From Acidobacteriota bacterium (GTDB lineage: Bacteria > Acidobacteriota > Terriglobia > Acidiferrales > UBA7541), in the NCBI GenBank assembly GCA_003224525.1, contig QHZB01000212.1, positions 24,173-88,172 on the forward strand: 64,000 bases of DNA. The letters are read 5' to 3'. The notes beneath the pieces were generated by a model. The model made no database searches, was not told where the DNA came from, and was given only the letters and a program-made list of their open reading frames with translations. How positions within the stretch are numbered: the first letter of the stretch is position 1; each line of letters starts with the position of its first letter. Position numbers and translations under genes: made by a program. Below are positions 1 through 64,000 of the stretch, piece after piece.

Positions 1-223
1 TTCCTGTCTGGAGCTTTAGCTTGGCGTCGGGAGATGGCCTCACGCTGATCTCAAAGGATTGACCGTCAAGCAAAATGGAGATGGTGTGGGGAGCGATCTC
101 GACGGCATCGACTGCCACGGACCGGCCATCCAGCATCACGCGCCAGCCGGAAGCATCGCGTTCGAGTTCGATGACGTGGTTTTTTTGCTCGGAGGGGGAC
201 GCGAGTTGGACTTCGTATCTCAT
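1..223 (-). CDS. Biotin carboxyl carrier subunit of acyl-CoA carboxylase, N-terminal part (runs off the window)
   Basis: Not in the ORF track. Read by hand from ATG at 223: MRYEVQLASPSEQKNHVIELERDASGWRVMLDGRPVAVDAVEIAPHTISILLDGQSFEISV. ATGA overlap with the biotin carboxylase stop. The biotinylation motif would lie beyond the edge, so the product is inferred from context. Confidence 0.7.
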   Translation of the reverse strand, partial: MRYEVQLASPSEQKNHVIELERDASGWRVMLDGRSVAVDAVEIAPHTISILLDGQSFEISVRPSPDAKLKLQTG

Positions 224-1752
224 GGCAGGCGGTCCAGTTGCGCACGACGACCTTCCAGCTTCCAGCGAGAGGGCTGGTCTGCGGAAGAACAGGACAGACA
301 AGCATGTCTGTCCCACTGGCTTGCCTGCCAGATGGCAGCGGCGATGGCGGCGGCATCAGAAGGGGAGTTTCCGGTCTGATTTTGGTCCGCAGGAGACGCG
401 GCGGAACGCGGACGGCGGAGCAACTCGTCAAGCCACCTGGTGTGCATCTCGCCGCGCAGAAAATCGGGTTCAACAAGGATACGGCGGAAAAGCCCCACAT
501 TGGTCTTGATGCCGGTGACGGTGTACTCCTCAAGGGCACGGCGAAGGCGGGCAATGGTTTCCTCACGGCTATTGCCCCAGGCGATGAGTTTTCCGAGAAG
601 CGGATCGTAATCGTTAGGCACGGTCCAGCCCTCGTAGACGCCGTCGTCCAGGCGAACGCCCGGGCCGCTGGGAACCTGGCGCGAAATAATTTTTCCCGGC
701 GAGGGGAAGAAATTATTGTCGGGATCCTCGGCGTAAAGACGCACTTCCATAGCATGGCCGCGGGGGGTGATGGATTCCCAGGCGAAGGGCAGACGGTGGC
801 CGGCGGCGATGGCGATTTGAAGTTTTACGAGATCGAGGCCGGTAACCTGCTCGGTGACAGGATGTTCGACTTGCAAACGCGTGTTCACTTCCAAAAAATA
901 AAAATTGAGGTTGGCGTCGACGAGGAATTCGACAGTGCCGGCGTTGACGTAGCCGCCGGCGCGCGCGAGGCGCACCGCGGCGTCGCCCATTTTCTTGCGC
1001 AGGTCGGGCGTGATGATTGGCGAGGGCGCCTCTTCGATCACTTTTTGATGGCGCCGCTGGACGGAGCATTCACGCTCACCGAGAGAGACGACGCGGCCGT
1101 GAGCGTCGGCGAAAATCTGGATTTCCACGTGATGGGGCCGGTCGAGATATTTTTCGAGGTAAAGGCGGTCATCGCCAAATGCGTTCATGGCTTCGGAGGA
1201 AGCATCTCGAAACGCAGATTCGAACTCGGCGTCGCCGTCGACAACGCGCATGCCCTTGCCGCCGCCACCGGCGACGGCTTTGAGCAGAACGGGATAGCCC
1301 ATGCTGTGTGCTAGCGACTGAGCTTCCGCGAGCTTTTCGATGGGATCGTTGGTGCCGGGAACGGTGGGAACATCGACGCGACGGGCAAGCTGGCGGCCGG
1401 CAGTTTTCGCGCCTAGAGATTCCATGGCGTCGGCTGGCGGCCCGATGAAGGTGAGGCCCGCATCCGTACAGGCACGCGGCAGCGCGGCGTTTTCCGCGAG
1501 GAACCCGTAGCCCGGATGCACGGCATCGCAACCGGCGCGACGCGCCACGTCCATGAGCTTGTCAATGCAGAGATAACTTTCGCGCGAGGGCGCCGGGCCG
1601 ATGGGGTAGGCTTCATCGGCAAGGCGGACGTGCAGGGATTTGCGGTCGACCTCACTGAAGACGGCGGCGGAGCGGATGCCCAGCTCGCGGCAGGCGCGCA
1701 GGATGCGCACGGCGATCTCACCGCGATTGGCGATCAGGATTTTCCGGAACAT
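220..1752 (-). CDS. accC: Biotin carboxylase subunit
   Basis: Start moved to MFRKILIANRGEIA (ATG 1752). Motifs HPGYGFLAEN, GGGGKGMR, ERECSVQRRHQK, EVNTRLQVEHPVTE. Confidence 0.95.
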   Translation of the reverse strand: MFRKILIANRGEIAVRILRACRELGIRSAAVFSEVDRKSLHVRLADEAYPIGPAPSRESYLCIDKLMDVARRAGCDAVHPGYGFLAENAALPRACTDAGLTFIGPPADAMESLGAKTAGRQLARRVDVPTVPGTNDPIEKLAEAQSLAHSMGYPVLLKAVAGGGGKGMRVVDGDAEFESAFRDASSEAMNAFGDDRLYLEKYLDRPHHVEIQIFADAHGRVVSLGERECSVQRRHQKVIEEAPSPIITPDLRKKMGDAAVRLARAGGYVNAGTVEFLVDANLNFYFLEVNTRLQVEHPVTEQVTGLDLVKLQIAIAAGHRLPFAWESITPRGHAMEVRLYAEDPDNNFFPSPGKIISRQVPSGPGVRLDDGVYEGWTVPNDYDPLLGKLIAWGNSREETIARLRRALEEYTVTGIKTNVGLFRRILVEPDFLRGEMHTRWLDELLRRPRSAASPADQNQTGNSPSDAAAIAAAIWQASQWDRHACLSCSSADQPSRWKLEGRRAQLDRLP

Positions 1753-1878
1753 GGCTGGTTTGCGATTGCAGCGGGATTTTAACATGCGTGGCGGCAAGAT
1801 GACGCTTGCGGTTCGGCTTGCGTGTCCAATCATTTGCGGTGTAAGAAGATGTGGCCAATTTGTGGGTGGGGGATAGTG

Positions 1879-3819
1879 ATGAGCAAAAAAATGCTTCTGC
1901 TCCTGGCAGCGATGCTGCTCGTGGCTGCGGCTGTGCCGGCGCAAGAGCCGGTCATTGCGCCAGCAGACAATTTGATCGCAGATGGCGTGCCCAAGATACC
2001 GGCGTCGCTAGCGGAGACGGCGGGGCGATACGGGTCGTATCGTAGCGCCAATCTGGCGGATTGGCATCCCACGAAGCGAGAGATGCTGATCGCGACGCGA
2101 TTTGGGGATACGCCTCAGCTTCATCTGGTGAAGATACCGGGCGGGACGCGGCAGCAACTGACTTTTTTCGCGGACTCCGTCGGCGGCGGCCGTTTTCATC
2201 CGAATGGCGGCGACTACATACTTTTTGCGAAGGATATTGGCGGCGGGGAGTGGTACCAGCTCTACCGTTACGACGTGGTCACCGGCAACGTGACACTGCT
2301 GACGGACGGGAAGTCGCGGAATCTGGCGGGACCGTGGTCGTCGAGCGGCGATCAAGTCGCGTACATGTCCACGCGGCGCACGGGAAAAGATACGGATTTG
2401 TGGGTGATGAATCCGAGTGATCCGAAGACGGATCACTTGCTGACGCAACTGGCGGGCGGCGGATGGCAGCCGCTGGATTGGTCGCCGGATGACAAGAAAA
2501 TTCTGTTGGAGGAAGAGCTTTCCGTCAACGAATCGTACCTGTGGCTGGTGGATCGAACGACCGGTGAGAAGACGGAGCTTACGCCGAGGAATATAACCGA
2601 AAAAGTCTCTTATGGCGAGGGGCGGTTCAGCAAAGATGGCAAGGGGATTTACGTCACGACGGACGAGGACTCGGAGTTTCACCGGCTGAGCTACATCGAT
2701 CTGTCAACGAGGCAGCGGCAGTACCTGACGACGAACATTCCGTGGGACGTGGAGTCATGCGACCTGACACACGACGGAAAGATGATCGCGTTCATGACAA
2801 ATGAAGAGGGCGTAAGCGTCCTGCACGTGATGAACACATCCACGAAGAAGGAGACGCTGCTGCCAAAGCTGCCGGCAGGAGTGATGGGCTCTCTGCGGTG
2901 GCATAAGAATGGGCACGAGGTCGGATTCTCACTGAGCAACGCGCGAGGGCCGGGAGATGTGTATTCGCTGGATGTGGCAACTGGAAAAGTGGAACGCTGG
3001 ACGGCGAGCGAGACGGCAGTGAAGACCGATGGGTTCCCGGAAGCGGAGCTGGTGCGATGGAAGAGTTTTGACGGGAAGATGATTTCAGGATTTTTGTACA
3101 AGCCGCCAGCGAAGTTTACGGGCAAGCGGCCAGTGCTGGTGGTGATTCATGGCGGGCCGGAAGGGCAATCGCAGCCGACATTTCTCGGGCGCAGCAATTA
3201 CCTGCTGGACGAACTGGGGATCGCATTGATCTATCCGAACGTGCGCGGGTCGACGGGGTACGGGAAGACCTTCTCGCTGATGGACAACGGATTCAAACGC
3301 GACGGCACCTACAAGGATATCAACGCGCTGTTCGACTGGATCGCGACGCAACCGGGACTGGATAGCCAGCGGATCGCGGTAACCGGCGGGAGCTACGGCG
3401 GGCACATGACGCTGGCAGTGTCGACGTTTTACAGCGACCGGATTCGCTGCTCGGTGGATATCGTGGGCATGTCGAACCTGGTGACGTTCCTCGAGCACAC
3501 GGAGGCCTACCGGCGAGATCTGCGGCGCGTGGAATACGGCGACGAGCGCGAGCCGAAAATGCGGGAGTTCCTTGAGAAAATCGCGCCGATGAACAACATC
3601 GAACAAATCAAGAAGCCCATGTTGGTGATTGCCGGAAAGAACGATCCGCGGGTGCCGGTGAGCGAGTCCCAGCAGATCGCCGATGGGCTGAGGAAGCAGG
3701 GGACTCCGGTATGGCTCCTCGTCGCCAAGGACGAAGGCCACGGGTACCGAAAGAAGCCGAACCAGGATTTTCAGTTTTATGCGACCGTCGTGTTTTTGCA
3801 GGAGTATTTGCTGAAATAA
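1879..3819 (+). CDS. Secreted S9 (prolyl oligopeptidase) family peptidase
   Basis: Signal peptide MSKKMLLLLAAMLLVAAAVPA; propeller repeats; IHGGPE, GGSYGG nucleophile, NDPRVP, DEGHG. Confidence 0.92.
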   Translation: MSKKMLLLLAAMLLVAAAVPAQEPVIAPADNLIADGVPKIPASLAETAGRYGSYRSANLADWHPTKREMLIATRFGDTPQLHLVKIPGGTRQQLTFFADSVGGGRFHPNGGDYILFAKDIGGGEWYQLYRYDVVTGNVTLLTDGKSRNLAGPWSSSGDQVAYMSTRRTGKDTDLWVMNPSDPKTDHLLTQLAGGGWQPLDWSPDDKKILLEEELSVNESYLWLVDRTTGEKTELTPRNITEKVSYGEGRFSKDGKGIYVTTDEDSEFHRLSYIDLSTRQRQYLTTNIPWDVESCDLTHDGKMIAFMTNEEGVSVLHVMNTSTKKETLLPKLPAGVMGSLRWHKNGHEVGFSLSNARGPGDVYSLDVATGKVERWTASETAVKTDGFPEAELVRWKSFDGKMISGFLYKPPAKFTGKRPVLVVIHGGPEGQSQPTFLGRSNYLLDELGIALIYPNVRGSTGYGKTFSLMDNGFKRDGTYKDINALFDWIATQPGLDSQRIAVTGGSYGGHMTLAVSTFYSDRIRCSVDIVGMSNLVTFLEHTEAYRRDLRRVEYGDEREPKMREFLEKIAPMNNIEQIKKPMLVIAGKNDPRVPVSESQQIADGLRKQGTPVWLLVAKDEGHGYRKKPNQDFQFYATVVFLQEYLLK

Positions 3820-3854
3820 ACCCGACTTCATTCTGACTGCGCCTCGACACTGCC

Positions 3855-3877
3855 GGGGCAGCATGCCGCGCCCCTGC
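3855..3877. repeat. REP-like GC hairpin between convergent genes
   Basis: GGGGCAGCATGCCGCGCCCCTGC, imperfect palindrome between the S9 and carboxyltransferase stops. Confidence 0.5.
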
Positions 3878-3890
3878 ACAAGACTTACAA

Positions 3891-5480
3891 CTACAGAGGG
3901 ATATTGCCGTGTTTCTTGCGGGGATTGGTGTCTTTCTTGTTTTCGAGGGCGCGGAGAGAGGTGATGATGCGGGCGCGAGTTTCGGCGGGCTCGATGACCG
4001 CGTCGATGTAGCCGCGCTCGGCGGCAACGAAGGGATTGGCAAAGCGGTCGCGGAATTCGGCGATTTTTTCCTGGCGAAGCTTTTCGCGCTCGGATTCGGG
4101 AACTTTGTCGAGCTCGCGCTTGTTGACGATATTTACGGCGCCTTCCGGACCCATGACGGCGATCTCCGCGGTGGGCCAGGCGAAATTGGCATCGGTTCGA
4201 ATGTGTTTCGAAGCCATGACGCAATAAGCCCCGCCGTAGGCTTTGCGGGTGATGACCGTGATTTTCGGGACGGTGGCCTCGGCGAAGGCGAAGAGCAATT
4301 TGGCGCCGTGCTTGATGATTCCGCCGAATTCCTGCTGAGTGCCGGGGAGAAAACCTGGAACATCTTCGAAGGTGATGAGCGGAATGTTGAAGGCGTCGCA
4401 GAAACGCACGAAACGCGCGCCCTTCACAGAGGCATTGATATCGAGAACGCCGGCGAGGAAGGCCGGCTGATTGCCAACGATGCCGGCGGGGCGGCCGTCG
4501 AGGCGCGCAAATCCGACGACGAGATTTTTCGCATAGTGTTCATGCACTTCGAAGAAGTAGCCATCGTCAACGATGGAGTGGATAGCATTTTTCATGTCGT
4601 AGGGCTTCTGGGGATCGGCGGGAACGAGGGTGTTGAGTGATTCATCGCGGCGAACCGGGCTGTCAGCGGTAGCGCGGCGTGGGGGATCTTCCAGATTGTT
4701 CGAAGGGAGAAAGCTTATCAGCTCGCGGATCATGGCCAGACAATCGGCATCGTCGCGCGAAACAAAATGGGCGACACCACTTTTTTCATTGTGGGTCATC
4801 GCACCGCCGAGTTCCTGCTTGGTGACTTCCTCGTGCGTGACGGTCTTGATGACGTCGGGACCAGTGACGAACATGTACGAGGTTTCGCGCGTCATGAAGA
4901 TGAAATCGGTGATGGCTGGGGAGTAGACCGCGCCGCCGGCACAGGGACCCATAATGGCGCTGATCTGCGGGATGACTCCACTGGCCAGCGTGTTGCGGAG
5001 AAAAATATCGGCGTAACCCGCGAGCGAGGCGACGCCTTCCTGAATGCGCGCGCCGCCGGAATCGTTGAGGCCGATGACGGGAGCCCCGGCGCGCATGGCC
5101 AGGTCCATGATCTTGCAGATTTTCAGCGCGTTGGTTTCAGAAAGCGAACCGCCGAAAACGGTGAAGTCCTGCGCAAAAACATAAACCAGGCGGCCATCGA
5201 TGCGGCCGAAGCCGGTAACAAAGCCGTCGCCGGCGGGACGTTGCTCCTGCATGCCGAAATCGACCGAGCGGTGACGAACGAATTTGTCGAGCTCCTCGAA
5301 GGTGCCTTCGTCCAACAATAGGTGGATGCGCTCTCGGGCGGTGAGCTTGCCAGCTCTGTGTTCGCGCTCCCGACGCTCCGGACCGCCGCCAGCTTCGGCT
5401 TCCTCGGAAATGCGGCGAAGTTCTTCCATACGGTCGCGATGTCTGGCTTCGGGAATCAAACTGGGCTTGGGCTCAGACAA
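3891..5480 (-). CDS. pccB: Acyl-CoA carboxylase carboxyltransferase beta subunit (propionyl-CoA carboxylase type)
   Basis: [57 protein letters not shown]-terminus. TTG start at 5480 with GGAGG 5 nt upstream. Confidence 0.93.
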
Positions 5481-5727
5481 CGGGTCCTCCCGCGGAAGGG
5501 GATTGCTTCGGGGTAAAAATGCGCACGGCAAGATGTGTGGCGAGCCAGACGGTTCCGAGGAGCAGCACGACGCCCAGGAGTAGCTCCGCGCCCATGGCGG
5601 CGGCGCGTTGCAGGGGAGATTCGAGCGAAGTCACGTATTCCGTAGCTTGGACGAGAATGAACATGGCACCGAGGGTCATCGCCACGATGAGGATGGTGGT
5701 AAGAACGGAAGCGAGAATCATTTTCAT
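5473..5727 (-). CDS. Small two-TM membrane protein
   Basis: 84 aa, two hydrophobic stretches; stop overlaps the pccB start by 8 nt. Confidence 0.65.
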
Positions 5728-5824
5728 GGGATGGAGTCTGGGCCGCCCGGAAGCGGCATAAAGAAGGATAGCGCAACCGGAGGGAAAGCAGAACGCAGAA
5801 GACGGTCAGCCAGCGGGAGAGCAA

Positions 5825-6277
5825 TCAGCGCAGGCCAGACCAATCGTCAGCCACCAGGATGGAATCGCTGGGATTGGAGGCATCGTACTTGATGCTGGCG
5901 GGCTGGCCCGCAACGAGCCGTTCCAGGCGAATCTGGCTTTCGAGTCCGGTGATGTCCTGCGCAGTCTGATAGGTGACGCCGGAAATCAAATAACTATAGG
6001 AAACGAGATGGCGCGGGCGCATGTCTGGAAGCGGGCGGGCGCCTCCGCCGAACAAACCCTTACGCGCTTCTTTCGATACGGGCGGGTGCTCGACGAGCTC
6101 AACGATCTGCCCCTCGGCAATGCGGCCGATCTGGTTCAGGTGGAGGCGGCGCTGGCGTTCCTCTTCTTCGGGATTCGCGGCGGGACGCAAGAAAGCATAA
6201 GCGATCATCGCCAGCGCGGCGATCAGTGCGCCACCCATGGCGAGCACTAGTTTCCAATCGGCAAGCAAAGCATTCAA
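5825..6277 (-). CDS. DUF3592-like membrane-anchored protein
   Basis: N-terminal TM, then GQIVEL...VSYSYLISGVTY...IKYDASNPSDS pattern. Confidence 0.7.
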   Translation of the reverse strand: MNALLADWKLVLAMGGALIAALAMIAYAFLRPAANPEEEERQRRLHLNQIGRIAEGQIVELVEHPPVSKEARKGLFGGGARPLPDMRPRHLVSYSYLISGVTYQTAQDITGLESQIRLERLVAGQPASIKYDASNPSDSILVADDWSGLR

Positions 6278-6420
6278 CGAGCAAACTCCGTATTTTCAGA
6301 TCGGTGGAATTGCGCACGGCGCGCGGAAGATTGCGTCCACGCAATGCGGCGGAAGGACTCCCTGCACCCGCCGATGCCCACTGATGTGTATTCTATCGAA
6401 ACCTTGAGGTCTCCGCGAAA

Positions 6421-7209
6421 CTACGCTTGGGGAGCGTACACCGGATTGCGCAACACGCCAACACCGGCAACACTGACCTCGACCGTGTCTCCGGCAACCA
6501 GCGGACCGACCCCGGCGGGTGTACCGGTGGCGATGACGTCGCCGGGCATCAAGGTCATCATGCGGGAGATCCAGCCGACGAGAAACCCGGGCGGATAGGT
6601 CATCAGCGAGGTGAGGCCGGACTGGCGGCGCGCGCCGTTGACGTGCGTCTCGACGAGCACGTTGGACGGGTCGAAAGTCGTTTCAATGTGCGGACCGACG
6701 GCGCAAAAGGTGTCGAAACCCTTGGCGCGAGTGAATTGAACATCACTCTTCTGAAGGTCGCGCGCGGTGACATCGTTGAGGCAGGTATAACCCACCACAA
6801 AGGACAAAGCATCGTCGGTATCGCGCAACTGCGAGCAGCGGCGGCCGATGACCAGGGCCAGCTCGCCTTCGTGTTCCACGCGCTGGGAATATTTTGTCAA
6901 GACGATGGCTTCTTCCGGACCGATGATCGAAGAAGGCGGCTTGAGGAACATCAACGGCTCTTTCGGGACTTCGTTGCCCATCTCCGCGGCATGCGCGGCG
7001 TAATTGCGTCCGATGCAAACGATTTTCGAAGGCTCAACCGGAGCGAGCAGCCGAACATCGGCGAGGCGCGAAGAACGCGAGCCACGCAGCCAGGGTGCCC
7101 AGAGCGGGCCAGAGATTTCGATGACATTTTCTCCTTCGATTAGTCCATAACTGGGCGAAGCAGGGTCCGAAGAGGAAGCGTCGCGCATCAGGTAACGGCA
7201 GATTTTCAT
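6421..7209 (-). CDS. Fumarylacetoacetate hydrolase family protein
   Basis: KIVCIGRNY, FLKPPSS, EHEGELALVIG, NDVTARDLQ, GDVIATGTPAGVG. Confidence 0.93.
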   Translation of the reverse strand: MKICRYLMRDASSSDPASPSYGLIEGENVIEISGPLWAPWLRGSRSSRLADVRLLAPVEPSKIVCIGRNYAAHAAEMGNEVPKEPLMFLKPPSSIIGPEEAIVLTKYSQRVEHEGELALVIGRRCSQLRDTDDALSFVVGYTCLNDVTARDLQKSDVQFTRAKGFDTFCAVGPHIETTFDPSNVLVETHVNGARRQSGLTSLMTYPPGFLVGWISRMMTLMPGDVIATGTPAGVGPLVAGDTVEVSVAGVGVLRNPVYAPQA

Positions 7210-7215
7210 TGCTGG

Positions 7216-7692
7216 TCAACTCGCGTGGTGGTTGGGATGAGTATCATGCGCTCCACGGGCTCTCCAGATCGTGGCAACAATCCAGCAGAGCGTAGTGAGA
7301 ATCATATAGACGACGGCTCCCAGCATGAATACATGGAACGTGCTGAGCCGATTACCGAGCCCGCGGAAAATCATGCAGAGAGCGCGATAGCTGAGGCTGA
7401 AAATGAGCCAAGCGATAAGACCCGACGCCAGGAGATGCCCCGGAAAGCGCAGAAACCGAAAAATGGGAACCGCAGCGAGGAAGCACAGAATCACGGAGGC
7501 GGCGATATTGCGCTCCAACGCAAAGCGCTCCAGGAATGGGGCATGATTGGCAATAACGACCCAGGCGGTGAAAACCAGGGTCAGACAAACACCAACGTAA
7601 ACACCGGTGCGAATCGCCGCGTCGCGGAAGACATGGAACCAGCGATACCCAGGCAGATGCGAACGGACCAGCATGAAGTGCTCGGCTCCCAA
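7216..7692 (-). CDS. Multi-pass membrane protein, unknown function
   Basis: Four hydrophobic segments; tightly packed in the hslVU-FAH run. Confidence 0.7.
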   Translation of the reverse strand: MGAEHFMLVRSHLPGYRWFHVFRDAAIRTGVYVGVCLTLVFTAWVVIANHAPFLERFALERNIAASVILCFLAAVPIFRFLRFPGHLLASGLIAWLIFSLSYRALCMIFRGLGNRLSTFHVFMLGAVVYMILTTLCWIVATIWRARGAHDTHPNHHAS

Positions 7693-7718
7693 GATGCGAG
7701 CAATCGTTTAACCCGGAT

Positions 7719-8903
7719 TTACGGCGATGGTTGCGCGACCTCGACAACCACCGGTGTGCCGGGCTCGCTTTCATTCCCCGCGCGGTCTACGGCGGTCGCG
7801 GTGTACCAATAGCGGTGGCCGGGCTGTACAGACCTATCACGAACCGCGGGCGTGGGCAACAATTCCGGGGTGACAAGCTGGCCCCTTTTGCCCTCCTGCT
7901 CACTTCTATAGACGCGATAGCCGGCCAAATCGGTTTCAAGGTTGATGGACCACGAGAGGTCAACAAAAACCGTACCCGGTTCCAAGCCGGGGAGCAAGGC
8001 GGCGACTAGGCCTGGCGGATGTGCAGGGGGGAAAGTGTCGCGCGGAGTGACCGTCACGGGCTGAGAGTCGGAGGACTCCAGCTCGTCTCCTTCAACCTGG
8101 ATGACACTGCGCACGATGTAGACGTAGGTATGCTCGAACACAAAGGATGTGTCGCGGTAGTTGTTGCTTTCAGAAGAAGCGAGCAGCGCAGCGTGTGATT
8201 CCGGTTTGCCTTGCGGAAGCTCTTTAGGAGACGAAGCGGGAGCGGAAGGATGAATTTCCGAGCGGTAGATTCGATAGCCGGCGATGGCTGGCGCGGGCTC
8301 CCCGGCGGCGGTGCGGGCCGGGACCGGCCAGGTCAATTCGATCGCCGACTCGATTACGCGAGCCTCCAGGGAAGCGATGCGCGCCGGAACAGGAAACACG
8401 CGCAGCGTGACAACGTTCGAATCCGTGGAAGCGCGTTTCTGCGAAGCGCGCGTTCGAACGATGTAGGTGACCGCGCCCCCGGGATGCGCTTTGGTTTCCT
8501 CGGACGCGATGGGATCGGTGAAGCGCACTTGGCCGTCGGCCCGATAACTGTCCACGAGAGCCCCGGGAATGGTGTAAACAACGCGGAATGACTTGGCATC
8601 GGCCGAACCGTCGGGTCTGACGGTGCCGCGGAGGATTTCGACCGCAGGCGGTGCCGGCAGTTTTTCTCCGGAGATGGAGTTCGCTGGGAGGGTGAAGGAA
8701 AGTTGCGCACCGTCCCCGGCCTGGTGGGCGGTGAGATCCTTGATCGCGGCGGGAACCGGCGGCGAAGGCGGAACGGGATCGCCGGGAGCGCCGCAGCCGG
8801 ACGTTAGCAGGAGAATGGAAAAAGGAAAATGGAAAAGGGCAAAGATTTGCGCGGGGCGTCTGGCGATGTGAATTCCCGTCCCTTCCTTATTTTCCATTTT
8901 CAA
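7719..8903 (-). CDS. Lipoprotein with fibronectin type III-like repeats
   Basis: Lipobox LLTSG|C (Cys codon 8793-8795); FN3 patterns IELTW..GYRIYRS, LSWS..GYRVYRS, YTATAVDRAGNES. Start uncertain (TTG 8903 or ATG 8897). Confidence 0.82.
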   Translation of the reverse strand: MKMENKEGTGIHIARRPAQIFALFHFPFSILLLTSGCGAPGDPVPPSPPVPAAIKDLTAHQAGDGAQLSFTLPANSISGEKLPAPPAVEILRGTVRPDGSADAKSFRVVYTIPGALVDSYRADGQVRFTDPIASEETKAHPGGAVTYIVRTRASQKRASTDSNVVTLRVFPVPARIASLEARVIESAIELTWPVPARTAAGEPAPAIAGYRIYRSEIHPSAPASSPKELPQGKPESHAALLASSESNNYRDTSFVFEHTYVYIVRSVIQVEGDELESSDSQPVTVTPRDTFPPAHPPGLVAALLPGLEPGTVFVDLSWSINLETDLAGYRVYRSEQEGKRGQLVTPELLPTPAVRDRSVQPGHRYWYTATAVDRAGNESEPGTPVVVEVAQPSP

Positions 8904-8910
8904 GTTTTGA
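8809..8910. repeat. Inverted pair of heptamer tandem arrays (TGGAAAA / TTTTCCA type)
   Basis: 8809-8843 AGGAGAA TGGAAAA AGGAAAA TGGAAAA GGGCAAA; 8890-8903 TTTTCCA TTTTCAA in opposite orientation. Confidence 0.65.
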
Positions 8911-8913
8911 GAA

Positions 8914-10353
8914 TCAGAGAATGTAGCGGCTCAGATCCTGATTCTTGACGATGTCCGCGAGCTGCTTGGTGACGTAGGCGGCGTCAACCTTCACGTTTTT
9001 CTTCTTGAGGTCGGGCGCTTCGAACGAGATTTCGTCGAGAACTTTTTCGAGGATGGTGTGCAGGCGGCGGGCGCCGATGTTTTCGGTTTGTTCGTTCACG
9101 CTGGTGGCGAAGCGGGCGACGGCGGCGACGGCATCTTCGGTGATGTTGAGCTTGACGCCTTCGGTCTCCAGCAGCGCGACGTACTGCTTGATCAGCGCAT
9201 TCTTCGGTTCGGTCAGAATGCGAATAAAATCTTCTTCCTTGAGGGAGTGCAGCTCGACGCGAATGGGAAGGCGCCCCTGAAGCTCGGGGATCAGATCGGA
9301 CGGCTTGGTGACGTGAAACGCGCCGGCAGCGATGAAGAGGATGTGATCGGTGCGGATCATGCCGTAGCGCGTGTTGACGGTGGTGCCTTCGATAATGGGC
9401 AAAATGTCCCGCTGCACCCCTTCGCGGGAAACGTCCGGGCCGTGGCCGGATTCGCGGCCGGCGACCTTATCGATTTCATCGATGAAGATGATGCCCATCT
9501 GCTCGGCGCGCTCCACGGCCACGCGGGTGACCTGGTCCATGTCGAGGAGCTTGTTTTCTTCTTCCTGGATCAGGTATTCGAAAGCGTCGGCGACGCTCAT
9601 TTTGCGTTTTCTCTTCTGCTGGCCGAACATGCCGGAGAGCATGTCCTTGATATTGACGTCCATCTCTTCGACGCCCTGGTTGGAGATAATTTCGAACGCG
9701 GGTATGGCGCGCTCGCGGACTTCGAGGTCGACCATGCGCTGGTCGAGCTTGCCTTCGCGCAGTTGGAGGCGCAGCTTTTCGCGCGTGCGCTGGGTCTGTT
9801 CCCGCTGCGCGGCAATTTCGGCGTCCGGAGTGCCGGGCGCGGGAGGAGGTGCCGGCGGAAGCAGCAGGTCGAGCACGCGTTCCTCCGCGGCCTGCTCGGC
9901 GCGGTCGGCGACTTCGTCGAGTTTTTCCTCGCGGATCATGTCAATGGAAGTCTCGACGAGATCGCGCACCATGGATTCCACATCGCGGCCGACGTAGCCG
10001 ACTTCGGTGTATTTCGAGGCTTCCACCTTGACGAACGGGCAGCCCGCGAGGCGCGCCAGCCGGCGGGCAATTTCCGTTTTTCCGACGCCGGTGGGGCCAA
10101 TCATCAGAATGTTTTTGGGCAGCACGTCTTCGGCGATTTCCGGCGGAAGCTTCTGGCGGCGGACGCGGTTGCGCAAGGCCACGGCGACGGCGCGCTTGGC
10201 GGCCGTCTGCCCGACGATATACTTGTCGAGCTCCGCGACGATTTCGCGCGGCGTCATGTCATCGAGGGCGGGGAGAAGTTCCTGCCCCTCGACGGGCTCG
10301 GCGCCGTTTCCTCCCGGTGCGTAGATCACTTCTTTTTCGGGCTTAGTGGTCAT
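8914..10353 (-). CDS. hslU: ATP-dependent protease ATPase subunit HslU
   Basis: [64 protein letters not shown]. Confidence 0.97.
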
Positions 10354-10411
10354 GAGTTGCTCGGTTCCTTGGATGCGTGAAAACAGCTTGTGGCGTTCTC
10401 ATGCCTGACCC

Positions 10412-10963
10412 CTAGAGCTCTTCGACTGTAAAGTTGGCGTTGGTGAAAATGCAAATTTCGCTGGCGATGCGCATGGCCTCCATGGCCAGGTCCTTGGCAT
10501 TGAGTTTCGAATGCTTCACAAGCGCGCGGGCGGCCGAGAGCGCGAAAGTTCCGCCGGAACCGATGGCCACCAGACCGTCGTCCGGCTCGATGACATCGCC
10601 AGTGCCGGAAAGAATGAAAGTGCCCTTGGTGTCGGCAACGATAAGCAGGGCTTCCAAATGGCGGAGCGCGCGGTCCTTGCGCCATTCCTTGGCCAACTCG
10701 ACCGCGGCCTTCTGGAGATTGCCGGAAAATTCCTGAAGCTTGCCTTCGAATCGTTCAAAAAGGGTAATCGCGTCGGCCGTGGAGCCGGCGAAACCAGCGA
10801 CCACCTTGTCGTTGTAAAGGCGGCGGGTCTTGCGCGCGGTGTGCTTCATGACGTGGTCGCCCATGGTCACCTGGCCATCGGCGATGAGCACGACTTTGTT
10901 GTCCTTGCGTACGCACAGAACCGTGGTGCCGTGCATCAGTGGGCTTTCCCGGCGATTGCGCAT
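10412..10963 (-). CDS. hslV: ATP-dependent protease peptidase subunit HslV
   Basis: HGTT N-terminal Thr nucleophile, [26 protein letters not shown]. Start 10963 or 10936. Confidence 0.96.
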
Positions 10964-11109
10964 CCGCCCATTATAGCCCCCGAAGAGTCCATGCGCCAAA
11001 ACCACCAGAACATGGGTAGAACATGGGAAGCCACCGGCGAGTCGGTGCGGAACAAACTCAAGGCCTCCGAACAAAAAACGGAGTGAACGAAATGCTGGCG
11101 AGCCACTTT

Positions 11110-12636
11110 TTACTGAGAGATTTCACGGAAGGAGAGAATCTTGTAGTTGCCTTTAGGTTGCGCCTTCTGGATCCAACAGGAGCTGTATCCAATGCCATTG
11201 CCTTGCATCGAAGCGTCGAAAGACACGGAAGCGCCTCCTATTCTTCCCGTCAGCAGATTTCCACTTGCGTCCCGGGTTTTTGCCACAAACACCGCACCAT
11301 TGAGCTGCTGGGCCCCACCGTTTTGTGTATTAGTAATGATGCCCTGCCCGATCACAAGAATGATCCCATTCCAAGTCGTATCCGGATCGTAAGTAAATGT
11401 ACCCGTGACTAGGAGAAGTCCATATCCCTGACCATATCCGTCGCCGCCCCAGTTGCTAATGTCGAGGTTTCCGTTAATCACGACACTTACGGGATTAGAG
11501 GAAGACATCCCCGCCGTTGTTGTTGCCGTATGCAGGTCGGATGCGTTAGCGGTGTAGGATGCGCCGCTACCAAGTACAACATCCGCATTTTGAATGATGG
11601 TCTGTGCAAAGGCATCGATTTGACTCGGCGACTGTAGGTTTGCGGGAAACGCGCTGAGGTATTCCACATCCGGCGCGGGCTGCTGCCCAGTATAGTTCGG
11701 CCGGGTATCGGTTCCACCAGCATTAGTTGAAATTCCGCCAACAATACCACTAACGTGCGATGCGTAACTGTTGCTGCTGTAATCGCCGAAAAGACCGATC
11801 GCTTCTACAGCCGTAGGATTGCCGGAACAGTCTACACCATTCCCCTTTACTGCATAGCTGGCGTTATTGGCTGGAGCTTGAAAGACAGGGCTGTTGCCAG
11901 GGCTGCCTGAAAGGGTCAGCCCAGCAAGAAAAGGAGGCAGCGCAACTGGCGCGGGGGCAATGAGGTACTGCAAGAGCTTCTGACTGCCGTTGGGAAGGAC
12001 CGCAAGCGAGGTGATCTCCAGCACCTGAGAGCCAGCGGAGGGGGAGTCGGTTAGATTTGTTCCGTCGTAGAAAAGGGGTGTGGAATCAATTGTGCCGTCA
12101 AACGGGGCGACGTCCTGACCGAGCCCCTGATGGAGCCATTGTTCCGAGACTGCGTTGATGCGGACCCACTTGTAGAGAGGACCAGGAAAGTTCAAGGAGG
12201 TATTGAGGGGGGGGGTGGTCCATATCGAGGCCGTCGTCTTTGTGTCCGAGGGCCCGGCAGTAAATTCCGTCGAATATTCGTTGTCCAGATAGGTCGTGAG
12301 TACGTTTCCATCCCCGGGACCGGGATTCAGGACGTAGCGAACATAACCTATTGGCAGGGCAGTTCCTGGCGAGGGCAGGAAGCCCGCTGGCGCCGTAGAT
12401 TTGAAGGAACTTGCATTATTCGTCAAAAGCCGCCCGCGCGCTTCTTCCAGCCCCGCGAGCGCCGCATAATAAACTCCCGTCGCAGAGCGATAGTTCCCCG
12501 CCAGCGAGGATTCCGTCCCGGAAGCGACGATCAAAGCAATCGCCACAATGCTGATCAACAGCAGAATAAATATGGAAATCAGCAGGGCAATCCCTTCTTC
12601 GGTCCGCTTCGGTTGAATTTGTCTCCTGGCGCTCAC
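11110..12636 (-). CDS. PilX-like minor pilin / pilus assembly protein
   Basis: EEG|[20 protein letters not shown] (no Glu5, as in PilX/GspK), AYYAA-like [12 protein letters not shown]; GTG start with GAGG upstream. Confidence 0.82.
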
Positions 12637-12655
12637 TTATCCTCGGTTGACCTCA

Positions 12656-13525
12656 CTAATTGGGATTGATGCGCCGGCCACGCCCGTTCAGCATGACAAG
12701 ACGTGGCTGGCCTGTTGTCGCATCCGGGAGCGGGGCCGCTACGATCAGCGTGATCATAACATCGCGGATTTTTCGCGGTGAATTGTCCGTCCCCGCACCA
12801 GGACACGGAACCGTTTGAGGAGGTGGAGACGAATTATCGCAGGTGTAGGAGAAGATCGGCACCGGAGCCCCTCCTAGGAATATGCCCGGATAAGCAGCTT
12901 GGTATTGTGCCACTAGGGGATTTGTCACATTCTGGACAACTTGCGTGTTTACGATATTTTGGACAAAAGGCACAAGCACCCCCGCCGTACTCGTATCGGG
13001 GTCGCCGTTCGTCTTGGAGAACACCCCGCGCATGAGCGTGGGTAGCGGCGTGGTGTTCTGCAATTGGTAGCGAATCCATTGAACACGGCAGTTTGGCACA
13101 CAGCTGGGGTCTTGGGGATTCGGATTGGTCTCGATGATGAGGTCGAGATCGCCGGGAGCAGTGTCACCCGCCGTGGCGGTTGTGCAAGTCCCGCCTCCAC
13201 CCGTACCGATTTGACAAGACCCGGGAGGCGGGTAGCCGGCGCCGGTGCTCCAGGCAAAAGGAGCACTCGCAGAGTCAGCTGGAACGCCATCCGTGAAAGT
13301 CGGCGGCGGATAGCCGGCGTCATTTACGTCGCGCACGATCTGGTCCAGGCCGAGCCGGGCTTCCTGGAACGAGGTCAGCAGTTGTGATTCGGTCTGGTAG
13401 TGTTTTTGCGAGGTCCCCAGCAAACTGAACGCCGCTCCAGTGATCACAAGAAATATGCCCAGAGCGACCAGTAATTCCACGAGCGTGAACCCATGCTGGC
13501 GCTCGTCGCTTGGGACTAAATTCAT
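12656..13525 (-). CDS. PilW-like type IV minor pilin
   Basis: Prepilin site RQHG|FTLVELLVAL; ARLGLDQIVRDVNDAGY. Confidence 0.85.
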   Translation of the reverse strand: MNLVPSDERQHGFTLVELLVALGIFLVITGAAFSLLGTSQKHYQTESQLLTSFQEARLGLDQIVRDVNDAGYPPPTFTDGVPADSASAPFAWSTGAGYPPPGSCQIGTGGGGTCTTATAGDTAPGDLDLIIETNPNPQDPSCVPNCRVQWIRYQLQNTTPLPTLMRGVFSKTNGDPDTSTAGVLVPFVQNIVNTQVVQNVTNPLVAQYQAAYPGIFLGGAPVPIFSYTCDNSSPPPQTVPCPGAGTDNSPRKIRDVMITLIVAAPLPDATTGQPRLVMLNGRGRRINPN

Positions 13526-14076
13526 TTTTCCACCATCGTATCAAGGGTGATGGGCTGAAAATAGCCGTTGCCGCCCGCTTGGCGCACGCCAAGGATAAAT
13601 CGTTTCGAGGAGGCTGTACTGCCGTTTCCGGTGACGATCACCGCCCAACGCACGTCATAGGTCGTGAGGCTGGGATCATTCGGATCCGAGTAGGTGAAAC
13701 CGTAGCCGTTCGTGGGAGCCAAGGGTGGGTTAGGCGAATTGAATACAATGATTGCCTGGTTGTTGAGTGTCGTCACGGTGCTGCCCTGCACGGAATTGGT
13801 GACCGTCGGATCGCCAAGCTGACAGGTGTTCCCCAGCGCATCCATGAATTGGTTTGCAGGCGGATTGATCGGCTGGTCGAGCATCTGATCCAGTTCGCGC
13901 TGCGCAAAAACCAGTGCGGAAGAGTCCGTGCGGTTCCGGTAATTCATAAGGATCGAAGCTGGCACAAGCTGCGCGACGGCCACAAGGCCGACCAGCAGGA
14001 GGATGGTGGCGAGCATCATCTCGAGGATGCTGAAGCCCCTTTGTCCGTCGCAAAGCTTTGTGGATGAGCGTCGCAT
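13522..14076 (-). CDS. PilV-like type IV minor pilin
   Basis: QRG|FSILEMMLAT; ATG 14076; ATGA overlap with the next gene. Confidence 0.82.
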   Translation of the reverse strand: MRRSSTKLCDGQRGFSILEMMLATILLLVGLVAVAQLVPASILMNYRNRTDSSALVFAQRELDQMLDQPINPPANQFMDALGNTCQLGDPTVTNSVQGSTVTTLNNQAIIVFNSPNPPLAPTNGYGFTYSDPNDPSLTTYDVRWAVIVTGNGSTASSKRFILGVRQAGGNGYFQPITLDTMVEK

Positions 14077-14096
14077 TCCTGTCTCTTGTTCGGGCC

Positions 14097-14726
14097 TCAG
14101 CCGACCTGTTGCCAGGTTCCCCCGTTCGGAGCAGTCCAAACTTGCGTGCTTCCGGAAGGGAGCTGAATCACGGCGCGATAGCCAAATTCCGGATTAGTCG
14201 AGCTCCCGATGTAAAACACAAAAACACTGTTGGAAACACTCCCGCCGACGCGAATCGCGCCACGAGCGTCAAAGGTGACCTTGCCACTGCTTCCCGAGAG
14301 TGTGTTTGCGTTTAGCGTACTCACGCTTACACCCAAGGCTGTGGCGATGGCCCCCGGACTCGGCGGACCACCGGCGGGCAGGAGCGTCGCAAATCCGGCT
14401 ATCAGAATTTGCTTCTCCGTGGCAAGAGGGCTTGCGCTGGTGTTGGTTGAAGTCGTCCAAACGACCCAACCGGGGGCGCTTGGGTTGTTGAACTGGCAAT
14501 ACTCCAGACTATTTCGGCGCACCGCTTCGAATCGCGTAAATTTCAGAATGTCAGACAGGCGCGCGGCCACGTCGTTGAGCTGGTAGGTTCGAAACGAGCG
14601 CATGAGCGAAGGGATCGCAATCGCCGTCAGAATCAAGAGCACGGTCATGGAAACGGTCAATTCGACCATGCTGAAACCAGCCATGCGACTGCGACGAGTG
14701 CGGGGGTTTGGAGCACTCTTTTGCAA
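14097..14726 (-). CDS. FimT/GspH-like type IV minor pilin
   Basis: RMAG|FSMVELTVSM, ARLSDILKFTRFEAVRRN, VTFDARG. TTG start at 14726 chosen from GAGG RBS. Confidence 0.82.
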   Translation of the reverse strand: MQKSAPNPRTRRSRMAGFSMVELTVSMTVLLILTAIAIPSLMRSFRTYQLNDVAARLSDILKFTRFEAVRRNSLEYCQFNNPSAPGWVVWTTSTNTSASPLATEKQILIAGFATLLPAGGPPSPGAIATALGVSVSTLNANTLSGSSGKVTFDARGAIRVGGSVSNSVFVFYIGSSTNPEFGYRAVIQLPSGSTQVWTAPNGGTWQQVG

Positions 14727-14794
14727 AGTCGTTTCCTCGTTCAAAGGCTGGACCAGCGATCCAGCCTGTAAGTGCAATTAAGAAACCGGTACGC

Positions 14795-14810
14795 TGCAGT
14801 TGCCATGCCA
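14795..14810 (-). promoter_or_regulatory. sigma54 -24/-12 promoter candidate for the minor pilin operon
   Basis: Minus strand TGGCATGGCAACTGCA: GG and GC separated by exactly 10 nt, about 70 nt above the start. Confidence 0.6.
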
Positions 14811-15026
14811 GGGACAGCCGGCCGCAACTGACGCTAAGCATAGTACTTTCTTGAACGATACGATTATAGCTTATTACAAGCCCTGAGGAATGGGTAGATA
14901 GGTAACAAAATGAAACACGGCGGTTGCGGGTCGTTTCAGCGGAGTTATGTTTATTTTTAGTAATCTTACCCGGCGCCATCCGGATGGCCGCGAGGAGAGT
15001 GCGTTTTCCAGTGGCCGTCTCGATTT

Positions 15027-15920
15027 CTAGTTCTTGCTCCTTTTGACCAGGGCTTGGGAACCCTGTTTGGAGAGGGACGATTTGTCGAAGATATCGTCGG
15101 AAAAGCCGGGATTGAACTTACAACTGTCGTAGAAGATTTGAGCGGCGCGGCGTCCGTTGTGTTCCCGGGAGATCTGAAGCGGCGTCCAAGCGCTGTCCTT
15201 CAATTGATAGTTTGAATAGATGGAGACGTCTTCGTTAATCTGCTGAGTCTCTTCGTCCTTGGTGATGACCACGCTGCGAACCAAGAGGTGAGTAGAACGA
15301 TCGACGGCAAGGCGGAACTTGCGCTCCTGGCTGTCGGTGATCTCGATCCAATCGACCGGCTTGAGGTCGACGGTGTCGCTCCCGCCGAAGCGAATGAAAA
15401 TCCCTTCTTCCTTGAGGCGCAGCCGCAGCAGATTGTCGACGTTGCGCTTCACCTGCTCTTGGAAATCGCCGATCGCGGTGGCTGGTAGTTCGCTTACACC
15501 GCTGCGATCGAAGGTCCAGCCGTGATCGCCGTTATAGAGCGAGATGACGATGCCGCCGTGGGTAAAATCCAAACCGTCGACGCCGATCAGAGACGCAAGA
15601 ATGGTATTGCGGCCTTTGGAGATGTACTCCGTGCGGACTTTGTCCGGGTAGCGGCGGTATTCCGAAAAGTCGATCAAGACTGGATGCAGCGGTTCGCCGT
15701 TGTGACCGAATTGCGAGCGGCGGCCCTGGCACAGGCTTTCGCGGACTTCCGTATAACCCGGTCCGCCCAGCGCATTGACGAGATCGCTGAGAATCTGCTT
15801 GCCCTTGGCGACGCTCTGCTCCGGCATCATGGTGTCGGGATTCTGGGAGGAGCCGCTTGATCGAGACACCGCACAAGCAAGGAGAATGACGACGGCGATA
15901 TGGACGGACTTTACCCGCAC
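15027..15920 (-). CDS. Secreted hypothetical protein (possible LolA-like fold)
   Basis: Signal peptide, KQILSDLVNALGG, beta-rich body; start overlaps the SDR stop. Fold is inference. Confidence 0.7.
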   Translation of the reverse strand: MRVKSVHIAVVILLACAVSRSSGSSQNPDTMMPEQSVAKGKQILSDLVNALGGPGYTEVRESLCQGRRSQFGHNGEPLHPVLIDFSEYRRYPDKVRTEYISKGRNTILASLIGVDGLDFTHGGIVISLYNGDHGWTFDRSGVSELPATAIGDFQEQVKRNVDNLLRLRLKEEGIFIRFGGSDTVDLKPVDWIEITDSQERKFRLAVDRSTHLLVRSVVITKDEETQQINEDVSIYSNYQLKDSAWTPLQISREHNGRRAAQIFYDSCKFNPGFSDDIFDKSSLSKQGSQALVKRSKN

Positions 15921-16678
15921 AAGACTGAACCTCCATTTACATTGATGACTTCGCCGGTCATGAAGTTGGCCAGGTCCGAAGCAACGAAGAGGATCGGGCC
16001 GGCAACTTCTTCGGCGGTAGCAGCGCGACCGAGAGGGATGACGGTGGAAGCCATTTTCTGGCCAGCTTTGGACTCCAGCACAGCATTGGACATGTCCGTG
16101 GCGACCCAGCCGGGGGCGACGGAGTTCACGAGAATATTGTGGCGGGCGAGTTCGGTGGCGAGCCCCTTGGTAAGACTGATGATGCCGCCTTTGGAAGCGC
16201 CGTAGTGCGTATGGAGGGATTCGCCGCGCTGCCCGGCGGTGGAGCTGATGGGGATGATCTTGCCGGACTTCTGCTTGATCATGTGGGGGACGGTGAAGTG
16301 GATGATGGAGTAGACGCTTTTGAGGTTGATGCGGATCATGTCATCCCACTGCTTTTCGGTCATCTTTTCGATGGGGAGATCTTCGGGGTTCCAGACGCCG
16401 GCGTTGGCAACGAGAATGTCCAGGCGGCCTAGCCGGGCGATGGTGTGCTCGACAAGTTTTTGATTATCGGCGTGCTTGCCGACATCGGCTTTGAACGCTT
16501 CCACGCGAGTGCCGTGCTTGCCGGCTTCCTGCTGGACCTGTAGCGCGGCGTCCTTGGCTTTGACGTAATTGAAAACCACGTCGGCGCCGGCCTGCGCGAA
16601 TAGTTTGACGGCTGCCGCGCCGATGCCGCGTGAACCGCCGGTGATGAGTGCCGCCTTGCCTGCAAGTGAAATCATCAA
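15911..16678 (-). CDS. Short-chain dehydrogenase/reductase (FabG-like)
   Basis: TGGSRGIG, LVANAG, YGASK, VNSVAPGWVATDM. Confidence 0.93.
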   Translation of the reverse strand: MMISLAGKAALITGGSRGIGAAAVKLFAQAGADVVFNYVKAKDAALQVQQEAGKHGTRVEAFKADVGKHADNQKLVEHTIARLGRLDILVANAGVWNPEDLPIEKMTEKQWDDMIRINLKSVYSIIHFTVPHMIKQKSGKIIPISSTAGQRGESLHTHYGASKGGIISLTKGLATELARHNILVNSVAPGWVATDMSNAVLESKAGQKMASTVIPLGRAATAEEVAGPILFVASDLANFMTGEVINVNGGSVLCG

Positions 16679-16763
16679 GCCCCCAAAGAAGTTAAAAATT
16701 GAAAGTCAAAAGCCTGAGTCCGCGAAGCCTTTCTTCATCGCTTCACTTTCCACGACGAAAAGT

Positions 16764-16790
16764 GATTCCTCGCTTCGCTAGGAATGACGG
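16764..16790. repeat. REP-like hairpin, copy 1
   Basis: GATTCCTCGCTTCGCTAGGAATGACGG; 23/27 identical to 42529-42555. Confidence 0.7.
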
Positions 16791-16813
16791 GCTTGCGGGC
16801 CCGGCCGCGCAGT

Positions 16814-17611
16814 TCAGCGGTGCGCGGCGGCAGCTCGCGTGGCTTGCACCAGTGTGCGGAAAAGGGCCGCGGCAAGGGCGTCGCCAGCCATTCGCTCGGG
16901 ATGCCATTGCACACCGACGACCCAGTGTTTATGCGGCTCATGCTCGACGGCTTCAATCACGCCATCGGGAGCAACCGCCGCGATGCGCAAACCGTGGCCC
17001 AAATCGCGGACGGATTGGTGATGCGAAGTGTTTATTTCCACAGCGAAGCCACCATTGCGCTTTTCGAGTCCGCAGGAAGCAGCAAGCTGAGCCAGTTCAC
17101 CGCCAAATTCGATTCTGGCTGAGTGCATCGGGTCGAGCGCGTCTGCGGAAAGACCAGCCCTGCTGTGCTCGATGTTCGTGTGCAAATCGCTGGCAATGTC
17201 CTGGTAGAGAGTGCCGCCGAGGGAGACGTTCAGGCTCTGGCAGCCGTAGCAGATGGCCAAGACCGGTTTGCTGGAAGCAAAGGCGTGCTCGAGGATTGCG
17301 AAATCGGTTTTTTCCCTGTTCGGGTCGGCGTCGTGAGTCTTTTCCCGGCGCGCGGCGCGGTAGAGCGCCGGATTCACATCGGTGGGAGCGCCAGGAAGGA
17401 CAAAGGCGTCCAGATCTCTGATTTGGGCGGCAAGATCACTTGCTGGGAGTTGCAGAGAAAGGCGGACGGGTTCTCCCTCCCCCGCAGTGACGGCGGCAAA
17501 GTAATACTGGAGCTTGTTCGTGATCCCATTGGCCTCTTCGTGGGAGGTGCGCCAAGGGATACCCACACGTGGCCGGGAGGCTGTGCTCAGTTGGGGATTA
17601 GCAGGGGTCAT
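16814..17611 (-). CDS. Class I glutamine amidotransferase, peptidase C26 / PuuD-like
   Basis: Start moved to MTPANPQL (17611). LPGAPTDV, VLAICYG, TLYQDI, NTSHHQ, GVQWHPE. Confidence 0.9.
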   Translation of the reverse strand: MTPANPQLSTASRPRVGIPWRTSHEEANGITNKLQYYFAAVTAGEGEPVRLSLQLPASDLAAQIRDLDAFVLPGAPTDVNPALYRAARREKTHDADPNREKTDFAILEHAFASSKPVLAICYGCQSLNVSLGGTLYQDIASDLHTNIEHSRAGLSADALDPMHSARIEFGGELAQLAASCGLEKRNGGFAVEINTSHHQSVRDLGHGLRIAAVAPDGVIEAVEHEPHKHWVVGVQWHPERMAGDALAAALFRTLVQATRAAAAHR

Positions 17612-17794
17612 GGACACCAAATCGTAGCATTCGGAAGGGAGGGGGGCAACCCATCCTAAGAGCGACTCGCAATTCGTGATTCGTGGCCCGGCATGGTTGG
17701 GACAGGTCGATCCTCGCTCCCGGAGGTCGCTCAGGACAGTGATTCTTATTGGATCCCTGTTGACCATAACCGAGATCCCTACTCCGTGTTTTTT

Positions 17795-17852
17795 GTAAGT
17801 GTTGCATCTAAAGGGTTTAACCAGATAATAAGCTTTTGTTTGCAACACTTGC
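17795..17852. repeat. AT-rich inverted repeat element
   Basis: GTAAGTGTTGCA (17795-17806) and TGCAACACTTGC (17841-17852), 11/12 complementary. Confidence 0.6.
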
Positions 17853-17866
17853 GAGGATATCTATAG

Positions 17867-17975
17867 GTGTTGGCGAAGAAGTGGTCTCGCCGTGCGCGTT
17901 AGGTGGCTGCGGGCAGCGCTTGCCAACCTGGATGCAGAAGCGCACTACATAGCGGAGGATAACCCAGCAGCGGCA
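17867..17975 (+). pseudogene. Relic of a type II toxin-antitoxin pair (antitoxin tail plus RelE/ParE toxin N-terminus)
   Basis: VLAKKWSRRAR* (17867-17902) overlaps GTG 17892 of MRVRWLRAALANLDAEAHYIAEDNPAAA; similarity ends at the convergent gene. Confidence 0.7.
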
Positions 17976-17984
17976 CCTTCAATT

Positions 17985-18905
17985 CTAGTCACCGCTTTTC
18001 AGCGCATTGTAGAGTTCGTGTACAAACTGATTGGGCTGCACGCGTCCGTGCCCCCAGCGGGCGTCGAAGTCAGATGTTGGATGCTCGGCGAGGATTTGAG
18101 GCTCGGTGCGGCCCCCATCGATCAGGCGCTTCACTCGATCGCGAACAGTCACGATCATATCGCGGAATGTTTTCACGCTCCCGCCGTTCACCACGTCGCC
18201 TCTTGGCGGCACAATGCGGAACGCACTATTTGTCCATCCATCAAGGGTATTCAAGAGGCCGTCGAGAGTGCCGCCTTGCGTCGGATCGATCTCCGGGTAG
18301 CCGTCGCCCGGAAATACTTCGCCGAGATAGATCAGCTTGGCAACATGAAAATGCACGATCGCATCCGCGTTGCTGTAACCCGGCTTTTGATGAACCACGT
18401 GGATGGACTCCGCGTTGATGTCGAAGGCCAAGACTTCAGAGAACGCTATACGCGGGCGATCAACTCCGAGTTCGGTGAAGCGTGGCGGCAACGGTGGCGG
18501 CGGGCCCATTACGTTGCCGCTTATGCGTTGGAGCGCATTCTCGTGCATGGCGACGAAGGCCCCACGTCGTCCCCATCCAGCATCGCCCTGGGAATGCGCT
18601 ATGTCCTGCGGGGCAATCACAACGTATCGAACGGCCGATTTGGTCCGACTCGCAAGGACGTTGCTGATGAACGGAGTGCTTGCCGCCGCCGGCGTTCCGA
18701 CAAGTAAAGCGCCGTCCGGTCCGACCGAGGCGACTACATTGCCCGCCGCGGTAGCAAACACGAGCAGCTCCGGCGTTACCTCAGTCACGCCCACGGTTTC
18801 CTGAGCGCCGCTGGTGGCAGAACTAACCGTCAAGAAGGATACGAACGGCATCAGAATAATTATGCGGAACACAACGCCAGTTTGAAAATAGGTCATACGG
18901 GTCAC
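17985..18905 (-). CDS. Secreted metallo-beta-lactamase-fold (cyclase-like) protein with degenerate metal ligands
   Basis: GNVVASVGPDGALLV, VRYVV, AMHEN, YPEID..GG.LDG scaffold; HxHxDH position reads PQDIAH. Confidence 0.75.
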   Translation of the reverse strand: MTRMTYFQTGVVFRIIILMPFVSFLTVSSATSGAQETVGVTEVTPELLVFATAAGNVVASVGPDGALLVGTPAAASTPFISNVLASRTKSAVRYVVIAPQDIAHSQGDAGWGRRGAFVAMHENALQRISGNVMGPPPPLPPRFTELGVDRPRIAFSEVLAFDINAESIHVVHQKPGYSNADAIVHFHVAKLIYLGEVFPGDGYPEIDPTQGGTLDGLLNTLDGWTNSAFRIVPPRGDVVNGGSVKTFRDMIVTVRDRVKRLIDGGRTEPQILAEHPTSDFDARWGHGRVQPNQFVHELYNALKSGD

Positions 18906-19010
18906 ACCTCCGCCAGATTGGGAACTGCTATGGGCGATCCCTTGACGAGAAGATTGTTTGCATTATTCACGGCTAAGGTAGCACCTGCACTGGGCCACCG
19001 TCGATGAAGA

Positions 19011-20156
19011 TCAGGCGCGGAGGGAGGCGGAGGGGGCGACGAGGGCGGCGTCGAGGCAGAAGTCGGGGCGGTGGAAGAAGGCGGGGAGTTCAGAGAGGCG
19101 GAGGGCGAGGCGTTCGGGGGAGGCGGCGCGGAGGGTGACGTGGCCGAGTTTGCGGCCGGGGCGGGGGGATTTTCCGTAGAGATGTAGGTGGGCGTCGGGG
19201 ACGGCGAGGACTTCGGCGGATTCGGGGAGGTCGCCGATGAGATTGAGCATGGCGCAGTGGCCAGCGGGTCCGGTGGAGCCGAGCGGCAAGCCGAGGACGG
19301 CGCGAAGATGGTTCTCAAACTGGCTGGTAACCGCGCCTTCGATGGTCCAGTGGCCGGAATTGTGGACCCGCGGAGCCATTTCGTTGGCGAGAAGTTCGCC
19401 CTGATGTTCGAAGAATTCGATGGCCAGGACGCCGACGTATTTGAGTGATTCGAGGATGCGTTGGGCGGCTCTTTCCGCCGGCCGCTGGATTTCTACATCG
19501 AGGCGCGGGGCGGGCGCGAGAGACAGCCGGAGGATGCCGTTGCGGTGGTGATTTTCCACGAGCGGGTAGATGGCGGTTTCGCCATTGCGAGAACGGACCG
19601 CAAGGACAGAGAGCTCGCGAGTGAAGGTGACGAAACGCTCGAGGATCATTTTTACGGGAGGCAGCTCGGACTTGGCTTTCACGACGTCCTCCGCGGTGCG
19701 AAGAATCCACTGGCCTTTGCCGTCGTAACCCATTCGAGATGTTTTCAGGACCGCGGGAAGGCCGAGCGTTTTTACAGCGGCGTGGAGTTCGCCGGGATTC
19801 GAAACGGGCGTGAATTCGGTGGTGGCGATGCCGAGTTTACGGAAGAGACCCTTTTCGGCGAGGCGGTCCTGCGCGGCTTCAAGAGCGGCGGGCGGAGGAT
19901 AGACGGGAACGCGCTCGGCCAGAAAATTGGCGGCTTCCACGGGAACGTTTTCGAATTCATAGGTGACCAGCTCGAGGCCGCTGGAGAATTTTTCGAGGGC
20001 GGCTTGATCGGTGTAATCGGCAGTGACGCGCTGGGCAATGCGGCCCACGGGGGCTTCGGGAGAAGGATCGAGAAAACGAAAATGCAAGCCGAGGGGATAG
20101 CCCGCCAGGGCGAGCATGTAACCGAGCTGTCCGCCGCCGAGAATGCCGATGGTCAC
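19011..20156 (-). CDS. purK: N5-carboxyaminoimidazole ribonucleotide synthase
   Basis: [46 protein letters not shown]. Confidence 0.96.
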
Positions 20157-20725
20157 GCGCGCTTCCCTTTCTTCTTCGCTGGAGGCAGAGCAATGGAGGG
20201 ATCCGGGTTGGCGAGGACACGGCCGGTCTGCTCGGTGCGGAGCTTGCGGAAAGCTTCACGGATGCCGGGATACTTCGCGCCAAGGATGGCGGCGGCGAGG
20301 AGCGCGGCATTGACCGCGCCGGACTTGCCGATGGCGAGTGTGCCGACCGGGACACCGCTGGGCATTTGCGCAATGGAGAGGAGCGAATCGAGACCCTTGA
20401 GGGCTTTTGATTCGACGGGCACGCCGAGGACAGGGAGAACAGTCTTCGACGCGGTCATACCGGGAAGGTGCGCGGCGCCGCCTGCACCGGCGATGATGAC
20501 TTCGATGCCGCGTTTTTCCGCGTTGGAAGCGTATTTAAAAAGCAGGTCGGGAGTGCGATGTGCGGAAACGACGCGTGTTTCATGTGGAACACCGAGCTCA
20601 CCGAGCGTTTTGGAGACGAATTTCATGGTATCCCAGTCAGAGCCGGAGCCCATGATGATGCCGACGAGAGGATGAGTGATTACTATCTTTCGATCGCCTG
20701 CAAGCCGCTTCCCCTTTGTCCTCAT
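20153..20725 (-). CDS. purE: N5-CAIR mutase
   Basis: [36 protein letters not shown]. Start uncertain. Confidence 0.95.
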
Positions 20726-20885
20726 TCGATTAGCCAATCGTTCAAAGCGTGACTGCCTTAGCGGGCCGCCGCCCGCCGTGGCGGGCGCCCCTCGAATACC
20801 CAAGTCTCCGAACAAAGAATGCCGTGCTGAGGACCGGCGCTGCAGATGCTCGATAAAACCCTAAGGCGATATTCTACGGTTTTTT

Positions 20886-22229
20886 TCAGCGCGTGGCGAC
20901 TTGCGCGCGCTGCTTCCAATACTGGCGGAGCTGGCCGACGAGATAGAGAGAGCCGGTGACGAAAATGGCGTCTTCGGGCGCGGCTTCCGCGAGTGCGTAT
21001 TCGAACGCGCGCTCCGCATCGGGGATCACGGAAAAACGCACGGCATGATGGCCGGCGATTTCTGCGAGTTCCGTGGCGGAAACGGCGCGCGAGGTGCGCG
21101 GCGCCGTGAAGATGACTTCCGCGGCGTGCGGGAAGAGCAGGCCGGCTACTTCGTCGACGGCTTTATCGCGAAGGGCGGCATACATTAGCCAAACTTTGCT
21201 GCCAGCGAAGTTCTGTTCGAGGAAATGAGCGAGTTCGCGGGCGGCGCCGGGATTGTGGGCGCCATCGAGGTAAACGTCCGGGCTGGAGTGCACTTTTTCG
21301 AGCCGGCCGGGCCAGACCGTCTCTGCGATCCCCCGCGTGACGGCATCATCGGGGATTTGAAAGCCGCAGTTCTTGAGGAGCCGCGCGGCGGCGACGACGT
21401 TCAGGGCGTTCTGCAGCTGGAAACGGCCGGGAAGGCTCGGGGCGATTTCGAAGATCGTCTCTGAGTCCGCTTCAATGACGCGTGCGCGGACGCTACCGTC
21501 TTGCAGGGATTCTCGATCGATGCGAAAGATTTGCGCCGGCTCGATGACCGGGCAGCGGAGTTTCTTGGCGCGAGCAAGAATCACTTCACGGGCTTCCGGC
21601 CGCTGCTCGGCCAGGACCGCCGGCACTCCGGGCTTCAGGATCCCAGCTTTTTCGGCCGCAATCTCGTTCAGCGAGTGGCCCAAAAAGTTTTCGTGGTCGA
21701 AATCGATGCGGGTGATGATGGAGACAAGCGGTGAAAGGATGTTGGTGGCGTCGAGGCGGCCGCCCAGGCCGACTTCGAAGACGGCGAAGTCCACCAGTTC
21801 GCGGGAAAAATATTCGAAAGCCATGGCGGTTACGCATTCGAAATAAGTGGGATGGGCGCGAAGTTTGCCAGCGGCGAGGAGTTCTTCGATCAAGACGTGG
21901 ATGCGAGTAAGGGTTTCGGCGAAAGCTTGGTCGCTGATCTCCTCGCCATTGATGCGGATGCGTTCGTTGATTTTTTCCAGGTGGGGCGAGGTATTCAATC
22001 CCGTTCGAAAGCCCGCATGGCGAAGGACGGATTCAAGGAACGCAGCTGTTGAGCCTTTGCCGTTGGTACCGGCAATGTGGGCGCTAGGATAGGTGCGCTC
22101 CGGGGAGCCGAGGCGCTCGGCGAGAATGGTGATGTTTTCGAGATCAAACTTTGCGGCGGCGGCTTGCGTTGGGGCGGCCAATTCCCTGCCAAGGGAGAGC
22201 AGGTAGCGGACCGCGGCCTGGTATTTCAT
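20886..22229 (-). CDS. folC: Folylpolyglutamate synthase / dihydrofolate synthase
   Basis: HIAGTNGKGS, TSPHL, EVGLGGRLDATN, WPGRLE, LDGAHNP, VTGSLYLVG. Confidence 0.96.
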   Translation of the reverse strand: MKYQAAVRYLLSLGRELAAPTQAAAAKFDLENITILAERLGSPERTYPSAHIAGTNGKGSTAAFLESVLRHAGFRTGLNTSPHLEKINERIRINGEEISDQAFAETLTRIHVLIEELLAAGKLRAHPTYFECVTAMAFEYFSRELVDFAVFEVGLGGRLDATNILSPLVSIITRIDFDHENFLGHSLNEIAAEKAGILKPGVPAVLAEQRPEAREVILARAKKLRCPVIEPAQIFRIDRESLQDGSVRARVIEADSETIFEIAPSLPGRFQLQNALNVVAAARLLKNCGFQIPDDAVTRGIAETVWPGRLEKVHSSPDVYLDGAHNPGAARELAHFLEQNFAGSKVWLMYAALRDKAVDEVAGLLFPHAAEVIFTAPRTSRAVSATELAEIAGHHAVRFSVIPDAERAFEYALAEAAPEDAIFVTGSLYLVGQLRQYWKQRAQVATR

Positions 22230-22235
22230 TTCATC

Positions 22236-23084
22236 TCAGCTCAAGAGCAAGTCGAGGGAGCTGGCGATGAAGGACTTGAGCTCCTTGCGGTGCACGACGG
22301 CGTCGAGGAAACCGTGTTCGAGGAGGAACTCGGAGCGCTGAAATCCTTCGGGGAGTTTCTGGCGGATGGTCTGCTCGATGACGCGCGGGCCGGCGAAACC
22401 GATGAGCGCGCCGGGTTCGCCAATGTTGAGGTCGCCGAGCATGGCGAAGCTGGCGGTGACGCCGCCGGTGGTGGGATCGGTGAGCACGGAGATATAGGGC
22501 AGCTTTTCCTCGTCGAGCTTCGCGAGCGCGGCGGAAACTTTGGCGAGCTGCATGAGGCTGATGGTGCCCTCCATCATGCGCGCGCCGCCGGAGCAAGAGA
22601 TGGCGATGAACGGCTGGCGGGTTTCGATGGAGAGTTCGATTCCGCGAGTGACTTTTTCGCCGACCACCGCGCCCATGGAGCCGCCGATAAAGCCAAATTC
22701 CATGGCGCAAAGAACGACCGGCCGGCCACTGAGCTGGCCTTCGGCGGTGATCACCGCGTCATTCATCCCGAGTTTTTTCTTGGCTTCCCTCAGGCGCGCG
22801 GCGTAGGGCTTGGTGTCGACGAACTTGAGCGGGTCGGTGGAGGTCATGCCCGCGTCGTGCTCGGTCCAGCGGCCGTCGAGGAGCATTTCCAGGCGCTGCT
22901 TGGAGTTCATTTTGAAATGGAACTGGCACTTGGGGCAGACGAAGAGATTCGCTTCGAGGTCCTTGCGGAAGACGATGGTGCGGCAGGATTCGCACTTGAC
23001 CCACAGGCCTTCGGTGCGCACGCGGCGCTCCTCGGGCGGAGTGGATTGCTCGATCGATTTTTTGTCGCGCTTGAACCAGGCCAT
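22236..23084 (-). CDS. accD: Acetyl-CoA carboxylase carboxyltransferase beta subunit
   Basis: LWVKCESC..CPKC zinc finger, FIGGSMG, SGGARMMEG, PTTGGVTASFA, QKLPEGFQRSEFLLEHG. Confidence 0.96.
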   Translation of the reverse strand: MAWFKRDKKSIEQSTPPEERRVRTEGLWVKCESCRTIVFRKDLEANLFVCPKCQFHFKMNSKQRLEMLLDGRWTEHDAGMTSTDPLKFVDTKPYAARLREAKKKLGMNDAVITAEGQLSGRPVVLCAMEFGFIGGSMGAVVGEKVTRGIELSIETRQPFIAISCSGGARMMEGTISLMQLAKVSAALAKLDEEKLPYISVLTDPTTGGVTASFAMLGDLNIGEPGALIGFAGPRVIEQTIRQKLPEGFQRSEFLLEHGFLDAVVHRKELKSFIASSLDLLLS

Positions 23085-23093
23085 GGAAGAATG

Positions 23094-23128
23094 TTGTCAG
23101 TTGTCAGTTGTCAGTTGTCAGTTGTCAG
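23094..23128. repeat. Heptamer tandem repeat (TTGTCAG)x5
   Basis: Five perfect copies plus degenerate TTATTAG, TTTCAG; 10 nt upstream of the accD ATG. Confidence 0.9.
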
Positions 23129-23217
23129 TTATTAGTTTCAGTTGAATACAGAAAAACAAGACCGCGCTGGTTAGAGGGCTCGCCCGTTCGAACTTCTACC
23201 CCAGGAACTTCTAGCTT

Positions 23218-23754
23218 CTAGTAGTCGATCCCCCGCTGAGCCAGTATACCCTTGGTGTAGGGGTGTTTCACCTCGCGCATCTCTGTTACAAGGTCGGCCA
23301 GCTCGACGAGCTGGGGATGGGCGTTGCGGCCGGTGCAGATGACGTGGACGCGCTCGGGACGGCTTTTCAGGGCCGCGACGACTTCAGCGGCGTCGAGCAT
23401 TTTGTAACTGATGGTGTAGTTGATTTCGTCGAGGACGACGAGATCGTACTTGCCGCCGTAGATAGCGTCGCGCCCGGCTTGCCAACATTCCTGCGCCAGC
23501 TTGATGTCCGCAGGATCGGTTTCGGCGCCGCCGATCTTGACGAACCCGCGGCCCATGGGACGGATTTCAAACTTGTCGTCGCCGAGCATTTTGGCCGCGT
23601 CGAGCTCGCCGTAGTGCCAAGAACCCTTGATGAACTGGACCATAAGGACTTTCAGGCCCTGGCCCGCGGCGCGAAAGGCGGTGCCGAGCGCGCAGGTGGT
23701 CTTGCCCTTGCCCGGCCCGGTGTAAACGATGAGGAGTCCTTTTTCTTCCGGCAT
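23218..23754 (-). CDS. cobO: Cob(I)yrinic acid a,c-diamide adenosyltransferase (CobO/BtuR)
   Basis: YTGPGKGKTT, QFIKG, VVLDEI, ICTGR, ADLVTEM, QRGIDY. Confidence 0.93.
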   Translation of the reverse strand: MPEEKGLLIVYTGPGKGKTTCALGTAFRAAGQGLKVLMVQFIKGSWHYGELDAAKMLGDDKFEIRPMGRGFVKIGGAETDPADIKLAQECWQAGRDAIYGGKYDLVVLDEINYTISYKMLDAAEVVAALKSRPERVHVICTGRNAHPQLVELADLVTEMREVKHPYTKGILAQRGIDY

Positions 23755-24077
23755 GGTCTTGCGACTCGGCGAACCCTTTCAAGGCGAGGCGAAAACACTA
23801 GAGTTTGCGGAGTCGTCGGCAAAAGGTCAAGGTCAGGCAGAGGCTTCGGAAGTCTTCTGAACCCAGCAACTTTTTCTAGCCGCCGTCGAAATGCCTCTGC
23901 GGCTGCTTCGTTTGACTGTTTCTCTGGCTCTCCGAACGGTGTCGTGTCAGGTGTCCAATGTACACTTGTAAGAACGGCACTGCTAACGGTGGACGATGGC
24001 GCTCGTCCATGTCATCGCACCACTATGTCAGCTCACGACATAGTTGGATGCCAACTTGAAATGTGGAGGGGGGCGCA

Positions 24078-24486
24078 ATGATTCTCGATCACCCGGTTGT
24101 TCCTCTGCTCGGACGGTTGATGATGGCCTACATTTTCGGGGACCAGCGGGATTGGGAAAGTATTTGGATGGTCCGGCAACGTGGGGTACATGAGCACCAG
24201 GCACTTGCCGCTGATTCCGGTGCTGCTGGCTGTGGCGATGATGATTGAAGTGGCGGGTTCGGTTTGTCTGGTGACCGGATACCAGGCGCGCATCGCGGCG
24301 TTTGTGATGTTCTGGTACACGACGGCGGTAACCGTGTTGTTCCACAATTATTGGGAGGCGAGCGAAGCGATGGCAGGGATGCAGGAGACGCACTTTCGCA
24401 AGAATCTGGCGATCATGGGCGGGTTGCTGATGCTGGCGTACAGCGGGCCGGGGAAATGGGCGCTGGGGCGACGAGGCAGTTCGTGA
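24078..24486 (+). pseudogene. DoxX family membrane protein, +1 frameshift
   Basis: Removing one G from GGGG (24138-24141) joins MILDHPVVPLLGRLMMAYIF-GTSGIGKVFGWSGNVGY to ...HFRKNLAIMGGLLMLAYSGPGKWAL. Confidence 0.8.
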
Positions 24487-24566
24487 AGAATAATTCCGTC
24501 CAATTTGGATGGCAACTTAGCGGGCCGATTCCTCTCTAATGAGAAGAGGGGGGGAAGGAGCAATCC

Positions 24567-24934
24567 ATGCTGGAAGTGATCCTGAAGCGATTCGAGCAGC
24601 CGGATGAGATTCGGACCTTTGAGAAGGGCAGGTTCGAGGTGGTGCGGCTGGGCGGAATGACCATCGGGCGGGCGACCTATGAACCGGGATGGAAATGGTC
24701 GGAGCACGTGGGGCGCGCGGCGGGAGCGAAGAGTTGCGCGGTGGAGCATGTGGGGATGGTGATCTCCGGGCGCGCGACCGCGGCGATGGATGACGGCCGG
24801 GTGTTTGAGATGAAAGTGGAGACGTGTTTTACATCGCGCCGGGGCATGACAGCTGGGTGGTGGGCGACAAGCCGTACGTTTCGATTCACTTGATGGGCGC
24901 GGATGCGTATGCCAGTGCGAACAAAAGTGCATGA
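24567..24934 (+). pseudogene. Cupin domain protein, one-base deletion
   Basis: YEPGWKWSEHV..C..EHVG..SG; one base missing near 24816 restores GDVFYIAPGHDSWVVGDKPYVSIH ending TGA 24934. Confidence 0.8.
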
Positions 24935-24963
24935 AGCCGCGCGAAGTATGAGGCGAATTTCGA

Positions 24964-24987
24964 AGATGTCCAGATGTCCAGATGTCC
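24964..24987. repeat. Octamer tandem repeat (AGATGTCC)x3
   Basis: Three perfect copies just after the cupin gene. Confidence 0.8.
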
Positions 24988-25231
24988 AGGGGCCGCAGGG
25001 GGGCCGCAGTGCAGAGAAGAATCGGTCACTGCGAAAAAATTACAGGTCCCAGTACTCCTCCAAGAAAAAAACAACTCCGCCTCTATTTGTCTGAGCCCGC
25101 TCCACTTATTAATTAATTCCTCGTTTGGCCGCCTCGTTGCTCCAATTCCTGCATCCAGAAATGCACGCGGCCAATGAGAAGCATTTCTTGTATTCAAATC
25201 GAAAGCAATCTTGTTTTGGGAGGGAAACATC

Positions 25232-25948
25232 ATGAACATCAAGAAGAGATGGACCGTAGCGATGATCGGAATGCTGGCGCTGGCGCTGCTCTCTTTTGCA
25301 AAAGAAGCGGACAAAGCAAAAGCGCAGCAGGACCGTCTACGAAATGCCGACACGGTCTTGAAGGAAATTCTCAAAGTCCCCGACAACATTCCGCAGGAGC
25401 TGCTGGACAAGGCGCGCTGCGTGATCGTGATGCCATCGGTGCTTAAAGCAGCGTTCGTTGTGGGAGGAAGTTACGGACGCGGGACGATGGTCTGCCGCGC
25501 GGGCAAGGATTTTTCCGGTCCGTGGGGTGCACCGGCGATGTATGCGCTGGAAGGCGGCAGCATCGGCTTGCAGATTGGCGGGGAAGCGACTGACTTCGTT
25601 CTTCTGGTCATGAATGATCGTGGAGCGGACAGCCTCTTGCACAGCAAGGTGAAGCTTGGCGCGGATGCATCGGTCGCGGCGGGGCCAGTAGGACGCACTG
25701 CGGCAGCAGACACGGACGCCTATATGCGATCCGAGATTCTGAGTTACTCACGTGCCCGAGGCGTGTTCGCGGGAATCTCCCTCGAAGGCTCAACGCTACG
25801 CCCGGACAATGACGCCAACCGCAACCTCTACGGGCGTTCCGTGACAGCGGCCCAGATCATAAAAGAATCGGAGGTCCAGGCTCCAGCAGTGGCGAATGAG
25901 CTGATCGCGCAGTTGCAAAAGACATCGCCGAAGCTAAAGGCCTCCTAG
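25232..25948 (+). CDS. SYLF (Ysc84) lipid-binding domain protein
   Basis: Signal peptide; KAAFVVGGSYGRG, GGSIGLQIG, GADASVAAGPVGR, YSRARGVFAGISLEG. Confidence 0.92.
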   Translation: MNIKKRWTVAMIGMLALALLSFAKEADKAKAQQDRLRNADTVLKEILKVPDNIPQELLDKARCVIVMPSVLKAAFVVGGSYGRGTMVCRAGKDFSGPWGAPAMYALEGGSIGLQIGGEATDFVLLVMNDRGADSLLHSKVKLGADASVAAGPVGRTAAADTDAYMRSEILSYSRARGVFAGISLEGSTLRPDNDANRNLYGRSVTAAQIIKESEVQAPAVANELIAQLQKTSPKLKAS

Positions 25949-26057
25949 TTCTCACCGGGCGCGAGCGGAGTCCCAGCTCCGCGATCTTCTCCTTGGCATT
26001 CGCAGTACGCGCTGGGGAGGATAGACGGCGCACCACGAAATGAGATCGGAGGGAGCG

Positions 26058-27440
26058 TCAGGTCGGCTGGTGCAATTTCTTCTTGGAGGAGCCTTTTTTG
26101 AGATAGAGGACGTGGTCGGCGGCGGCGAGCAGTTCATCGATGGTCCTGCCATCGTGGGGGTAGACCGCCGTGCCGGTACTGACGGTGACAGGCGGGTCGT
26201 CGCCATCGGTGCTCAGGCGCTCGGCAATTCGATTGGCAACACGAAGGGCGTCAGGGGACTCCGTTTCGGGGAGAATGAGCACGAATTCGTCGCCTCCGTA
26301 ACGCGCAGCGGTGTCCATGGCGCGGCAATGAATGCGAAGAATGTTTGCCAGACGGCAGATGGCTTCTGTTCCCACGAGATGACCGTAGGTGTCATTGATC
26401 ACCTTGAGGCCGTCCATATCGAGGAGCACGACGGCAAAGGGGCGCCCGGAACGGTCGTAACGCTTGATTTCCGAGTCGAGAGCGTCGAGAAGCCGCCGGT
26501 AGTTGGCAAGCCCGGTGAGCGGATCGGTGACCGCCAATTGGCGCACGTATTCATCGGTGCGCTTGTGTTCGGTAAATTCGGCGGCAAGCGTCATGGCCGT
26601 AACGGCCATGATGCCAATGAAGGATTGCAACAGCAGCAGAGAGGTGTTTTGAGACTCTCTCGCAAATGGGCCAAAGCCTTGCGAAGTGCCCCAGGTGGCC
26701 ATGGCCGCCAACAAGAAAATGGCCGTGGCAGCTTTGCGGCGGCCAAAGCGAAACGCCGCCCAGATCAAGAAAGGAATGCAAAGGTATTCCAAGGGATAGT
26801 TCTTCAGCGCGGCGTGAAAACGGCCGCCGAAGACGATCCAACCGGTAAAAATAAGCCCGAGAAATAAGAGAACCAGCTCGATGAGTTGCTTGCGGGTCCA
26901 ATTCAACCGGGGGTTCTCCCACCAGAGGATCAGTAAGGGAGTGACAACCACAGCGCCGACTGCGTCCCCGAGCCACCACGTTGACCACATGGAGCCGTAA
27001 ATGGTCCAACCGGCGAATCCGGCCAGTGCCAGGGTGGTGACGCCGATGGTGGCGCTGACGGCGGTGCTGACCACGCCGGCAAGGAAGGCAAATTTGAAAA
27101 CGTCCTGCGCCCGTTCAAAGGCTTTCCGGCCGGCGGCAAAGCGAGTGACCAGGAAGCAACCGACCACACCTTCGAGGGTGTTTCCCGTAGATATGCCGAG
27201 CGAGGTGGCGATGGAACCGGCGGTGGTCCAGTTTACCAGGAACGCCCCGGCCAGAATGGCGGGCCATACGCGATAGCCGAGGATGAGGAAGGCGGCGAGC
27301 GCGAGGCCGGTGCACGGCCAAACGGCGGTGGCGCTGGCGTTCACAAACGCCAGCTTTAGCCCAAGCTTGCCGGCCGTGAAGTAGACCGCAGCCAAGACCG
27401 CAAGAGCGGCTAGATCTTTTAGAAATCGCGAACGGACCAT
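26058..27440 (-). CDS. MASE1 membrane sensor - diguanylate cyclase
   Basis: AVWPCTG, WWLGDAVG (MASE1); TDPLTGLANYR, RAMD I-site, ARYGGDEF. Confidence 0.92.
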   Translation of the reverse strand: MVRSRFLKDLAALAVLAAVYFTAGKLGLKLAFVNASATAVWPCTGLALAAFLILGYRVWPAILAGAFLVNWTTAGSIATSLGISTGNTLEGVVGCFLVTRFAAGRKAFERAQDVFKFAFLAGVVSTAVSATIGVTTLALAGFAGWTIYGSMWSTWWLGDAVGAVVVTPLLILWWENPRLNWTRKQLIELVLLFLGLIFTGWIVFGGRFHAALKNYPLEYLCIPFLIWAAFRFGRRKAATAIFLLAAMATWGTSQGFGPFARESQNTSLLLLQSFIGIMAVTAMTLAAEFTEHKRTDEYVRQLAVTDPLTGLANYRRLLDALDSEIKRYDRSGRPFAVVLLDMDGLKVINDTYGHLVGTEAICRLANILRIHCRAMDTAARYGGDEFVLILPETESPDALRVANRIAERLSTDGDDPPVTVSTGTAVYPHDGRTIDELLAAADHVLYLKKGSSKKKLHQPT

Positions 27441-27707
27441 ATTCGGCTCATGGATTCGCCAGGGCGGTGCGCTAACCGTGAGTCAGACAGAGGTCGTGCT
27501 CTGGCCAAACTTCGTCCCCATTCGGCGCAGCTCGGACGACACTGCCTAACTATTTATTCTACAAAGACTTCCAGCAAGGGACAAGAGAACGCAAGTCATT
27601 TTGTCATATCGATTAAGGGCGATAGACAACAGTTTGATATTTCATTTTCAGGTTAATGGCACCAAGCCTGGGAGGCTGTTTCGCTTGGACATTCATGGGC
27701 ATGAGGA

Positions 27708-28583
27708 TCAGGGCCGGGTTCCGATGCCGATGACGATTTCTAGGGGCATGTTCAATTCCTTGCCGTTCCAGAATTTCTTGAGCGCGGCCAGAATTTCGGC
27801 TTTGGCCTGAGCCTTTTTCTCGGGGGTGAGTTGGTCGATGAGCGGGCGGAAGGGCGCGGCGACTTCGGTGAACTGCTCCCAGTATTCTTCGAGGGATGAT
27901 GCCCAGCGCCCGGCGACGATGCGGTCTTCCTCATGAACACTGCTGAAACCAGCCGCTTCCAGGGCGCGCCGGAGGCGGTCGCGGTCGCCGAACATGAAAA
28001 GACTCGGCGCATCCGGATCGGGGGGAGGAGGAGGCACGGGAACGTGTTTCAGCACGATGCCTGCCGTGGTGGTGAAGAAGGGCTGCTCCTTTTTTCCCCA
28101 GGCAACGAACGCGGCCCGGCCGAGGGGCTTCAGCACGCGGAAACATTCGCGCAACGCTTTGGGAAGGTCCGGAAAAAACATGACACCGAAGCGGCAGGTG
28201 AGAACGTCGTAGGACTTGTCCGCAAAGGGGAGCGACTCCGCGTTGGCTTCGCGGAAGTCGATGTTGGCGAGGCCTTTCTTGCGAGCGAACTCTTCGGCAA
28301 GCGACATCATGCCCAGGCCGAGATCGGTAGCGGTCACGCGGCCGGAGGGAGCAACTTCCCTGGCGATGGAGAGCGCAGGATCGCCGACGCCGCTGGCGAG
28401 ATCGAGGACGCGCATGCCGGGGCGAAGATGGGCGGCCTCGATAATGGCTTCGGTGGCGCCATGCGTGAACGTGGCGATTTGGGCGTGCCATTTGCGCCAG
28501 GCGGCGACGGTCCTATCGCCGGTCCACTCCTGGCGAAGGTGCTCGCGGAACTTTTGGATCTTGGCGGGATCGGGGGCGCTCAT
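27708..28583 (-). CDS. Class I SAM-dependent methyltransferase
   Basis: VLDLASGVG, ANAESLPF, FGVMFFPD. Confidence 0.9.
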   Translation of the reverse strand: MSAPDPAKIQKFREHLRQEWTGDRTVAAWRKWHAQIATFTHGATEAIIEAAHLRPGMRVLDLASGVGDPALSIAREVAPSGRVTATDLGLGMMSLAEEFARKKGLANIDFREANAESLPFADKSYDVLTCRFGVMFFPDLPKALRECFRVLKPLGRAAFVAWGKKEQPFFTTTAGIVLKHVPVPPPPPDPDAPSLFMFGDRDRLRRALEAAGFSSVHEEDRIVAGRWASSLEEYWEQFTEVAAPFRPLIDQLTPEKKAQAKAEILAALKKFWNGKELNMPLEIVIGIGTRP

Positions 28584-28631
28584 CAGTGACCTCCAGGAGC
28601 AGCCAAGTGTATCAGTGTGATCGAGAGTGCG

Positions 28632-29513
28632 TCAGCGTTTCCAGAATTTCATGACGGCAGAGTAATCGAGGTCTTCCTTGGACGCGCCTTTGACGTAGTT
28701 GTAGGTTTCGCGGGCGGCGGCGGTGGCGGGCAAAGCGACGCCCAGCTGATTGGCGAGGTCGAGCGCGAGGCCGAGATCCTTGTGCATCAGACGCAGAGGG
28801 AAGCTCGGGAGGTATTCGCCTTTGAGTAGATTCGGCGCCTTGACATCCAGGACACCGGAGCGGGCCATGCTGGATTCGAGGACTTCGACAAGCTTCTCGC
28901 CCTGAAGACCCGCGCCGGTGACAAGGCCAAGAGCTTCGGCGAGGGCATCGACCTGAAGCGCGAGGATCAGGTTCATCGCGAGCTTGATGGTTTGGCCGGC
29001 GCCGTGGGGCCCGAGGTGAAACCATTTCTTGCCCATCACGCTGAGGACGGGCTCGGCAGCTTTCAGCGTCGCCGCGTCGCCGCCAACCATGAAAATCAAC
29101 TCACCTTTCTTGGCGCCCCAGTCACCGCCGGTCACCGGCGCGTCGAGAAAGCGCACGCCGCGTTCCGCGCAGGCAGCGGCAATTTTACGGGCAAGGGCGG
29201 GAGAAATTGTGCTGGAATCGATGTAGGTGATGCCGCGCTGGAGCCCCTGCATGGCGCCGCTGGGTCCCCAGAGAATTTCTTCGAGGGCGGGAGGATCGCT
29301 GACCATGGTGAGGAGAAAACTGGAAACGGCAGCGACTTCCTGCGGGGATTTTGCGAGCTTGGCGCCGGCAGCTACGAGTTCATCCGCCCGCGAGGCAGTG
29401 CGGTTCCAGACCGTAAGAGAGTAGCCGGCCTTGATGAGATTCATGCCCATGGGGCGACCCATCAGGCCGAGACCAATCAGTCCAATTTTTTGCGTGGCTG
29501 CGGCGAATTCCAA
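28632..29513 (-). CDS. 3-hydroxyisobutyrate dehydrogenase family NAD(P)-dependent oxidoreductase
   Basis: GLIGLGLMG, VWNRT, DSSTISP, LDAPVTGG, GQTIKLAMN, FPLRLMHKDL. Confidence 0.92.
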   Translation of the reverse strand: MEFAAATQKIGLIGLGLMGRPMGMNLIKAGYSLTVWNRTASRADELVAAGAKLAKSPQEVAAVSSFLLTMVSDPPALEEILWGPSGAMQGLQRGITYIDSSTISPALARKIAAACAERGVRFLDAPVTGGDWGAKKGELIFMVGGDAATLKAAEPVLSVMGKKWFHLGPHGAGQTIKLAMNLILALQVDALAEALGLVTGAGLQGEKLVEVLESSMARSGVLDVKAPNLLKGEYLPSFPLRLMHKDLGLALDLANQLGVALPATAAARETYNYVKGASKEDLDYSAVMKFWKR

Positions 29514-29658
29514 AGAAGGCCTCCTCGAACGCGACGTGCTTGAAGCGCGTCGGCGTTGCCGGTGAAAAGAAGAGATGATTGTAGCCGAATTGCAAGGTGG
29601 AAGCAGCGAGGATGGAGAGAGTACAACTGACTGAATCAGGCGGCAGAGGACGAGAGGG

Positions 29659-30048
29659 TCAGACGCAGGAGGGAGATTTCTCTAGGGGTAGCAGCCATTT
29701 GCCGAGTTCCCGGTCGAGCAATTTGAAATCGATGCGTTTTGATATGCAGGCGTTGCGGCCGGACTGCAAGAACCGTTGTTGTTCGGTCCCCAGGGCGTGG
29801 GCGGTCACCGCCATGATGGGGATGCCAGAGCATCCCGGCTGCCGGCGCATCCAAGCGGCGAGGGAAAGTCTGTCTTCATTGTCGAGCTAGACGTCGAGCA
29901 AGACGGCGTCGGGTGGCTCGTCCTTGAGCAGGCGTTGCGCGCCACCCAGATCTTCCGTACTGAGAGCTACATAATCTTGCGCTTCGAGCCAATCACAAAG
30001 CAGCTCTCGATTGATGGCATTGTCAGCGACAACGAAGATGCGAGGCAT
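29659..30048 (-). pseudogene. Single-domain response regulator with in-frame TAG
   Basis: MPRIFVVADNAINRELL..AVLLDV*(29887-29889) continues in frame to IPIMAVTAHAL..ACISKRID. Confidence 0.8.
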
Positions 30049-30335
30049 CACACTTTCTCCGCCGGACCCAAGGAAACCACCCGGCTGAGCTGCTTGATGA
30101 GTGCTTCTTGCCACGGTTGTTGTTTGAGTAGCAGGGATTCGGCGTTAGCGCGAAGGAATCTTTGCTCTTCCGGGGTCAAATCCTTGCTGGTGAGGATGAA
30201 GACGGGAAGATCGGCGGTGCGAGGGCTGGCGCGCCATTCGCCGAGGAGTTCGAAACTGCTAGCTCTGGGCAACACCAAATCGAGGATTACGAGTTGGGGT
30301 TTGTTCGCGGCGACCTGAGCGCTTGCGCCACTCAC
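30048..30335 (-). pseudogene. 5'-truncated receiver domain
   Basis: KPQLVILDLVLP..DLPVFILTSKDLT present; first strand with the acidic pair and helix 1 absent. Confidence 0.7.
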
Positions 30336-30481
30336 TGGGGGTCATGAAGTGTTCCCGAGAAGAGATCTCAACAAGCAGATTAGCGTTACGTTGTGCGGAG
30401 GACAATAATCCTCCATCCCTTACTGAGCCCACTTATGAAGGGTAGGGAAGCTGAGGTTTGATGGGGGCTCGACGGTGTTAA

Positions 30482-30856
30482 TCAGGCGGTCTTGGGGCGG
30501 TGGGGGAGGGGGAGGATGCCGGAGGCACGGCCGGCCGAAGCGGTAGCAGCGGCGCCGAGAGGCTTGTCGCCAGGCTTGGACGCAACTTGAGCTTCGGCGG
30601 CAGATTTGGGAGCGGCGGTAGCGGAGACGCCGTTTGCAGAAGCGCCGGAGTCGGGTTTTTCTTCGATGCGCACTAGATACTGGTAAGGGATTTCCCAGCG
30701 GAAGTGCTTGTGCTGTCCGCGCTGCTCGAAGCTCTGTTCGAGGAAGATGGAACGGCCGGAATCGGCGACGAAAGTGCCCGAGGCGGGCAGAAGGATATCT
30801 CCGGCGCGATATTGCACTTCCACGCGACGCCCGAGAAAAGAGGAGTAGCGAGCCAT
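30482..30856 (-). CDS. Hypothetical protein, possible Sm/Hfq-like domain plus Ala/Pro tail
   Basis: FLGRRVEVQY..ASGTFVADSGRSIFLE..EIPYQYLVRIEE; fold is inference. Confidence 0.65.
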   Translation of the reverse strand: MARYSSFLGRRVEVQYRAGDILLPASGTFVADSGRSIFLEQSFEQRGQHKHFRWEIPYQYLVRIEEKPDSGASANGVSATAAPKSAAEAQVASKPGDKPLGAAATASAGRASGILPLPHRPKTA

Positions 30857-31206
30857 CCTGTACCCAGTTTCGGCGGGGGTTAGTTACAGGGTCAATAGTA
30901 CGGAAGGACCCCCTACCGAGGATTGTGGAAAAGTGGGAGGAACCCGTAAGCATATGGAAAAAGCAAACGAGAAAAGACTCCATGCCGTGGCCGCGCTGGC
31001 CTCCTGCAGGCGCGCGGGCGAAAGCGAATTGCTTGACATTTTGCAAAGAGAGGCTATTGTCGGCGTTCCGGGATTCGATTGGAAACGATGGAAGGACATC
31101 TTGTACGAGATTGGCTGGAGTAGAGCGTCTCACCCGGGGGAAGAAACCCGGCAGCACGGGAATTCATTCACGTAACTCGCAGGATGGTTAGAAGAGGTTT
31201 TCCTTC

Positions 31207-31674
31207 ATGCCGGAAGTTAACGAAACAGTGGTTGCGGGGCTGACAGGATATTACGAATATATTGCAGCGCAGTTGCACAAGTGGGTGGACCCGCTTTCGA
31301 ACGAACAGTTCTGGCGCAAGCCGTATCCTTACGGAAACAGCGTTGGACACCTGGTGCTGCATATGACCGGCAATCTGAACTACTACATCGGAGCTCGCGT
31401 TGCCGGGACCGCATACGTGCGCGACCGCGACCGGGAGTTTACGGACGGGCAGCCACCGCGGAAGGACGAAGCGCTGGGGACGTTTGACCGCACCATGGCG
31501 ATGGTGGCGGCGACGATTCGAAAGCAGAGCGCGGCAGATTGGGGAAGGGCGTACACGGCCGAACGGGAACCGGAAGCTGCGGATCGCTTCCAAATTTTCG
31601 TGCGTTGTGCGGGGCATGCGTATCATCATGTAGGGCAGATCGTTTACCTGAGCCGAGAGTTGGCGAGAACTTAA
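31207..31674 (+). CDS. DinB / DUF1572 family protein
   Basis: NSVGHLVLHMTGNL, RDRDREF, HAYHHVGQI. Confidence 0.88.
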   Translation: MPEVNETVVAGLTGYYEYIAAQLHKWVDPLSNEQFWRKPYPYGNSVGHLVLHMTGNLNYYIGARVAGTAYVRDRDREFTDGQPPRKDEALGTFDRTMAMVAATIRKQSAADWGRAYTAEREPEAADRFQIFVRCAGHAYHHVGQIVYLSRELART

Positions 31675-31737
31675 GGCCGGGAAGCAGCGCCGGCGCGGTG
31701 CAGAGCGGGCATCGCAAGGGCGAGAAGTGAAACGCGA

Positions 31738-31911
31738 GTGGCCGAACAGAGGCAACTAACGAAGGGCAAAGTTGCCCTTTTGCTGGCGCTATCTGCCGTA
31801 GGCGCGATTGCGTCTCGAACGCTGCTGCATGGCTGGCACATCTACCTGGGATTTGCCGTCGTGGGAATTGGTTTGTTCATCGGATTCGTCCGCTGGAACC
31901 GCAGGTATTGA
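31738..31911 (+). CDS. Small two-TM protein (57 aa, below ORF-track cutoff)
   Basis: MAEQRQLTKGKVALLLALSAVGAIASRTLLHGWHIYLGFAVVGIGLFIGFVRWNRRY; fills the gap between co-oriented genes. Confidence 0.55.
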   Translation: MAEQRQLTKGKVALLLALSAVGAIASRTLLHGWHIYLGFAVVGIGLFIGFVRWNRRY

Positions 31912-31947
31912 GTTCACGTCTCTTCGAATGGATGGGAGTATGGAGCA

Positions 31948-34029
31948 ATGCGAAAGGTGGCTTTGATCCCTGTTGCGTTGGCGGCGTGCGGGTTGCTGGT
32001 GCTTTCCACTGGGGCCCAGGAGAAGGCTTCGTCGACGCCCACCATCGACCAGTCGCTGGAATGGAAAGCTGCGTTTAATCCCAAAATTTCGCCGGATGGG
32101 ATGCGCGTGGTTTACGAGCTACAGAAGACGAACTGGGAAGAGAATGCGTTCGAACGAAACTTGTGGATCGCCGACGTCGCCTTGGGCGAATCGCATGCGC
32201 TGACCTCCGCGAAAAAATCGAGCACCAACGCGGGGTGGTCGCCGGACGGAAAATGGATCGCGTTTCTTTCCGACCGGCCGGGACAAATCACGGGAACGCC
32301 CGACGGCAAGAAACAACTCTATGTGATCTCTGCGGATGGCGGCGAAGCGCAGCAACTCACCAAGGTTGAAAACGACGTCAATGCGTTGGAGTGGGCGCCG
32401 GATTCGAAACGGATCGCTTTTTCGATGACCGACCCGGAGCCCAAGGCGCTGAAGGACCGCAAGGAAAAATACGGCGAGTATTCGGTGGTTCACGCTGACT
32501 ACCAGATGATGCATCTTTGGACCACTGAGGTTCCCAGCGGTGGCGCGCCTGTGGCAGAACCGAAGCGGCTGACGGACGGCGATAAATTCAGCGTGGGGGA
32601 ATTTTCATGGTCGCCGGACGGAACGCGCATCGCGTTTAGCGCGCAGAGAGATGCGGACCTGATTTCTTCGGAAACAGCGGACCTGTACGTCGTGACGCTG
32701 AGCGATGGCCTGGTGAAGAAAATTGTGAGCACGCCGGGGCCGGATACAAATCCGCAGTGGTCGCCCAATGGAAAAAACATTGCTTTCGAAACGGCGGCGG
32801 GCGCGAAATATTACTACTACACGAACATGAAGATCGCGGTGGTGGCCGCGGAGGGCGGGACGCCGCAGATTTTGACTGAGACTTTTGATGAAGATCCCGG
32901 ACTCATCGGCTGGGGACCGGATGGAATCTATTTCGCGGCGGAACAGAAGACCTATGCGCATCTTTTCCGGCTGAATCCGGAGACCAAGGCGATCGAGAAA
33001 TTAAGCGCTCCAGATCACCTGGCGGCATTCTCCTTTTCGTTTTCACGCGATTACCGGGAAGTGGCGTATCGCGCGGCGCTCGAGAATCAATACGCCGAGG
33101 TGTTCACGTCCGGCATCGCGCCGTGGCAGGGCAAGAAGCTGACGGCGATGAGCGATCAGCTCAAAGCATTCGCGCTGGCGCACCGCGAAGTGATTTCCTG
33201 GAAGTCGGCGGACGGCACGACGATTGAGGGTGTGCTTTACACACCAGGCGATTTCAGCACCAAGAAAAAATATCCCCTGCTGGTGGTGATTCACGGGGGG
33301 CCCACGGGAGTGGATCAGCCAATCGTCAGCGCGGACCGTTACTATCCGCTCGAGCGGTTTGTGGCCAAGGGGGCGCTGGTGCTGCGGCCGAATTACCGGG
33401 GATCGGCGGGCTATGGCGAAAAATTCCGCGCGCTGAACGTGCGCAACCTTGGCGTCGGCGACTATGCCGATGTCATCTCCGGAGTAGAAGCGCTGATCGC
33501 CAAGGGCTGGGTGGACAAGGAGCGCATGGGATCGATGGGCTGGAGCCAGGGCGGATACATTTCGGCGTTCATCACGGCATCGAGCGACCGCTTCAAGGCG
33601 GTCTCGGTCGGCGCGGGAATTTCCGATTGGATGACGTATTACGCAAATACGGACATCACGCCGTTCACGGCACAATATCTGCACGCCACGCCGTGGGACG
33701 ATCCGGAAATTTACAAGAAGACCTCACCGATCAGCTACATCGCGAAGGCCAAGACGCCGACGCTGATTCAGCACGGCGAGAATGACCGCCGCGTGCCGAT
33801 CCCCAACGCCTTCGAACTGCGGCAGGCGCTGGAGGACCGCGGTGTGCCGGTGAGAATGGTGGTGTACAAGGGATTCGGACACGGCATCACGAAACCGAAA
33901 CAACAACGCGCGGTGATGGAAGAAAACGAAAAATGGTTCGCGCAGTATATCTGGGGCGAGAAACCGCAGGAACCAAAGACGCCTGAGCCGAAAGCGGACA
34001 AGACAAAATCAGCAGCGGTAAATCCTTAG
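31948..34029 (+). CDS. Secreted S9 family peptidase (acylaminoacyl/dipeptidyl type)
   Basis: PD40-like WSPDG repeats, IHGGPT, GWSQGG, ENDRRVP, FGHG. Confidence 0.93.
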   Translation: MRKVALIPVALAACGLLVLSTGAQEKASSTPTIDQSLEWKAAFNPKISPDGMRVVYELQKTNWEENAFERNLWIADVALGESHALTSAKKSSTNAGWSPDGKWIAFLSDRPGQITGTPDGKKQLYVISADGGEAQQLTKVENDVNALEWAPDSKRIAFSMTDPEPKALKDRKEKYGEYSVVHADYQMMHLWTTEVPSGGAPVAEPKRLTDGDKFSVGEFSWSPDGTRIAFSAQRDADLISSETADLYVVTLSDGLVKKIVSTPGPDTNPQWSPNGKNIAFETAAGAKYYYYTNMKIAVVAAEGGTPQILTETFDEDPGLIGWGPDGIYFAAEQKTYAHLFRLNPETKAIEKLSAPDHLAAFSFSFSRDYREVAYRAALENQYAEVFTSGIAPWQGKKLTAMSDQLKAFALAHREVISWKSADGTTIEGVLYTPGDFSTKKKYPLLVVIHGGPTGVDQPIVSADRYYPLERFVAKGALVLRPNYRGSAGYGEKFRALNVRNLGVGDYADVISGVEALIAKGWVDKERMGSMGWSQGGYISAFITASSDRFKAVSVGAGISDWMTYYANTDITPFTAQYLHATPWDDPEIYKKTSPISYIAKAKTPTLIQHGENDRRVPIPNAFELRQALEDRGVPVRMVVYKGFGHGITKPKQQRAVMEENEKWFAQYIWGEKPQEPKTPEPKADKTKSAAVNP

Positions 34030-34457
34030 GTCCGGGAGCGGCTGGAGGTCGGGTTCGACCCAGTCTTCGCGGGCAGCGGCAGTCTCGAGGAGTTCTTTCG
34101 AATAATATTTGGCGAGAAGCTTCGTGTCCTTCAGTTGCGGATGGGCGTTGAGGAACTGTTCGAACGCGTATCCCTCCGGTGTTTCCACCAAGGCGGCGGC
34201 CACCAGCGGATCCAAGCCAGCGTAAGTGTGTGATGGTATTTCTGCGTCGCGCCATGGTGATTCGCGAACCGGCGAATACCTTCCGACATGCGTTCTGCGG
34301 CGCGCGATGCGTCGCTAGATTTCAGCAAGAGCCACGCAACGTGAAGGTGTTCCCGGTGGTGAAAGAGATCGGCGGGAAACGATAGGTCCTCGAAAGCGCG
34401 AAGAAAGTCCTCGTCGCTCCACGCGGAAGCGCCGGAGGTGAATTTGGATTCAGGCAT
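34009..34457 (-). pseudogene. Conserved hypothetical protein, one-base deletion near 34208
   Basis: FHHREHLHVAW..YHHTLTLAWIR continues as LVAAALV..LLAKYYSKELL..WVEPDLQPLP in another frame. Confidence 0.72.
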
Positions 34458-34500
34458 TTGAGTTTGGAAATTCTGAGAGATTCGTGCTCCCTTGATTGTA

Positions 34501-36276
34501 CTACGTCTCCAGCTTGAAGCGGGAGGAGGCCAGGCGATAGAGACGCCGCCAGAGCAGCCGGTTGATGAGCACGACGACGGTGGCCATGATGAGCGTCGAA
34601 GCGAGCAGGACGTCGAAGCGGCCGGAGTCGCTGGCGCTGCTGATGGTGCTGCCGAGGCCAGCGGTCGAAACGATTCTGCCCTGGAAATGAAAATATTCCG
34701 CGACGATGCTGGCGTTCCACGCGCCGCCCGACGCGGTCACCATGCCGGTGAGGAGATACGGAAAAATCGCGGGCAGGATGAGGTGACGCCAGCGATCCCA
34801 GGAGCGGAAGCGGTAGATTTGCGCGGCTTCCTTGAGGTCCGTGGGAATGGCCATGGCGCCGGCGATGACGTTGAAGAGGATGTACCACTGCGTGCCGAGG
34901 AGCATCAGCAGCATGGCGGCAATTTCGAGACCGCCGCGGAGGCCAAGCAGAAAAAGAAGAATAATCGGAAAGAGCGCCGTGGCTGGAATCGAGGCGGCCA
35001 TCTGCACGAGCGGCTGCGCGATGCGCGCCAAGCGAGGATTCGAACCGATGGCGACGCCGGCAGGAATGGTCCAGAGCGCGCCGAGGATGAGCGCGGTGTT
35101 GACGCGCAGAAAACTCAGCGCGGCGCTTTCCAGGAGCTCGTCATAGTCCTCGCGGTGAAGATCGGACAATTCGCGGACCGCGTGGAAAACAGCAAAACCC
35201 AAACCGACCAGCACACCTGCGGCGAGCAGATAGCCGATCCAGCGGCGGACGAGGTTCTGCTTTGGAGCGGAAAAAGTTTCTGCGGCGCGGCGGGCGCCAA
35301 GAGTGAAGGTGAGAGTGAGCCAGTGGAAGACGGGCTGAAGGATGAGGCGATACAAACGGAGGACGATGGAAGCCCGGCCGATGAGTTGGAGCAAAGTGGA
35401 TTGCGCGGCGCCGGAACTTTCAACCTGCTCGAACTTGAACTTGTCCGCCCAAACGATGATCGGCCGCCAAACGACCTGATCGAGGAGAACGATGACGGCG
35501 ATCATGGCGGCGAGGCCCCAAAGAATCGCGCTCGTGTGGCCATGGCTCGCCGCCGTTTGAAGAAAAGAGCCAAGGCCCGGGAGGCGGAAGTCGCGATTGC
35601 CGAGAACGAACATCTCGCAGGCCATGAGAAAAAACCAGCCGCCGGCGACGGACATCATGGAATTCCAGACAAGGCCGATGGTGGAAAAGGGAAGGTCGAG
35701 CTCGGCGAAGCGCTGCCAGCGGCTGAAGCGGTAGATGATCGCGACTTCATGGAGCTCGCGCGGGATGGTCTTCAGCGAAGAATAAAAACTAAAGGCCATG
35801 TTCCACACCTGGCCGGTAAAGATGAGCAGGATGGAGCCGAGCTCGACGCCGAGTTGGCTATGCGGAAAAATTGCCACCATGGCGAGCATGACTCCCGGCA
35901 AGAAGCTGAGCACGGGGATGGACTGGAGAATATCCAGCAGCGGAACCATGATGATTTCGGCGCGTCGGGAGCTGGCCGCGACGTAGCCGTAGGCCAGAGC
36001 AAAAACCAGGCTCAACACATACGCGACGCTGATGCGAACGAGAGAAAACAGAGCGTAGAGAGGGAGGACGCCGGGATTCTGCGAAATCTCGACGTGGGGA
36101 TGGACGGGACCGAGCCAGGAACGGCCAATGGCATAGACGCCAAAAATCGCCGCACAGACAAATAAAAAAACGGCGATATCGATGAGCAAAGCCCAGCTCC
36201 AGCGCGAGCCCGCGGGCCGCGTCACCGCGGGAGGGAGCGGCGTGGCCTGGGCGGTCGAGAGAGTGAGATCCGACAC
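34501..36276 (-). CDS. ABC transporter permease with two TM modules (NitT/TauT type)
   Basis: Repeated LDILQSIP / QMAASIPATA and WNSMMS.AGGW / SGGAWNAS modules. Confidence 0.88.
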   Translation of the reverse strand: MSDLTLSTAQATPLPPAVTRPAGSRWSWALLIDIAVFLFVCAAIFGVYAIGRSWLGPVHPHVEISQNPGVLPLYALFSLVRISVAYVLSLVFALAYGYVAASSRRAEIIMVPLLDILQSIPVLSFLPGVMLAMVAIFPHSQLGVELGSILLIFTGQVWNMAFSFYSSLKTIPRELHEVAIIYRFSRWQRFAELDLPFSTIGLVWNSMMSVAGGWFFLMACEMFVLGNRDFRLPGLGSFLQTAASHGHTSAILWGLAAMIAVIVLLDQVVWRPIIVWADKFKFEQVESSGAAQSTLLQLIGRASIVLRLYRLILQPVFHWLTLTFTLGARRAAETFSAPKQNLVRRWIGYLLAAGVLVGLGFAVFHAVRELSDLHREDYDELLESAALSFLRVNTALILGALWTIPAGVAIGSNPRLARIAQPLVQMAASIPATALFPIILLFLLGLRGGLEIAAMLLMLLGTQWYILFNVIAGAMAIPTDLKEAAQIYRFRSWDRWRHLILPAIFPYLLTGMVTASGGAWNASIVAEYFHFQGRIVSTAGLGSTISSASDSGRFDVLLASTLIMATVVVLINRLLWRRLYRLASSRFKLET

Positions 36277-36283
36277 GGGAGCG

Positions 36284-37609
36284 TCAGGCCTCGGTGAGTG
36301 TTAACTTGCCGGTGGCGGCGTCGTAATCAAAAATTTCGGCGTAGCGGCCCCACTGGATGGCGGTTTCCAGCTGGCGGCGGGATTCTTCCTCACCAAAATG
36401 CTCGTCGAGCAGGTCGCGGAAAAATTCTTCGGACAACGTGCGGTTGGATTTGGCTTTGAGCGCTTGCTCCATCTGGCGGAGCAGCGGGACGTTGGCGAGT
36501 GCTGCCTTTCGAAAGATTGCTTTGCGCGCTTGAATGTCCGCCTGAGCGAACGCCTGGCCCTCCGGAGTGATGACGGCGTCGCCTTCTTCGACGCGAAGCA
36601 TTCCGAGGAGAACAGCAGTATCGACGGTCGGAAGGAGTGCATCAACCTCGAGACTCAGTTCATCGGCGAGGCGATGCAGATCGACACGGCCTCCGCGGTC
36701 GGCGAGAATTTCCAACAGGCCGGCCATGCCGCCGGGGCGGGTATGCGGCAGCATGATGGTCTTCGGCCGCGCGGGCATTCCGGGACCAAAGGTGCGAGAC
36801 GGGGCGGTATCGTGCTGGTGAGCCGGCTGCGTTAGGATGCGGTAGATGGAATCGACCAACTCTAGGAAGTGGGCACCTTGGCGGTCGCGCGGATGCGGAA
36901 TATCAACTTTGAAGTCCGCGTGGATATGCGCGGGATGGCGGCCGAGAACGATGATACGGTCGGCGAGGACGACGGCTTCTTCGATATTGTGAGTAACGAT
37001 GAAAATCGCGCGCGTGGGAATCTTGTGACCGAGCCAGAGCTCGAGGAGCTCGCCGCGGAGGGTTTCCGCGGTGAGGACGTCAAGCGCGGAGAACGGCTCG
37101 TCCATAAAGAGCACTTCGGGCTCGACGACGAGTGCGCGGGCGACGCCGACACGCTGCTTCATGCCACCGGAAAGTTCCTTGGGGTAGGCGGTCTCGAAAC
37201 CGTCGAGGCCGACGGCGTCAATGATGCGCAGGGAGCGCTTGCGGCGCTCGATGGGAAGCATGCCGCGGGCCTCGAGCGGGGCTTCGACGTTTTCGAGAAC
37301 GGTGAGCCAGGGAAAGAGCGCGAAGCTTTGAAAGACGATGGCAACGTTGGGCGATTCGTCGCGGACCGGATGGCCATGCCAGTAGACGGAGCCGGCGCTG
37401 GCCGGAGATAGCCCGGTCAACATGCGGAGCAGAGTGGACTTGCCGCAACCGGAAGGGCCGAGCAGCGCCATGACCTGGCCAGGATAGATGGCGAGATCGC
37501 TGGGAGCGATAACCTGGATGCGGCTGCCGTCGGGCTGCGCGTAGGATTTCTCCAGCTGGCGCGCTTCGATAATCGGAGTGGGAGCGGGTGCGATGTTTGC
37601 GGTGCTCAT
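36284..37609 (-). CDS. ABC ATPase, NitT/TauT type with C-terminal associated domain
   Basis: [37 protein letters not shown]; long C-terminal extension. Confidence 0.92.
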   Translation of the reverse strand: MSTANIAPAPTPIIEARQLEKSYAQPDGSRIQVIAPSDLAIYPGQVMALLGPSGCGKSTLLRMLTGLSPASAGSVYWHGHPVRDESPNVAIVFQSFALFPWLTVLENVEAPLEARGMLPIERRKRSLRIIDAVGLDGFETAYPKELSGGMKQRVGVARALVVEPEVLFMDEPFSALDVLTAETLRGELLELWLGHKIPTRAIFIVTHNIEEAVVLADRIIVLGRHPAHIHADFKVDIPHPRDRQGAHFLELVDSIYRILTQPAHQHDTAPSRTFGPGMPARPKTIMLPHTRPGGMAGLLEILADRGGRVDLHRLADELSLEVDALLPTVDTAVLLGMLRVEEGDAVITPEGQAFAQADIQARKAIFRKAALANVPLLRQMEQALKAKSNRTLSEEFFRDLLDEHFGEEESRRQLETAIQWGRYAEIFDYDAATGKLTLTEA

Positions 37610-37707
37610 GAGCGCGTGTATTATCGCTCAACTGCCGCGTGGCCGCACAGGACGGGACGAGAAATGACGGCTTATTTCGAGCACAGTTACATTGGCATGA
37701 ACACGGC

Positions 37708-39438
37708 ATGACATTTCCCGCCGAAGACCCCAACAGAATGGACGCTACCGCGGGATTTCGCGGGTGGCTGCTCGCGCTGGGCGTTTCCCTGGCGACGTCG
37801 TTGCTGGCGATCGCGCCTTTTTTTTGGATGGGGAACGCTTCGGGGCACGATTTCGGATTTCACGCGGCCTCCTGGTTGGACGTTGCGGGGCAGTGGAGAG
37901 AAGGGATCTTTTTTCCGCGGTGGACGGAGTGGGCGAACTACGGGTTTGGCGAGCCGCGGTTTATTTTTTATCCACCGCTGTCGTGGATGCTGGGGGCGGC
38001 GCTGGGCTTTGTGTTTCCGTGGAATGCCGTGCCGGGAATTTTCATCGTCATCGCGCAGACAATGGCGGGACTTTGTTTGTTTGCGCTGGCGCGGCGATCT
38101 CTGTCGGTGCGCGGGGCGCTCTTTGGCGCCGCGTGTTATGCGGGAAATCCCTATGCGCTGTTGATCGTTTACATGCGCAGTGATTTTGCGGAATTGCTGG
38201 CGTGCGCGCTGATGCCGTTGGTGGTGCTGACGGTGTTGCAACTATGCGAACCGCGGGAGCATCGCCGGCGTTACGCGCCTCGGGCGACGGCGTTCTTCGC
38301 GGTGGTGTTCGCAGCGGTCTGGCTTTGCAATGCGCCTGCCGGGGTGATGGCGAGCTACAGCGTGGCGATTATTTTTGCGTGCGCGGCCGTGTGGGAAAAA
38401 TCTTTGCGGCCGTTGTGGCGCGGCGCGGGCGGATTGGCGTTGGGTTTTGGATTGACGAGTTTTTATCTTCTGCCCGCGGCCTTCGAGCAGCGCTGGGTGA
38501 ATATCGCGCAGGCGCTTTCGTCAGGCTTGCAACCCTCGGACAACTTTCTCTACACCATGATCAACGATCCAGAGCATAACGTGTTCAATGGGATGGCCTC
38601 GAGCGTGGCGATCCTGCTCATGGTGATGACGGGGATCGCGGGGATTGCGGCGCACCGAGGAATTGCTGGGGAAAGGAAAAGCGGTGAGGCAAGACAACTG
38701 TGGCGCGTGCTACTGCTGCTCTCCGCGGCGGCGACGATTCTGATGATTCGCCCCAGTTCGGTTTTTTGGGAGCACCTTCCCAAGCTGCGCTTCGTTCAGT
38801 TTCCCTGGAGATGGATGGCCATCCTGGCGGTGCCGTATGGCTATTTCCTGGCGGCCGCGGTGGCCCGCCGGCGCCTGGGGTGGATCTGGGGCCCGGCCGT
38901 GATTGTGATTATTGGCGGAACAGCCACTTTTCTCGTTCGGAGCGCGTGGTGGGATTCCGAAGACATCCCGGTCTTGCAGGAAGCGATTGCGAAGGACCAG
39001 GGTTTTGAGGGTACAGACGAATACGATCCGGCGGGTGACGATCATTATAATTTGCCGGAAAAAGCGCCGCGCGTGCAGGTTCTCCCGGCCGAGGAATCAG
39101 GGGGAGGGACGCCGAAAGCGGAGATTCGTATCGAGCGATGGACCGCGGAAGAAAAAAACTTGAGTGTAGCTTCCGGTGAGCCCTTGAGAGTGGCGCTGCG
39201 ACTGCTCAACTGTCCAGCGTGGCGCGTGGAGGTGAACGGCAAAACAGTGACACCACAGCACGCGGAGACAAACGCGCAGATGATTCTGTCGCTCTCTCCG
39301 GGAACGCAGCGGATCACGGTACGGTTTGGGCGTACTTCGGATCGCAAATTGGGCCTGGTCATTTCCGTAGTGGCATTGCTGACGCTTCTTGCGCTCTTAA
39401 ACGCCGGGGGCCTGCGCCTTCTTTCCGCAAGCCCCTGA
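37708..39438 (+). CDS. Polytopic membrane protein, PTPS-related/YfhO-like (GT-C glycosyltransferase-like)
   Basis: GHDFGFH, FPRW..YGFGEPRFIFYPPL, QFPWRW, C-terminal YPAW-like NCPAWRVEVNG. Start uncertain (37639-37738). Confidence 0.78.
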   Translation: MTFPAEDPNRMDATAGFRGWLLALGVSLATSLLAIAPFFWMGNASGHDFGFHAASWLDVAGQWREGIFFPRWTEWANYGFGEPRFIFYPPLSWMLGAALGFVFPWNAVPGIFIVIAQTMAGLCLFALARRSLSVRGALFGAACYAGNPYALLIVYMRSDFAELLACALMPLVVLTVLQLCEPREHRRRYAPRATAFFAVVFAAVWLCNAPAGVMASYSVAIIFACAAVWEKSLRPLWRGAGGLALGFGLTSFYLLPAAFEQRWVNIAQALSSGLQPSDNFLYTMINDPEHNVFNGMASSVAILLMVMTGIAGIAAHRGIAGERKSGEARQLWRVLLLLSAAATILMIRPSSVFWEHLPKLRFVQFPWRWMAILAVPYGYFLAAAVARRRLGWIWGPAVIVIIGGTATFLVRSAWWDSEDIPVLQEAIAKDQGFEGTDEYDPAGDDHYNLPEKAPRVQVLPAEESGGGTPKAEIRIERWTAEEKNLSVASGEPLRVALRLLNCPAWRVEVNGKTVTPQHAETNAQMILSLSPGTQRITVRFGRTSDRKLGLVISVVALLTLLALLNAGGLRLLSASP

Positions 39439-39569
39439 GTTGGGACGGTGCAGCTTCGAACATTCCCAGATCGAGTGTTGGGGCGTACCCCCCCGGGCTG
39501 TGAGGTAAAGCTACCTCCGTGAAGGAAAACGGATAGGCGGCACTCGGATTCCGAGGCGCCGTCGTATGG

Positions 39570-39770
39570 ATGCGCCTTCTCGACCAGCACCGCCAGCAAG
39601 GGATCATTCCGCACTCCTCCACGACGCAAGAGAGCAAAGGTGCGAAGTACAAGGGAGCGAACGCCGACTTGGCCGACAAGGTCGTCAGGCAGCTTCTGCG
39701 GGACCTGGACAAGCCTAAGGAGGAGCGCGCCCGTGATTCAAGCAAGAAGCTGGGCGGAGCGCCGCGGTAG
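39570..39770 (+). CDS. Short orphan ORF or gene fragment
   Basis: 66 aa with GC-rich third positions, no clear RBS, no recognised family. Confidence 0.3.
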   Translation: MRLLDQHRQQGIIPHSSTTQESKGAKYKGANADLADKVVRQLLRDLDKPKEERARDSSKKLGGAPR

Positions 39771-39805
39771 TCGCATGGAAATGTGGCTAACAGTTCAGGG
39801 GGATG

Positions 39806-40573
39806 TTAGTTCGCGCCCTTCTCGAGCGCCGCTTTTAGATGCACATTGCTCCCACTGCTAACCTTTAGCTTCTTTTCCCAAGGTTGGAAACCGGTTTTCT
39901 TCACGGAAACTGTGTGCTCACCTGCGGGCACATCGATGTCGGATGGTGTGTTGCCTACAAAGCTGCCATCCATTTCGATGTCAGCGCCGTCGGGAGTCGA
40001 TGTGACCGATAACTTCGCCGTCGTGGGAGTTGTGGCGGGTGCAGGAGCTGCAGGCGATTGTGAGGCTGCGGCTTTGCTCTGTGCTGCTGCTGCGGCTGCC
40101 GCGCGAATGACAGGGCCATGCGCGGTCCAGTCCTGGTCAATGGCCTCGCAGGCGGTCTGTACTGAGCCGCCGAGCGACAGGGTGGACTTGCTGACCACCG
40201 AGTCGCCGCTCACGCGGTTAAACACAGCAACCTTGTTCCTGTGAGTCAGGAATCCCTTCCCGCCCTCATGATCCAGGACGACGACATAATCGCCATTTGC
40301 CTGAATATTGTTAGTCACCACCTGCGGGCAGCGTTCACCGAAAGTCTTGATGATTTCAGCGGTTTGTGGACGTGCTCCGCCGTGTGTCTCACCGCCAAAA
40401 CCTCCGCTGGTCCCTCCACCGGCCCCACGCATTTCCCAAGATTGGCTGTCAGTGATAAACACTCGTGCTTTGTCTTGTGTGGCGGGCGGCTTTTGGTTGT
40501 CCTGAGCAGCCGCAATGGAAATGAATAGCGATAGGGATAGTAGAGATAGCGGGATCGAGATGGTTGTTTTCAT
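39806..40573 (-). CDS. Secreted PEGA domain protein
   Basis: GGAGG RBS, signal peptide, C-terminal VTSTPDGADIEMDG.FVG.TP..GEHTVSVKKTGF. Confidence 0.88.
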   Translation of the reverse strand: MKTTISIPLSLLSLSLFISIAAAQDNQKPPATQDKARVFITDSQSWEMRGAGGGTSGGFGGETHGGARPQTAEIIKTFGERCPQVVTNNIQANGDYVVVLDHEGGKGFLTHRNKVAVFNRVSGDSVVSKSTLSLGGSVQTACEAIDQDWTAHGPVIRAAAAAAAQSKAAASQSPAAPAPATTPTTAKLSVTSTPDGADIEMDGSFVGNTPSDIDVPAGEHTVSVKKTGFQPWEKKLKVSSGSNVHLKAALEKGAN

Positions 40574-40669
40574 CGGAACACCTCCTCTAGGTTATCTAGG
40601 TTACGGCAATGGTAGCATCTCTATGGCTCCTCGCTGTTTCTTTACCAGAGTGGAGCATGCGAAAAGTTA

Positions 40670-40715
40670 CTAGCGGCGATCGACGGTGGGGCGGCGGATG
40701 TCCTGGCCCAGCACT
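40670..40715 (-). repeat. Displaced copy of the phoU 3' end (direct repeat, att-like)
   Basis: 40672-40709 matches 41822-41859 at 36/38; encodes VLGQDIRRPTVDRR* versus VQGQDIRHPTVDRR*. Confidence 0.9.
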
Positions 40716-41639
40716 TCACTTCGGGGGATCAATTCCAAAGTCGAACAGTTTTCCCCGGTCACCGCCGGCATAAAAGAAGCAGTATTCTCCCGGTGGTATA
40801 GGCCCTTCGGGAGTGACCCTGTAAACCCCCGGGGCGAGTCTTTCGATTTTCAGTTCGACGGTATCCTTCGATTGTGTGCCAGACGAGCCTCCAAAAAGAT
40901 TGGCCTCGCCAACGACGAGTTCGCGCTCATTTTTCTTTGCCGAGAGTTTGGCCAGCACGAATTCGTTAGGGCTGGACGCACCGGCCCAAAACCAGACATT
41001 GCTCAGGCTATGTGATTTCTCTTCGAAGTAAAACCAGAACTCGGGATTGTCTTCAACCATTCGCAAACTCGCGCGGCCACCTCGAACGACGGCTTTCATC
41101 TTGACTTTCGCAATGCCAGAGGTCATGGCAGCGGCAAATACTCCGGCTGATTTTGCTCCCGAATAGACGGTGGGCTCGAGTGCCACCATCTCTTTGGCCG
41201 TGTTCTCCTTGGAGAGCCAGTAGACGCCTGCATCGTGAGGAGAGCGAGGATCATTCGGATCGGGCGGAGGCGAGTTCTTGGCTGCGTCAGCAGCAGTGTT
41301 GCTGGCGGCACCGGCTTCCACCATGGCCTGGATCACGGCATCACTGACACCCGCCGCCTTCAGCTTCATGATGTCGCCAATGGCGGTCTGAAAGCTGCAG
41401 TTCGACGTCTTGATCTTGCTGCTGATCAGCCCATCACCCAGCTTCAATTCAACCATTTTGGCAATCATCTCGTTCGTCAGAACTTCAACTGGAGCAGTTT
41501 GCGCGGGCGGGGTTTGGGCAGACGCTATTTGCGCCAGTCCGGCCAATCCTGATGTCATCGCGCAGCACACGATGCACGCGAATGCAAAGAGATGGAAACC
41601 AGCGGCTCCAGGAAAAAGCAAAGAGATAGTTGATCTCAT
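40716..41639 (-). CDS. Secreted hypothetical protein
   Basis: GGAGG RBS, signal-like N-terminus, helical LTNEMIAKMV..LKAAGVSDAVIQAM module, beta-rich C-terminus with PPGEYCF. Confidence 0.8.
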   Translation of the reverse strand: MRSTISLLFPGAAGFHLFAFACIVCCAMTSGLAGLAQIASAQTPPAQTAPVEVLTNEMIAKMVELKLGDGLISSKIKTSNCSFQTAIGDIMKLKAAGVSDAVIQAMVEAGAASNTAADAAKNSPPPDPNDPRSPHDAGVYWLSKENTAKEMVALEPTVYSGAKSAGVFAAAMTSGIAKVKMKAVVRGGRASLRMVEDNPEFWFYFEEKSHSLSNVWFWAGASSPNEFVLAKLSAKKNERELVVGEANLFGGSSGTQSKDTVELKIERLAPGVYRVTPEGPIPPGEYCFFYAGGDRGKLFDFGIDPPK

Positions 41640-41746
41640 CGGATCCTCCCGAGTCTTACTTCACGCGAGAAGCAGTGGGTTGAGAAAAGTAGTCGTCTAC
41701 CCTTGTGGTGAATGTCAATGGAAGACACCCCCTTGTCCGCGGAAAG

Positions 41747-41766
41747 GGTATTCCGATCGGAATACC
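41747..41766. promoter_or_regulatory. Perfect 20-bp palindrome
   Basis: GGTATTCCGATCGGAATACC equals its reverse complement; a minus-strand TTGACA lies at 41713-41718. Confidence 0.55.
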
Positions 41767-41819
41767 TCGACATGCATTGGACGGCACGAAGAGGGTTTCG
41801 GTTTCCTCTTGCGCCTAGG

Positions 41820-42485
41820 TCAGCGGCGATCGACGGTGGGATGGCGGATGTCCTGGCCCTGGACGAGGTAGATGACGTCTTCGGCGATGTTGGTGGCGTG
41901 GTCGCCGATGCGCTCGAGGTTCTTGGCGACGAGGATCAATTCGAACGCGGGAAAGACCACGCTGGAATCGCCCATCATGTAGGTGAGCAATTCACGGAAA
42001 ATCTGATCGCGGTAGTTGTCCACCCGATCGTCGGTGGCGAGGACGGTCTGCGCGAGTTCGACGTCGCGGCGGACGACGGCGTTGAGGGCGTTGCGAACCA
42101 TCTCCTCGGTGAGCTCGCTCATGCGCGGCAGATCGACGTAGGGCTTTACGCGCGGGTGGCGAAGGATGCGCAGAGCTCCCTGCGCGATGTTGACGGCCTG
42201 ATCGCCGATGCGCTCGAGATCGTTGTTGATGCGCGAGACCGCCAGGACGAAGCGGAGATCGATGGCCATGAGCTGGTGAAGCGCGAGAAGCTGAACGACG
42301 CGGTCGTCGATTTCCATCTGGAGCTCGTTGATGGCGTCTTCTTCCTCGAGGACGCGGTTGGCGAGCTGTTCGTCGGATTCCAGAACGGCGTGAACGGACT
42401 GGTGGACGGAGCGTTCCGCGAGGCTGCCCATCCAAAGCAGGCGCTCTTTCATCTCGTTCAGATCTTTTTCGAAATGGCGTTCCAT
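41820..42485 (-). CDS. phoU: Phosphate signalling protein PhoU
   Basis: INELQMEIDD, DLERIGDQAVNIA, NLERIGDHATNIAEDVIY. Confidence 0.96.
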   Translation of the reverse strand: MERHFEKDLNEMKERLLWMGSLAERSVHQSVHAVLESDEQLANRVLEEEDAINELQMEIDDRVVQLLALHQLMAIDLRFVLAVSRINNDLERIGDQAVNIAQGALRILRHPRVKPYVDLPRMSELTEEMVRNALNAVVRRDVELAQTVLATDDRVDNYRDQIFRELLTYMMGDSSVVFPAFELILVAKNLERIGDHATNIAEDVIYLVQGQDIRHPTVDRR

Positions 42486-42528
42486 GAACCCCTTCCCCTC
42501 ACGACTAACTTACAGCAAAACGAAGAGA

Positions 42529-42555
42529 GATTTCGCGCTTCGCTGGAAATGACGG
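42529..42555. repeat. REP-like hairpin, copy 2
   Basis: GATTTCGCGCTTCGCTGGAAATGACGG between pstB and phoU. Confidence 0.7.
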
Positions 42556-42568
42556 AGCAATACCGGCA

Positions 42569-43396
42569 TCAGCCGAAGCGGCCGGTGATGTAGGCCTCCG
42601 TGCGCGGATCACCGGGGGTGGTGAAGAGCTGCGGCGTGGGGCTGAACTCGATGAGCTGACCCGTGAGCAGGAAGGCGGTGAAGTCGCTGATGCGCGCGGC
42701 CTGCTGCATGTTGTGGGTAACGGTGACGATGGTGCAGAAATCCTTCAACTGCACGAGCAGCTCTTCGATTTTCGCGGTGCTGATGGGGTCGAGGGCCGAA
42801 CAGGGCTCGTCGAGAAGGAGCACTTCGGGCTCGACGGCGAGGGCCCGGGCAATGCACAAGCGCTGCTGCTGGCCGCCGGAAAGTTCGTAGGCGGACTTGT
42901 GGAGGTGGTCTTTCACTTCGTCCCAGAGCGCAGCGTGGCGCAGGCTTTTTTCGACGGCTTCGGAGATGGGGGCCTGGGAGCCGTTGATCCGCAGACCATA
43001 GGCAACGTTGTCGAAAATCGACTTGGGGAAAGGATTGGGGCGCTGGAAAACCATGCCGACGCGGCGGCGATACGAAGTAACGTCCTGCGTAAGGATGTTC
43101 TGGCCATCCAGAAGAATTTCGCCTTCCAAGCGGGCGCCGCGCACGATCTCGTACATGCGATTCAGGGTGCGAAGCAGAGTGGACTTGCCACAGCCGGAGG
43201 GACCAATGAGAGAGGTGACCTTGTTGGTGGCGATGCCCATGCTGACATCGAAGAGAGTCTGCTTGCTGCCATAAAAGAAATTGACCTTGGAAATGGTCAT
43301 GCGCATGGACAGGGCCGCGGACGTCTCTCGCGCCGCGGGACTGGTCGCGATGGGAGGTATGTTCACGGACAAAACTGGCCTCACAGAAGCGTGCAT
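42569..43396 (-). CDS. pstB: Phosphate ABC transporter ATPase
   Basis: [48 protein letters not shown]. Confidence 0.97.
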
Positions 43397-43399
43397 AGG

Positions 43400-44251
43400 T
43401 TAAGACCTCGGAACCGCAATGCCCCGGGAAAGAATCGCCCGGGCGACGATGTTAATGACAAGAATCAAAACGAGCAAGACCAGCCCCGCAGCCCAAGCCT
43501 GACGATGCCAATCATCGTACGGGGCAAGGGCATAAGTAAAGATCATCACCGGCAGGGAAGCCGAGGGATGAGTCCAGCCAGGGCTCCAGAATTGATTGCC
43601 AAGAGCGGTGAACAGGAGCGGGGCAGTTTCACCGGCGACGCGGGCGAAGGCCAGCAGAACGGCAGTCAGGATGCCACGATAAGCGGCAGGCACGATGACG
43701 GTGGCAATGGTCTTCCATTTGCTGGCGCCCAGGGCCATGGCGGCTTCGCGCAAAGGGTTCGGCACGGCGCGCAGAAATTCTTCGGTGCTGCGAAGGGTGA
43801 TGGGGATCATCATCAGTCCAAGAGCGAAACCGCCGGCGAGTGTGGAGTATTGCTTGAAAGGGTGAACCACCAGGCTATAAGCAAAAATGCCGATGACGAT
43901 GGAGGGCACGCCGTTGAGCAAGTCAGCAGCATAACGGACGATGAAAGCGGTGGTGCCGCCGCTGAATTCGGCGAGATAGATGGCCCCAAAAAATCCGATG
44001 GGAACACCAAAGATGGTAGCAAGCAGAAGCATCTTGGCGCTGCCGAGAATGGCGTTGGCCAAGCCGCCGCCGGTTTCACCGACGGGAACGGGCAATTTGG
44101 TGAAGAAATTCCAGTTGATGGAAGCTCCGCCATGAACCGCGAGATATCCAAGAATGAGGAAAAGAACGGAAACGGCGACCAGCGCACACACGCCGGTCAT
44201 GGTCAGCATGAAGCCGCTCACAAATTTGCGCCAGCGAAGACGCGGGCTCAT
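43400..44251 (-). CDS. pstA: Phosphate ABC transporter permease
   Basis: NGVPSIVIG, ARVAGETAPLL, AWAAGLVL. Confidence 0.96.
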   Translation of the reverse strand: MSPRLRWRKFVSGFMLTMTGVCALVAVSVLFLILGYLAVHGGASINWNFFTKLPVPVGETGGGLANAILGSAKMLLLATIFGVPIGFFGAIYLAEFSGGTTAFIVRYAADLLNGVPSIVIGIFAYSLVVHPFKQYSTLAGGFALGLMMIPITLRSTEEFLRAVPNPLREAAMALGASKWKTIATVIVPAAYRGILTAVLLAFARVAGETAPLLFTALGNQFWSPGWTHPSASLPVMIFTYALAPYDDWHRQAWAAGLVLLVLILVINIVARAILSRGIAVPRS

Positions 44252-45237
44252 GCCTGGCCCCGTCCGCTGCCGCGCTGGGAAGTGGCCACGATCAGCAAGC
44301 GCGCAAAGCCGTTGAGGACGAAGGTAAGAATGAAGAGCACCAGGCCAAGCTCGATCAAGGATTCGGTATGGAGATCGCCGGTGGCTTCGGTGAATTCATT
44401 GGCGATGACGGCGGCAATGGAATAGCCAGGAGAAAAGAGCGAAGCGCTGATGACCGGGGTATTGCCGATAACCATGGTGACGGCCATAGTTTCGCCGAGG
44501 GCCCGAGCAAGGGCCAGGAAAATTGAGCCAAAAATGCCCGCGCGGGCAAAGGGAACGACCACTTTCCATGTGGATTCCCAGCGCGTAGCCCCAAGAGAGA
44601 GAGCGGCTTCACGCTGGTCGCGCGGGACGGAGAGGAGGACTTCGCGGGACACGGAAATGATATAGGGAATGACCATGATGGCGAGGACGATGCCCGCGGT
44701 CAGAAAGCCGACGCCGTAAGCGGGGCCTTGAAATAGGGGAAGGAAGCCGAGGGAATGTTTGAGAGCCGGCTGAACGTATTGACGCATCAAGGGAACGACA
44801 ATGAAGATGCCTAGGACGCCGTAGATGACGCTGGGGACGGCAGCGAGAAGATCGATGAAGAATTCGAGCGTGTCGGAAACTCTTGCGGGGGCCAGCTCGG
44901 CAAGAAAAATGGCGGCGCCGATGCCGAGGGGCACGGCGATCAACAGAGATACCGCCGCGGTGACGAGCGTGCCATAAATGAAGGGCAGAGCGCCGAACTG
45001 CTCGAAGATGGGGTCCCAGACGGAGGTGCGAAAAAAATTGAAGCCGAACTTATGCCGCGGGAGAACCGAGCCTTGCCACAATTCGAAAACGAGGAGGAGA
45101 GTGACGAGCACAACGGAAGCGGCGAATAAGAAAGTAATCATGCGGGCGATTTCATCGCCTTGGCGGAGCCGAGAAAGAAACGAGCGCGAGCCCGCGACGG
45201 GGCCCGCGCTCGGAACGGTGTTAGTCGTTGTTGCCAC
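44248..45237 (-). CDS. pstC: Phosphate ABC transporter permease
   Basis: FGALPFIYGT, AAVPSVIYG, RALGETMAVTMVIGN, IANEF. Confidence 0.96.
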   Translation of the reverse strand: MATTTNTVPSAGPVAGSRSFLSRLRQGDEIARMITFLFAASVVLVTLLLVFELWQGSVLPRHKFGFNFFRTSVWDPIFEQFGALPFIYGTLVTAAVSLLIAVPLGIGAAIFLAELAPARVSDTLEFFIDLLAAVPSVIYGVLGIFIVVPLMRQYVQPALKHSLGFLPLFQGPAYGVGFLTAGIVLAIMVIPYIISVSREVLLSVPRDQREAALSLGATRWESTWKVVVPFARAGIFGSIFLALARALGETMAVTMVIGNTPVISASLFSPGYSIAAVIANEFTEATGDLHTESLIELGLVLFILTFVLNGFARLLIVATSQRGSGRGQA

Positions 45238-45238
45238 G

Positions 45239-46267
45239 TTACTGGACGTCGTTCAGGGCCTTCAGTTCCTTTGCGACGACTTCTTTCGGAAGCTTGGCAT
45301 AGGATAGGGCCTCCGTGTAGTTCTGTCCTTCCGCGAGCATCCACTTAACGAAGCCCTTGATGGCCTCGCGCTTGGTGGCATCGGAGAAATTAGCGGGAAC
45401 GAGCAGCCAAGTAAAGCTGGAGATAGGGTAGGCCGTCTTGCCGGGAGCGTCCGTAATGGAAACGCGGAAATCGTCCGGCATGTCCTTTGCTGCGCCAGCC
45501 GCCGCGGCAGTGACGCTCACAAGGTCTGCCTTGATGAAAGCACCCGAGGAATTTCTCACCCGACCATAAGGCATGCTGTTCTGGATCGCGTAGATCAATT
45601 CGACATAGCCAAAGGAATTGGGGGTGTTCTTGATCGTGCCGGCAAGGCTCTCATTGCCCTTGGCGCCTAGACCCACGGGCCAATTGACCGACGCACCCTT
45701 GCCAACTTTGGTTTTCCACTCCTGGCTGACCTTTGAAAGATAGTCGGTCCAGATGTATGTTGTGCCACTGCCTTCCGATCGGTGCACCACGACGATATCG
45801 TTCGCGGGAAGGCTCACGCCTTTGTTGGCAGCTGCAATCGCGGGATCGTTCCATTTTGTAATCTTGCCCAAGAAAATACCCGAGATTGCTTCTTGCGTGA
45901 AATTGAGTTCGGCAGAAACGCCGGGAAGGTTATAGGACGGTACGTCAGCGCCCAGAACGGTGGGAAAGTGCAGGATTCTGAATCCGTGCTTATCCTGGAA
46001 AGCCTTGAGCTGCTCGTCGTTCATGGGGCCATCGGTGGCGCCGAAATCCACGGTGCCTTCGGTGACCTGTTTGATGCCGCCGCCGGAGCCGATGGATTGA
46101 TAGTTGATCTCAAGATTGGCGTTCTTTTTGTGGTATTCGTCAAACCACTTGGAATACATGGGGTAGGGAAATGTGGCGCCCGCGCCGGTAATCGAGAGCG
46201 CGCTGTCGGCCCGCAGAACACCAGCGACGGCGAGAACTACCAAGAGCAATCCCGTAATTCGCTTCAT
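45239..46267 (-). CDS. pstS: Phosphate ABC transporter substrate-binding protein
   Basis: GAGATFPYP, YQSIGSGGG, VDFGATD, HRSEGSGTT, YPISSFTWLL. Confidence 0.96.
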   Translation of the reverse strand: MKRITGLLLVVLAVAGVLRADSALSITGAGATFPYPMYSKWFDEYHKKNANLEINYQSIGSGGGIKQVTEGTVDFGATDGPMNDEQLKAFQDKHGFRILHFPTVLGADVPSYNLPGVSAELNFTQEAISGIFLGKITKWNDPAIAAANKGVSLPANDIVVVHRSEGSGTTYIWTDYLSKVSQEWKTKVGKGASVNWPVGLGAKGNESLAGTIKNTPNSFGYVELIYAIQNSMPYGRVRNSSGAFIKADLVSVTAAAAGAAKDMPDDFRVSITDAPGKTAYPISSFTWLLVPANFSDATKREAIKGFVKWMLAEGQNYTEALSYAKLPKEVVAKELKALNDVQ

Positions 46268-46331
46268 GCTTTATCTCCGTCTGAAACAACCGTCTTTAGT
46301 CTTTTTCCGGGAGTGGGAAGTATGTCCCGCG

Positions 46332-46352
46332 ATTGTTACGGCATTGTTACAA
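46332..46352 (-). promoter_or_regulatory. Pho-box-like direct repeat upstream of pstS
   Basis: ATTGTTAC at 46332 and 46343, 11-bp period. Confidence 0.7.
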
Positions 46353-46455
46353 CTGATTTACTGTTGCTTGAATCGTGAGACCCCTAAGTTCAACACCAGG
46401 ACCTACAGTAAGGCTCTTCGGATGAGGGATTTAGCGCGGTCGGACAGGCGGAGCA

Positions 46456-46491
46456 AATAAAAAGGGCAGCGCAGTTGAGGAGCCGCCCTTT
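46456..46491 (-). terminator. Intrinsic terminator after the porin gene
   Basis: Minus strand AAAGGGCGGC..GCTGCCCTTT followed by TTATTT. Confidence 0.7.
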
Positions 46492-46536
46492 CCCGTCCCC
46501 AGCGGAGGGACGGACCGCACACGTGCCTGGCCTGGA

Positions 46537-48543
46537 CTACGGCAGGTAATAGCGGAAAGAGGTGAAAACCATGTTGTCGACGGCTTTGGGTGAAAGACCG
46601 GCACTCCCTGCCGTTAGACCACCACTTCCGGACCAGCCGGTCCTGGTCAAGTAGGAATAGGTCATGCCCCAGCGGAAGCCACCCTTGGGTCCCTGGTAAA
46701 GCTTGTGCCAGAAGCCGAGTGTGCCTTCGATGACGATGCGTGCATCGCCGGCGCAAGTGCCGCCAGCGTTAGGGGCGAGTTGGGTCGCAGGCGGATTCTC
46801 CGTACTGCAACCGGAGTTGTTGGCGGAAGGGTTGCCATAACCGCCAATTCCAGTACTAGAGCGTGTTACGGTCGTCCCTGCGCCCGTCGTGACAACCTTC
46901 ACGCTGTTGTAATTGTTGTATACCGCCCGGGCCGCGTATTCAGCCCCACCGTAGGCATAAATATCCAATTTCGGGTTGGGGTGGAACTCGAGAATGCCGA
47001 GCCCGTGCCCGGTGCGAATTGGAGCGACGGTGCCGTCGGGGCGTGCCGTCGCATCGGCGAGCTGCGAAGAACCAAAGCGGCCGATGCCGTCGCCGTAGAC
47101 GCCCTTGACACCAAAGTCCAGCTTCTTTGCGAAGAGCGGGACGCGGAAGCTTGCGCCGCCACCGCCGCCGGTCCTGGAGTCATTGAAAGCACCGGCCGCA
47201 GTAGGAGCTACCGTCCCCGCTGGAGCTGCTCCGCAACCGATTTGCGGGCCGGTATAGGTTGTCGTGCCAATAACCGTCCCGGGCGCGACATCGCTAACCA
47301 CCGCGCAAGGATAGATGCGCGCGCGGAGCTGGCTAACGATGCCGAATACTTCATAGTGCCCCCAGCCAGGGTCCAGGGCGGCCTTGACGACGACGTCGGG
47401 GGCTCTATTCTGTGCATATCCGGTGGTGTCGAAAGCATTATTGAGTCCGCCGCCGTTTCCGGGAGCTGCGTACCAAAAATTCTGTGAGGTGGCTCCAGCT
47501 GCGGGAGTGAAGGCAGAGAAGCCGCGACCGCCGAGCGTTGTTTGCGGACCTTCGATGGAGAAGCCGAGAGTAAGTTTATTGTCGAGAAGACTCTGGGTTG
47601 CGCGGAGCCCATAGGCACGCTGCCAAGTGAAGCCAGCCACATACTGCGGGTCGATCATCATAGGCAACGCTTCCCCGCGGTTTTGAATGCCTTTCCTATT
47701 TTCCGTGGCAAGACTCCACATCTGGCCACCGGTGATGGAAAAACCGCCGTCGAAAGCAGCTTGCGCCCAGAGTTGGCGCTGCCGGAAAACGTAGCTGTTG
47801 CTCTGACGATTGTTGGAGGTGGTGCCGGCGCCGAGGAAGTCCATTTCGAAGTAGCCGGTGAGCTTGGCGGTTCCAACCTTCGACTCGGCCAACATGGTGG
47901 CGCGGGTCTGGCGAGCAGAGAAAACATTTTCGGATACTTTGCTGAGCGCGTTGCCGGGGAAGGGGATTCCATTGAGTTGGGTGTTGATGTCGGCACTCTC
48001 GGCGCGCTGGCGATAAACCGTTTCCGCTGCGATGAAGCCGCCGGGTGTGAGGCTAACATCTTTGTACTTGATCGCGGACGGGCCGTCTTCCGTTGCTTTC
48101 TTGGCGTCGGCTTGTTCGGTGGCCACGGTGGTCTTTAGGACTTCGTTGCTGGCTTTCAAGGCGCTGACGGTGGAATTGAGCGAAACCGCGGTGGACTTCA
48201 CTTCGGCGGTGGTGTTCACGGCTTCGGTGGCTTTGCTGCTGGCTTCGGCAGCACGAGCGCTGGCGGCCGCTGCTGCTTCGTGCGCTTCGTCGATCTGGCG
48301 GTCGCGCTTGGCGAGCTCTTCCTTGAGCATCTGAAGCTGCTCCTGCTGCGACTGCAGAGCCTGGCGAAGCTCTTCAAGCCGGGCCGCGATGGCTGCATCG
48401 GACTTCTCAGCTTTCTTGGCCGCTTTAGGTTTGGCCGGCTGAGCCGCTTTGGCAGGTTGCGGATCGGCGTTCTTCGGCGTATCAGCAAAAGCAGTTCCTG
48501 TAACAAGGAATATCGATAGTGTGAGTGCTGCTAGTTTTTTCAT
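46537..48543 (-). CDS. Outer-membrane porin-like protein with N-terminal coiled coil
   Basis: Signal peptide MKKLAAL (48543), coiled coil, alternating beta strands, aromatic C-terminus FTSFRYYLP. Confidence 0.82.
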   Translation of the reverse strand: MKKLAALTLSIFLVTGTAFADTPKNADPQPAKAAQPAKPKAAKKAEKSDAAIAARLEELRQALQSQQEQLQMLKEELAKRDRQIDEAHEAAAAASARAAEASSKATEAVNTTAEVKSTAVSLNSTVSALKASNEVLKTTVATEQADAKKATEDGPSAIKYKDVSLTPGGFIAAETVYRQRAESADINTQLNGIPFPGNALSKVSENVFSARQTRATMLAESKVGTAKLTGYFEMDFLGAGTTSNNRQSNSYVFRQRQLWAQAAFDGGFSITGGQMWSLATENRKGIQNRGEALPMMIDPQYVAGFTWQRAYGLRATQSLLDNKLTLGFSIEGPQTTLGGRGFSAFTPAAGATSQNFWYAAPGNGGGLNNAFDTTGYAQNRAPDVVVKAALDPGWGHYEVFGIVSQLRARIYPCAVVSDVAPGTVIGTTTYTGPQIGCGAAPAGTVAPTAAGAFNDSRTGGGGGASFRVPLFAKKLDFGVKGVYGDGIGRFGSSQLADATARPDGTVAPIRTGHGLGILEFHPNPKLDIYAYGGAEYAARAVYNNYNSVKVVTTGAGTTVTRSSTGIGGYGNPSANNSGCSTENPPATQLAPNAGGTCAGDARIVIEGTLGFWHKLYQGPKGGFRWGMTYSYLTRTGWSGSGGLTAGSAGLSPKAVDNMVFTSFRYYLP

Positions 48544-48622
48544 TTCCTCTCTCTTTGGAGCAAAATTCGACCTGGTACCGAAAAGAATGCGTACCACCCT
48601 GCGGCAGAAGGTAAAGGCTCGG

Positions 48623-48662
48623 TCTTACAACCACGTCAACTGAATGTGAATATCCTGTAACA
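48623..48662 (-). promoter_or_regulatory. Pho-box-like array upstream of the porin
   Basis: Minus strand TGTTACA-N4-ATTCACA-N4-GTTGACG-N4-TGTAAGA, 11-bp period. Confidence 0.6.
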
Positions 48663-48861
48663 ATGCATGGGAATCCATGGGAAAGCATTGACGTATCAGA
48701 GGTTACGGATTTCTCGGTAAATTAACGACAACATGTAAAGACCGCGCCGAGCCGAAAAAGCGGCGTCCGGCGAGTGTCTCGCCCGTTGGCGTGTAGTAAG
48801 AAAAAGCGAGTCATCCGAAAGCTCCGAAGGGCGGTTGCCCCTCGGCACCGCGAGGAGCAAC

Positions 48862-48993
48862 CTAGTTCGGTGACGAAATCGTATAAGCGAGGACGATTTG
48901 GGTCAAGCGATATTGGTATTTGGCATCGGTGTCGGCGATGTCGGCTTCGGTTTTTCCGAGTTCGGCCTCGCTGAATTCGACGATGGAGCCGAG
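48862..48993 (-). pseudogene. C-terminal remnant of a TolC-family outer membrane efflux protein
   Basis: LGSIVEFSEAELGKTEADIADTDAKYQYRLTQIVLAYTISSPN*; no start codon, upstream in-frame TAA. Confidence 0.6.
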
Positions 48994-49088
48994 AGATCCA
49001 TCTGGACTCTCTTACGACGATAGTAGGACTGCTCGGCTGGGTCAAGGGGATGCCTGAAGCGAGTTGCAGAATTCCATGAGGGGGAGAT

Positions 49089-49119
49089 GGGGACCGGAGC
49101 CAGGGGTGCACCGGTCCCC
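49089..49119 (-). terminator. Hairpin after phoU2
   Basis: GGGGACCGG / CCGGTCCCC 9-bp stem, 13-nt loop, no U tract. Confidence 0.45.
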
Positions 49120-49141
49120 GAGGTGGGATTTTACGTGAAGA

Positions 49142-49945
49142 TCAAGCGCGCTCAGTTTCGCAGTCCGGAGTCAGGCCTGAATGAAGGACGTGTGAATTCT
49201 CGGTGATGGCTGAATCCCCGGCAAAAGCCGGATCGGCCTGGCCGGCCTGCTCGGGACGGACAGTCAGGCCGCGGCCGTGGCGGACGTCGAGACCACGGAC
49301 CCAGAAAATAATGTCCTCGGCAATGTTGGTGGCGTGGTCGGCGATGCGTTCGAGGTGGCGCGTGGCAAGAATGAATTGCAGGCCCGGGCTTACAAGCGTG
49401 GGCTCTTCGGTCATGTGCTGGAGGAGCTGCTCGAAAATGCGATCGTGATATCGATCGACGACATCGTCACTTTCGAGAATCTGCGTGGCCATCTCGACGT
49501 TGCGGAAAATGAGCGCGCCGAGACTCTTGGTGACCATGGCGCGCACGGCGGAGGCCATCGCAGCCAGCTCTTCGGGAACCTGCGCGTCTTGCATTTCGCG
49601 GAGGGAGACCACACGCTCGGCGAGATTCACGGCGAGATCGCCGATGCGCTCGAGGTCGTTGGTGATTTTCAGGGCGGCGACGATGAGGCGCATCTCATCG
49701 TCGGTGAACGAACCTCGGCGGAGCAGGCGGATGGCATGTTCATCGATGACAATTTCCATTTCGTTGATGCGGGGCTCGAGGAGAAACACTTCGCTGGGCA
49801 GCGCCGAGGTGCGAGGATTTTCCAGGCTAACGATGCAGTCGAGCGCGCGGTTCATGACGCCTTCGACCGTGCGCGCCATGGAGACCAGATAGTTCACGAG
49901 CGTATCGTAGAGCACGACTTCGGTGAGTCGGGCGATTGCGGCCAT
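49142..49945 (-). CDS. phoU: Second PhoU paralogue
   Basis: INEMEIVIDE, NDLERIGDLAVNLAE, HLERIADHATNIAEDIIFW. Confidence 0.9.
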   Translation of the reverse strand: MAAIARLTEVVLYDTLVNYLVSMARTVEGVMNRALDCIVSLENPRTSALPSEVFLLEPRINEMEIVIDEHAIRLLRRGSFTDDEMRLIVAALKITNDLERIGDLAVNLAERVVSLREMQDAQVPEELAAMASAVRAMVTKSLGALIFRNVEMATQILESDDVVDRYHDRIFEQLLQHMTEEPTLVSPGLQFILATRHLERIADHATNIAEDIIFWVRGLDVRHGRGLTVRPEQAGQADPAFAGDSAITENSHVLHSGLTPDCETERA

Positions 49946-50014
49946 GGGTCGCCTTTCCTAGCGGAGGGCGGGAAGTCGCACTCTCGCTGGTAAGCAAAAT
50001 TCTGGGCTGGAAAT

Positions 50015-50043
50015 GGTTACAGTTTGTTCACAAGAATGTGAAA
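50015..50043. promoter_or_regulatory. Pho-box-like site between phoR and phoU2
   Basis: GGTTACA (50015), GTTCACA (50026), TGTGAAA (50037), 11-bp steps. Confidence 0.5.
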
Positions 50044-50104
50044 ATGCGGGAAAAAACCAGAGTTAGGGGTGGGACCGACTTCCGCCGGAGCCGCGCCGTT
50101 GGGG

Positions 50105-51910
50105 TCAGCGCGCGGGGCGCAGGGTAGCGCGTTCCGGGTCGAAGATCGGAACGGTGAAATGGAATTGTGAACCTCGGCCCACTTCGCTCTCGACCCAGAT
50201 GCGGCCGTCATGAACTTCGACAAGATGCTTGGCGATGGAGAGCCCCAGCCCGGTGCCGCCGACTTCGCGGGAACGGGCAACGTCGACGCGGTAGAAGCGC
50301 TCGAAGATGCGGGGCTGGTCCGCCTGCGGGATGCCGATGCCGGTGTCGGAAACCGTGAAGGTTACTTCAGCGCCGTCCGCTGAAGCGCTGACCATGATCT
50401 GGCCGCCGGCCGGAGTGTATTGCATGGCATTGTCGAGCAGATTTTGCAGAACTTCGGCGAGACGGCGGCGGTCCGCGGCGATGTCCGGCAAACTCTGCGG
50501 CAGGTTAACGGATATACGCAGATCTTTTTCGGCGGCGGGGCGCTGGATGCAGCTTTCGACGAATTGGGAAACGCTCAGGCGGCGGACCTCCAGTTCCAGC
50601 CGGTCGGCATCCATTTTCGAAAGCTTGAGCAGGTCGTCAGTAAGGCGCGCGAGACGCCGGGAGTGCTCGAGAATGATCTCGAGGAAGCGGATGCGATTTT
50701 GCGGGTCGTCGATGGCGCCAGCGAGAAGCGTTTCCGCAAAACCCCGAATAGCGGTGAGCGGCGTTTTGAATTCGTGGGAAACATTGGCAACGAAATCCCG
50801 GCGGACGCGCTCGAGCTTGCGCAGCTCGGTGATGTCATGCAGCACGATGACCGCGCCGGAAGTCTCCGCAGCGCTGACCGACGCAACGGTGACCGCAAAA
50901 AAGTGCTGGCGCAGAGTGCCGGTGACGATTTCGGATTCGACGCGGGGCTCGCCTTTTAAAACTTCGCGAACCGCCTCGATCAGTTCGGTCTGGCGCACCA
51001 CTTCCACGAGCGCGCTCCCGGATTGCGGCGGCACGTCCAGGCCCAGGATTTCCGCGAAGCCTCGATTGGCGAAGAGCAGGCGCTCGGAAGCATTCACGAC
51101 GGCCACACCTTCCACCATGCTGCCGAGAATGGCGGAGGAACGATTGCGTTCTTCAGTCAGCGTTCGAATGGTGCGGTCGAGGCGCGCGGCCGTCTCATTG
51201 AACGAAATCGCCAGAGCTTCCAGCGCATCGCCAGAGCGATCCGCTTCCAGCGGACGAAAATCGCCTTCGGCTACCCGGCGGGAAAACATCTGCAAGCGCT
51301 CCACGCGCCTCGAGAAAGACCTGGAAATCAGCAGCGAAGCGATGCCGGTGAGGAGAAGCATGACCACCGATGCCAGCCAAAGCCGGCGGCGGAATTCCCA
51401 AAGCTCCTGGTCCACGGTCTGGAGCGGCAAGGCAAAGCGCAAAACCACGGGCGGACCGCCAGTAACGGGTAAGCGCACAGCGTAATACAAGAGGTTGTTA
51501 TCGACCGTGACGCTGTGCCGAATGGACTGGCCGTCGCCTTTTCGAAAAGCATCGCGAATCTCCGGGCGGCCGGCGTGGTTTTCCATGGATCGCGGATCGG
51601 ATTGCGAGTCTGCCAGCACCTGGCCATCGGAGGTGATCACCGTGACACGAACGTTGCTCGCCGCCATTTTCGCAACCCAATCGCGAAGGGCGGCGGAGTC
51701 CTCGGGATGGGACGGCGAGAGCGATGAAGGCTGAGGAGGATTTGCAAGCGCGATGCGCGCAATGGCGGCGAGCTCTTCGAAACCGGCGCGTTCGTAGTCG
51801 CGCCGCAAGGCGCGCTCGGCATAGAAATCGACGGGGAGCAGGACCGCGATCAGCAGGGCGAAAAAGGCAAAACCGAGTTTCCAGAAGAGATTAAGCCGCA
51901 CGGGTTTCAA
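50105..51910 (-). CDS. phoR: Phosphate regulon sensor histidine kinase
   Basis: Two TM, HAMP, PAS, DFVANVSHEFKTPLTAI, NLLDNA, DTGIGIP, FERFYRVD, GGTGLGL. Confidence 0.93.
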   Translation of the reverse strand: MKPVRLNLFWKLGFAFFALLIAVLLPVDFYAERALRRDYERAGFEELAAIARIALANPPQPSSLSPSHPEDSAALRDWVAKMAASNVRVTVITSDGQVLADSQSDPRSMENHAGRPEIRDAFRKGDGQSIRHSVTVDNNLLYYAVRLPVTGGPPVVLRFALPLQTVDQELWEFRRRLWLASVVMLLLTGIASLLISRSFSRRVERLQMFSRRVAEGDFRPLEADRSGDALEALAISFNETAARLDRTIRTLTEERNRSSAILGSMVEGVAVVNASERLLFANRGFAEILGLDVPPQSGSALVEVVRQTELIEAVREVLKGEPRVESEIVTGTLRQHFFAVTVASVSAAETSGAVIVLHDITELRKLERVRRDFVANVSHEFKTPLTAIRGFAETLLAGAIDDPQNRIRFLEIILEHSRRLARLTDDLLKLSKMDADRLELEVRRLSVSQFVESCIQRPAAEKDLRISVNLPQSLPDIAADRRRLAEVLQNLLDNAMQYTPAGGQIMVSASADGAEVTFTVSDTGIGIPQADQPRIFERFYRVDVARSREVGGTGLGLSIAKHLVEVHDGRIWVESEVGRGSQFHFTVPIFDPERATLRPAR

Positions 51911-52586
51911 AAAGATAGCCCGCGCCCCGGACGGTTTTCAAATACATGGGGTTTTCAGGATCGGACTCGATTTTTTCACGCAAGCGGCGAACGTAAACGT
52001 CCACGCTGCGCGGCGTAACAAATCGATCCGTTCCCCAGACCGCATCGAGCAATTGATCCCGAGTAAAAACGCGGTTTGGGCGCGAAGCAAGGTAATAGAG
52101 TAGCCGGAATTCGAGCGTGCTGAGCGGTACGGGCTTCCCGGAATGGCTCACGCGATAGGACGCCGGATCAATCGCCAGCTTGCCAATCTCAATGGTGCGC
52201 GGCGCATCAGCGGGCGGCTCGGCACGGCGGAGCAGCGCTTTGACGCGCGCGAGCAATTCGCGCGGGCTGAAGGGCTTGGTCACGTAATCGTCGGCGCCCA
52301 TCTCGAGCCCAACGACGCGGTCGGCTTCTTCGCCGCGGGCCGTGAGCATGAGAATGGGCAAACGATTGAGTGAGTCATCCCGGCGAATCTCCCGGCAGAT
52401 TTCCAGGCCGGAAAGTTTTGGGAGCATGAGATCGAGAAGCAAGAGATCGGGTGGCGTTTTTTTCAACGTGCTCAGGCCAGTGCTGCCGTCATGAGCAGCG
52501 CTGACCTGAAAGCCTTCGTTCGCGAGATTGTAGCGGACCAGTTCGACGATATCGCGGTCGTCTTCGATAATAAGGATGCGTTTCAT
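51891..52586 (-). CDS. phoB: Phosphate regulon response regulator (OmpR/PhoB family)
   Basis: MKRILIIEDD (52586), LLDLMLP, DYVTKPFS, RSVDVYVRRLREK, TVRGAGY; adjacent to phoR. Confidence 0.9.
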   Translation of the reverse strand: MKRILIIEDDRDIVELVRYNLANEGFQVSAAHDGSTGLSTLKKTPPDLLLLDLMLPKLSGLEICREIRRDDSLNRLPILMLTARGEEADRVVGLEMGADDYVTKPFSPRELLARVKALLRRAEPPADAPRTIEIGKLAIDPASYRVSHSGKPVPLSTLEFRLLYYLASRPNRVFTRDQLLDAVWGTDRFVTPRSVDVYVRRLREKIESDPENPMYLKTVRGAGYLFETRAA

Positions 52587-52722
52587 GCAGTTTGAGCGTA
52601 CCGCACGCCGGCTTGGCGGCAGTGTACCGTAGGACGGCGAATTGCGGTAGGCATGGGGAAGATTTTGATCACTCGGGATTTGACGTAACACGCCTGATTG
52701 TCGCAGCAGAGCGGCTCGGCTT

Positions 52723-52762
52723 GGTAACGCGGCGTTTACATCCATGTGAACGTAGTGTTAAA
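52723..52762 (-). promoter_or_regulatory. Pho-box-like array upstream of phoB (autoregulation)
   Basis: Minus strand TTTAACA-N4-GTTCACA-N4-TGTAAAC-N4-CGTTACC, 11-bp period. Confidence 0.6.
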
Positions 52763-52773
52763 ACCGCGAAGGC

Positions 52774-55347
52774 CTAGTCGCTGGTTGAAGTTGTAAAGGC
52801 GAGCGCGAGGAGCGTCTTTTGCTCCAATTCATGGGCCTTGGCGGAGCCGGTTGCCGGGCTGGCGCTGGCGGAACGCTTGACTGAGCGAACGCTGAGCCCC
52901 CTGGCCTTGGCGATACGTTCGAGTCGCGGCAAAACGTACCCCACTGCGCCCATGTTGCCAGGCTCTTCTTGGACCCACACGATCTCGCGCACGTTGGGAT
53001 GCTCGGCGATGGCGGCGGAGATTTCCGTGCGCGGCAGCGGGTAGAGCTGGTCCAGAAAGAAAATGGCGGTATTGGTATCCTTACGGCGGCGGCGTTCTGC
53101 GCGCAACTCGTGGCCGACTTTTCCGCTGGCGATCAGGATGCGCCGGGCGCCCTGCACTTCGCGGTCGGGAACCAGCGGCAGGAAGCGCGGTGTCGTGAAT
53201 TCCTCGAGGTTTGAGCTGGCATCAGGATGCCGCAGCATGCTCTTGGGCGTGAAGACGATCAGCGGCTTACGCCACGGGCGGCGCGCTTGCCGGCGCAGCA
53301 TGTGAAAATACTGCGCGGCAGTTGAGGGCTGGCAAATCTGCATGTTGTCTTCCGCGGCGAGCTGCATGAAGCGCTCCAGGCGTGCGCTGGAATGCTCCGG
53401 TCCCTGTCCCTCGTATCCGTGCGGCAAAAGCATCACGAGCCCCGCCGGAAGGTTCCACTTGTCCTCACCGGCGCTGATGAACTGGTCGATGATGACCTGC
53501 GCGCCGTTGGCGAAATCTCCGAACTGCGCTTCCCACAAGACGAGCGCCTCAGGATAGTCGCGGCTGAAACCGTATTCGAAACCGAGGCAACCTGCCTCGG
53601 AAAGAGAGGAGTTGTGAACCTGGCAGAAGGCCTGCTGCTTGGAAAGATGCGAGAGAGTGAGGTAGTTGTGCTCGGTTTGTGTGTCGATCAAAACCGCGTG
53701 GCGCTGGTTGAACGTGCCGCGCTGGGTGTCTTGTCCGGTGAGGCGCACGGGATGCCCCTCAAGAAGCACGGAGCCAAACGCCAGCATTTCGGCGAAGCCG
53801 TAATCGACGGCCCGCTTGCCGTGGCCCATTTCCCCCCGTTGTTCGAGAAGCTTCGCGATTTTTGCGTGGATATGAAATCCTTCGGGCACGCGAACGAGGC
53901 CGTCGGTGATCTCCGCGAGTTTCTCAGGTGTGAGGCCGGTATCGACCTCATATTCAGGTTGGTAGCGGCCGTGCTGATAGGGCGCCCAGTAGTCCGGCAG
54001 TTTGCGCAGGCGCGGTATTTTTCTTAGCGTGCGCGCCTTGGTCTGCTCTTCTTCGTATTCTTTGCGGATTCCGTCAGCCATCAGGGACGAGTCCATGCCG
54101 GTGTGCCCGGAATAAATTTTCCAGAGCGGATCGTGATTCTTGATGCGCTCGTAGAGGAGCGGCTGAGTGATGGTCGGATCGTCGACTTCGCTGTGGCCAT
54201 GGCGGCGGTAACCGATGATGTCCACGACGACGTCGCTGCCGAATGTCGCGCGATATTCCGCGGCGAGTTTTCCGATGCGCACGACGGCGTCCGGGTCTTC
54301 GGCGTTGACGTGGAAGATCGGCACGGACTGGCGCTTGGCAATATCGGAAGCGAAGCGCGAAGAATGCTCCTCGGCAGGTTTCGTCGTAAAGCCGATCAGG
54401 TTGTTCACGATGATGTGAATCGTGCCGCCGACGGTGTAGGCCTTCAGATCCGCAAGATTCAGCGTTTCCGCCCAGATGCCTTGACCCGCGAAGGCGGCAT
54501 CACCGTGCATCACGATGGGGACGACTTTATTCAGCGTTTCCGGGGAACGGTCGACGTAGGGGCCGCGCAAACCGTAGCGGGTTTGCTTCGCGCGCACCCT
54601 GCCGACGGCGACCGGATCGACAGCTTCGAGATGGCTTGGATTCGAAACAAGATGAATGCCGATCTCTTTGCCGGCGCTGGTGACGTAGGTGCCCGTCGCG
54701 CCAACGTGGTATTTCACGTCGCCCGCGCCGAGGACGCTGCGAGGATCGACGTCCTCAAAGCCAGCAACCACTTCATGTGGCGTCTTGCACGCCGTGTGGA
54801 CCATCACGTTCAGGCGCCCGCGGTGACTCATGGCCATGACGGATTCGAGCGCGCCGTGTTCGCCCGCGGTGTCTAGGATGGAATCAAGCAGCGGAATCAG
54901 CGCGGTGACGCCTTCCAGGGAAAATCGCTTGGTGCCAAGGTAGCGCGCCTGCAAAACCTGTTCGAAAAGATCGGCGCGAATCAGCCGCTCGAGGATTTTG
55001 TGCCGATCGACTTCGCCGGCCGGGGCTTCTAGGCGCTCCGCGATCCAGCGCCGCCGTTCTGGCTCCGGCAGATGCATGAAATCGGCACCGACGGTTCCGC
55101 AGTAGATGCCGCGGGCTTCCTCGGCGGCTTCTCCGGTGAGCGCATCCAGTTCGGGTTGCTTCAGCGGTTCGAACAGGCCAAGGGGATCGAGCGTGGCTTC
55201 CAAATAGCCCCAGCGGCGGAAAGCGTCGAAGACGCGTTCGCGCTTTTCGTTACTGACGCCTTTCGCGACGCCGCCTGCCGTGGGTTTCTTGGCCGCCTTC
55301 GGAAATTTTGCGGTGCTCTCTTCTTCCAAAGTTGTACGATGTGCCAT
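52774..55347 (-). CDS. sucA: 2-oxoglutarate dehydrogenase E1
   Basis: TKRFSLEG, MSHRGRLN, GDVKYH, NPSHLE, HGDAAFAGQG, WEAQFGDFANGAQ, HGYEGQGPEHSSARLER. Confidence 0.96.
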   Translation of the reverse strand: MAHRTTLEEESTAKFPKAAKKPTAGGVAKGVSNEKRERVFDAFRRWGYLEATLDPLGLFEPLKQPELDALTGEAAEEARGIYCGTVGADFMHLPEPERRRWIAERLEAPAGEVDRHKILERLIRADLFEQVLQARYLGTKRFSLEGVTALIPLLDSILDTAGEHGALESVMAMSHRGRLNVMVHTACKTPHEVVAGFEDVDPRSVLGAGDVKYHVGATGTYVTSAGKEIGIHLVSNPSHLEAVDPVAVGRVRAKQTRYGLRGPYVDRSPETLNKVVPIVMHGDAAFAGQGIWAETLNLADLKAYTVGGTIHIIVNNLIGFTTKPAEEHSSRFASDIAKRQSVPIFHVNAEDPDAVVRIGKLAAEYRATFGSDVVVDIIGYRRHGHSEVDDPTITQPLLYERIKNHDPLWKIYSGHTGMDSSLMADGIRKEYEEEQTKARTLRKIPRLRKLPDYWAPYQHGRYQPEYEVDTGLTPEKLAEITDGLVRVPEGFHIHAKIAKLLEQRGEMGHGKRAVDYGFAEMLAFGSVLLEGHPVRLTGQDTQRGTFNQRHAVLIDTQTEHNYLTLSHLSKQQAFCQVHNSSLSEAGCLGFEYGFSRDYPEALVLWEAQFGDFANGAQVIIDQFISAGEDKWNLPAGLVMLLPHGYEGQGPEHSSARLERFMQLAAEDNMQICQPSTAAQYFHMLRRQARRPWRKPLIVFTPKSMLRHPDASSNLEEFTTPRFLPLVPDREVQGARRILIASGKVGHELRAERRRRKDTNTAIFFLDQLYPLPRTEISAAIAEHPNVREIVWVQEEPGNMGAVGYVLPRLERIAKARGLSVRSVKRSASASPATGSAKAHELEQKTLLALAFTTSTSD

Positions 55348-55443
55348 AAACCCATCTCTATGAACCTTCTATTTTGCCACAGAACGAGAGAGGACGCTCT
55401 CTCTCTCTAGACGGCATCTCCTAATATTCCCGGCAAACAGGCA

Positions 55444-56604
55444 CTAAGGCTTGAAGGATCTGATTCCAGCGACGGCAGCGGCGTCGAGGCTCTGGATTAG
55501 TGCGACCATTAGATCGACGGTGCGGTCGAAGTCCCCCCGGTCGATAATGCCATTGTGCGCATGGGTGGAGCGTGCTGGCACGAGCACGGTGGTGACCGGG
55601 ACGCCGCTGCCATTCAGTTTGATGGCTCCGGCGTCATCTCCGAAGCCCCGGACGAAATCAAACTGCAGCGGGATGTGCTGATCGGTGGCGACGCGCTTTA
55701 CGTAAGCAACCAGCTTGCGATTGGGGATTTCGCTGAAGGTGTAAAGCATCATACCGGGACCGCCGCCGAGAACTTCCTGGGCGGCTTCGGGGCCGGGGCC
55801 CGGAACATCATTGGGAATCCCAACCTCAAGACTGAAGCCGAGATCGGGGTTGATGATGCGGGCCGACGTTAGAGCGCCGCGCATTTCGATACTGCCCTCT
55901 TCTTGAACTGTGCCAACGTAGAAAACCTGGTTTGGGTGTGGAGACTTTGCCAGCCGGCGCATCACTTCGAGCATGACGGCGCAGCCAACGCGGTCGTCCC
56001 AGGCCTTTGCGAGGTAGCGATTGTTGGCCAGGACCGCGAAGTCGGAGACGGGCGCGACGGGATCGCCGGGCGAAACGCCAAGGGCCGCAACGTCAGCGGG
56101 GTTCCGCGCTCCGCTATCGAGAAAAAGTTCCTGGCGCTGCGCATGGCCTTGCGCGTCATGCGGTGCGATGTGCGCGTCCCAGATGTCGGTGACCGCGAGC
56201 ACCGGTCCCTTGGAACCGAGGATCACCCAGCGCTGGTCGGGCAACGCCGCGTCAAGCCAATAGCCGAGCATCTCCATGGAGATAAAGCCGTCCGGACGGA
56301 TGTGGCGAACCATGCCGCCGAGTTCGTCCATGTGGGCATCGAGCATGATGCGCGGGCCGGCGTCTCCTTGTTGCGCGATGACCGAGCCGAGACCGTCGTA
56401 ACTGATCTTGTCGGTGAACGCACGCATGCGTTCGGTCATGATTTTGCGCACCGGTTCTTCATATCCCGGGGGACCAGGAGCTTCGGTGATTTCTTTCAGG
56501 AGCTGCACAACGCGGTCCGTATTTTGCGCGGAGGCTGGCGGCGTCTGAGCGCGGATTTGCCCCGGGAAGCAGAAAAGCAGCAGGCAAGAAAACATTCGCC
56601 TCAT
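55444..56604 (-). CDS. M42 family metallopeptidase with signal peptide
   Basis: GPPGYEE, LDAHMDE, KAWDDRVG, VQEE, LEVG, STHAH; start at MRRMFSCLLLF. Confidence 0.88.
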   Translation of the reverse strand: MRRMFSCLLLFCFPGQIRAQTPPASAQNTDRVVQLLKEITEAPGPPGYEEPVRKIMTERMRAFTDKISYDGLGSVIAQQGDAGPRIMLDAHMDELGGMVRHIRPDGFISMEMLGYWLDAALPDQRWVILGSKGPVLAVTDIWDAHIAPHDAQGHAQRQELFLDSGARNPADVAALGVSPGDPVAPVSDFAVLANNRYLAKAWDDRVGCAVMLEVMRRLAKSPHPNQVFYVGTVQEEGSIEMRGALTSARIINPDLGFSLEVGIPNDVPGPGPEAAQEVLGGGPGMMLYTFSEIPNRKLVAYVKRVATDQHIPLQFDFVRGFGDDAGAIKLNGSGVPVTTVLVPARSTHAHNGIIDRGDFDRTVDLMVALIQSLDAAAVAGIRSFKP

Positions 56605-56803
56605 GATGGATTGGCTACCTCGTGGAAGATGATAGACGAACGAAGGCAGCGGCGGTACGGCAAAGTGCACGAAGATAATGTGTTCCGTGGTTTTCATGCA
56701 CTGAGAACCAGGGCGTATTTCCCTTTCGCGATTCGCGAGTACAAGGAGGCTGCAGACCCAGCCAGCGATGCGCTCCTACATCGCATCGCTGCGCATCGGG
56801 TTC

Positions 56804-59395
56804 CTACAGAGAACCGACGGCGGATTCCAAGCGGCGGGCGATTTCCTCAGGGCACATGCCGGGCGGAAAAGTGACGGGCGTGCCGACGCGAACGGTAATT
56901 TCGCCGAAATGGGCGAGGCGGCGGTTTTCGCGCTTCATCTGCCAGACGCCGTGCAAGCGCATGGGAACTACGGGGATGCGGAGGTTCTCTGCCAGGAGGC
57001 CGACGCCGGATTGAAACGGGGCCATCTCGCCGGTGCTGGTGTTGTTGACTTCGCCTTCGGGAAAGACGAGCACGCTGTAGCCGCGGTCGACAGATTCGCC
57101 GGCGAAGCGGAAGCTTTCGCGGAAGCCGGAAAACTGCGGCAGCGGAAAAACGTTGAAGAGCAGGGTGGCGAGCCAGTAGCCGAATTGATAGGCCCAGCGC
57201 CTGGCGAAGAACCAATTACACGGCGGGCGGCGCATGTTTTCTAGCGATTCGCCGCCCATGGCCGTGGCCAGGCGGTGGCGGTATCGCGGCGGCAACGCGG
57301 CGAGAATCAGACCGATGTCGGCGCGGCGGGTGATGTGGTTTGAAACGATGAGAACGGGCCCGCGCAAGCCGCAAATATTCTCGCGGCCCACGATGCGCGG
57401 GTGGCCGAAGATTTGCGTGGCGGGCCAGACGAGCGCGTAATAGACCGCGAGCCGCAGCCAGCGCACGGGTTCGCGCTGCGTCCAGCGAGGATAGAGGTAT
57501 TCCGTTTTCCGCGCGCTGGGTTGCTGAAGAAGCCGCTGGACGTCAACGGCCGTTTTTGCATTGGCAAAGGCCGTCTCGTTGAGTTCCACGTGGAACTGGG
57601 ATTCCAGGGCGCTCATGAGCTCGACACGATCGAGGGAGGACAGAAATTCCAGGGAATCAGCGGAAGCCATTGGAGCAACCGACTTCCCTGCTGTGAATTT
57701 GTGCAACAAGTCATCAACTGGGTTCGCGCTAGCGGCGGCAACGGTCGGAGACGCCTGGTATTCTTTTTTCGCGGCAAGAAGTTGGCGGGCACGAAGGGCG
57801 ATTTCGCGGACGCGCGGCTTTCCCGTAGAGGTGCGGGGAAAATCATGTTCGGGCCAGACCAGCCAGGTACGGATTTGCTGATACGCCGCGAGTCCGCGGT
57901 TGGCGTGATAGATGGCGTCAGCACACGCCTCGGAGGCCTGCAAGCCCGCACGGGCAGTGTGGTTATCCCCATTCGCGGGAAGCAAAACGGCACAAGGTTC
58001 GGCATTGCCGCCTTGTTCGATCGGAATCACGACGCTGTCGCGAATCCCCGGCTGCTCGTGCAATTGGGCTTCGAGGTCTTCGGGGTAAACGTTCAATCCC
58101 GCTGGCGTGACGATGACGTTTTTCTTTCGTCCGCGGAAGCGGAGGTTGCCTTGGGCGTCGAGTTCACCGAGATCGCCGGTGCGCAGCCAGCCTTGCTGAT
58201 CCAGGGGATGGATAGCTCCTTGTTCCCAATAGCCAGTGGAAACATTTTCACCGCGGACAAGAATCTCGCCGTCTTCGGCAAGCTTGAATTCACGGCCCGG
58301 GAGAATCTTGCCGACGGAGCCCTCCGCCGCGCGAAACGGATGATTCAGACTGATCAAAGACGCGGTCTCGGTCATGCCATAGCCCTGAATGACGGCATAG
58401 CCAAGCCGTTTGAAAAATCCTTCGCTGAACGGCGCGAGGGCGGCGCCACCGGAGATAAAAGCCCAGAACTTCAATCCGAACCATCGGTGAACCCGCCGGA
58501 ACATCCAGGCGCGGCGGAGAAAGGGCAGAGCTTCCGCCGCAAGGTACATATCCCCAAACGGATTGCCGCGGCGCAGATATCCAAATTTTTGAAGCACGGC
58601 GTTGACCAGTGCATCGAGCATGCGTGGAACTGCGATCAGAGCTGTGGCGCGTTCTCTCTTGATGGTTCGGGTGATTTCCGAAGGATTGCTGGAAGTTTCG
58701 AAAACGACCGCGGCTCCGAGGAGCGGCGGAACGAACAATGCCATGAATTGGCCGAAGACATGGCTCACAGGAACGAGCGTGACGAAGCGCAGTGGGTGAA
58801 ACCAGCGTTCGTACTTACGATAGTCATTGATGCCGCGTTCGAGCGGCTCCAGGTTGGCCAGAAAATTGCCGTGGGTTAGAACGACGCCGCGCGGCTCGGC
58901 GGTCGTGCCGGAAGTGTAAAGGATTTCCGCGATGGTGCTGCGTGAGGATGCATTACCCGGATGCGGGCCGGGGTTTTGCGAAGGGACGGGGCTGTACACG
59001 ACGTCACTAAAATCGTTGATGATCATCGAGGCTGGCAAACCAGGCAACTCCGCTTGCTGACAATCGCGCAAAATGAGCTTCACGCCGGCATCCTTGATCG
59101 CGCGCTGGACGAAATCGGGAGCTGCGGCGGAGTCCATAGGCACGACTACCGCGGCTCGCAATAGAATCCCCCAAAAGCAAGCGACCCATTCGGCGGAGTT
59201 GGGACCCCAGAGAAGGACTCGATCACCTGGGACAACGCCCCGTCCGGCGAGCGCCTGACTCCAGAAATTGGCGGAAGCGAAAAGCTGTGCATACGTCAGC
59301 TTTTCACGACGGTAGCCGCGTCTTTGGATGACAGCAACGTCGCCACCGAAGCGGGCGAAGTCAGCGAAAAGACTCAAGAGATTCTTTCGGGGCAT
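56804..59395 (-). CDS. AMP-dependent acyl-CoA ligase - acyl carrier - PlsC acyltransferase fusion
   Basis: YTSGTTAEP, QGYGMTE, RTGDLG; SSLDRVEL carrier Ser; SNHITRRAD, VFPEGE. Start MPRKNLL (59395). Confidence 0.88.
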   Translation of the reverse strand: MPRKNLLSLFADFARFGGDVAVIQRRGYRREKLTYAQLFASANFWSQALAGRGVVPGDRVLLWGPNSAEWVACFWGILLRAAVVVPMDSAAAPDFVQRAIKDAGVKLILRDCQQAELPGLPASMIINDFSDVVYSPVPSQNPGPHPGNASSRSTIAEILYTSGTTAEPRGVVLTHGNFLANLEPLERGINDYRKYERWFHPLRFVTLVPVSHVFGQFMALFVPPLLGAAVVFETSSNPSEITRTIKRERATALIAVPRMLDALVNAVLQKFGYLRRGNPFGDMYLAAEALPFLRRAWMFRRVHRWFGLKFWAFISGGAALAPFSEGFFKRLGYAVIQGYGMTETASLISLNHPFRAAEGSVGKILPGREFKLAEDGEILVRGENVSTGYWEQGAIHPLDQQGWLRTGDLGELDAQGNLRFRGRKKNVIVTPAGLNVYPEDLEAQLHEQPGIRDSVVIPIEQGGNAEPCAVLLPANGDNHTARAGLQASEACADAIYHANRGLAAYQQIRTWLVWPEHDFPRTSTGKPRVREIALRARQLLAAKKEYQASPTVAAASANPVDDLLHKFTAGKSVAPMASADSLEFLSSLDRVELMSALESQFHVELNETAFANAKTAVDVQRLLQQPSARKTEYLYPRWTQREPVRWLRLAVYYALVWPATQIFGHPRIVGRENICGLRGPVLIVSNHITRRADIGLILAALPPRYRHRLATAMGGESLENMRRPPCNWFFARRWAYQFGYWLATLLFNVFPLPQFSGFRESFRFAGESVDRGYSVLVFPEGEVNNTSTGEMAPFQSGVGLLAENLRIPVVPMRLHGVWQMKRENRRLAHFGEITVRVGTPVTFPPGMCPEEIARRLESAVGSL

Positions 59396-59647
59396 AAGCG
59401 CGGCAGTTTCTTTGCCTCGGATATGGGTCGATTCTACCCCGGAAGCGGTTGAGCGGCCTTGCGGGCCGGCCAGAAAGCCCGTTTGCGCATGGGGAAGCAT
59501 CCCACACCGAAATGCACGTCCTGTGCCACGAAGGAACAGGTCGTTGCATCTGAATAATCTGAATGAAAGCAGCCGAGCGGAATACGCCGGTTCTCGGTTA
59601 CAATAGGGACTTACACCGTTGTTCAATTCTGGAGATAAGCAGGAAAG

Positions 59648-60775
59648 ATGCCGGTACCGATTTCACAGATGTGCACGGTTGCGACGTATGTCCTCAAGCA
59701 AAAGCTGAGGGGGCAAAAGCGCTACCCGTTCGTGCTGATGCTGGAACCGCTGTTCCGCTGCAATTTGGCATGTGCGGGATGCGGCAAAATCCAATATCCC
59801 GCACACATCTTAAAAACGGAATTGAGCCCGGAAGAATGCTTCCAGGCCGTGGAAGAGTGCGGCACGCCGATGGTTTCGATCCCCGGCGGTGAGCCGCTGA
59901 TGCACTCGGAAATCGACAAGATCGTCGAAGGGCTGGTGGCGCGGAAGAAGTACATTTATCTCTGCACCAACGCGCTGCTGTTGAAGGAAAAACTGCATCT
60001 CTTTAAGCCCAGCAAATACCTGACCTTCTCCGTGCACGTGGATGGGCAGAAAGAGCATCACGATTTTTCCGTTTGCCGCGAGGGTGGCTACGATTTGGCC
60101 ATCGAAGGCATCAGGGAAGCGGTGAAGCAGGGCTTCCGCGTCACCACGAACACAACGTTATTCGACGGCGCCGATCCCAAGAGTGTGCGCGCATTTTTCG
60201 ACGAAATGATGGAGCTGGGCGTCGAAGGCATGATGCTCTCCCCCGGCTATTCCTACGACAAGGCACCCGACCAAAAGCATTTCCTCGGGCGGGCTCGCAC
60301 GCGGCGCTTGTTCCGGGCCATTTTGTCGAATCGCAAAGCGAGTTGGCAGTTCAACCAGTCGAAGCTGTTCCTCGAGTTTCTGATGGGCAAGCGAACTTAT
60401 GCTTGCACTCCGTGGGGCATGCCAACCTATAACCTCTTCGGCTGGCAGAAGCCCTGCTATCTGCTGCAGGACGGGTACGTGGATACCTTCCAGGAACTGC
60501 TCGACACCACCGAGTGGCAGAGCTACGGCACGGAATCCGGCAATCCGAAGTGCGCGAACTGCATGGTGCACAGTGGTTACGAAGCTTCGGCAGTGGATCA
60601 TACTTTCAGCGGCCTGCGTGGACTCTGGGCGACTGTAAAGGCAGAGTTGTCCACCAAATACAACGATGCGGATGCGCTGGCGATGCTGCATGAGCCGGTC
60701 AAGCCTGTACACTCTTACAATCCTCTCGTTCAGATCCAATCGGACAAGAACCAGCTTGAGGAGACGCGCGCGTGA
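59648..60775 (+). CDS. hpnH: Adenosyl-hopene transferase (radical SAM)
   Basis: LMLEPLFRCNLACAGCGKI, SIPGGEPL, CTPWGMPT, GWQKPCYLL, CANCMVHSGYE. Confidence 0.95.
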   Translation: MPVPISQMCTVATYVLKQKLRGQKRYPFVLMLEPLFRCNLACAGCGKIQYPAHILKTELSPEECFQAVEECGTPMVSIPGGEPLMHSEIDKIVEGLVARKKYIYLCTNALLLKEKLHLFKPSKYLTFSVHVDGQKEHHDFSVCREGGYDLAIEGIREAVKQGFRVTTNTTLFDGADPKSVRAFFDEMMELGVEGMMLSPGYSYDKAPDQKHFLGRARTRRLFRAILSNRKASWQFNQSKLFLEFLMGKRTYACTPWGMPTYNLFGWQKPCYLLQDGYVDTFQELLDTTEWQSYGTESGNPKCANCMVHSGYEASAVDHTFSGLRGLWATVKAELSTKYNDADALAMLHEPVKPVHSYNPLVQIQSDKNQLEETRA

Positions 60776-61221
60776 CGGGTCCACGTCATGCGGACCGGCC
60801 GAGCCACACGGAAGGATCTCCGCTGAACCCCGACACGCTGGAAGTAGCCCCCGGCACCGTTCATGAAAGCGTGCAAGGGTGGGTGCCCAAGCTGGCGACA
60901 GAAGAAGAATTGCGCATTGCGCTGGAAAAAGCTTTCGACTATCGCGGCGATGTGACACTAACTCTTAAGGATAATTCAAAAATCGAAGGTTATTTGTTCG
61001 ATCGGACTACCGGGTCCTCCCTTACGAACAGTTTTGTAAGAGTTCTGCCGAAAGATTCCAACCAAAAGTTGAAAATTGCTTACGCCGATATAACGGCACT
61101 TGCCTTCACCGGACGGGACACTGCTGCCGGAAAGAGCTGGGAGGCTTGGGTTGGCAAATATTGGGGAAAAAAGACCTCGGGTGGAGGGGATTTAAGCCTG
61201 CAGCCCGAATCCCTCGAATAA
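60772..61221 (+). CDS. Hypothetical protein coupled to hpnH, possible Sm-like fold
   Basis: GTGA overlap with hpnH; AFDYRGDVTLTLKDNSKIEGYLFDR. Confidence 0.72.
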   Translation: MTGPRHADRPSHTEGSPLNPDTLEVAPGTVHESVQGWVPKLATEEELRIALEKAFDYRGDVTLTLKDNSKIEGYLFDRTTGSSLTNSFVRVLPKDSNQKLKIAYADITALAFTGRDTAAGKSWEAWVGKYWGKKTSGGGDLSLQPESLE

Positions 61222-61515
61222 GCGGTTCCTTCCACTGAGGAGCGTCACTTCGGCTATCAAATTCAATGTAACAATATTGTTTTCAATAGCTTAGCTGGAT
61301 GACTAAGACTTCCGTCCCCGTTTCGGGACCGTGGACAGAAAGTTCCTTTTGTGGTATTCTTTATATAGCGTTTGTTGCTCTTGTATTACCTTTTGAATCG
61401 TTGGAGGCTCCGCAAGGAGGTCTTTTGCGGCCCCAGAAAACGGACCAAGAGACGCAACGCAATTCCAATATCGTCAACTCTGGCCCGGTCGGAGTTGCGC
61501 ATGTGAGGCTGGCAA

Positions 61516-61719
61516 GTGAAGGAACAAGGAACAGTAAAGTGGTTTAATGCTTCGAAGGGCTTCGGATTTATCCAGCGCCAGACGGGAGAAGATGTTTTCG
61601 TGCACTTCTCTGCGATCGCGATGGAAGGATACAAGTCTCTCAACGAAGGCCAGGCAGTGGAGTTTGAAGTGAAAAAGGGCCCGAAGGGTCTTCAGGCTGA
61701 GAACGTTACCAGCGTCTAG
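61516..61719 (+). CDS. Cold-shock protein (CspA family)
   Basis: [32 protein letters not shown]. Confidence 0.96.
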
Positions 61720-61728
61720 TCTCTGACA

Positions 61729-61761
61729 GGAGAGCCCCCCGACAAGTTCTGGGGGTTCTCC
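61729..61761 (+). terminator. Hairpin after the cold-shock gene
   Basis: GGAGAGCCCCC / GGGGGTTCTCC stem. Confidence 0.55.
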
Positions 61762-61812
61762 TCCAAGAGATTCGAATCGAGATTGTCAGCGTGAGCGGTC
61801 AAGGAGGACGTT

Positions 61813-62070
61813 GTGCAAGTGATGCAGGAAGGTCAGACCATCAAGCATGAGATGTACGGCCTGGGAATCGTGACTGCTTCCGACCAGGAACGCACCGCCG
61901 TGGATTTCGACGATCATGGTGCTAAGCTTTTCGTAACGAGCATCATGACGGCCGAATTGATCGGCGAAGCGCCCGCAACTCCGCCGAAGACCAAGCGCCG
62001 CCGCAAGGCCTCCACGGCAGCCAAGGCCGCCAAGAAAGCTGCTGCAGCCACAGCAGCCAGCCGCGCCTAA
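61813..62070 (+). CDS. Small protein resembling the PcrA/UvrD C-terminal Tudor-like domain with a Lys/Ala tail
   Basis: GQTIKHEMYGLGIV..TAVDFDDHGAKLF then KTKRRRKASTAAKAAKKAAAA; AAGGAGG upstream. Confidence 0.7.
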   Translation: MQVMQEGQTIKHEMYGLGIVTASDQERTAVDFDDHGAKLFVTSIMTAELIGEAPATPPKTKRRRKASTAAKAAKKAAAATAASRA

Positions 62071-62174
62071 GTTTCTATAAACCGGAACAAGACACCTCTG
62101 CGCCAAATCCGGTGTAGGGGTGCGTCTGCGTGTATTTCTTAAGAAGCCGTGACGATAAGGAAAGGTTGTGAAGG

Positions 62175-62402
62175 ATGAGGCGCTTGGTCATCGTTGTCGG
62201 AGTCATCCTCCTGGTTCTCGGTGTGATTGGACTCGTCCACCCGAATTTCAACTATCACCAGCAAGAAGAAGTGGCGAAACTCGGCCCCATCAAAGCTACC
62301 GTGGACGAAGAGAAAACCGCGCAAATCCCGGCAGCGGTCTCCATAACTCTGCTACTGGCCGGCATAGGGCTTGTTGTACTCGGGCCGCGCATGAAGCCGT
62401 AG
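62175..62402 (+). CDS. Small two-TM membrane protein (DUF3185-like)
   Basis: VGVILLVLGVIGL..LGPIKATV..IPAAVSITLLLAGIGLVV. Confidence 0.7.
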   Translation: MRRLVIVVGVILLVLGVIGLVHPNFNYHQQEEVAKLGPIKATVDEEKTAQIPAAVSITLLLAGIGLVVLGPRMKP

Positions 62403-62547
62403 CTTTTGCCATCGACGCTCTCGATTAGCACTCCATTCGGTCCCTGCCGGGCCAAAGTAATTCAAGAGACGCGAACACCCTCTGCTCTGCTTCTCACGCA
62501 AGAATCTCAAGAATCTGAACATAGAGCCACCCGCAATATTGCTGGTG

Positions 62548-63468
62548 CTACTTGACTGCGGATTCCGCCTGGTCGAAGGCGTGGTAAGAGGAACGGACCA
62601 GCGGGCCGGCTTCGACGTGCTTGAAGCCCATGGCTTCGCCGAGCATTTTGTATTCGGCGAATTCGTCAGGATGAACGTAGCGAACGATGGGCAGATGATC
62701 GCGAGTGGGCTGCAGATACTGTCCGAGCGTGAGGATGTTCGTACCCTGGGCGGCGAGGTCCTGCATGCTAGCGAGGACTTCGTCCTTTTCTTCTCCGAGG
62801 CCGAGCATCAGACCAGTTTTGGTCGGCACTTCCGGATGCGCTTCCTTGGAACGGCGCAGCAGTTCGAGCGAGCGCTCATACACCGCGCCCTTGCGGACCT
62901 GCCGGTAGAGGCGCGGCACGGTTTCGGTGTTGTGATTGAGAATATCCGGGCGCACGGCAAGAACGACGTCCAGCGCGTTCCAATCGCCGCGAAAATCAGG
63001 AATCAGCACTTCGACTTTGCAGCCTGGAACGCGGCGGCGAATCTCTTCGATGGTGCGCGCAAAGATGTGCGCGCCGCCGTCGGGCTGGTCGTCGCGGTTC
63101 ACGGAAGTCACCACCGCGTATCGCAATCCCATCTTTGCCACGGCTTCCGCCACGCGAAACGGTTCTTCTGCATCCGGCGGGCCAACGGGCTTGCCCGAAG
63201 AGACGGCACAGAACCCGCAAGCGCGTGTGCAGATGTCCCCCAATATCATAAACGTCGCGGTGCCATGCTCCCAGCACTCACCCATGTTGGGGCAGCGCGC
63301 GCTCTCGCAGACCGTGTGCAAATCGAGCGTGCGCATGATGCGCTTCACATCTTGGTAGCGCTGGCCACCGAAAAATTTGACGCGCAGCCAATCCGGCCGC
63401 GGATGCACGCCCGGCGAGGGCACCGGTATCGCCGGCAAATTGGAGATGATGTTGAACGGTGTGGCCAT
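62548..63468 (-). CDS. lipA: Lipoyl synthase
   Basis: [50 protein letters not shown]. Confidence 0.97.
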
Positions 63469-63600
63469 TAGGCTCGCTTGAACTCCCTATTTTACGCCCG
63501 TCCGGGACGTCTTACAAATTGTCTGGCGAAACCGCTTGGGAGCCCAAGACCTGCCCAAGACCTCCTTCCTGTCGTATACTCATGCCGCGCGAGAAGTATT

Positions 63601-64000
63601 ATGAAGCTCTCTATCGCCGCCCTCTTACCCTTCTTCCTTGCAAACATCGCCTTTGCGCAGAAGCCTTCGCCTAACCCTCCCCTAGCAAGGCCTAAATCTG
63701 ACGAATGCGCAATTTTGGGAATGGTAGTAAAACTTGCTGGAAGTGAGCCGGTGAAAACCGCGACAGTGCAGCTTCAGAGCCTGCAGGATCTTCGACACAC
63801 TGTCTCAGTGGTTACAGACGTGGGTGGCCGGTTCGAATTGAAGGGCATTGACCCGGGGCGTTACCGGCTGAAGGTAAGCCGCACCGGTTTTGTGACAGAG
63901 GAGTATGGCCAGAAAACGCCAAATGATCCCGGAGCCGAGATTCGTCTCGCCCCAGGACAAGTCCTGCGCGATCTTTTGTTTCGATTGATACCGTGGGGCA
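63601..64000 (+). CDS. Secreted carboxypeptidase-regulatory-like domain protein (partial)
   Basis: Read by hand: MKLSIAALLPFFLANIAFA-Q..VTDVGGRFELKGIDPGRYRLKVSRTGFV..YGQ; open to the window edge. Confidence 0.8.
   Translation, partial: MKLSIAALLPFFLANIAFAQKPSPNPPLARPKSDECAILGMVVKLAGSEPVKTATVQLQSLQDLRHTVSVVTDVGGRFELKGIDPGRYRLKVSRTGFVTEEYGQKTPNDPGAEIRLAPGQVLRDLLFRLIPWG

What the first reader, a model, noticed from the sequence alone, without database searches (positions are those of the whole stretch)
39806..41865. Two secreted-protein cassettes, each preceded by a copy of the phoU 3' end
Seen: the last codons of phoU (41822-41859) recur 1150 bp downstream (40672-40709, 36/38 identical, both ending at a stop codon). 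The copy starts right after the stop of the 40716-41639 gene. The two cargo genes also share their start region: TCCGATGAGATCAACTATCTC versus TCCGATGAAAACAACCATCTC (18/21), both behind GGAGG, giving MRSTIS / MKTTIS, yet I see no similarity in the mature proteins. Layout is phoU-[tail]-geneA-[tail']-geneB. Established: site-specific elements that integrate in a gene's 3' end duplicate that end as attL/attR. Inference: phoU is an integrase-less, reusable insertion site for single secreted-protein cassettes, or an old duplication whose bodies were swapped.
Basis: partly seen in the sequence, partly recalled or inferred. Interest (0 to 1): 0.72.

Follow-up and report, generated by a model that had tools for sequence, protein, structure and literature searches.

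The report
Orphaned phoU end marks old insertion
The 43-base copy of the end of phoU is a real but ordinary recombination scar: it is the stranded original end of phoU, left behind when a 1.15-kb piece carrying its own phoU end and one secreted-protein gene was recombined in front of an older phoU-neighbour gene at a variable spot of the chromosome.

Summary
The repeat is real. Window 40672-40714 matches 41822-41864 at 39/43. It is the only such pair in the 6.5-Mb genome, and seven independent metagenome contigs show the same layout.

The copy is not an attachment site in front of a second cassette. Together with the spacer behind it and geneB (PEGA-domain protein), it lines up base for base with "phoU end (stop TAG) - spacer - geneB" in relatives that lack geneA. 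The functional phoU end (stop TGA), the 180-nt spacer IGR1 and geneA form a discrete 1.15-kb block. In other relatives that block follows phoU alone.

All predicted alleles exist: empty, geneA only, geneB only, and both genes with the stub. There are also decaying forms, with geneA deleted, truncated or frameshifted.

The geneB tree fits one old event followed by homologous exchange and losses. I found no recombinase on the 93-kb contig. No other cargo carries a stub. Only 1 of 127 genus genomes with a detectable tail has a local duplicate, and no other gene-end duplication of this kind exists in the genome.

Best reading: 3'-end displacement by general recombination, either a homologous anchor plus an illegitimate joint or a single crossover of a circularised fragment, at a hotspot between convergent genes. 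This is ordinary. The idea of an integrase-less reusable site is only weakly alive.

The parts
42569..43396 (-). pstB, last ABC gene of pstSCAB. It is part of the conserved upstream 'anchor' shared by all alleles.
   Evidence: ORF list. ABC_tran in the equivalent genes of related contigs. pstB-phoU is 80-95% nt identical among alleles.
41820..42485 (-). phoU (221 aa), intact, stop TGA.
   Evidence: Pfam PF01895, E 2e-48. 89-99% aa identity to relatives.
41822..41864 (-). Repeat copy 1: the functional 3' end of phoU (nt ~622-664).
40711..41866 (-). The 1.15-kb block: phoU end with TGA, then IGR1, geneA and a short spacer. It is found as one unit, at about 91% identity, in other contexts.
   Evidence: blastn boundaries against L100, L099, L102 and L178. 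The same phoU(TGA)-IGR1-geneA colinearity is seen in L081, L082, L103, L109 and L179.
41640..41819 (-). IGR1, the 180-nt spacer that always accompanies geneA. It contains the perfect palindrome GGTATTCCGATCGGAATACC at 41747-41766.
   Evidence: Alignment of nine alleles. RNA fold z = -1.9, not significant. No Rfam family above threshold.
40716..41639 (-). geneA, 307 aa. N-terminal hydrophobic helix (signal or anchor), a small helical domain and a C-terminal beta-sandwich. Function unknown.
   Evidence: No Pfam hit. AlphaFold2 mean pLDDT 77. No PDB fold match with E <= 0.001. 345 homologues; those at 75% identity or more lie next to a phoU end where the upstream sequence is held, and those at 65% or less lie elsewhere.
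40670..40714 (-). Repeat copy 2 (tail'): the orphaned 3' end of phoU from the older phoU-geneB junction, with relic stop TAG at 40670-40672 and a His->Arg change. It is not in geneA's reading frame.
   Evidence: It is colinear, together with IGR2 and geneB, with the phoU end (TAG), spacer and geneB of L083-87, L091, L093, L094 and L095.
40574..40669 (-). IGR2, the original phoU-geneB spacer with the geneB RBS. It has a lineage-specific 9-nt tandem duplication, TAACCTAGA x2, at 40586-40603.
   Evidence: Alignments
39806..40573 (-). geneB, 255 aa. Signal peptide, a conserved N-terminal domain of unknown fold, an Ala/Pro linker and a C-terminal PEGA domain.
   Evidence: Pfam PEGA, E 1.3e-17. AlphaFold2 is confident only in the PEGA part. 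It sits directly behind phoU in five other species or contig sets.
37639..39438 (+). Convergent 599-aa polytopic membrane protein (weak matches to PTPS_related / YfhO-like glycosyltransferase families). It is the conserved right border of the variable spot.
   Evidence: Pfam hits below cut-off. It is present 20-70 bp from the phoU stop in 8 of 17 congeners.

Best explanation
The copy of the phoU end is a recombination scar and not a working site.

An ancestor carried pstSCAB-phoU(stop TAG)-IGR2-geneB, followed by the convergent membrane-protein gene. A DNA segment from another allele, phoU(stop TGA)-IGR1-geneA, was then recombined in. Its left side paired with the conserved pst/phoU sequence. 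Its right end, a few bases after the geneA stop, was joined illegitimately to the resident phoU about 45 nt before its stop.

The incoming segment supplied a complete phoU end, so the resident last ~45 nt were pushed downstream as a non-coding stub. That stub is still attached to its original spacer and to geneB.

The same product would arise if a circularised [phoU end-IGR1-geneA] fragment integrated by a single crossover through the 43-50 nt of phoU homology. I cannot separate these two sub-routes.

Afterwards the two-gene allele was passed between related backgrounds by ordinary homologous recombination, and it is decaying in several lineages. The stub itself has no demonstrated function.

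Shown: the colinearity of the stub with the old junction, the allele series, a single origin, and the absence of a recombinase on the contig. Inferred: the order of events and the recombination route.
For: 1. Stub, IGR2 and geneB align continuously with the phoU 3' end, spacer and geneB of geneB-only alleles, including the TAG stop (L083-87, L091, L093, L094, L095).
2. All geneA-bearing alleles have phoU ending in TGA followed by the same IGR1 (WIN, L081, L082, L103, L109, L179 and others).
3. geneA-only alleles without a detectable stub exist. L109 and L103 score no better than shuffles against the tail. The post-geneA flank of L179 has no significant match to phoU, and blastn finds no second tail copy in it.
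4. Empty sites exist in 8 of 17 congeners.
5. The block has discrete limits, window 40711-41866, and occurs as a unit elsewhere.
6. On the geneB tree every stub-bearing allele falls in one 100/100 clade. The variant junction L105 nests next to the window type with 99/97 support, so the shared breakpoint is by descent.
7. Decay series: L088/89/92 keep the first 150 nt of IGR1, then the stub, IGR2 and geneB, with geneA deleted. L154 has an internal geneA deletion. L106/107 have a frameshift.
8. The window's flanks are closest to L095 (95% nt over pstB-phoU; glyc599 89% aa). Its geneB, however, is only 78% identical to L095's, against 91-96% to other two-gene alleles. That indicates allelic exchange by homologous recombination.
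9. There is no tyrosine or serine recombinase on contig C334. A scan of G000 for short direct repeats up to 6 kb apart found no other clear gene-end duplication of this kind. Only G000 among 127 genus genomes with a tail match has two nearby copies. The tail has no match in viral contigs.
10. Precedents: homology-facilitated illegitimate recombination that displaces old 3' ends downstream (PMC5361080), and single-crossover integration that duplicates the homologous segment (PMC3240628).
Against: - The polarity (gain vs loss) cannot be proven. Recombination between stub and true end would regenerate a perfect geneB-only allele, and the pstB-phoU and geneB trees disagree.
- No microhomology at the illegitimate joint can be demonstrated, because no donor with the exact downstream sequence is known.
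- The right end of the block (...GAAGTGA(A)GTGC) is identical in contexts that continue with different DNA. The window type continues with phoU nt 622-666, the L100/L178 type with phoU nt 411-466, and L170 with other sequence. Purely random illegitimate joints do not predict this. It could point to circular intermediates or to a special end.
Confidence: 0.74

Rival explanations
1. Site-specific, integrase-less cassette insertion. The 1.15-kb geneA unit is a mobilisable circle whose attP mimics the phoU 3' end. A recombinase encoded elsewhere integrates it into phoU, which gives attL and attR. The site can be reused for further cassettes.
For: - The layout is what integration into a gene's 3' end produces. 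The block carries its own phoU end, so the gene stays intact.
- The block has sharp limits and occurs in at least three other contexts, starting at or near the phoU-end sequence and ending at the same ...GTGC.
- The genome has 35 tyrosine-recombinase matches elsewhere. It also holds integrase-less mini-islands flanked by tRNA-end repeats.
Against: - No recombinase on the 93-kb contig or in any related locus next to the block.
- Only one cargo (geneA) is ever linked to a stub, and seven other cargoes at the spot have none.
- 1 of 127 genus genomes has the local duplicate.
- The left limit of the phoU-derived part varies in the 'free' copies, at about 40, 52 and 150 nt.
- The copies differ at the stop codon in all alleles.
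- Both junction variants trace to one event.
- A bona fide island in the same genome shows what a real case looks like: a 63-nt, 100% identical repeat plus an integrase (C391).
Confidence: 0.08
2. The stub is kept because it works, for example as part of a terminator or regulatory RNA between geneA and geneB, or as a homology arm that lets the block re-enter phoU loci of relatives.
For: - The stub is 95% identical between the window and L082, while IGR2 is about 80% identical. With only 40 nt this is not significant.
- The 'free' blocks keep a phoU end at their left side.
Against: - The stub has lost its stop in L082 (TAG->CAG). It has a 1-nt deletion in L106/107, is 22% diverged in L105/L088, and is reduced to 13 nt in L081.
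- No terminator-like or Rfam feature lies at the stub.
Confidence: 0.06
3. An old tandem duplication of [phoU end-spacer-gene] whose two gene bodies were later swapped or diverged beyond recognition.
For: The 18/21 identity around the two start codons. Two of only nine GGAG-N-YCCGATGA starts in the genome are these neighbours.
Against: - The proteins are unrelated and the spacers do not align.
- Each gene sits alone behind phoU with its own spacer in relatives.
- The start similarity falls to 11-13/21 in geneA-only alleles.
Confidence: 0.03
4. Assembly artefact: a collapsed or chimeric join at a short repeat.
For: Metagenome-derived assembly in 516 contigs. Related contigs often break near the phoU end (L101, L102).
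Against: The identical arrangement is present in seven contigs from independent samples and assemblers, and diverged versions of the same junction occur in L082, L105, L106/107 and L154.
Confidence: 0.01

Closest known systems
Homology-facilitated illegitimate recombination and '3'-end / C-terminal displacement', as described for T6SS effector-immunity arrays and for Rhs/CDI loci with strings of orphaned 3' regions (PMC5361080 and the work it cites).
   Same: A conserved upstream gene serves as the homologous anchor. The incoming module brings its own version of the gene end. The resident 3' end and its downstream partner gene are pushed downstream and kept as an orphan. The result is arrays that record the order of arrivals, with no dedicated recombinase.
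   Different: Here the anchor is a housekeeping regulator (phoU) and not a polymorphic toxin. The stub is only ~45 nt and non-coding. There is a single displacement, not a series. The cargo genes are secreted proteins of unknown function with no toxin-immunity logic. The donor-recipient joint has not been reproduced experimentally.
Campbell-type single-crossover integration of a circular molecule, which duplicates the homologous segment (PMC3240628: 56 of 60 Lac- recombinants scored by PCR carried such a duplication; in the 14 sequenced it measured 109-950 bp).
   Same: The product is a direct repeat of the shared segment on both sides of the inserted DNA, exactly as seen here. It also offers a way back by recombination between the repeats.
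   Different: The shared segment here is only 43-50 nt. No plasmid or circle is known. The repeats already differ at the stop codon in every allele.
Integrative islands in the 3' end of tRNA or protein genes (tyrosine-recombinase attL/attR duplications). Example in this same genome: C391:687-6443.
   Same: Direct repeat of a gene's 3' end on both sides of foreign DNA, with the target gene kept intact.
   Different: The classical case has an integrase at one end and identical repeats: 63/63 nt and a 442-aa integrase in C391. The phoU case has neither, and the site is not reused by other cargo.
Integron gene cassettes
   Same: Single-gene units added next to a fixed point, pushing older units downstream.
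   Different: No intI. No attC-like inverted repeat at the unit boundary. The units carry their own spacers and promoter-side DNA. Only one insertion is seen.

Membership tests
Site-specific integrative element (attL/attR duplication of a gene's 3' end) | A recombinase (tyrosine or serine) encoded in or beside the element | tested here: not met
   No PF00589 or PF00239 match on contig C334 (93 kb), while the genome has 35 and 3 matches elsewhere. None appears in the gene tables of related loci.
Site-specific integrative element (attL/attR duplication of a gene's 3' end) | The same attachment sequence is used repeatedly, by different cargo or in many genomes | tested here: not met
   Seven other cargoes at the spot have no tail copy. 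1 of 127 genus genomes with a detectable tail has a local second copy. All stub-bearing alleles trace to one clade.
Site-specific integrative element (attL/attR duplication of a gene's 3' end) | Repeats identical at the crossover core, and element ends fixed | tested here: inconclusive
   39/43 identity, with TGA vs TAG in all alleles. The right end is fixed at ...GTGC, but the phoU-derived left part varies between 40, 52 and 150 nt.
Site-specific integrative element (attL/attR duplication of a gene's 3' end) | Excised circular form and regenerated empty site within one population | not testable with these tools
Homology-facilitated illegitimate recombination / 3'-end displacement scar | A conserved homologous anchor on one side only | tested here: met
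   pstB-phoU is alignable at 80-95% nt in all alleles. Downstream of the block the alleles differ.
Homology-facilitated illegitimate recombination / 3'-end displacement scar | The displaced resident 3' end is still joined to its original downstream DNA | tested here: met
   Stub, IGR2 and geneB are colinear with phoU(TAG), spacer and geneB of geneB-only alleles.
Homology-facilitated illegitimate recombination / 3'-end displacement scar | Existence of a donor-type allele (anchor plus incoming module, no stub) and a recipient-type allele | tested here: met
   Donor type: L109, L179, L103. Recipient type: L083-87, L091, L093-95.
Homology-facilitated illegitimate recombination / 3'-end displacement scar | Short microhomology at the illegitimate joint | tested here: inconclusive
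   The joint reads TGA-AGTGCT-GGGCCAGG, against GTCCAG-GGCCAGG in phoU. The donor sequence beyond GTGC is unknown.
Integron cassette array | intI integrase, attI, and attC hairpins at cassette ends | tested here: not met
   No tyrosine recombinase on the contig. No inverted repeat at the unit boundaries.

The most novel reading that the evidence does not exclude
The 1.15-kb [phoU end-IGR1-geneA] block is a small, enzyme-less 'hitch-hiking' module. Because it carries a copy of the end of a universal, conserved gene, it can circularise and re-enter the phoU locus of any relative through that short homology arm, or land elsewhere illegitimately. That would explain its fixed right end, the circularly permuted phoU fragments around it in L178/L100, and its presence in at least three unrelated contexts.
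Probability: 0.1. Interest if true: 0.55.

Novelty: new member of a known kind. Interest (0 to 1): 0.22.

Why it matters
The main value is as a caution and a clean example. A duplicated gene end next to a small gene looks like an attachment site. Here the comparative series (empty, A-only, B-only, A+stub+B, and decaying forms) shows it to be the footprint of one ordinary recombination event at a variable spot between convergent genes.

It documents 3'-end displacement outside toxin loci, in uncultured soil Acidobacteriota. It also shows that two secreted proteins of unknown function, one with a PEGA domain, are recurrent accessory neighbours of the pst-phoU operon, which may be worth testing for a link to phosphate limitation.

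It does not open a new mechanism.

Tried and rejected
- Alignment of IGR1 with IGR2, and BLASTP of geneA against geneB: no homology. This rejects tandem duplication.
- Rfam and promoter/terminator scans of 39.4-42.6 kb. There was one sub-threshold HgcE hit antisense to phoU, which is chance. The two terminator-like hairpins lie inside geneA, and shuffles give 3.3.
- RNA fold of IGR1: z = -1.9, not significant.
- Search for Pho-box-like GTAACA-N5-GTAACA. It is found only upstream of pstS (46323-46361), not in IGR1 or IGR2.
- Search for stub relics after geneA in geneA-only alleles. L103 and L109 give nothing above shuffles. L081 has a 13-nt exact match (5 of 2000 shuffles).
- Test whether the junction spacers of L105/L088 derive from upstream phoU sequence: not significant. 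The idea of one long relic eroded differently therefore stays unproven.
- Attempt to find an empty site for the 'free' copies by blasting the flanks of L099, L100, L170 and L178 against G000. Only the right flank of L100 is syntenic (C168:69664-71204). The left flanks are not, so no empty site could be defined.
- From memory I took the ORF fragment right of the L099 block to be the C-terminus of a large serine recombinase. Pfam, PHROGs and tblastn against G000 gave no support, so I dropped it.
- Sliding-window identity along pstB-phoU to find the left crossover: no clear breakpoint.
- Fold search of the geneA model against the PDB: only generic Ig-like beta-sandwich matches with E > 0.001.
- The geneB N-domain model was too poor to search.
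Full report
**Observation**

On the minus strand the window carries pstS-pstC-pstA-pstB (to 43396), phoU (41820-42485; Pfam PhoU, E 2e-48), a 307-aa gene with no Pfam match (geneA, 40716-41639) and a 255-aa gene with a C-terminal PEGA domain (geneB, 39806-40573). A 599-aa polytopic membrane protein converges from the plus strand (37639-39438).

- The last 43 nt of phoU (41822-41864) recur at 40672-40714 at 91% identity (39/43), spacing 1150 nt.
- The 37-nt core occurs twice in the window against 0 expected, and twice in the whole 6.47-Mb assembly.
- The true end stops with TGA and the copy with TAG. The copy starts within six bases of the geneA stop.
- The 18/21 identity around the two start codons is also as described.
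- The two proteins are unrelated (BLASTP E = 2.1), and the two spacers, IGR1 (180 nt) and IGR2 (96 nt), do not align.
- Seven contigs from independent metagenome assemblies carry the same order at 99-100% identity: L077-L080, L098, L104 and L171. It is therefore not an assembly artefact.

**The site is a variable spot**

I looked at 17 other species of the same genus (GTDB representatives).

| State between phoU and the convergent gene | Species |
|---|---|
| 20-70 bp, empty | 8 |
| 189 and 425 bp without an ORF | 2 |
| 1-8 kb of unrelated cargo in either orientation | 7 |

None of them has geneA, geneB or a second copy of the phoU end.

In a wider sample of 200 species of the genus:
- geneB orthologues occur in 4;
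- close geneA orthologues occur in none;
- of 127 genomes with a recognisable phoU end, only this one has two nearby copies. The two other genomes with two matches simply have two complete phoU genes.

**What the copy is**

Metagenome and MAG contigs supply the closer relatives.

- In L083-L087, L091, L093, L094 and L095, phoU is followed directly by geneB (78-89% aa identity). Their phoU ends in TAG (TAA in L094). The 86-95-nt spacer behind it aligns base for base with the window's copy plus IGR2...CGCCGCTAG|TA(A/C)CTTTTCG(C/T)A(T/C)GCTCCA.... The copy, IGR2 and geneB are thus the old phoU-geneB junction.
- Every allele that has geneA has phoU ending in TGA, followed by the same IGR1. This holds for the window, L081, L082, L103, L106/107, L109 and L179.
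- L109 and L179 (geneA 75-78%) are geneA-only alleles. In L109 a homologue of the convergent membrane-protein gene follows geneA; in L179 an unidentified convergent ORF follows it. L109 and L103 show no stub above shuffles. L179 shows no second tail copy and no phoU-derived flank.
- L081 keeps only a 13-nt exact remnant, CGACCGCCGCTAG (5 of 2000 shuffles).

**The geneA block is discrete**

blastn of the window region against other contigs shows homology that begins at the phoU end and stops four bases after the geneA stop (window 40711-41866), at about 91% identity. The contexts have nothing to do with pst.

- L100/101/102/108/110/L178: the block lies between a glyoxalase gene and small island genes (Rap1a-like, BrnT-like). 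In this genome, the homologue of that right flank sits next to a tyrosine-integrase fragment on another contig.
- L099: the block lies next to a dispersed tRNA-3'-end repeat.
- L170 is a further context.
- The phoU-derived left part is about 40, 52 or 150 nt long in these copies, so the left limit is not fixed.
- The right limit (...GAAGTGA(A)GTGC) is fixed. In the L100/L178 type it is followed by a 56-nt internal phoU fragment (nt 411-466; 0 of 1000 shuffles).
- In L178 the order is phoU ~519-666, IGR1, geneA, phoU 411-466. That is a circular permutation of one phoU-geneA fragment. I could not explain this fully. It is the main reason for keeping a circular-intermediate sub-route and a small probability for a more active module.

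**One event, then exchange and decay**

Two junction variants exist. The window type has a 6-nt spacer, AGTGCT, before the stub (window, L082, L104, L106/107, L154). L105 has a 29-nt spacer and a more diverged stub. L088/89/92 (a MAG labelled Candidatus Acidoferrum) have the first 150 nt of IGR1, the L105-type spacer, a degenerate stub, IGR2 and geneB. That is the two-gene allele with geneA deleted.

- On a tree of IGR2+geneB, all stub-bearing alleles fall in one clade (100/100). L105 is sister to the window group (99/97). L082, which has the window-type junction, lies outside together with the geneB-only L083 (81/88). The shared breakpoint in phoU is therefore best read as inherited from one event, not as repeated use of a site.
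- geneA is being lost repeatedly: complete deletion (L088), internal deletion (L154) and frameshift (L106/107). geneB-only alleles inside the clade (L083, L094) may be precise losses through recombination between stub and true end. This is an inference.
- The window's flanks are closest to L095 (pstB-phoU 95% nt, sister at 100/99; membrane protein 89% aa). Its geneB belongs to the other geneB clade (78% aa to L095, against 91-96% to two-gene alleles). The segment has therefore been exchanged between backgrounds by homologous recombination.

**Tests of the site-specific reading**

- No tyrosine or serine recombinase lies on the 93-kb contig, while the genome has 35 and 3 matches elsewhere.
- None was seen in the gene tables of the related loci.
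- The tail sequence has no match in the viral-contig collection.
- A scan of the genome for short direct repeats up to 6 kb apart, in which one copy closes a long ORF and the other does not, returns the phoU pair as the only clear case.
- The same genome offers a positive control: a 5.7-kb island on C391 flanked by a 63-nt, 100% identical tRNA-end repeat, with a 442-aa tyrosine integrase inside. The phoU pair lacks both hallmarks, and its two copies differ at the stop codon in every allele.

**The start-codon similarity**

The 18/21 match is real and unusual. Only nine GGAG-N-YCCGATGA starts exist in the genome, and two of them are these neighbours. However, geneA-only alleles match geneB at only 11-13 of 21 positions. 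At all six positions where the two-gene-type geneA start differs from the geneA-only type, it has the geneB base. A short conversion patch or chance could do this. It is not evidence of a shared cassette boundary, and I leave it unexplained.

**Mechanism**

The simplest account is 3'-end displacement.

1. A donor segment phoU(TGA)-IGR1-geneA pairs with the recipient through the conserved pst/phoU anchor.
2. Its non-homologous right end is joined illegitimately inside the recipient's phoU about 45 nt before the stop.
3. The recipient's last codons are stranded in front of their old neighbour.

This is the logic proposed for orphan 3' ends and immunity arrays in T6SS and Rhs loci under the name homology-facilitated illegitimate recombination (PMC5361080). 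A single crossover of a circularised fragment through the short phoU homology gives the same product. That route was the commoner outcome in an E. coli conjugation assay, where it duplicated 109-950 bp (PMC3240628). I give the general scar reading 0.74, the site-specific cassette reading 0.08, a functional stub 0.06, tandem duplication 0.03 and artefact 0.01.

**The cargo**

- geneA is predicted (AlphaFold2, mean pLDDT 77) to have an N-terminal hydrophobic helix, a small helical domain and a C-terminal beta-sandwich, without a significant PDB match.
- geneB has a signal peptide, a highly conserved N-terminal domain that did not model well, an Ala/Pro linker and a PEGA domain.
- Other alleles of the spot again carry PEGA-domain proteins and distant geneA-family members (L103, G093:C137). 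One congener fuses a geneA-type helical domain to a geneB-type core in a single 242-aa ORF. They look like interchangeable envelope or secreted accessory proteins.
- Any link to phosphate starvation is inference from position only. No Pho-box-like repeat precedes them.

**Verdict**

This is an ordinary recombination scar, a new instance of a known kind.

Noticed in passing
G007:C261:13629-14228 (minus strand; loci L059/L066): One 242-aa open frame in a congener joins a geneA-type N-terminal helical domain (39% identity to geneA residues 39-113) to a geneB-type core domain (56% to geneB residues 27-147). The domains of the two neighbours therefore also occur fused.
   Followed up: no
L154:343-840; L106:307-1236 and L107; L088:3722-4000: geneA is decaying in several two-gene alleles. 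L154 has an internal deletion of about residues 38-177. L106/L107 have a frameshift near residue 270. L088/89/92 have a complete deletion that leaves 150 nt of IGR1 and the stub.
   Followed up: partly
window 40586-40603: A 9-nt tandem duplication, TAACCTAGA TAACCTAGA, lies just upstream of the geneB ribosome-binding site. It is present in the window lineage but not in L154, and L104 has a variant.
   Followed up: no
window 41747-41766: A perfect 20-nt palindrome, GGTATTCCGATCGGAATACC, lies in IGR1. It is kept, with G-U-compatible changes, in all geneA-bearing alleles and in the geneA-deleted L088. It could be a terminator-like hairpin or a protein-binding site.
   Followed up: partly
L093 (DASQYT010000427.1) and L095 (DATHIB010000017.1): MAGs named Candidatus Elarobacter sp. 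and Candidatus Limnocylindria bacterium in NCBI carry a pstB-phoU region that is about 85-95% nt identical to this Acidobacteriota genome. GTDB places them in the same genus, so the NCBI names look wrong.
   Followed up: partly
G000 contigs C391:687-6443, C515:8437-9825, C225:421-2575, C131 (three copies): These are classical tRNA-3'-end duplications. C391 is a 5.7-kb island with a 63-nt perfect repeat and a 442-aa tyrosine integrase. C515 (1.3 kb) and C225 (2.1 kb) are integrase-less mini-islands flanked by 51-nt tRNA-end repeats; the C515 island carries a BrnT/BrnA-like toxin-antitoxin pair and the C225 ORFs were not identified.
   Followed up: partly
No such boxes lie in front of geneA or geneB.
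   Followed up: partly
G093:C137 (L184) vs G093:C226 (L180); also L103:2797-3924: One MAG holds two phoU contigs with different cargo at the hotspot, which suggests strain mixture. One has geneB. The other has a different PEGA-domain protein plus a distant geneA-family gene (28% identity) on the opposite strand. The same pair follows geneA in L103.
   Followed up: no
L100:4928-4983, L178:320-470 and 1575-1630: Away from the pst operon, the geneA block is flanked by phoU fragments in circularly permuted order (phoU ~519-666 before it, phoU 411-466 after it). It lies inside an island-like region whose homologue in G000 (C168:69664-71204) adjoins a tyrosine-integrase fragment (C168:69234-69401).
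   Followed up: partly
window 41855-41984 (+): A sub-threshold Rfam hit to the archaeal HgcE RNA (31.8 bits against a gathering score of 50), antisense to phoU. I regard it as chance.
   Followed up: no
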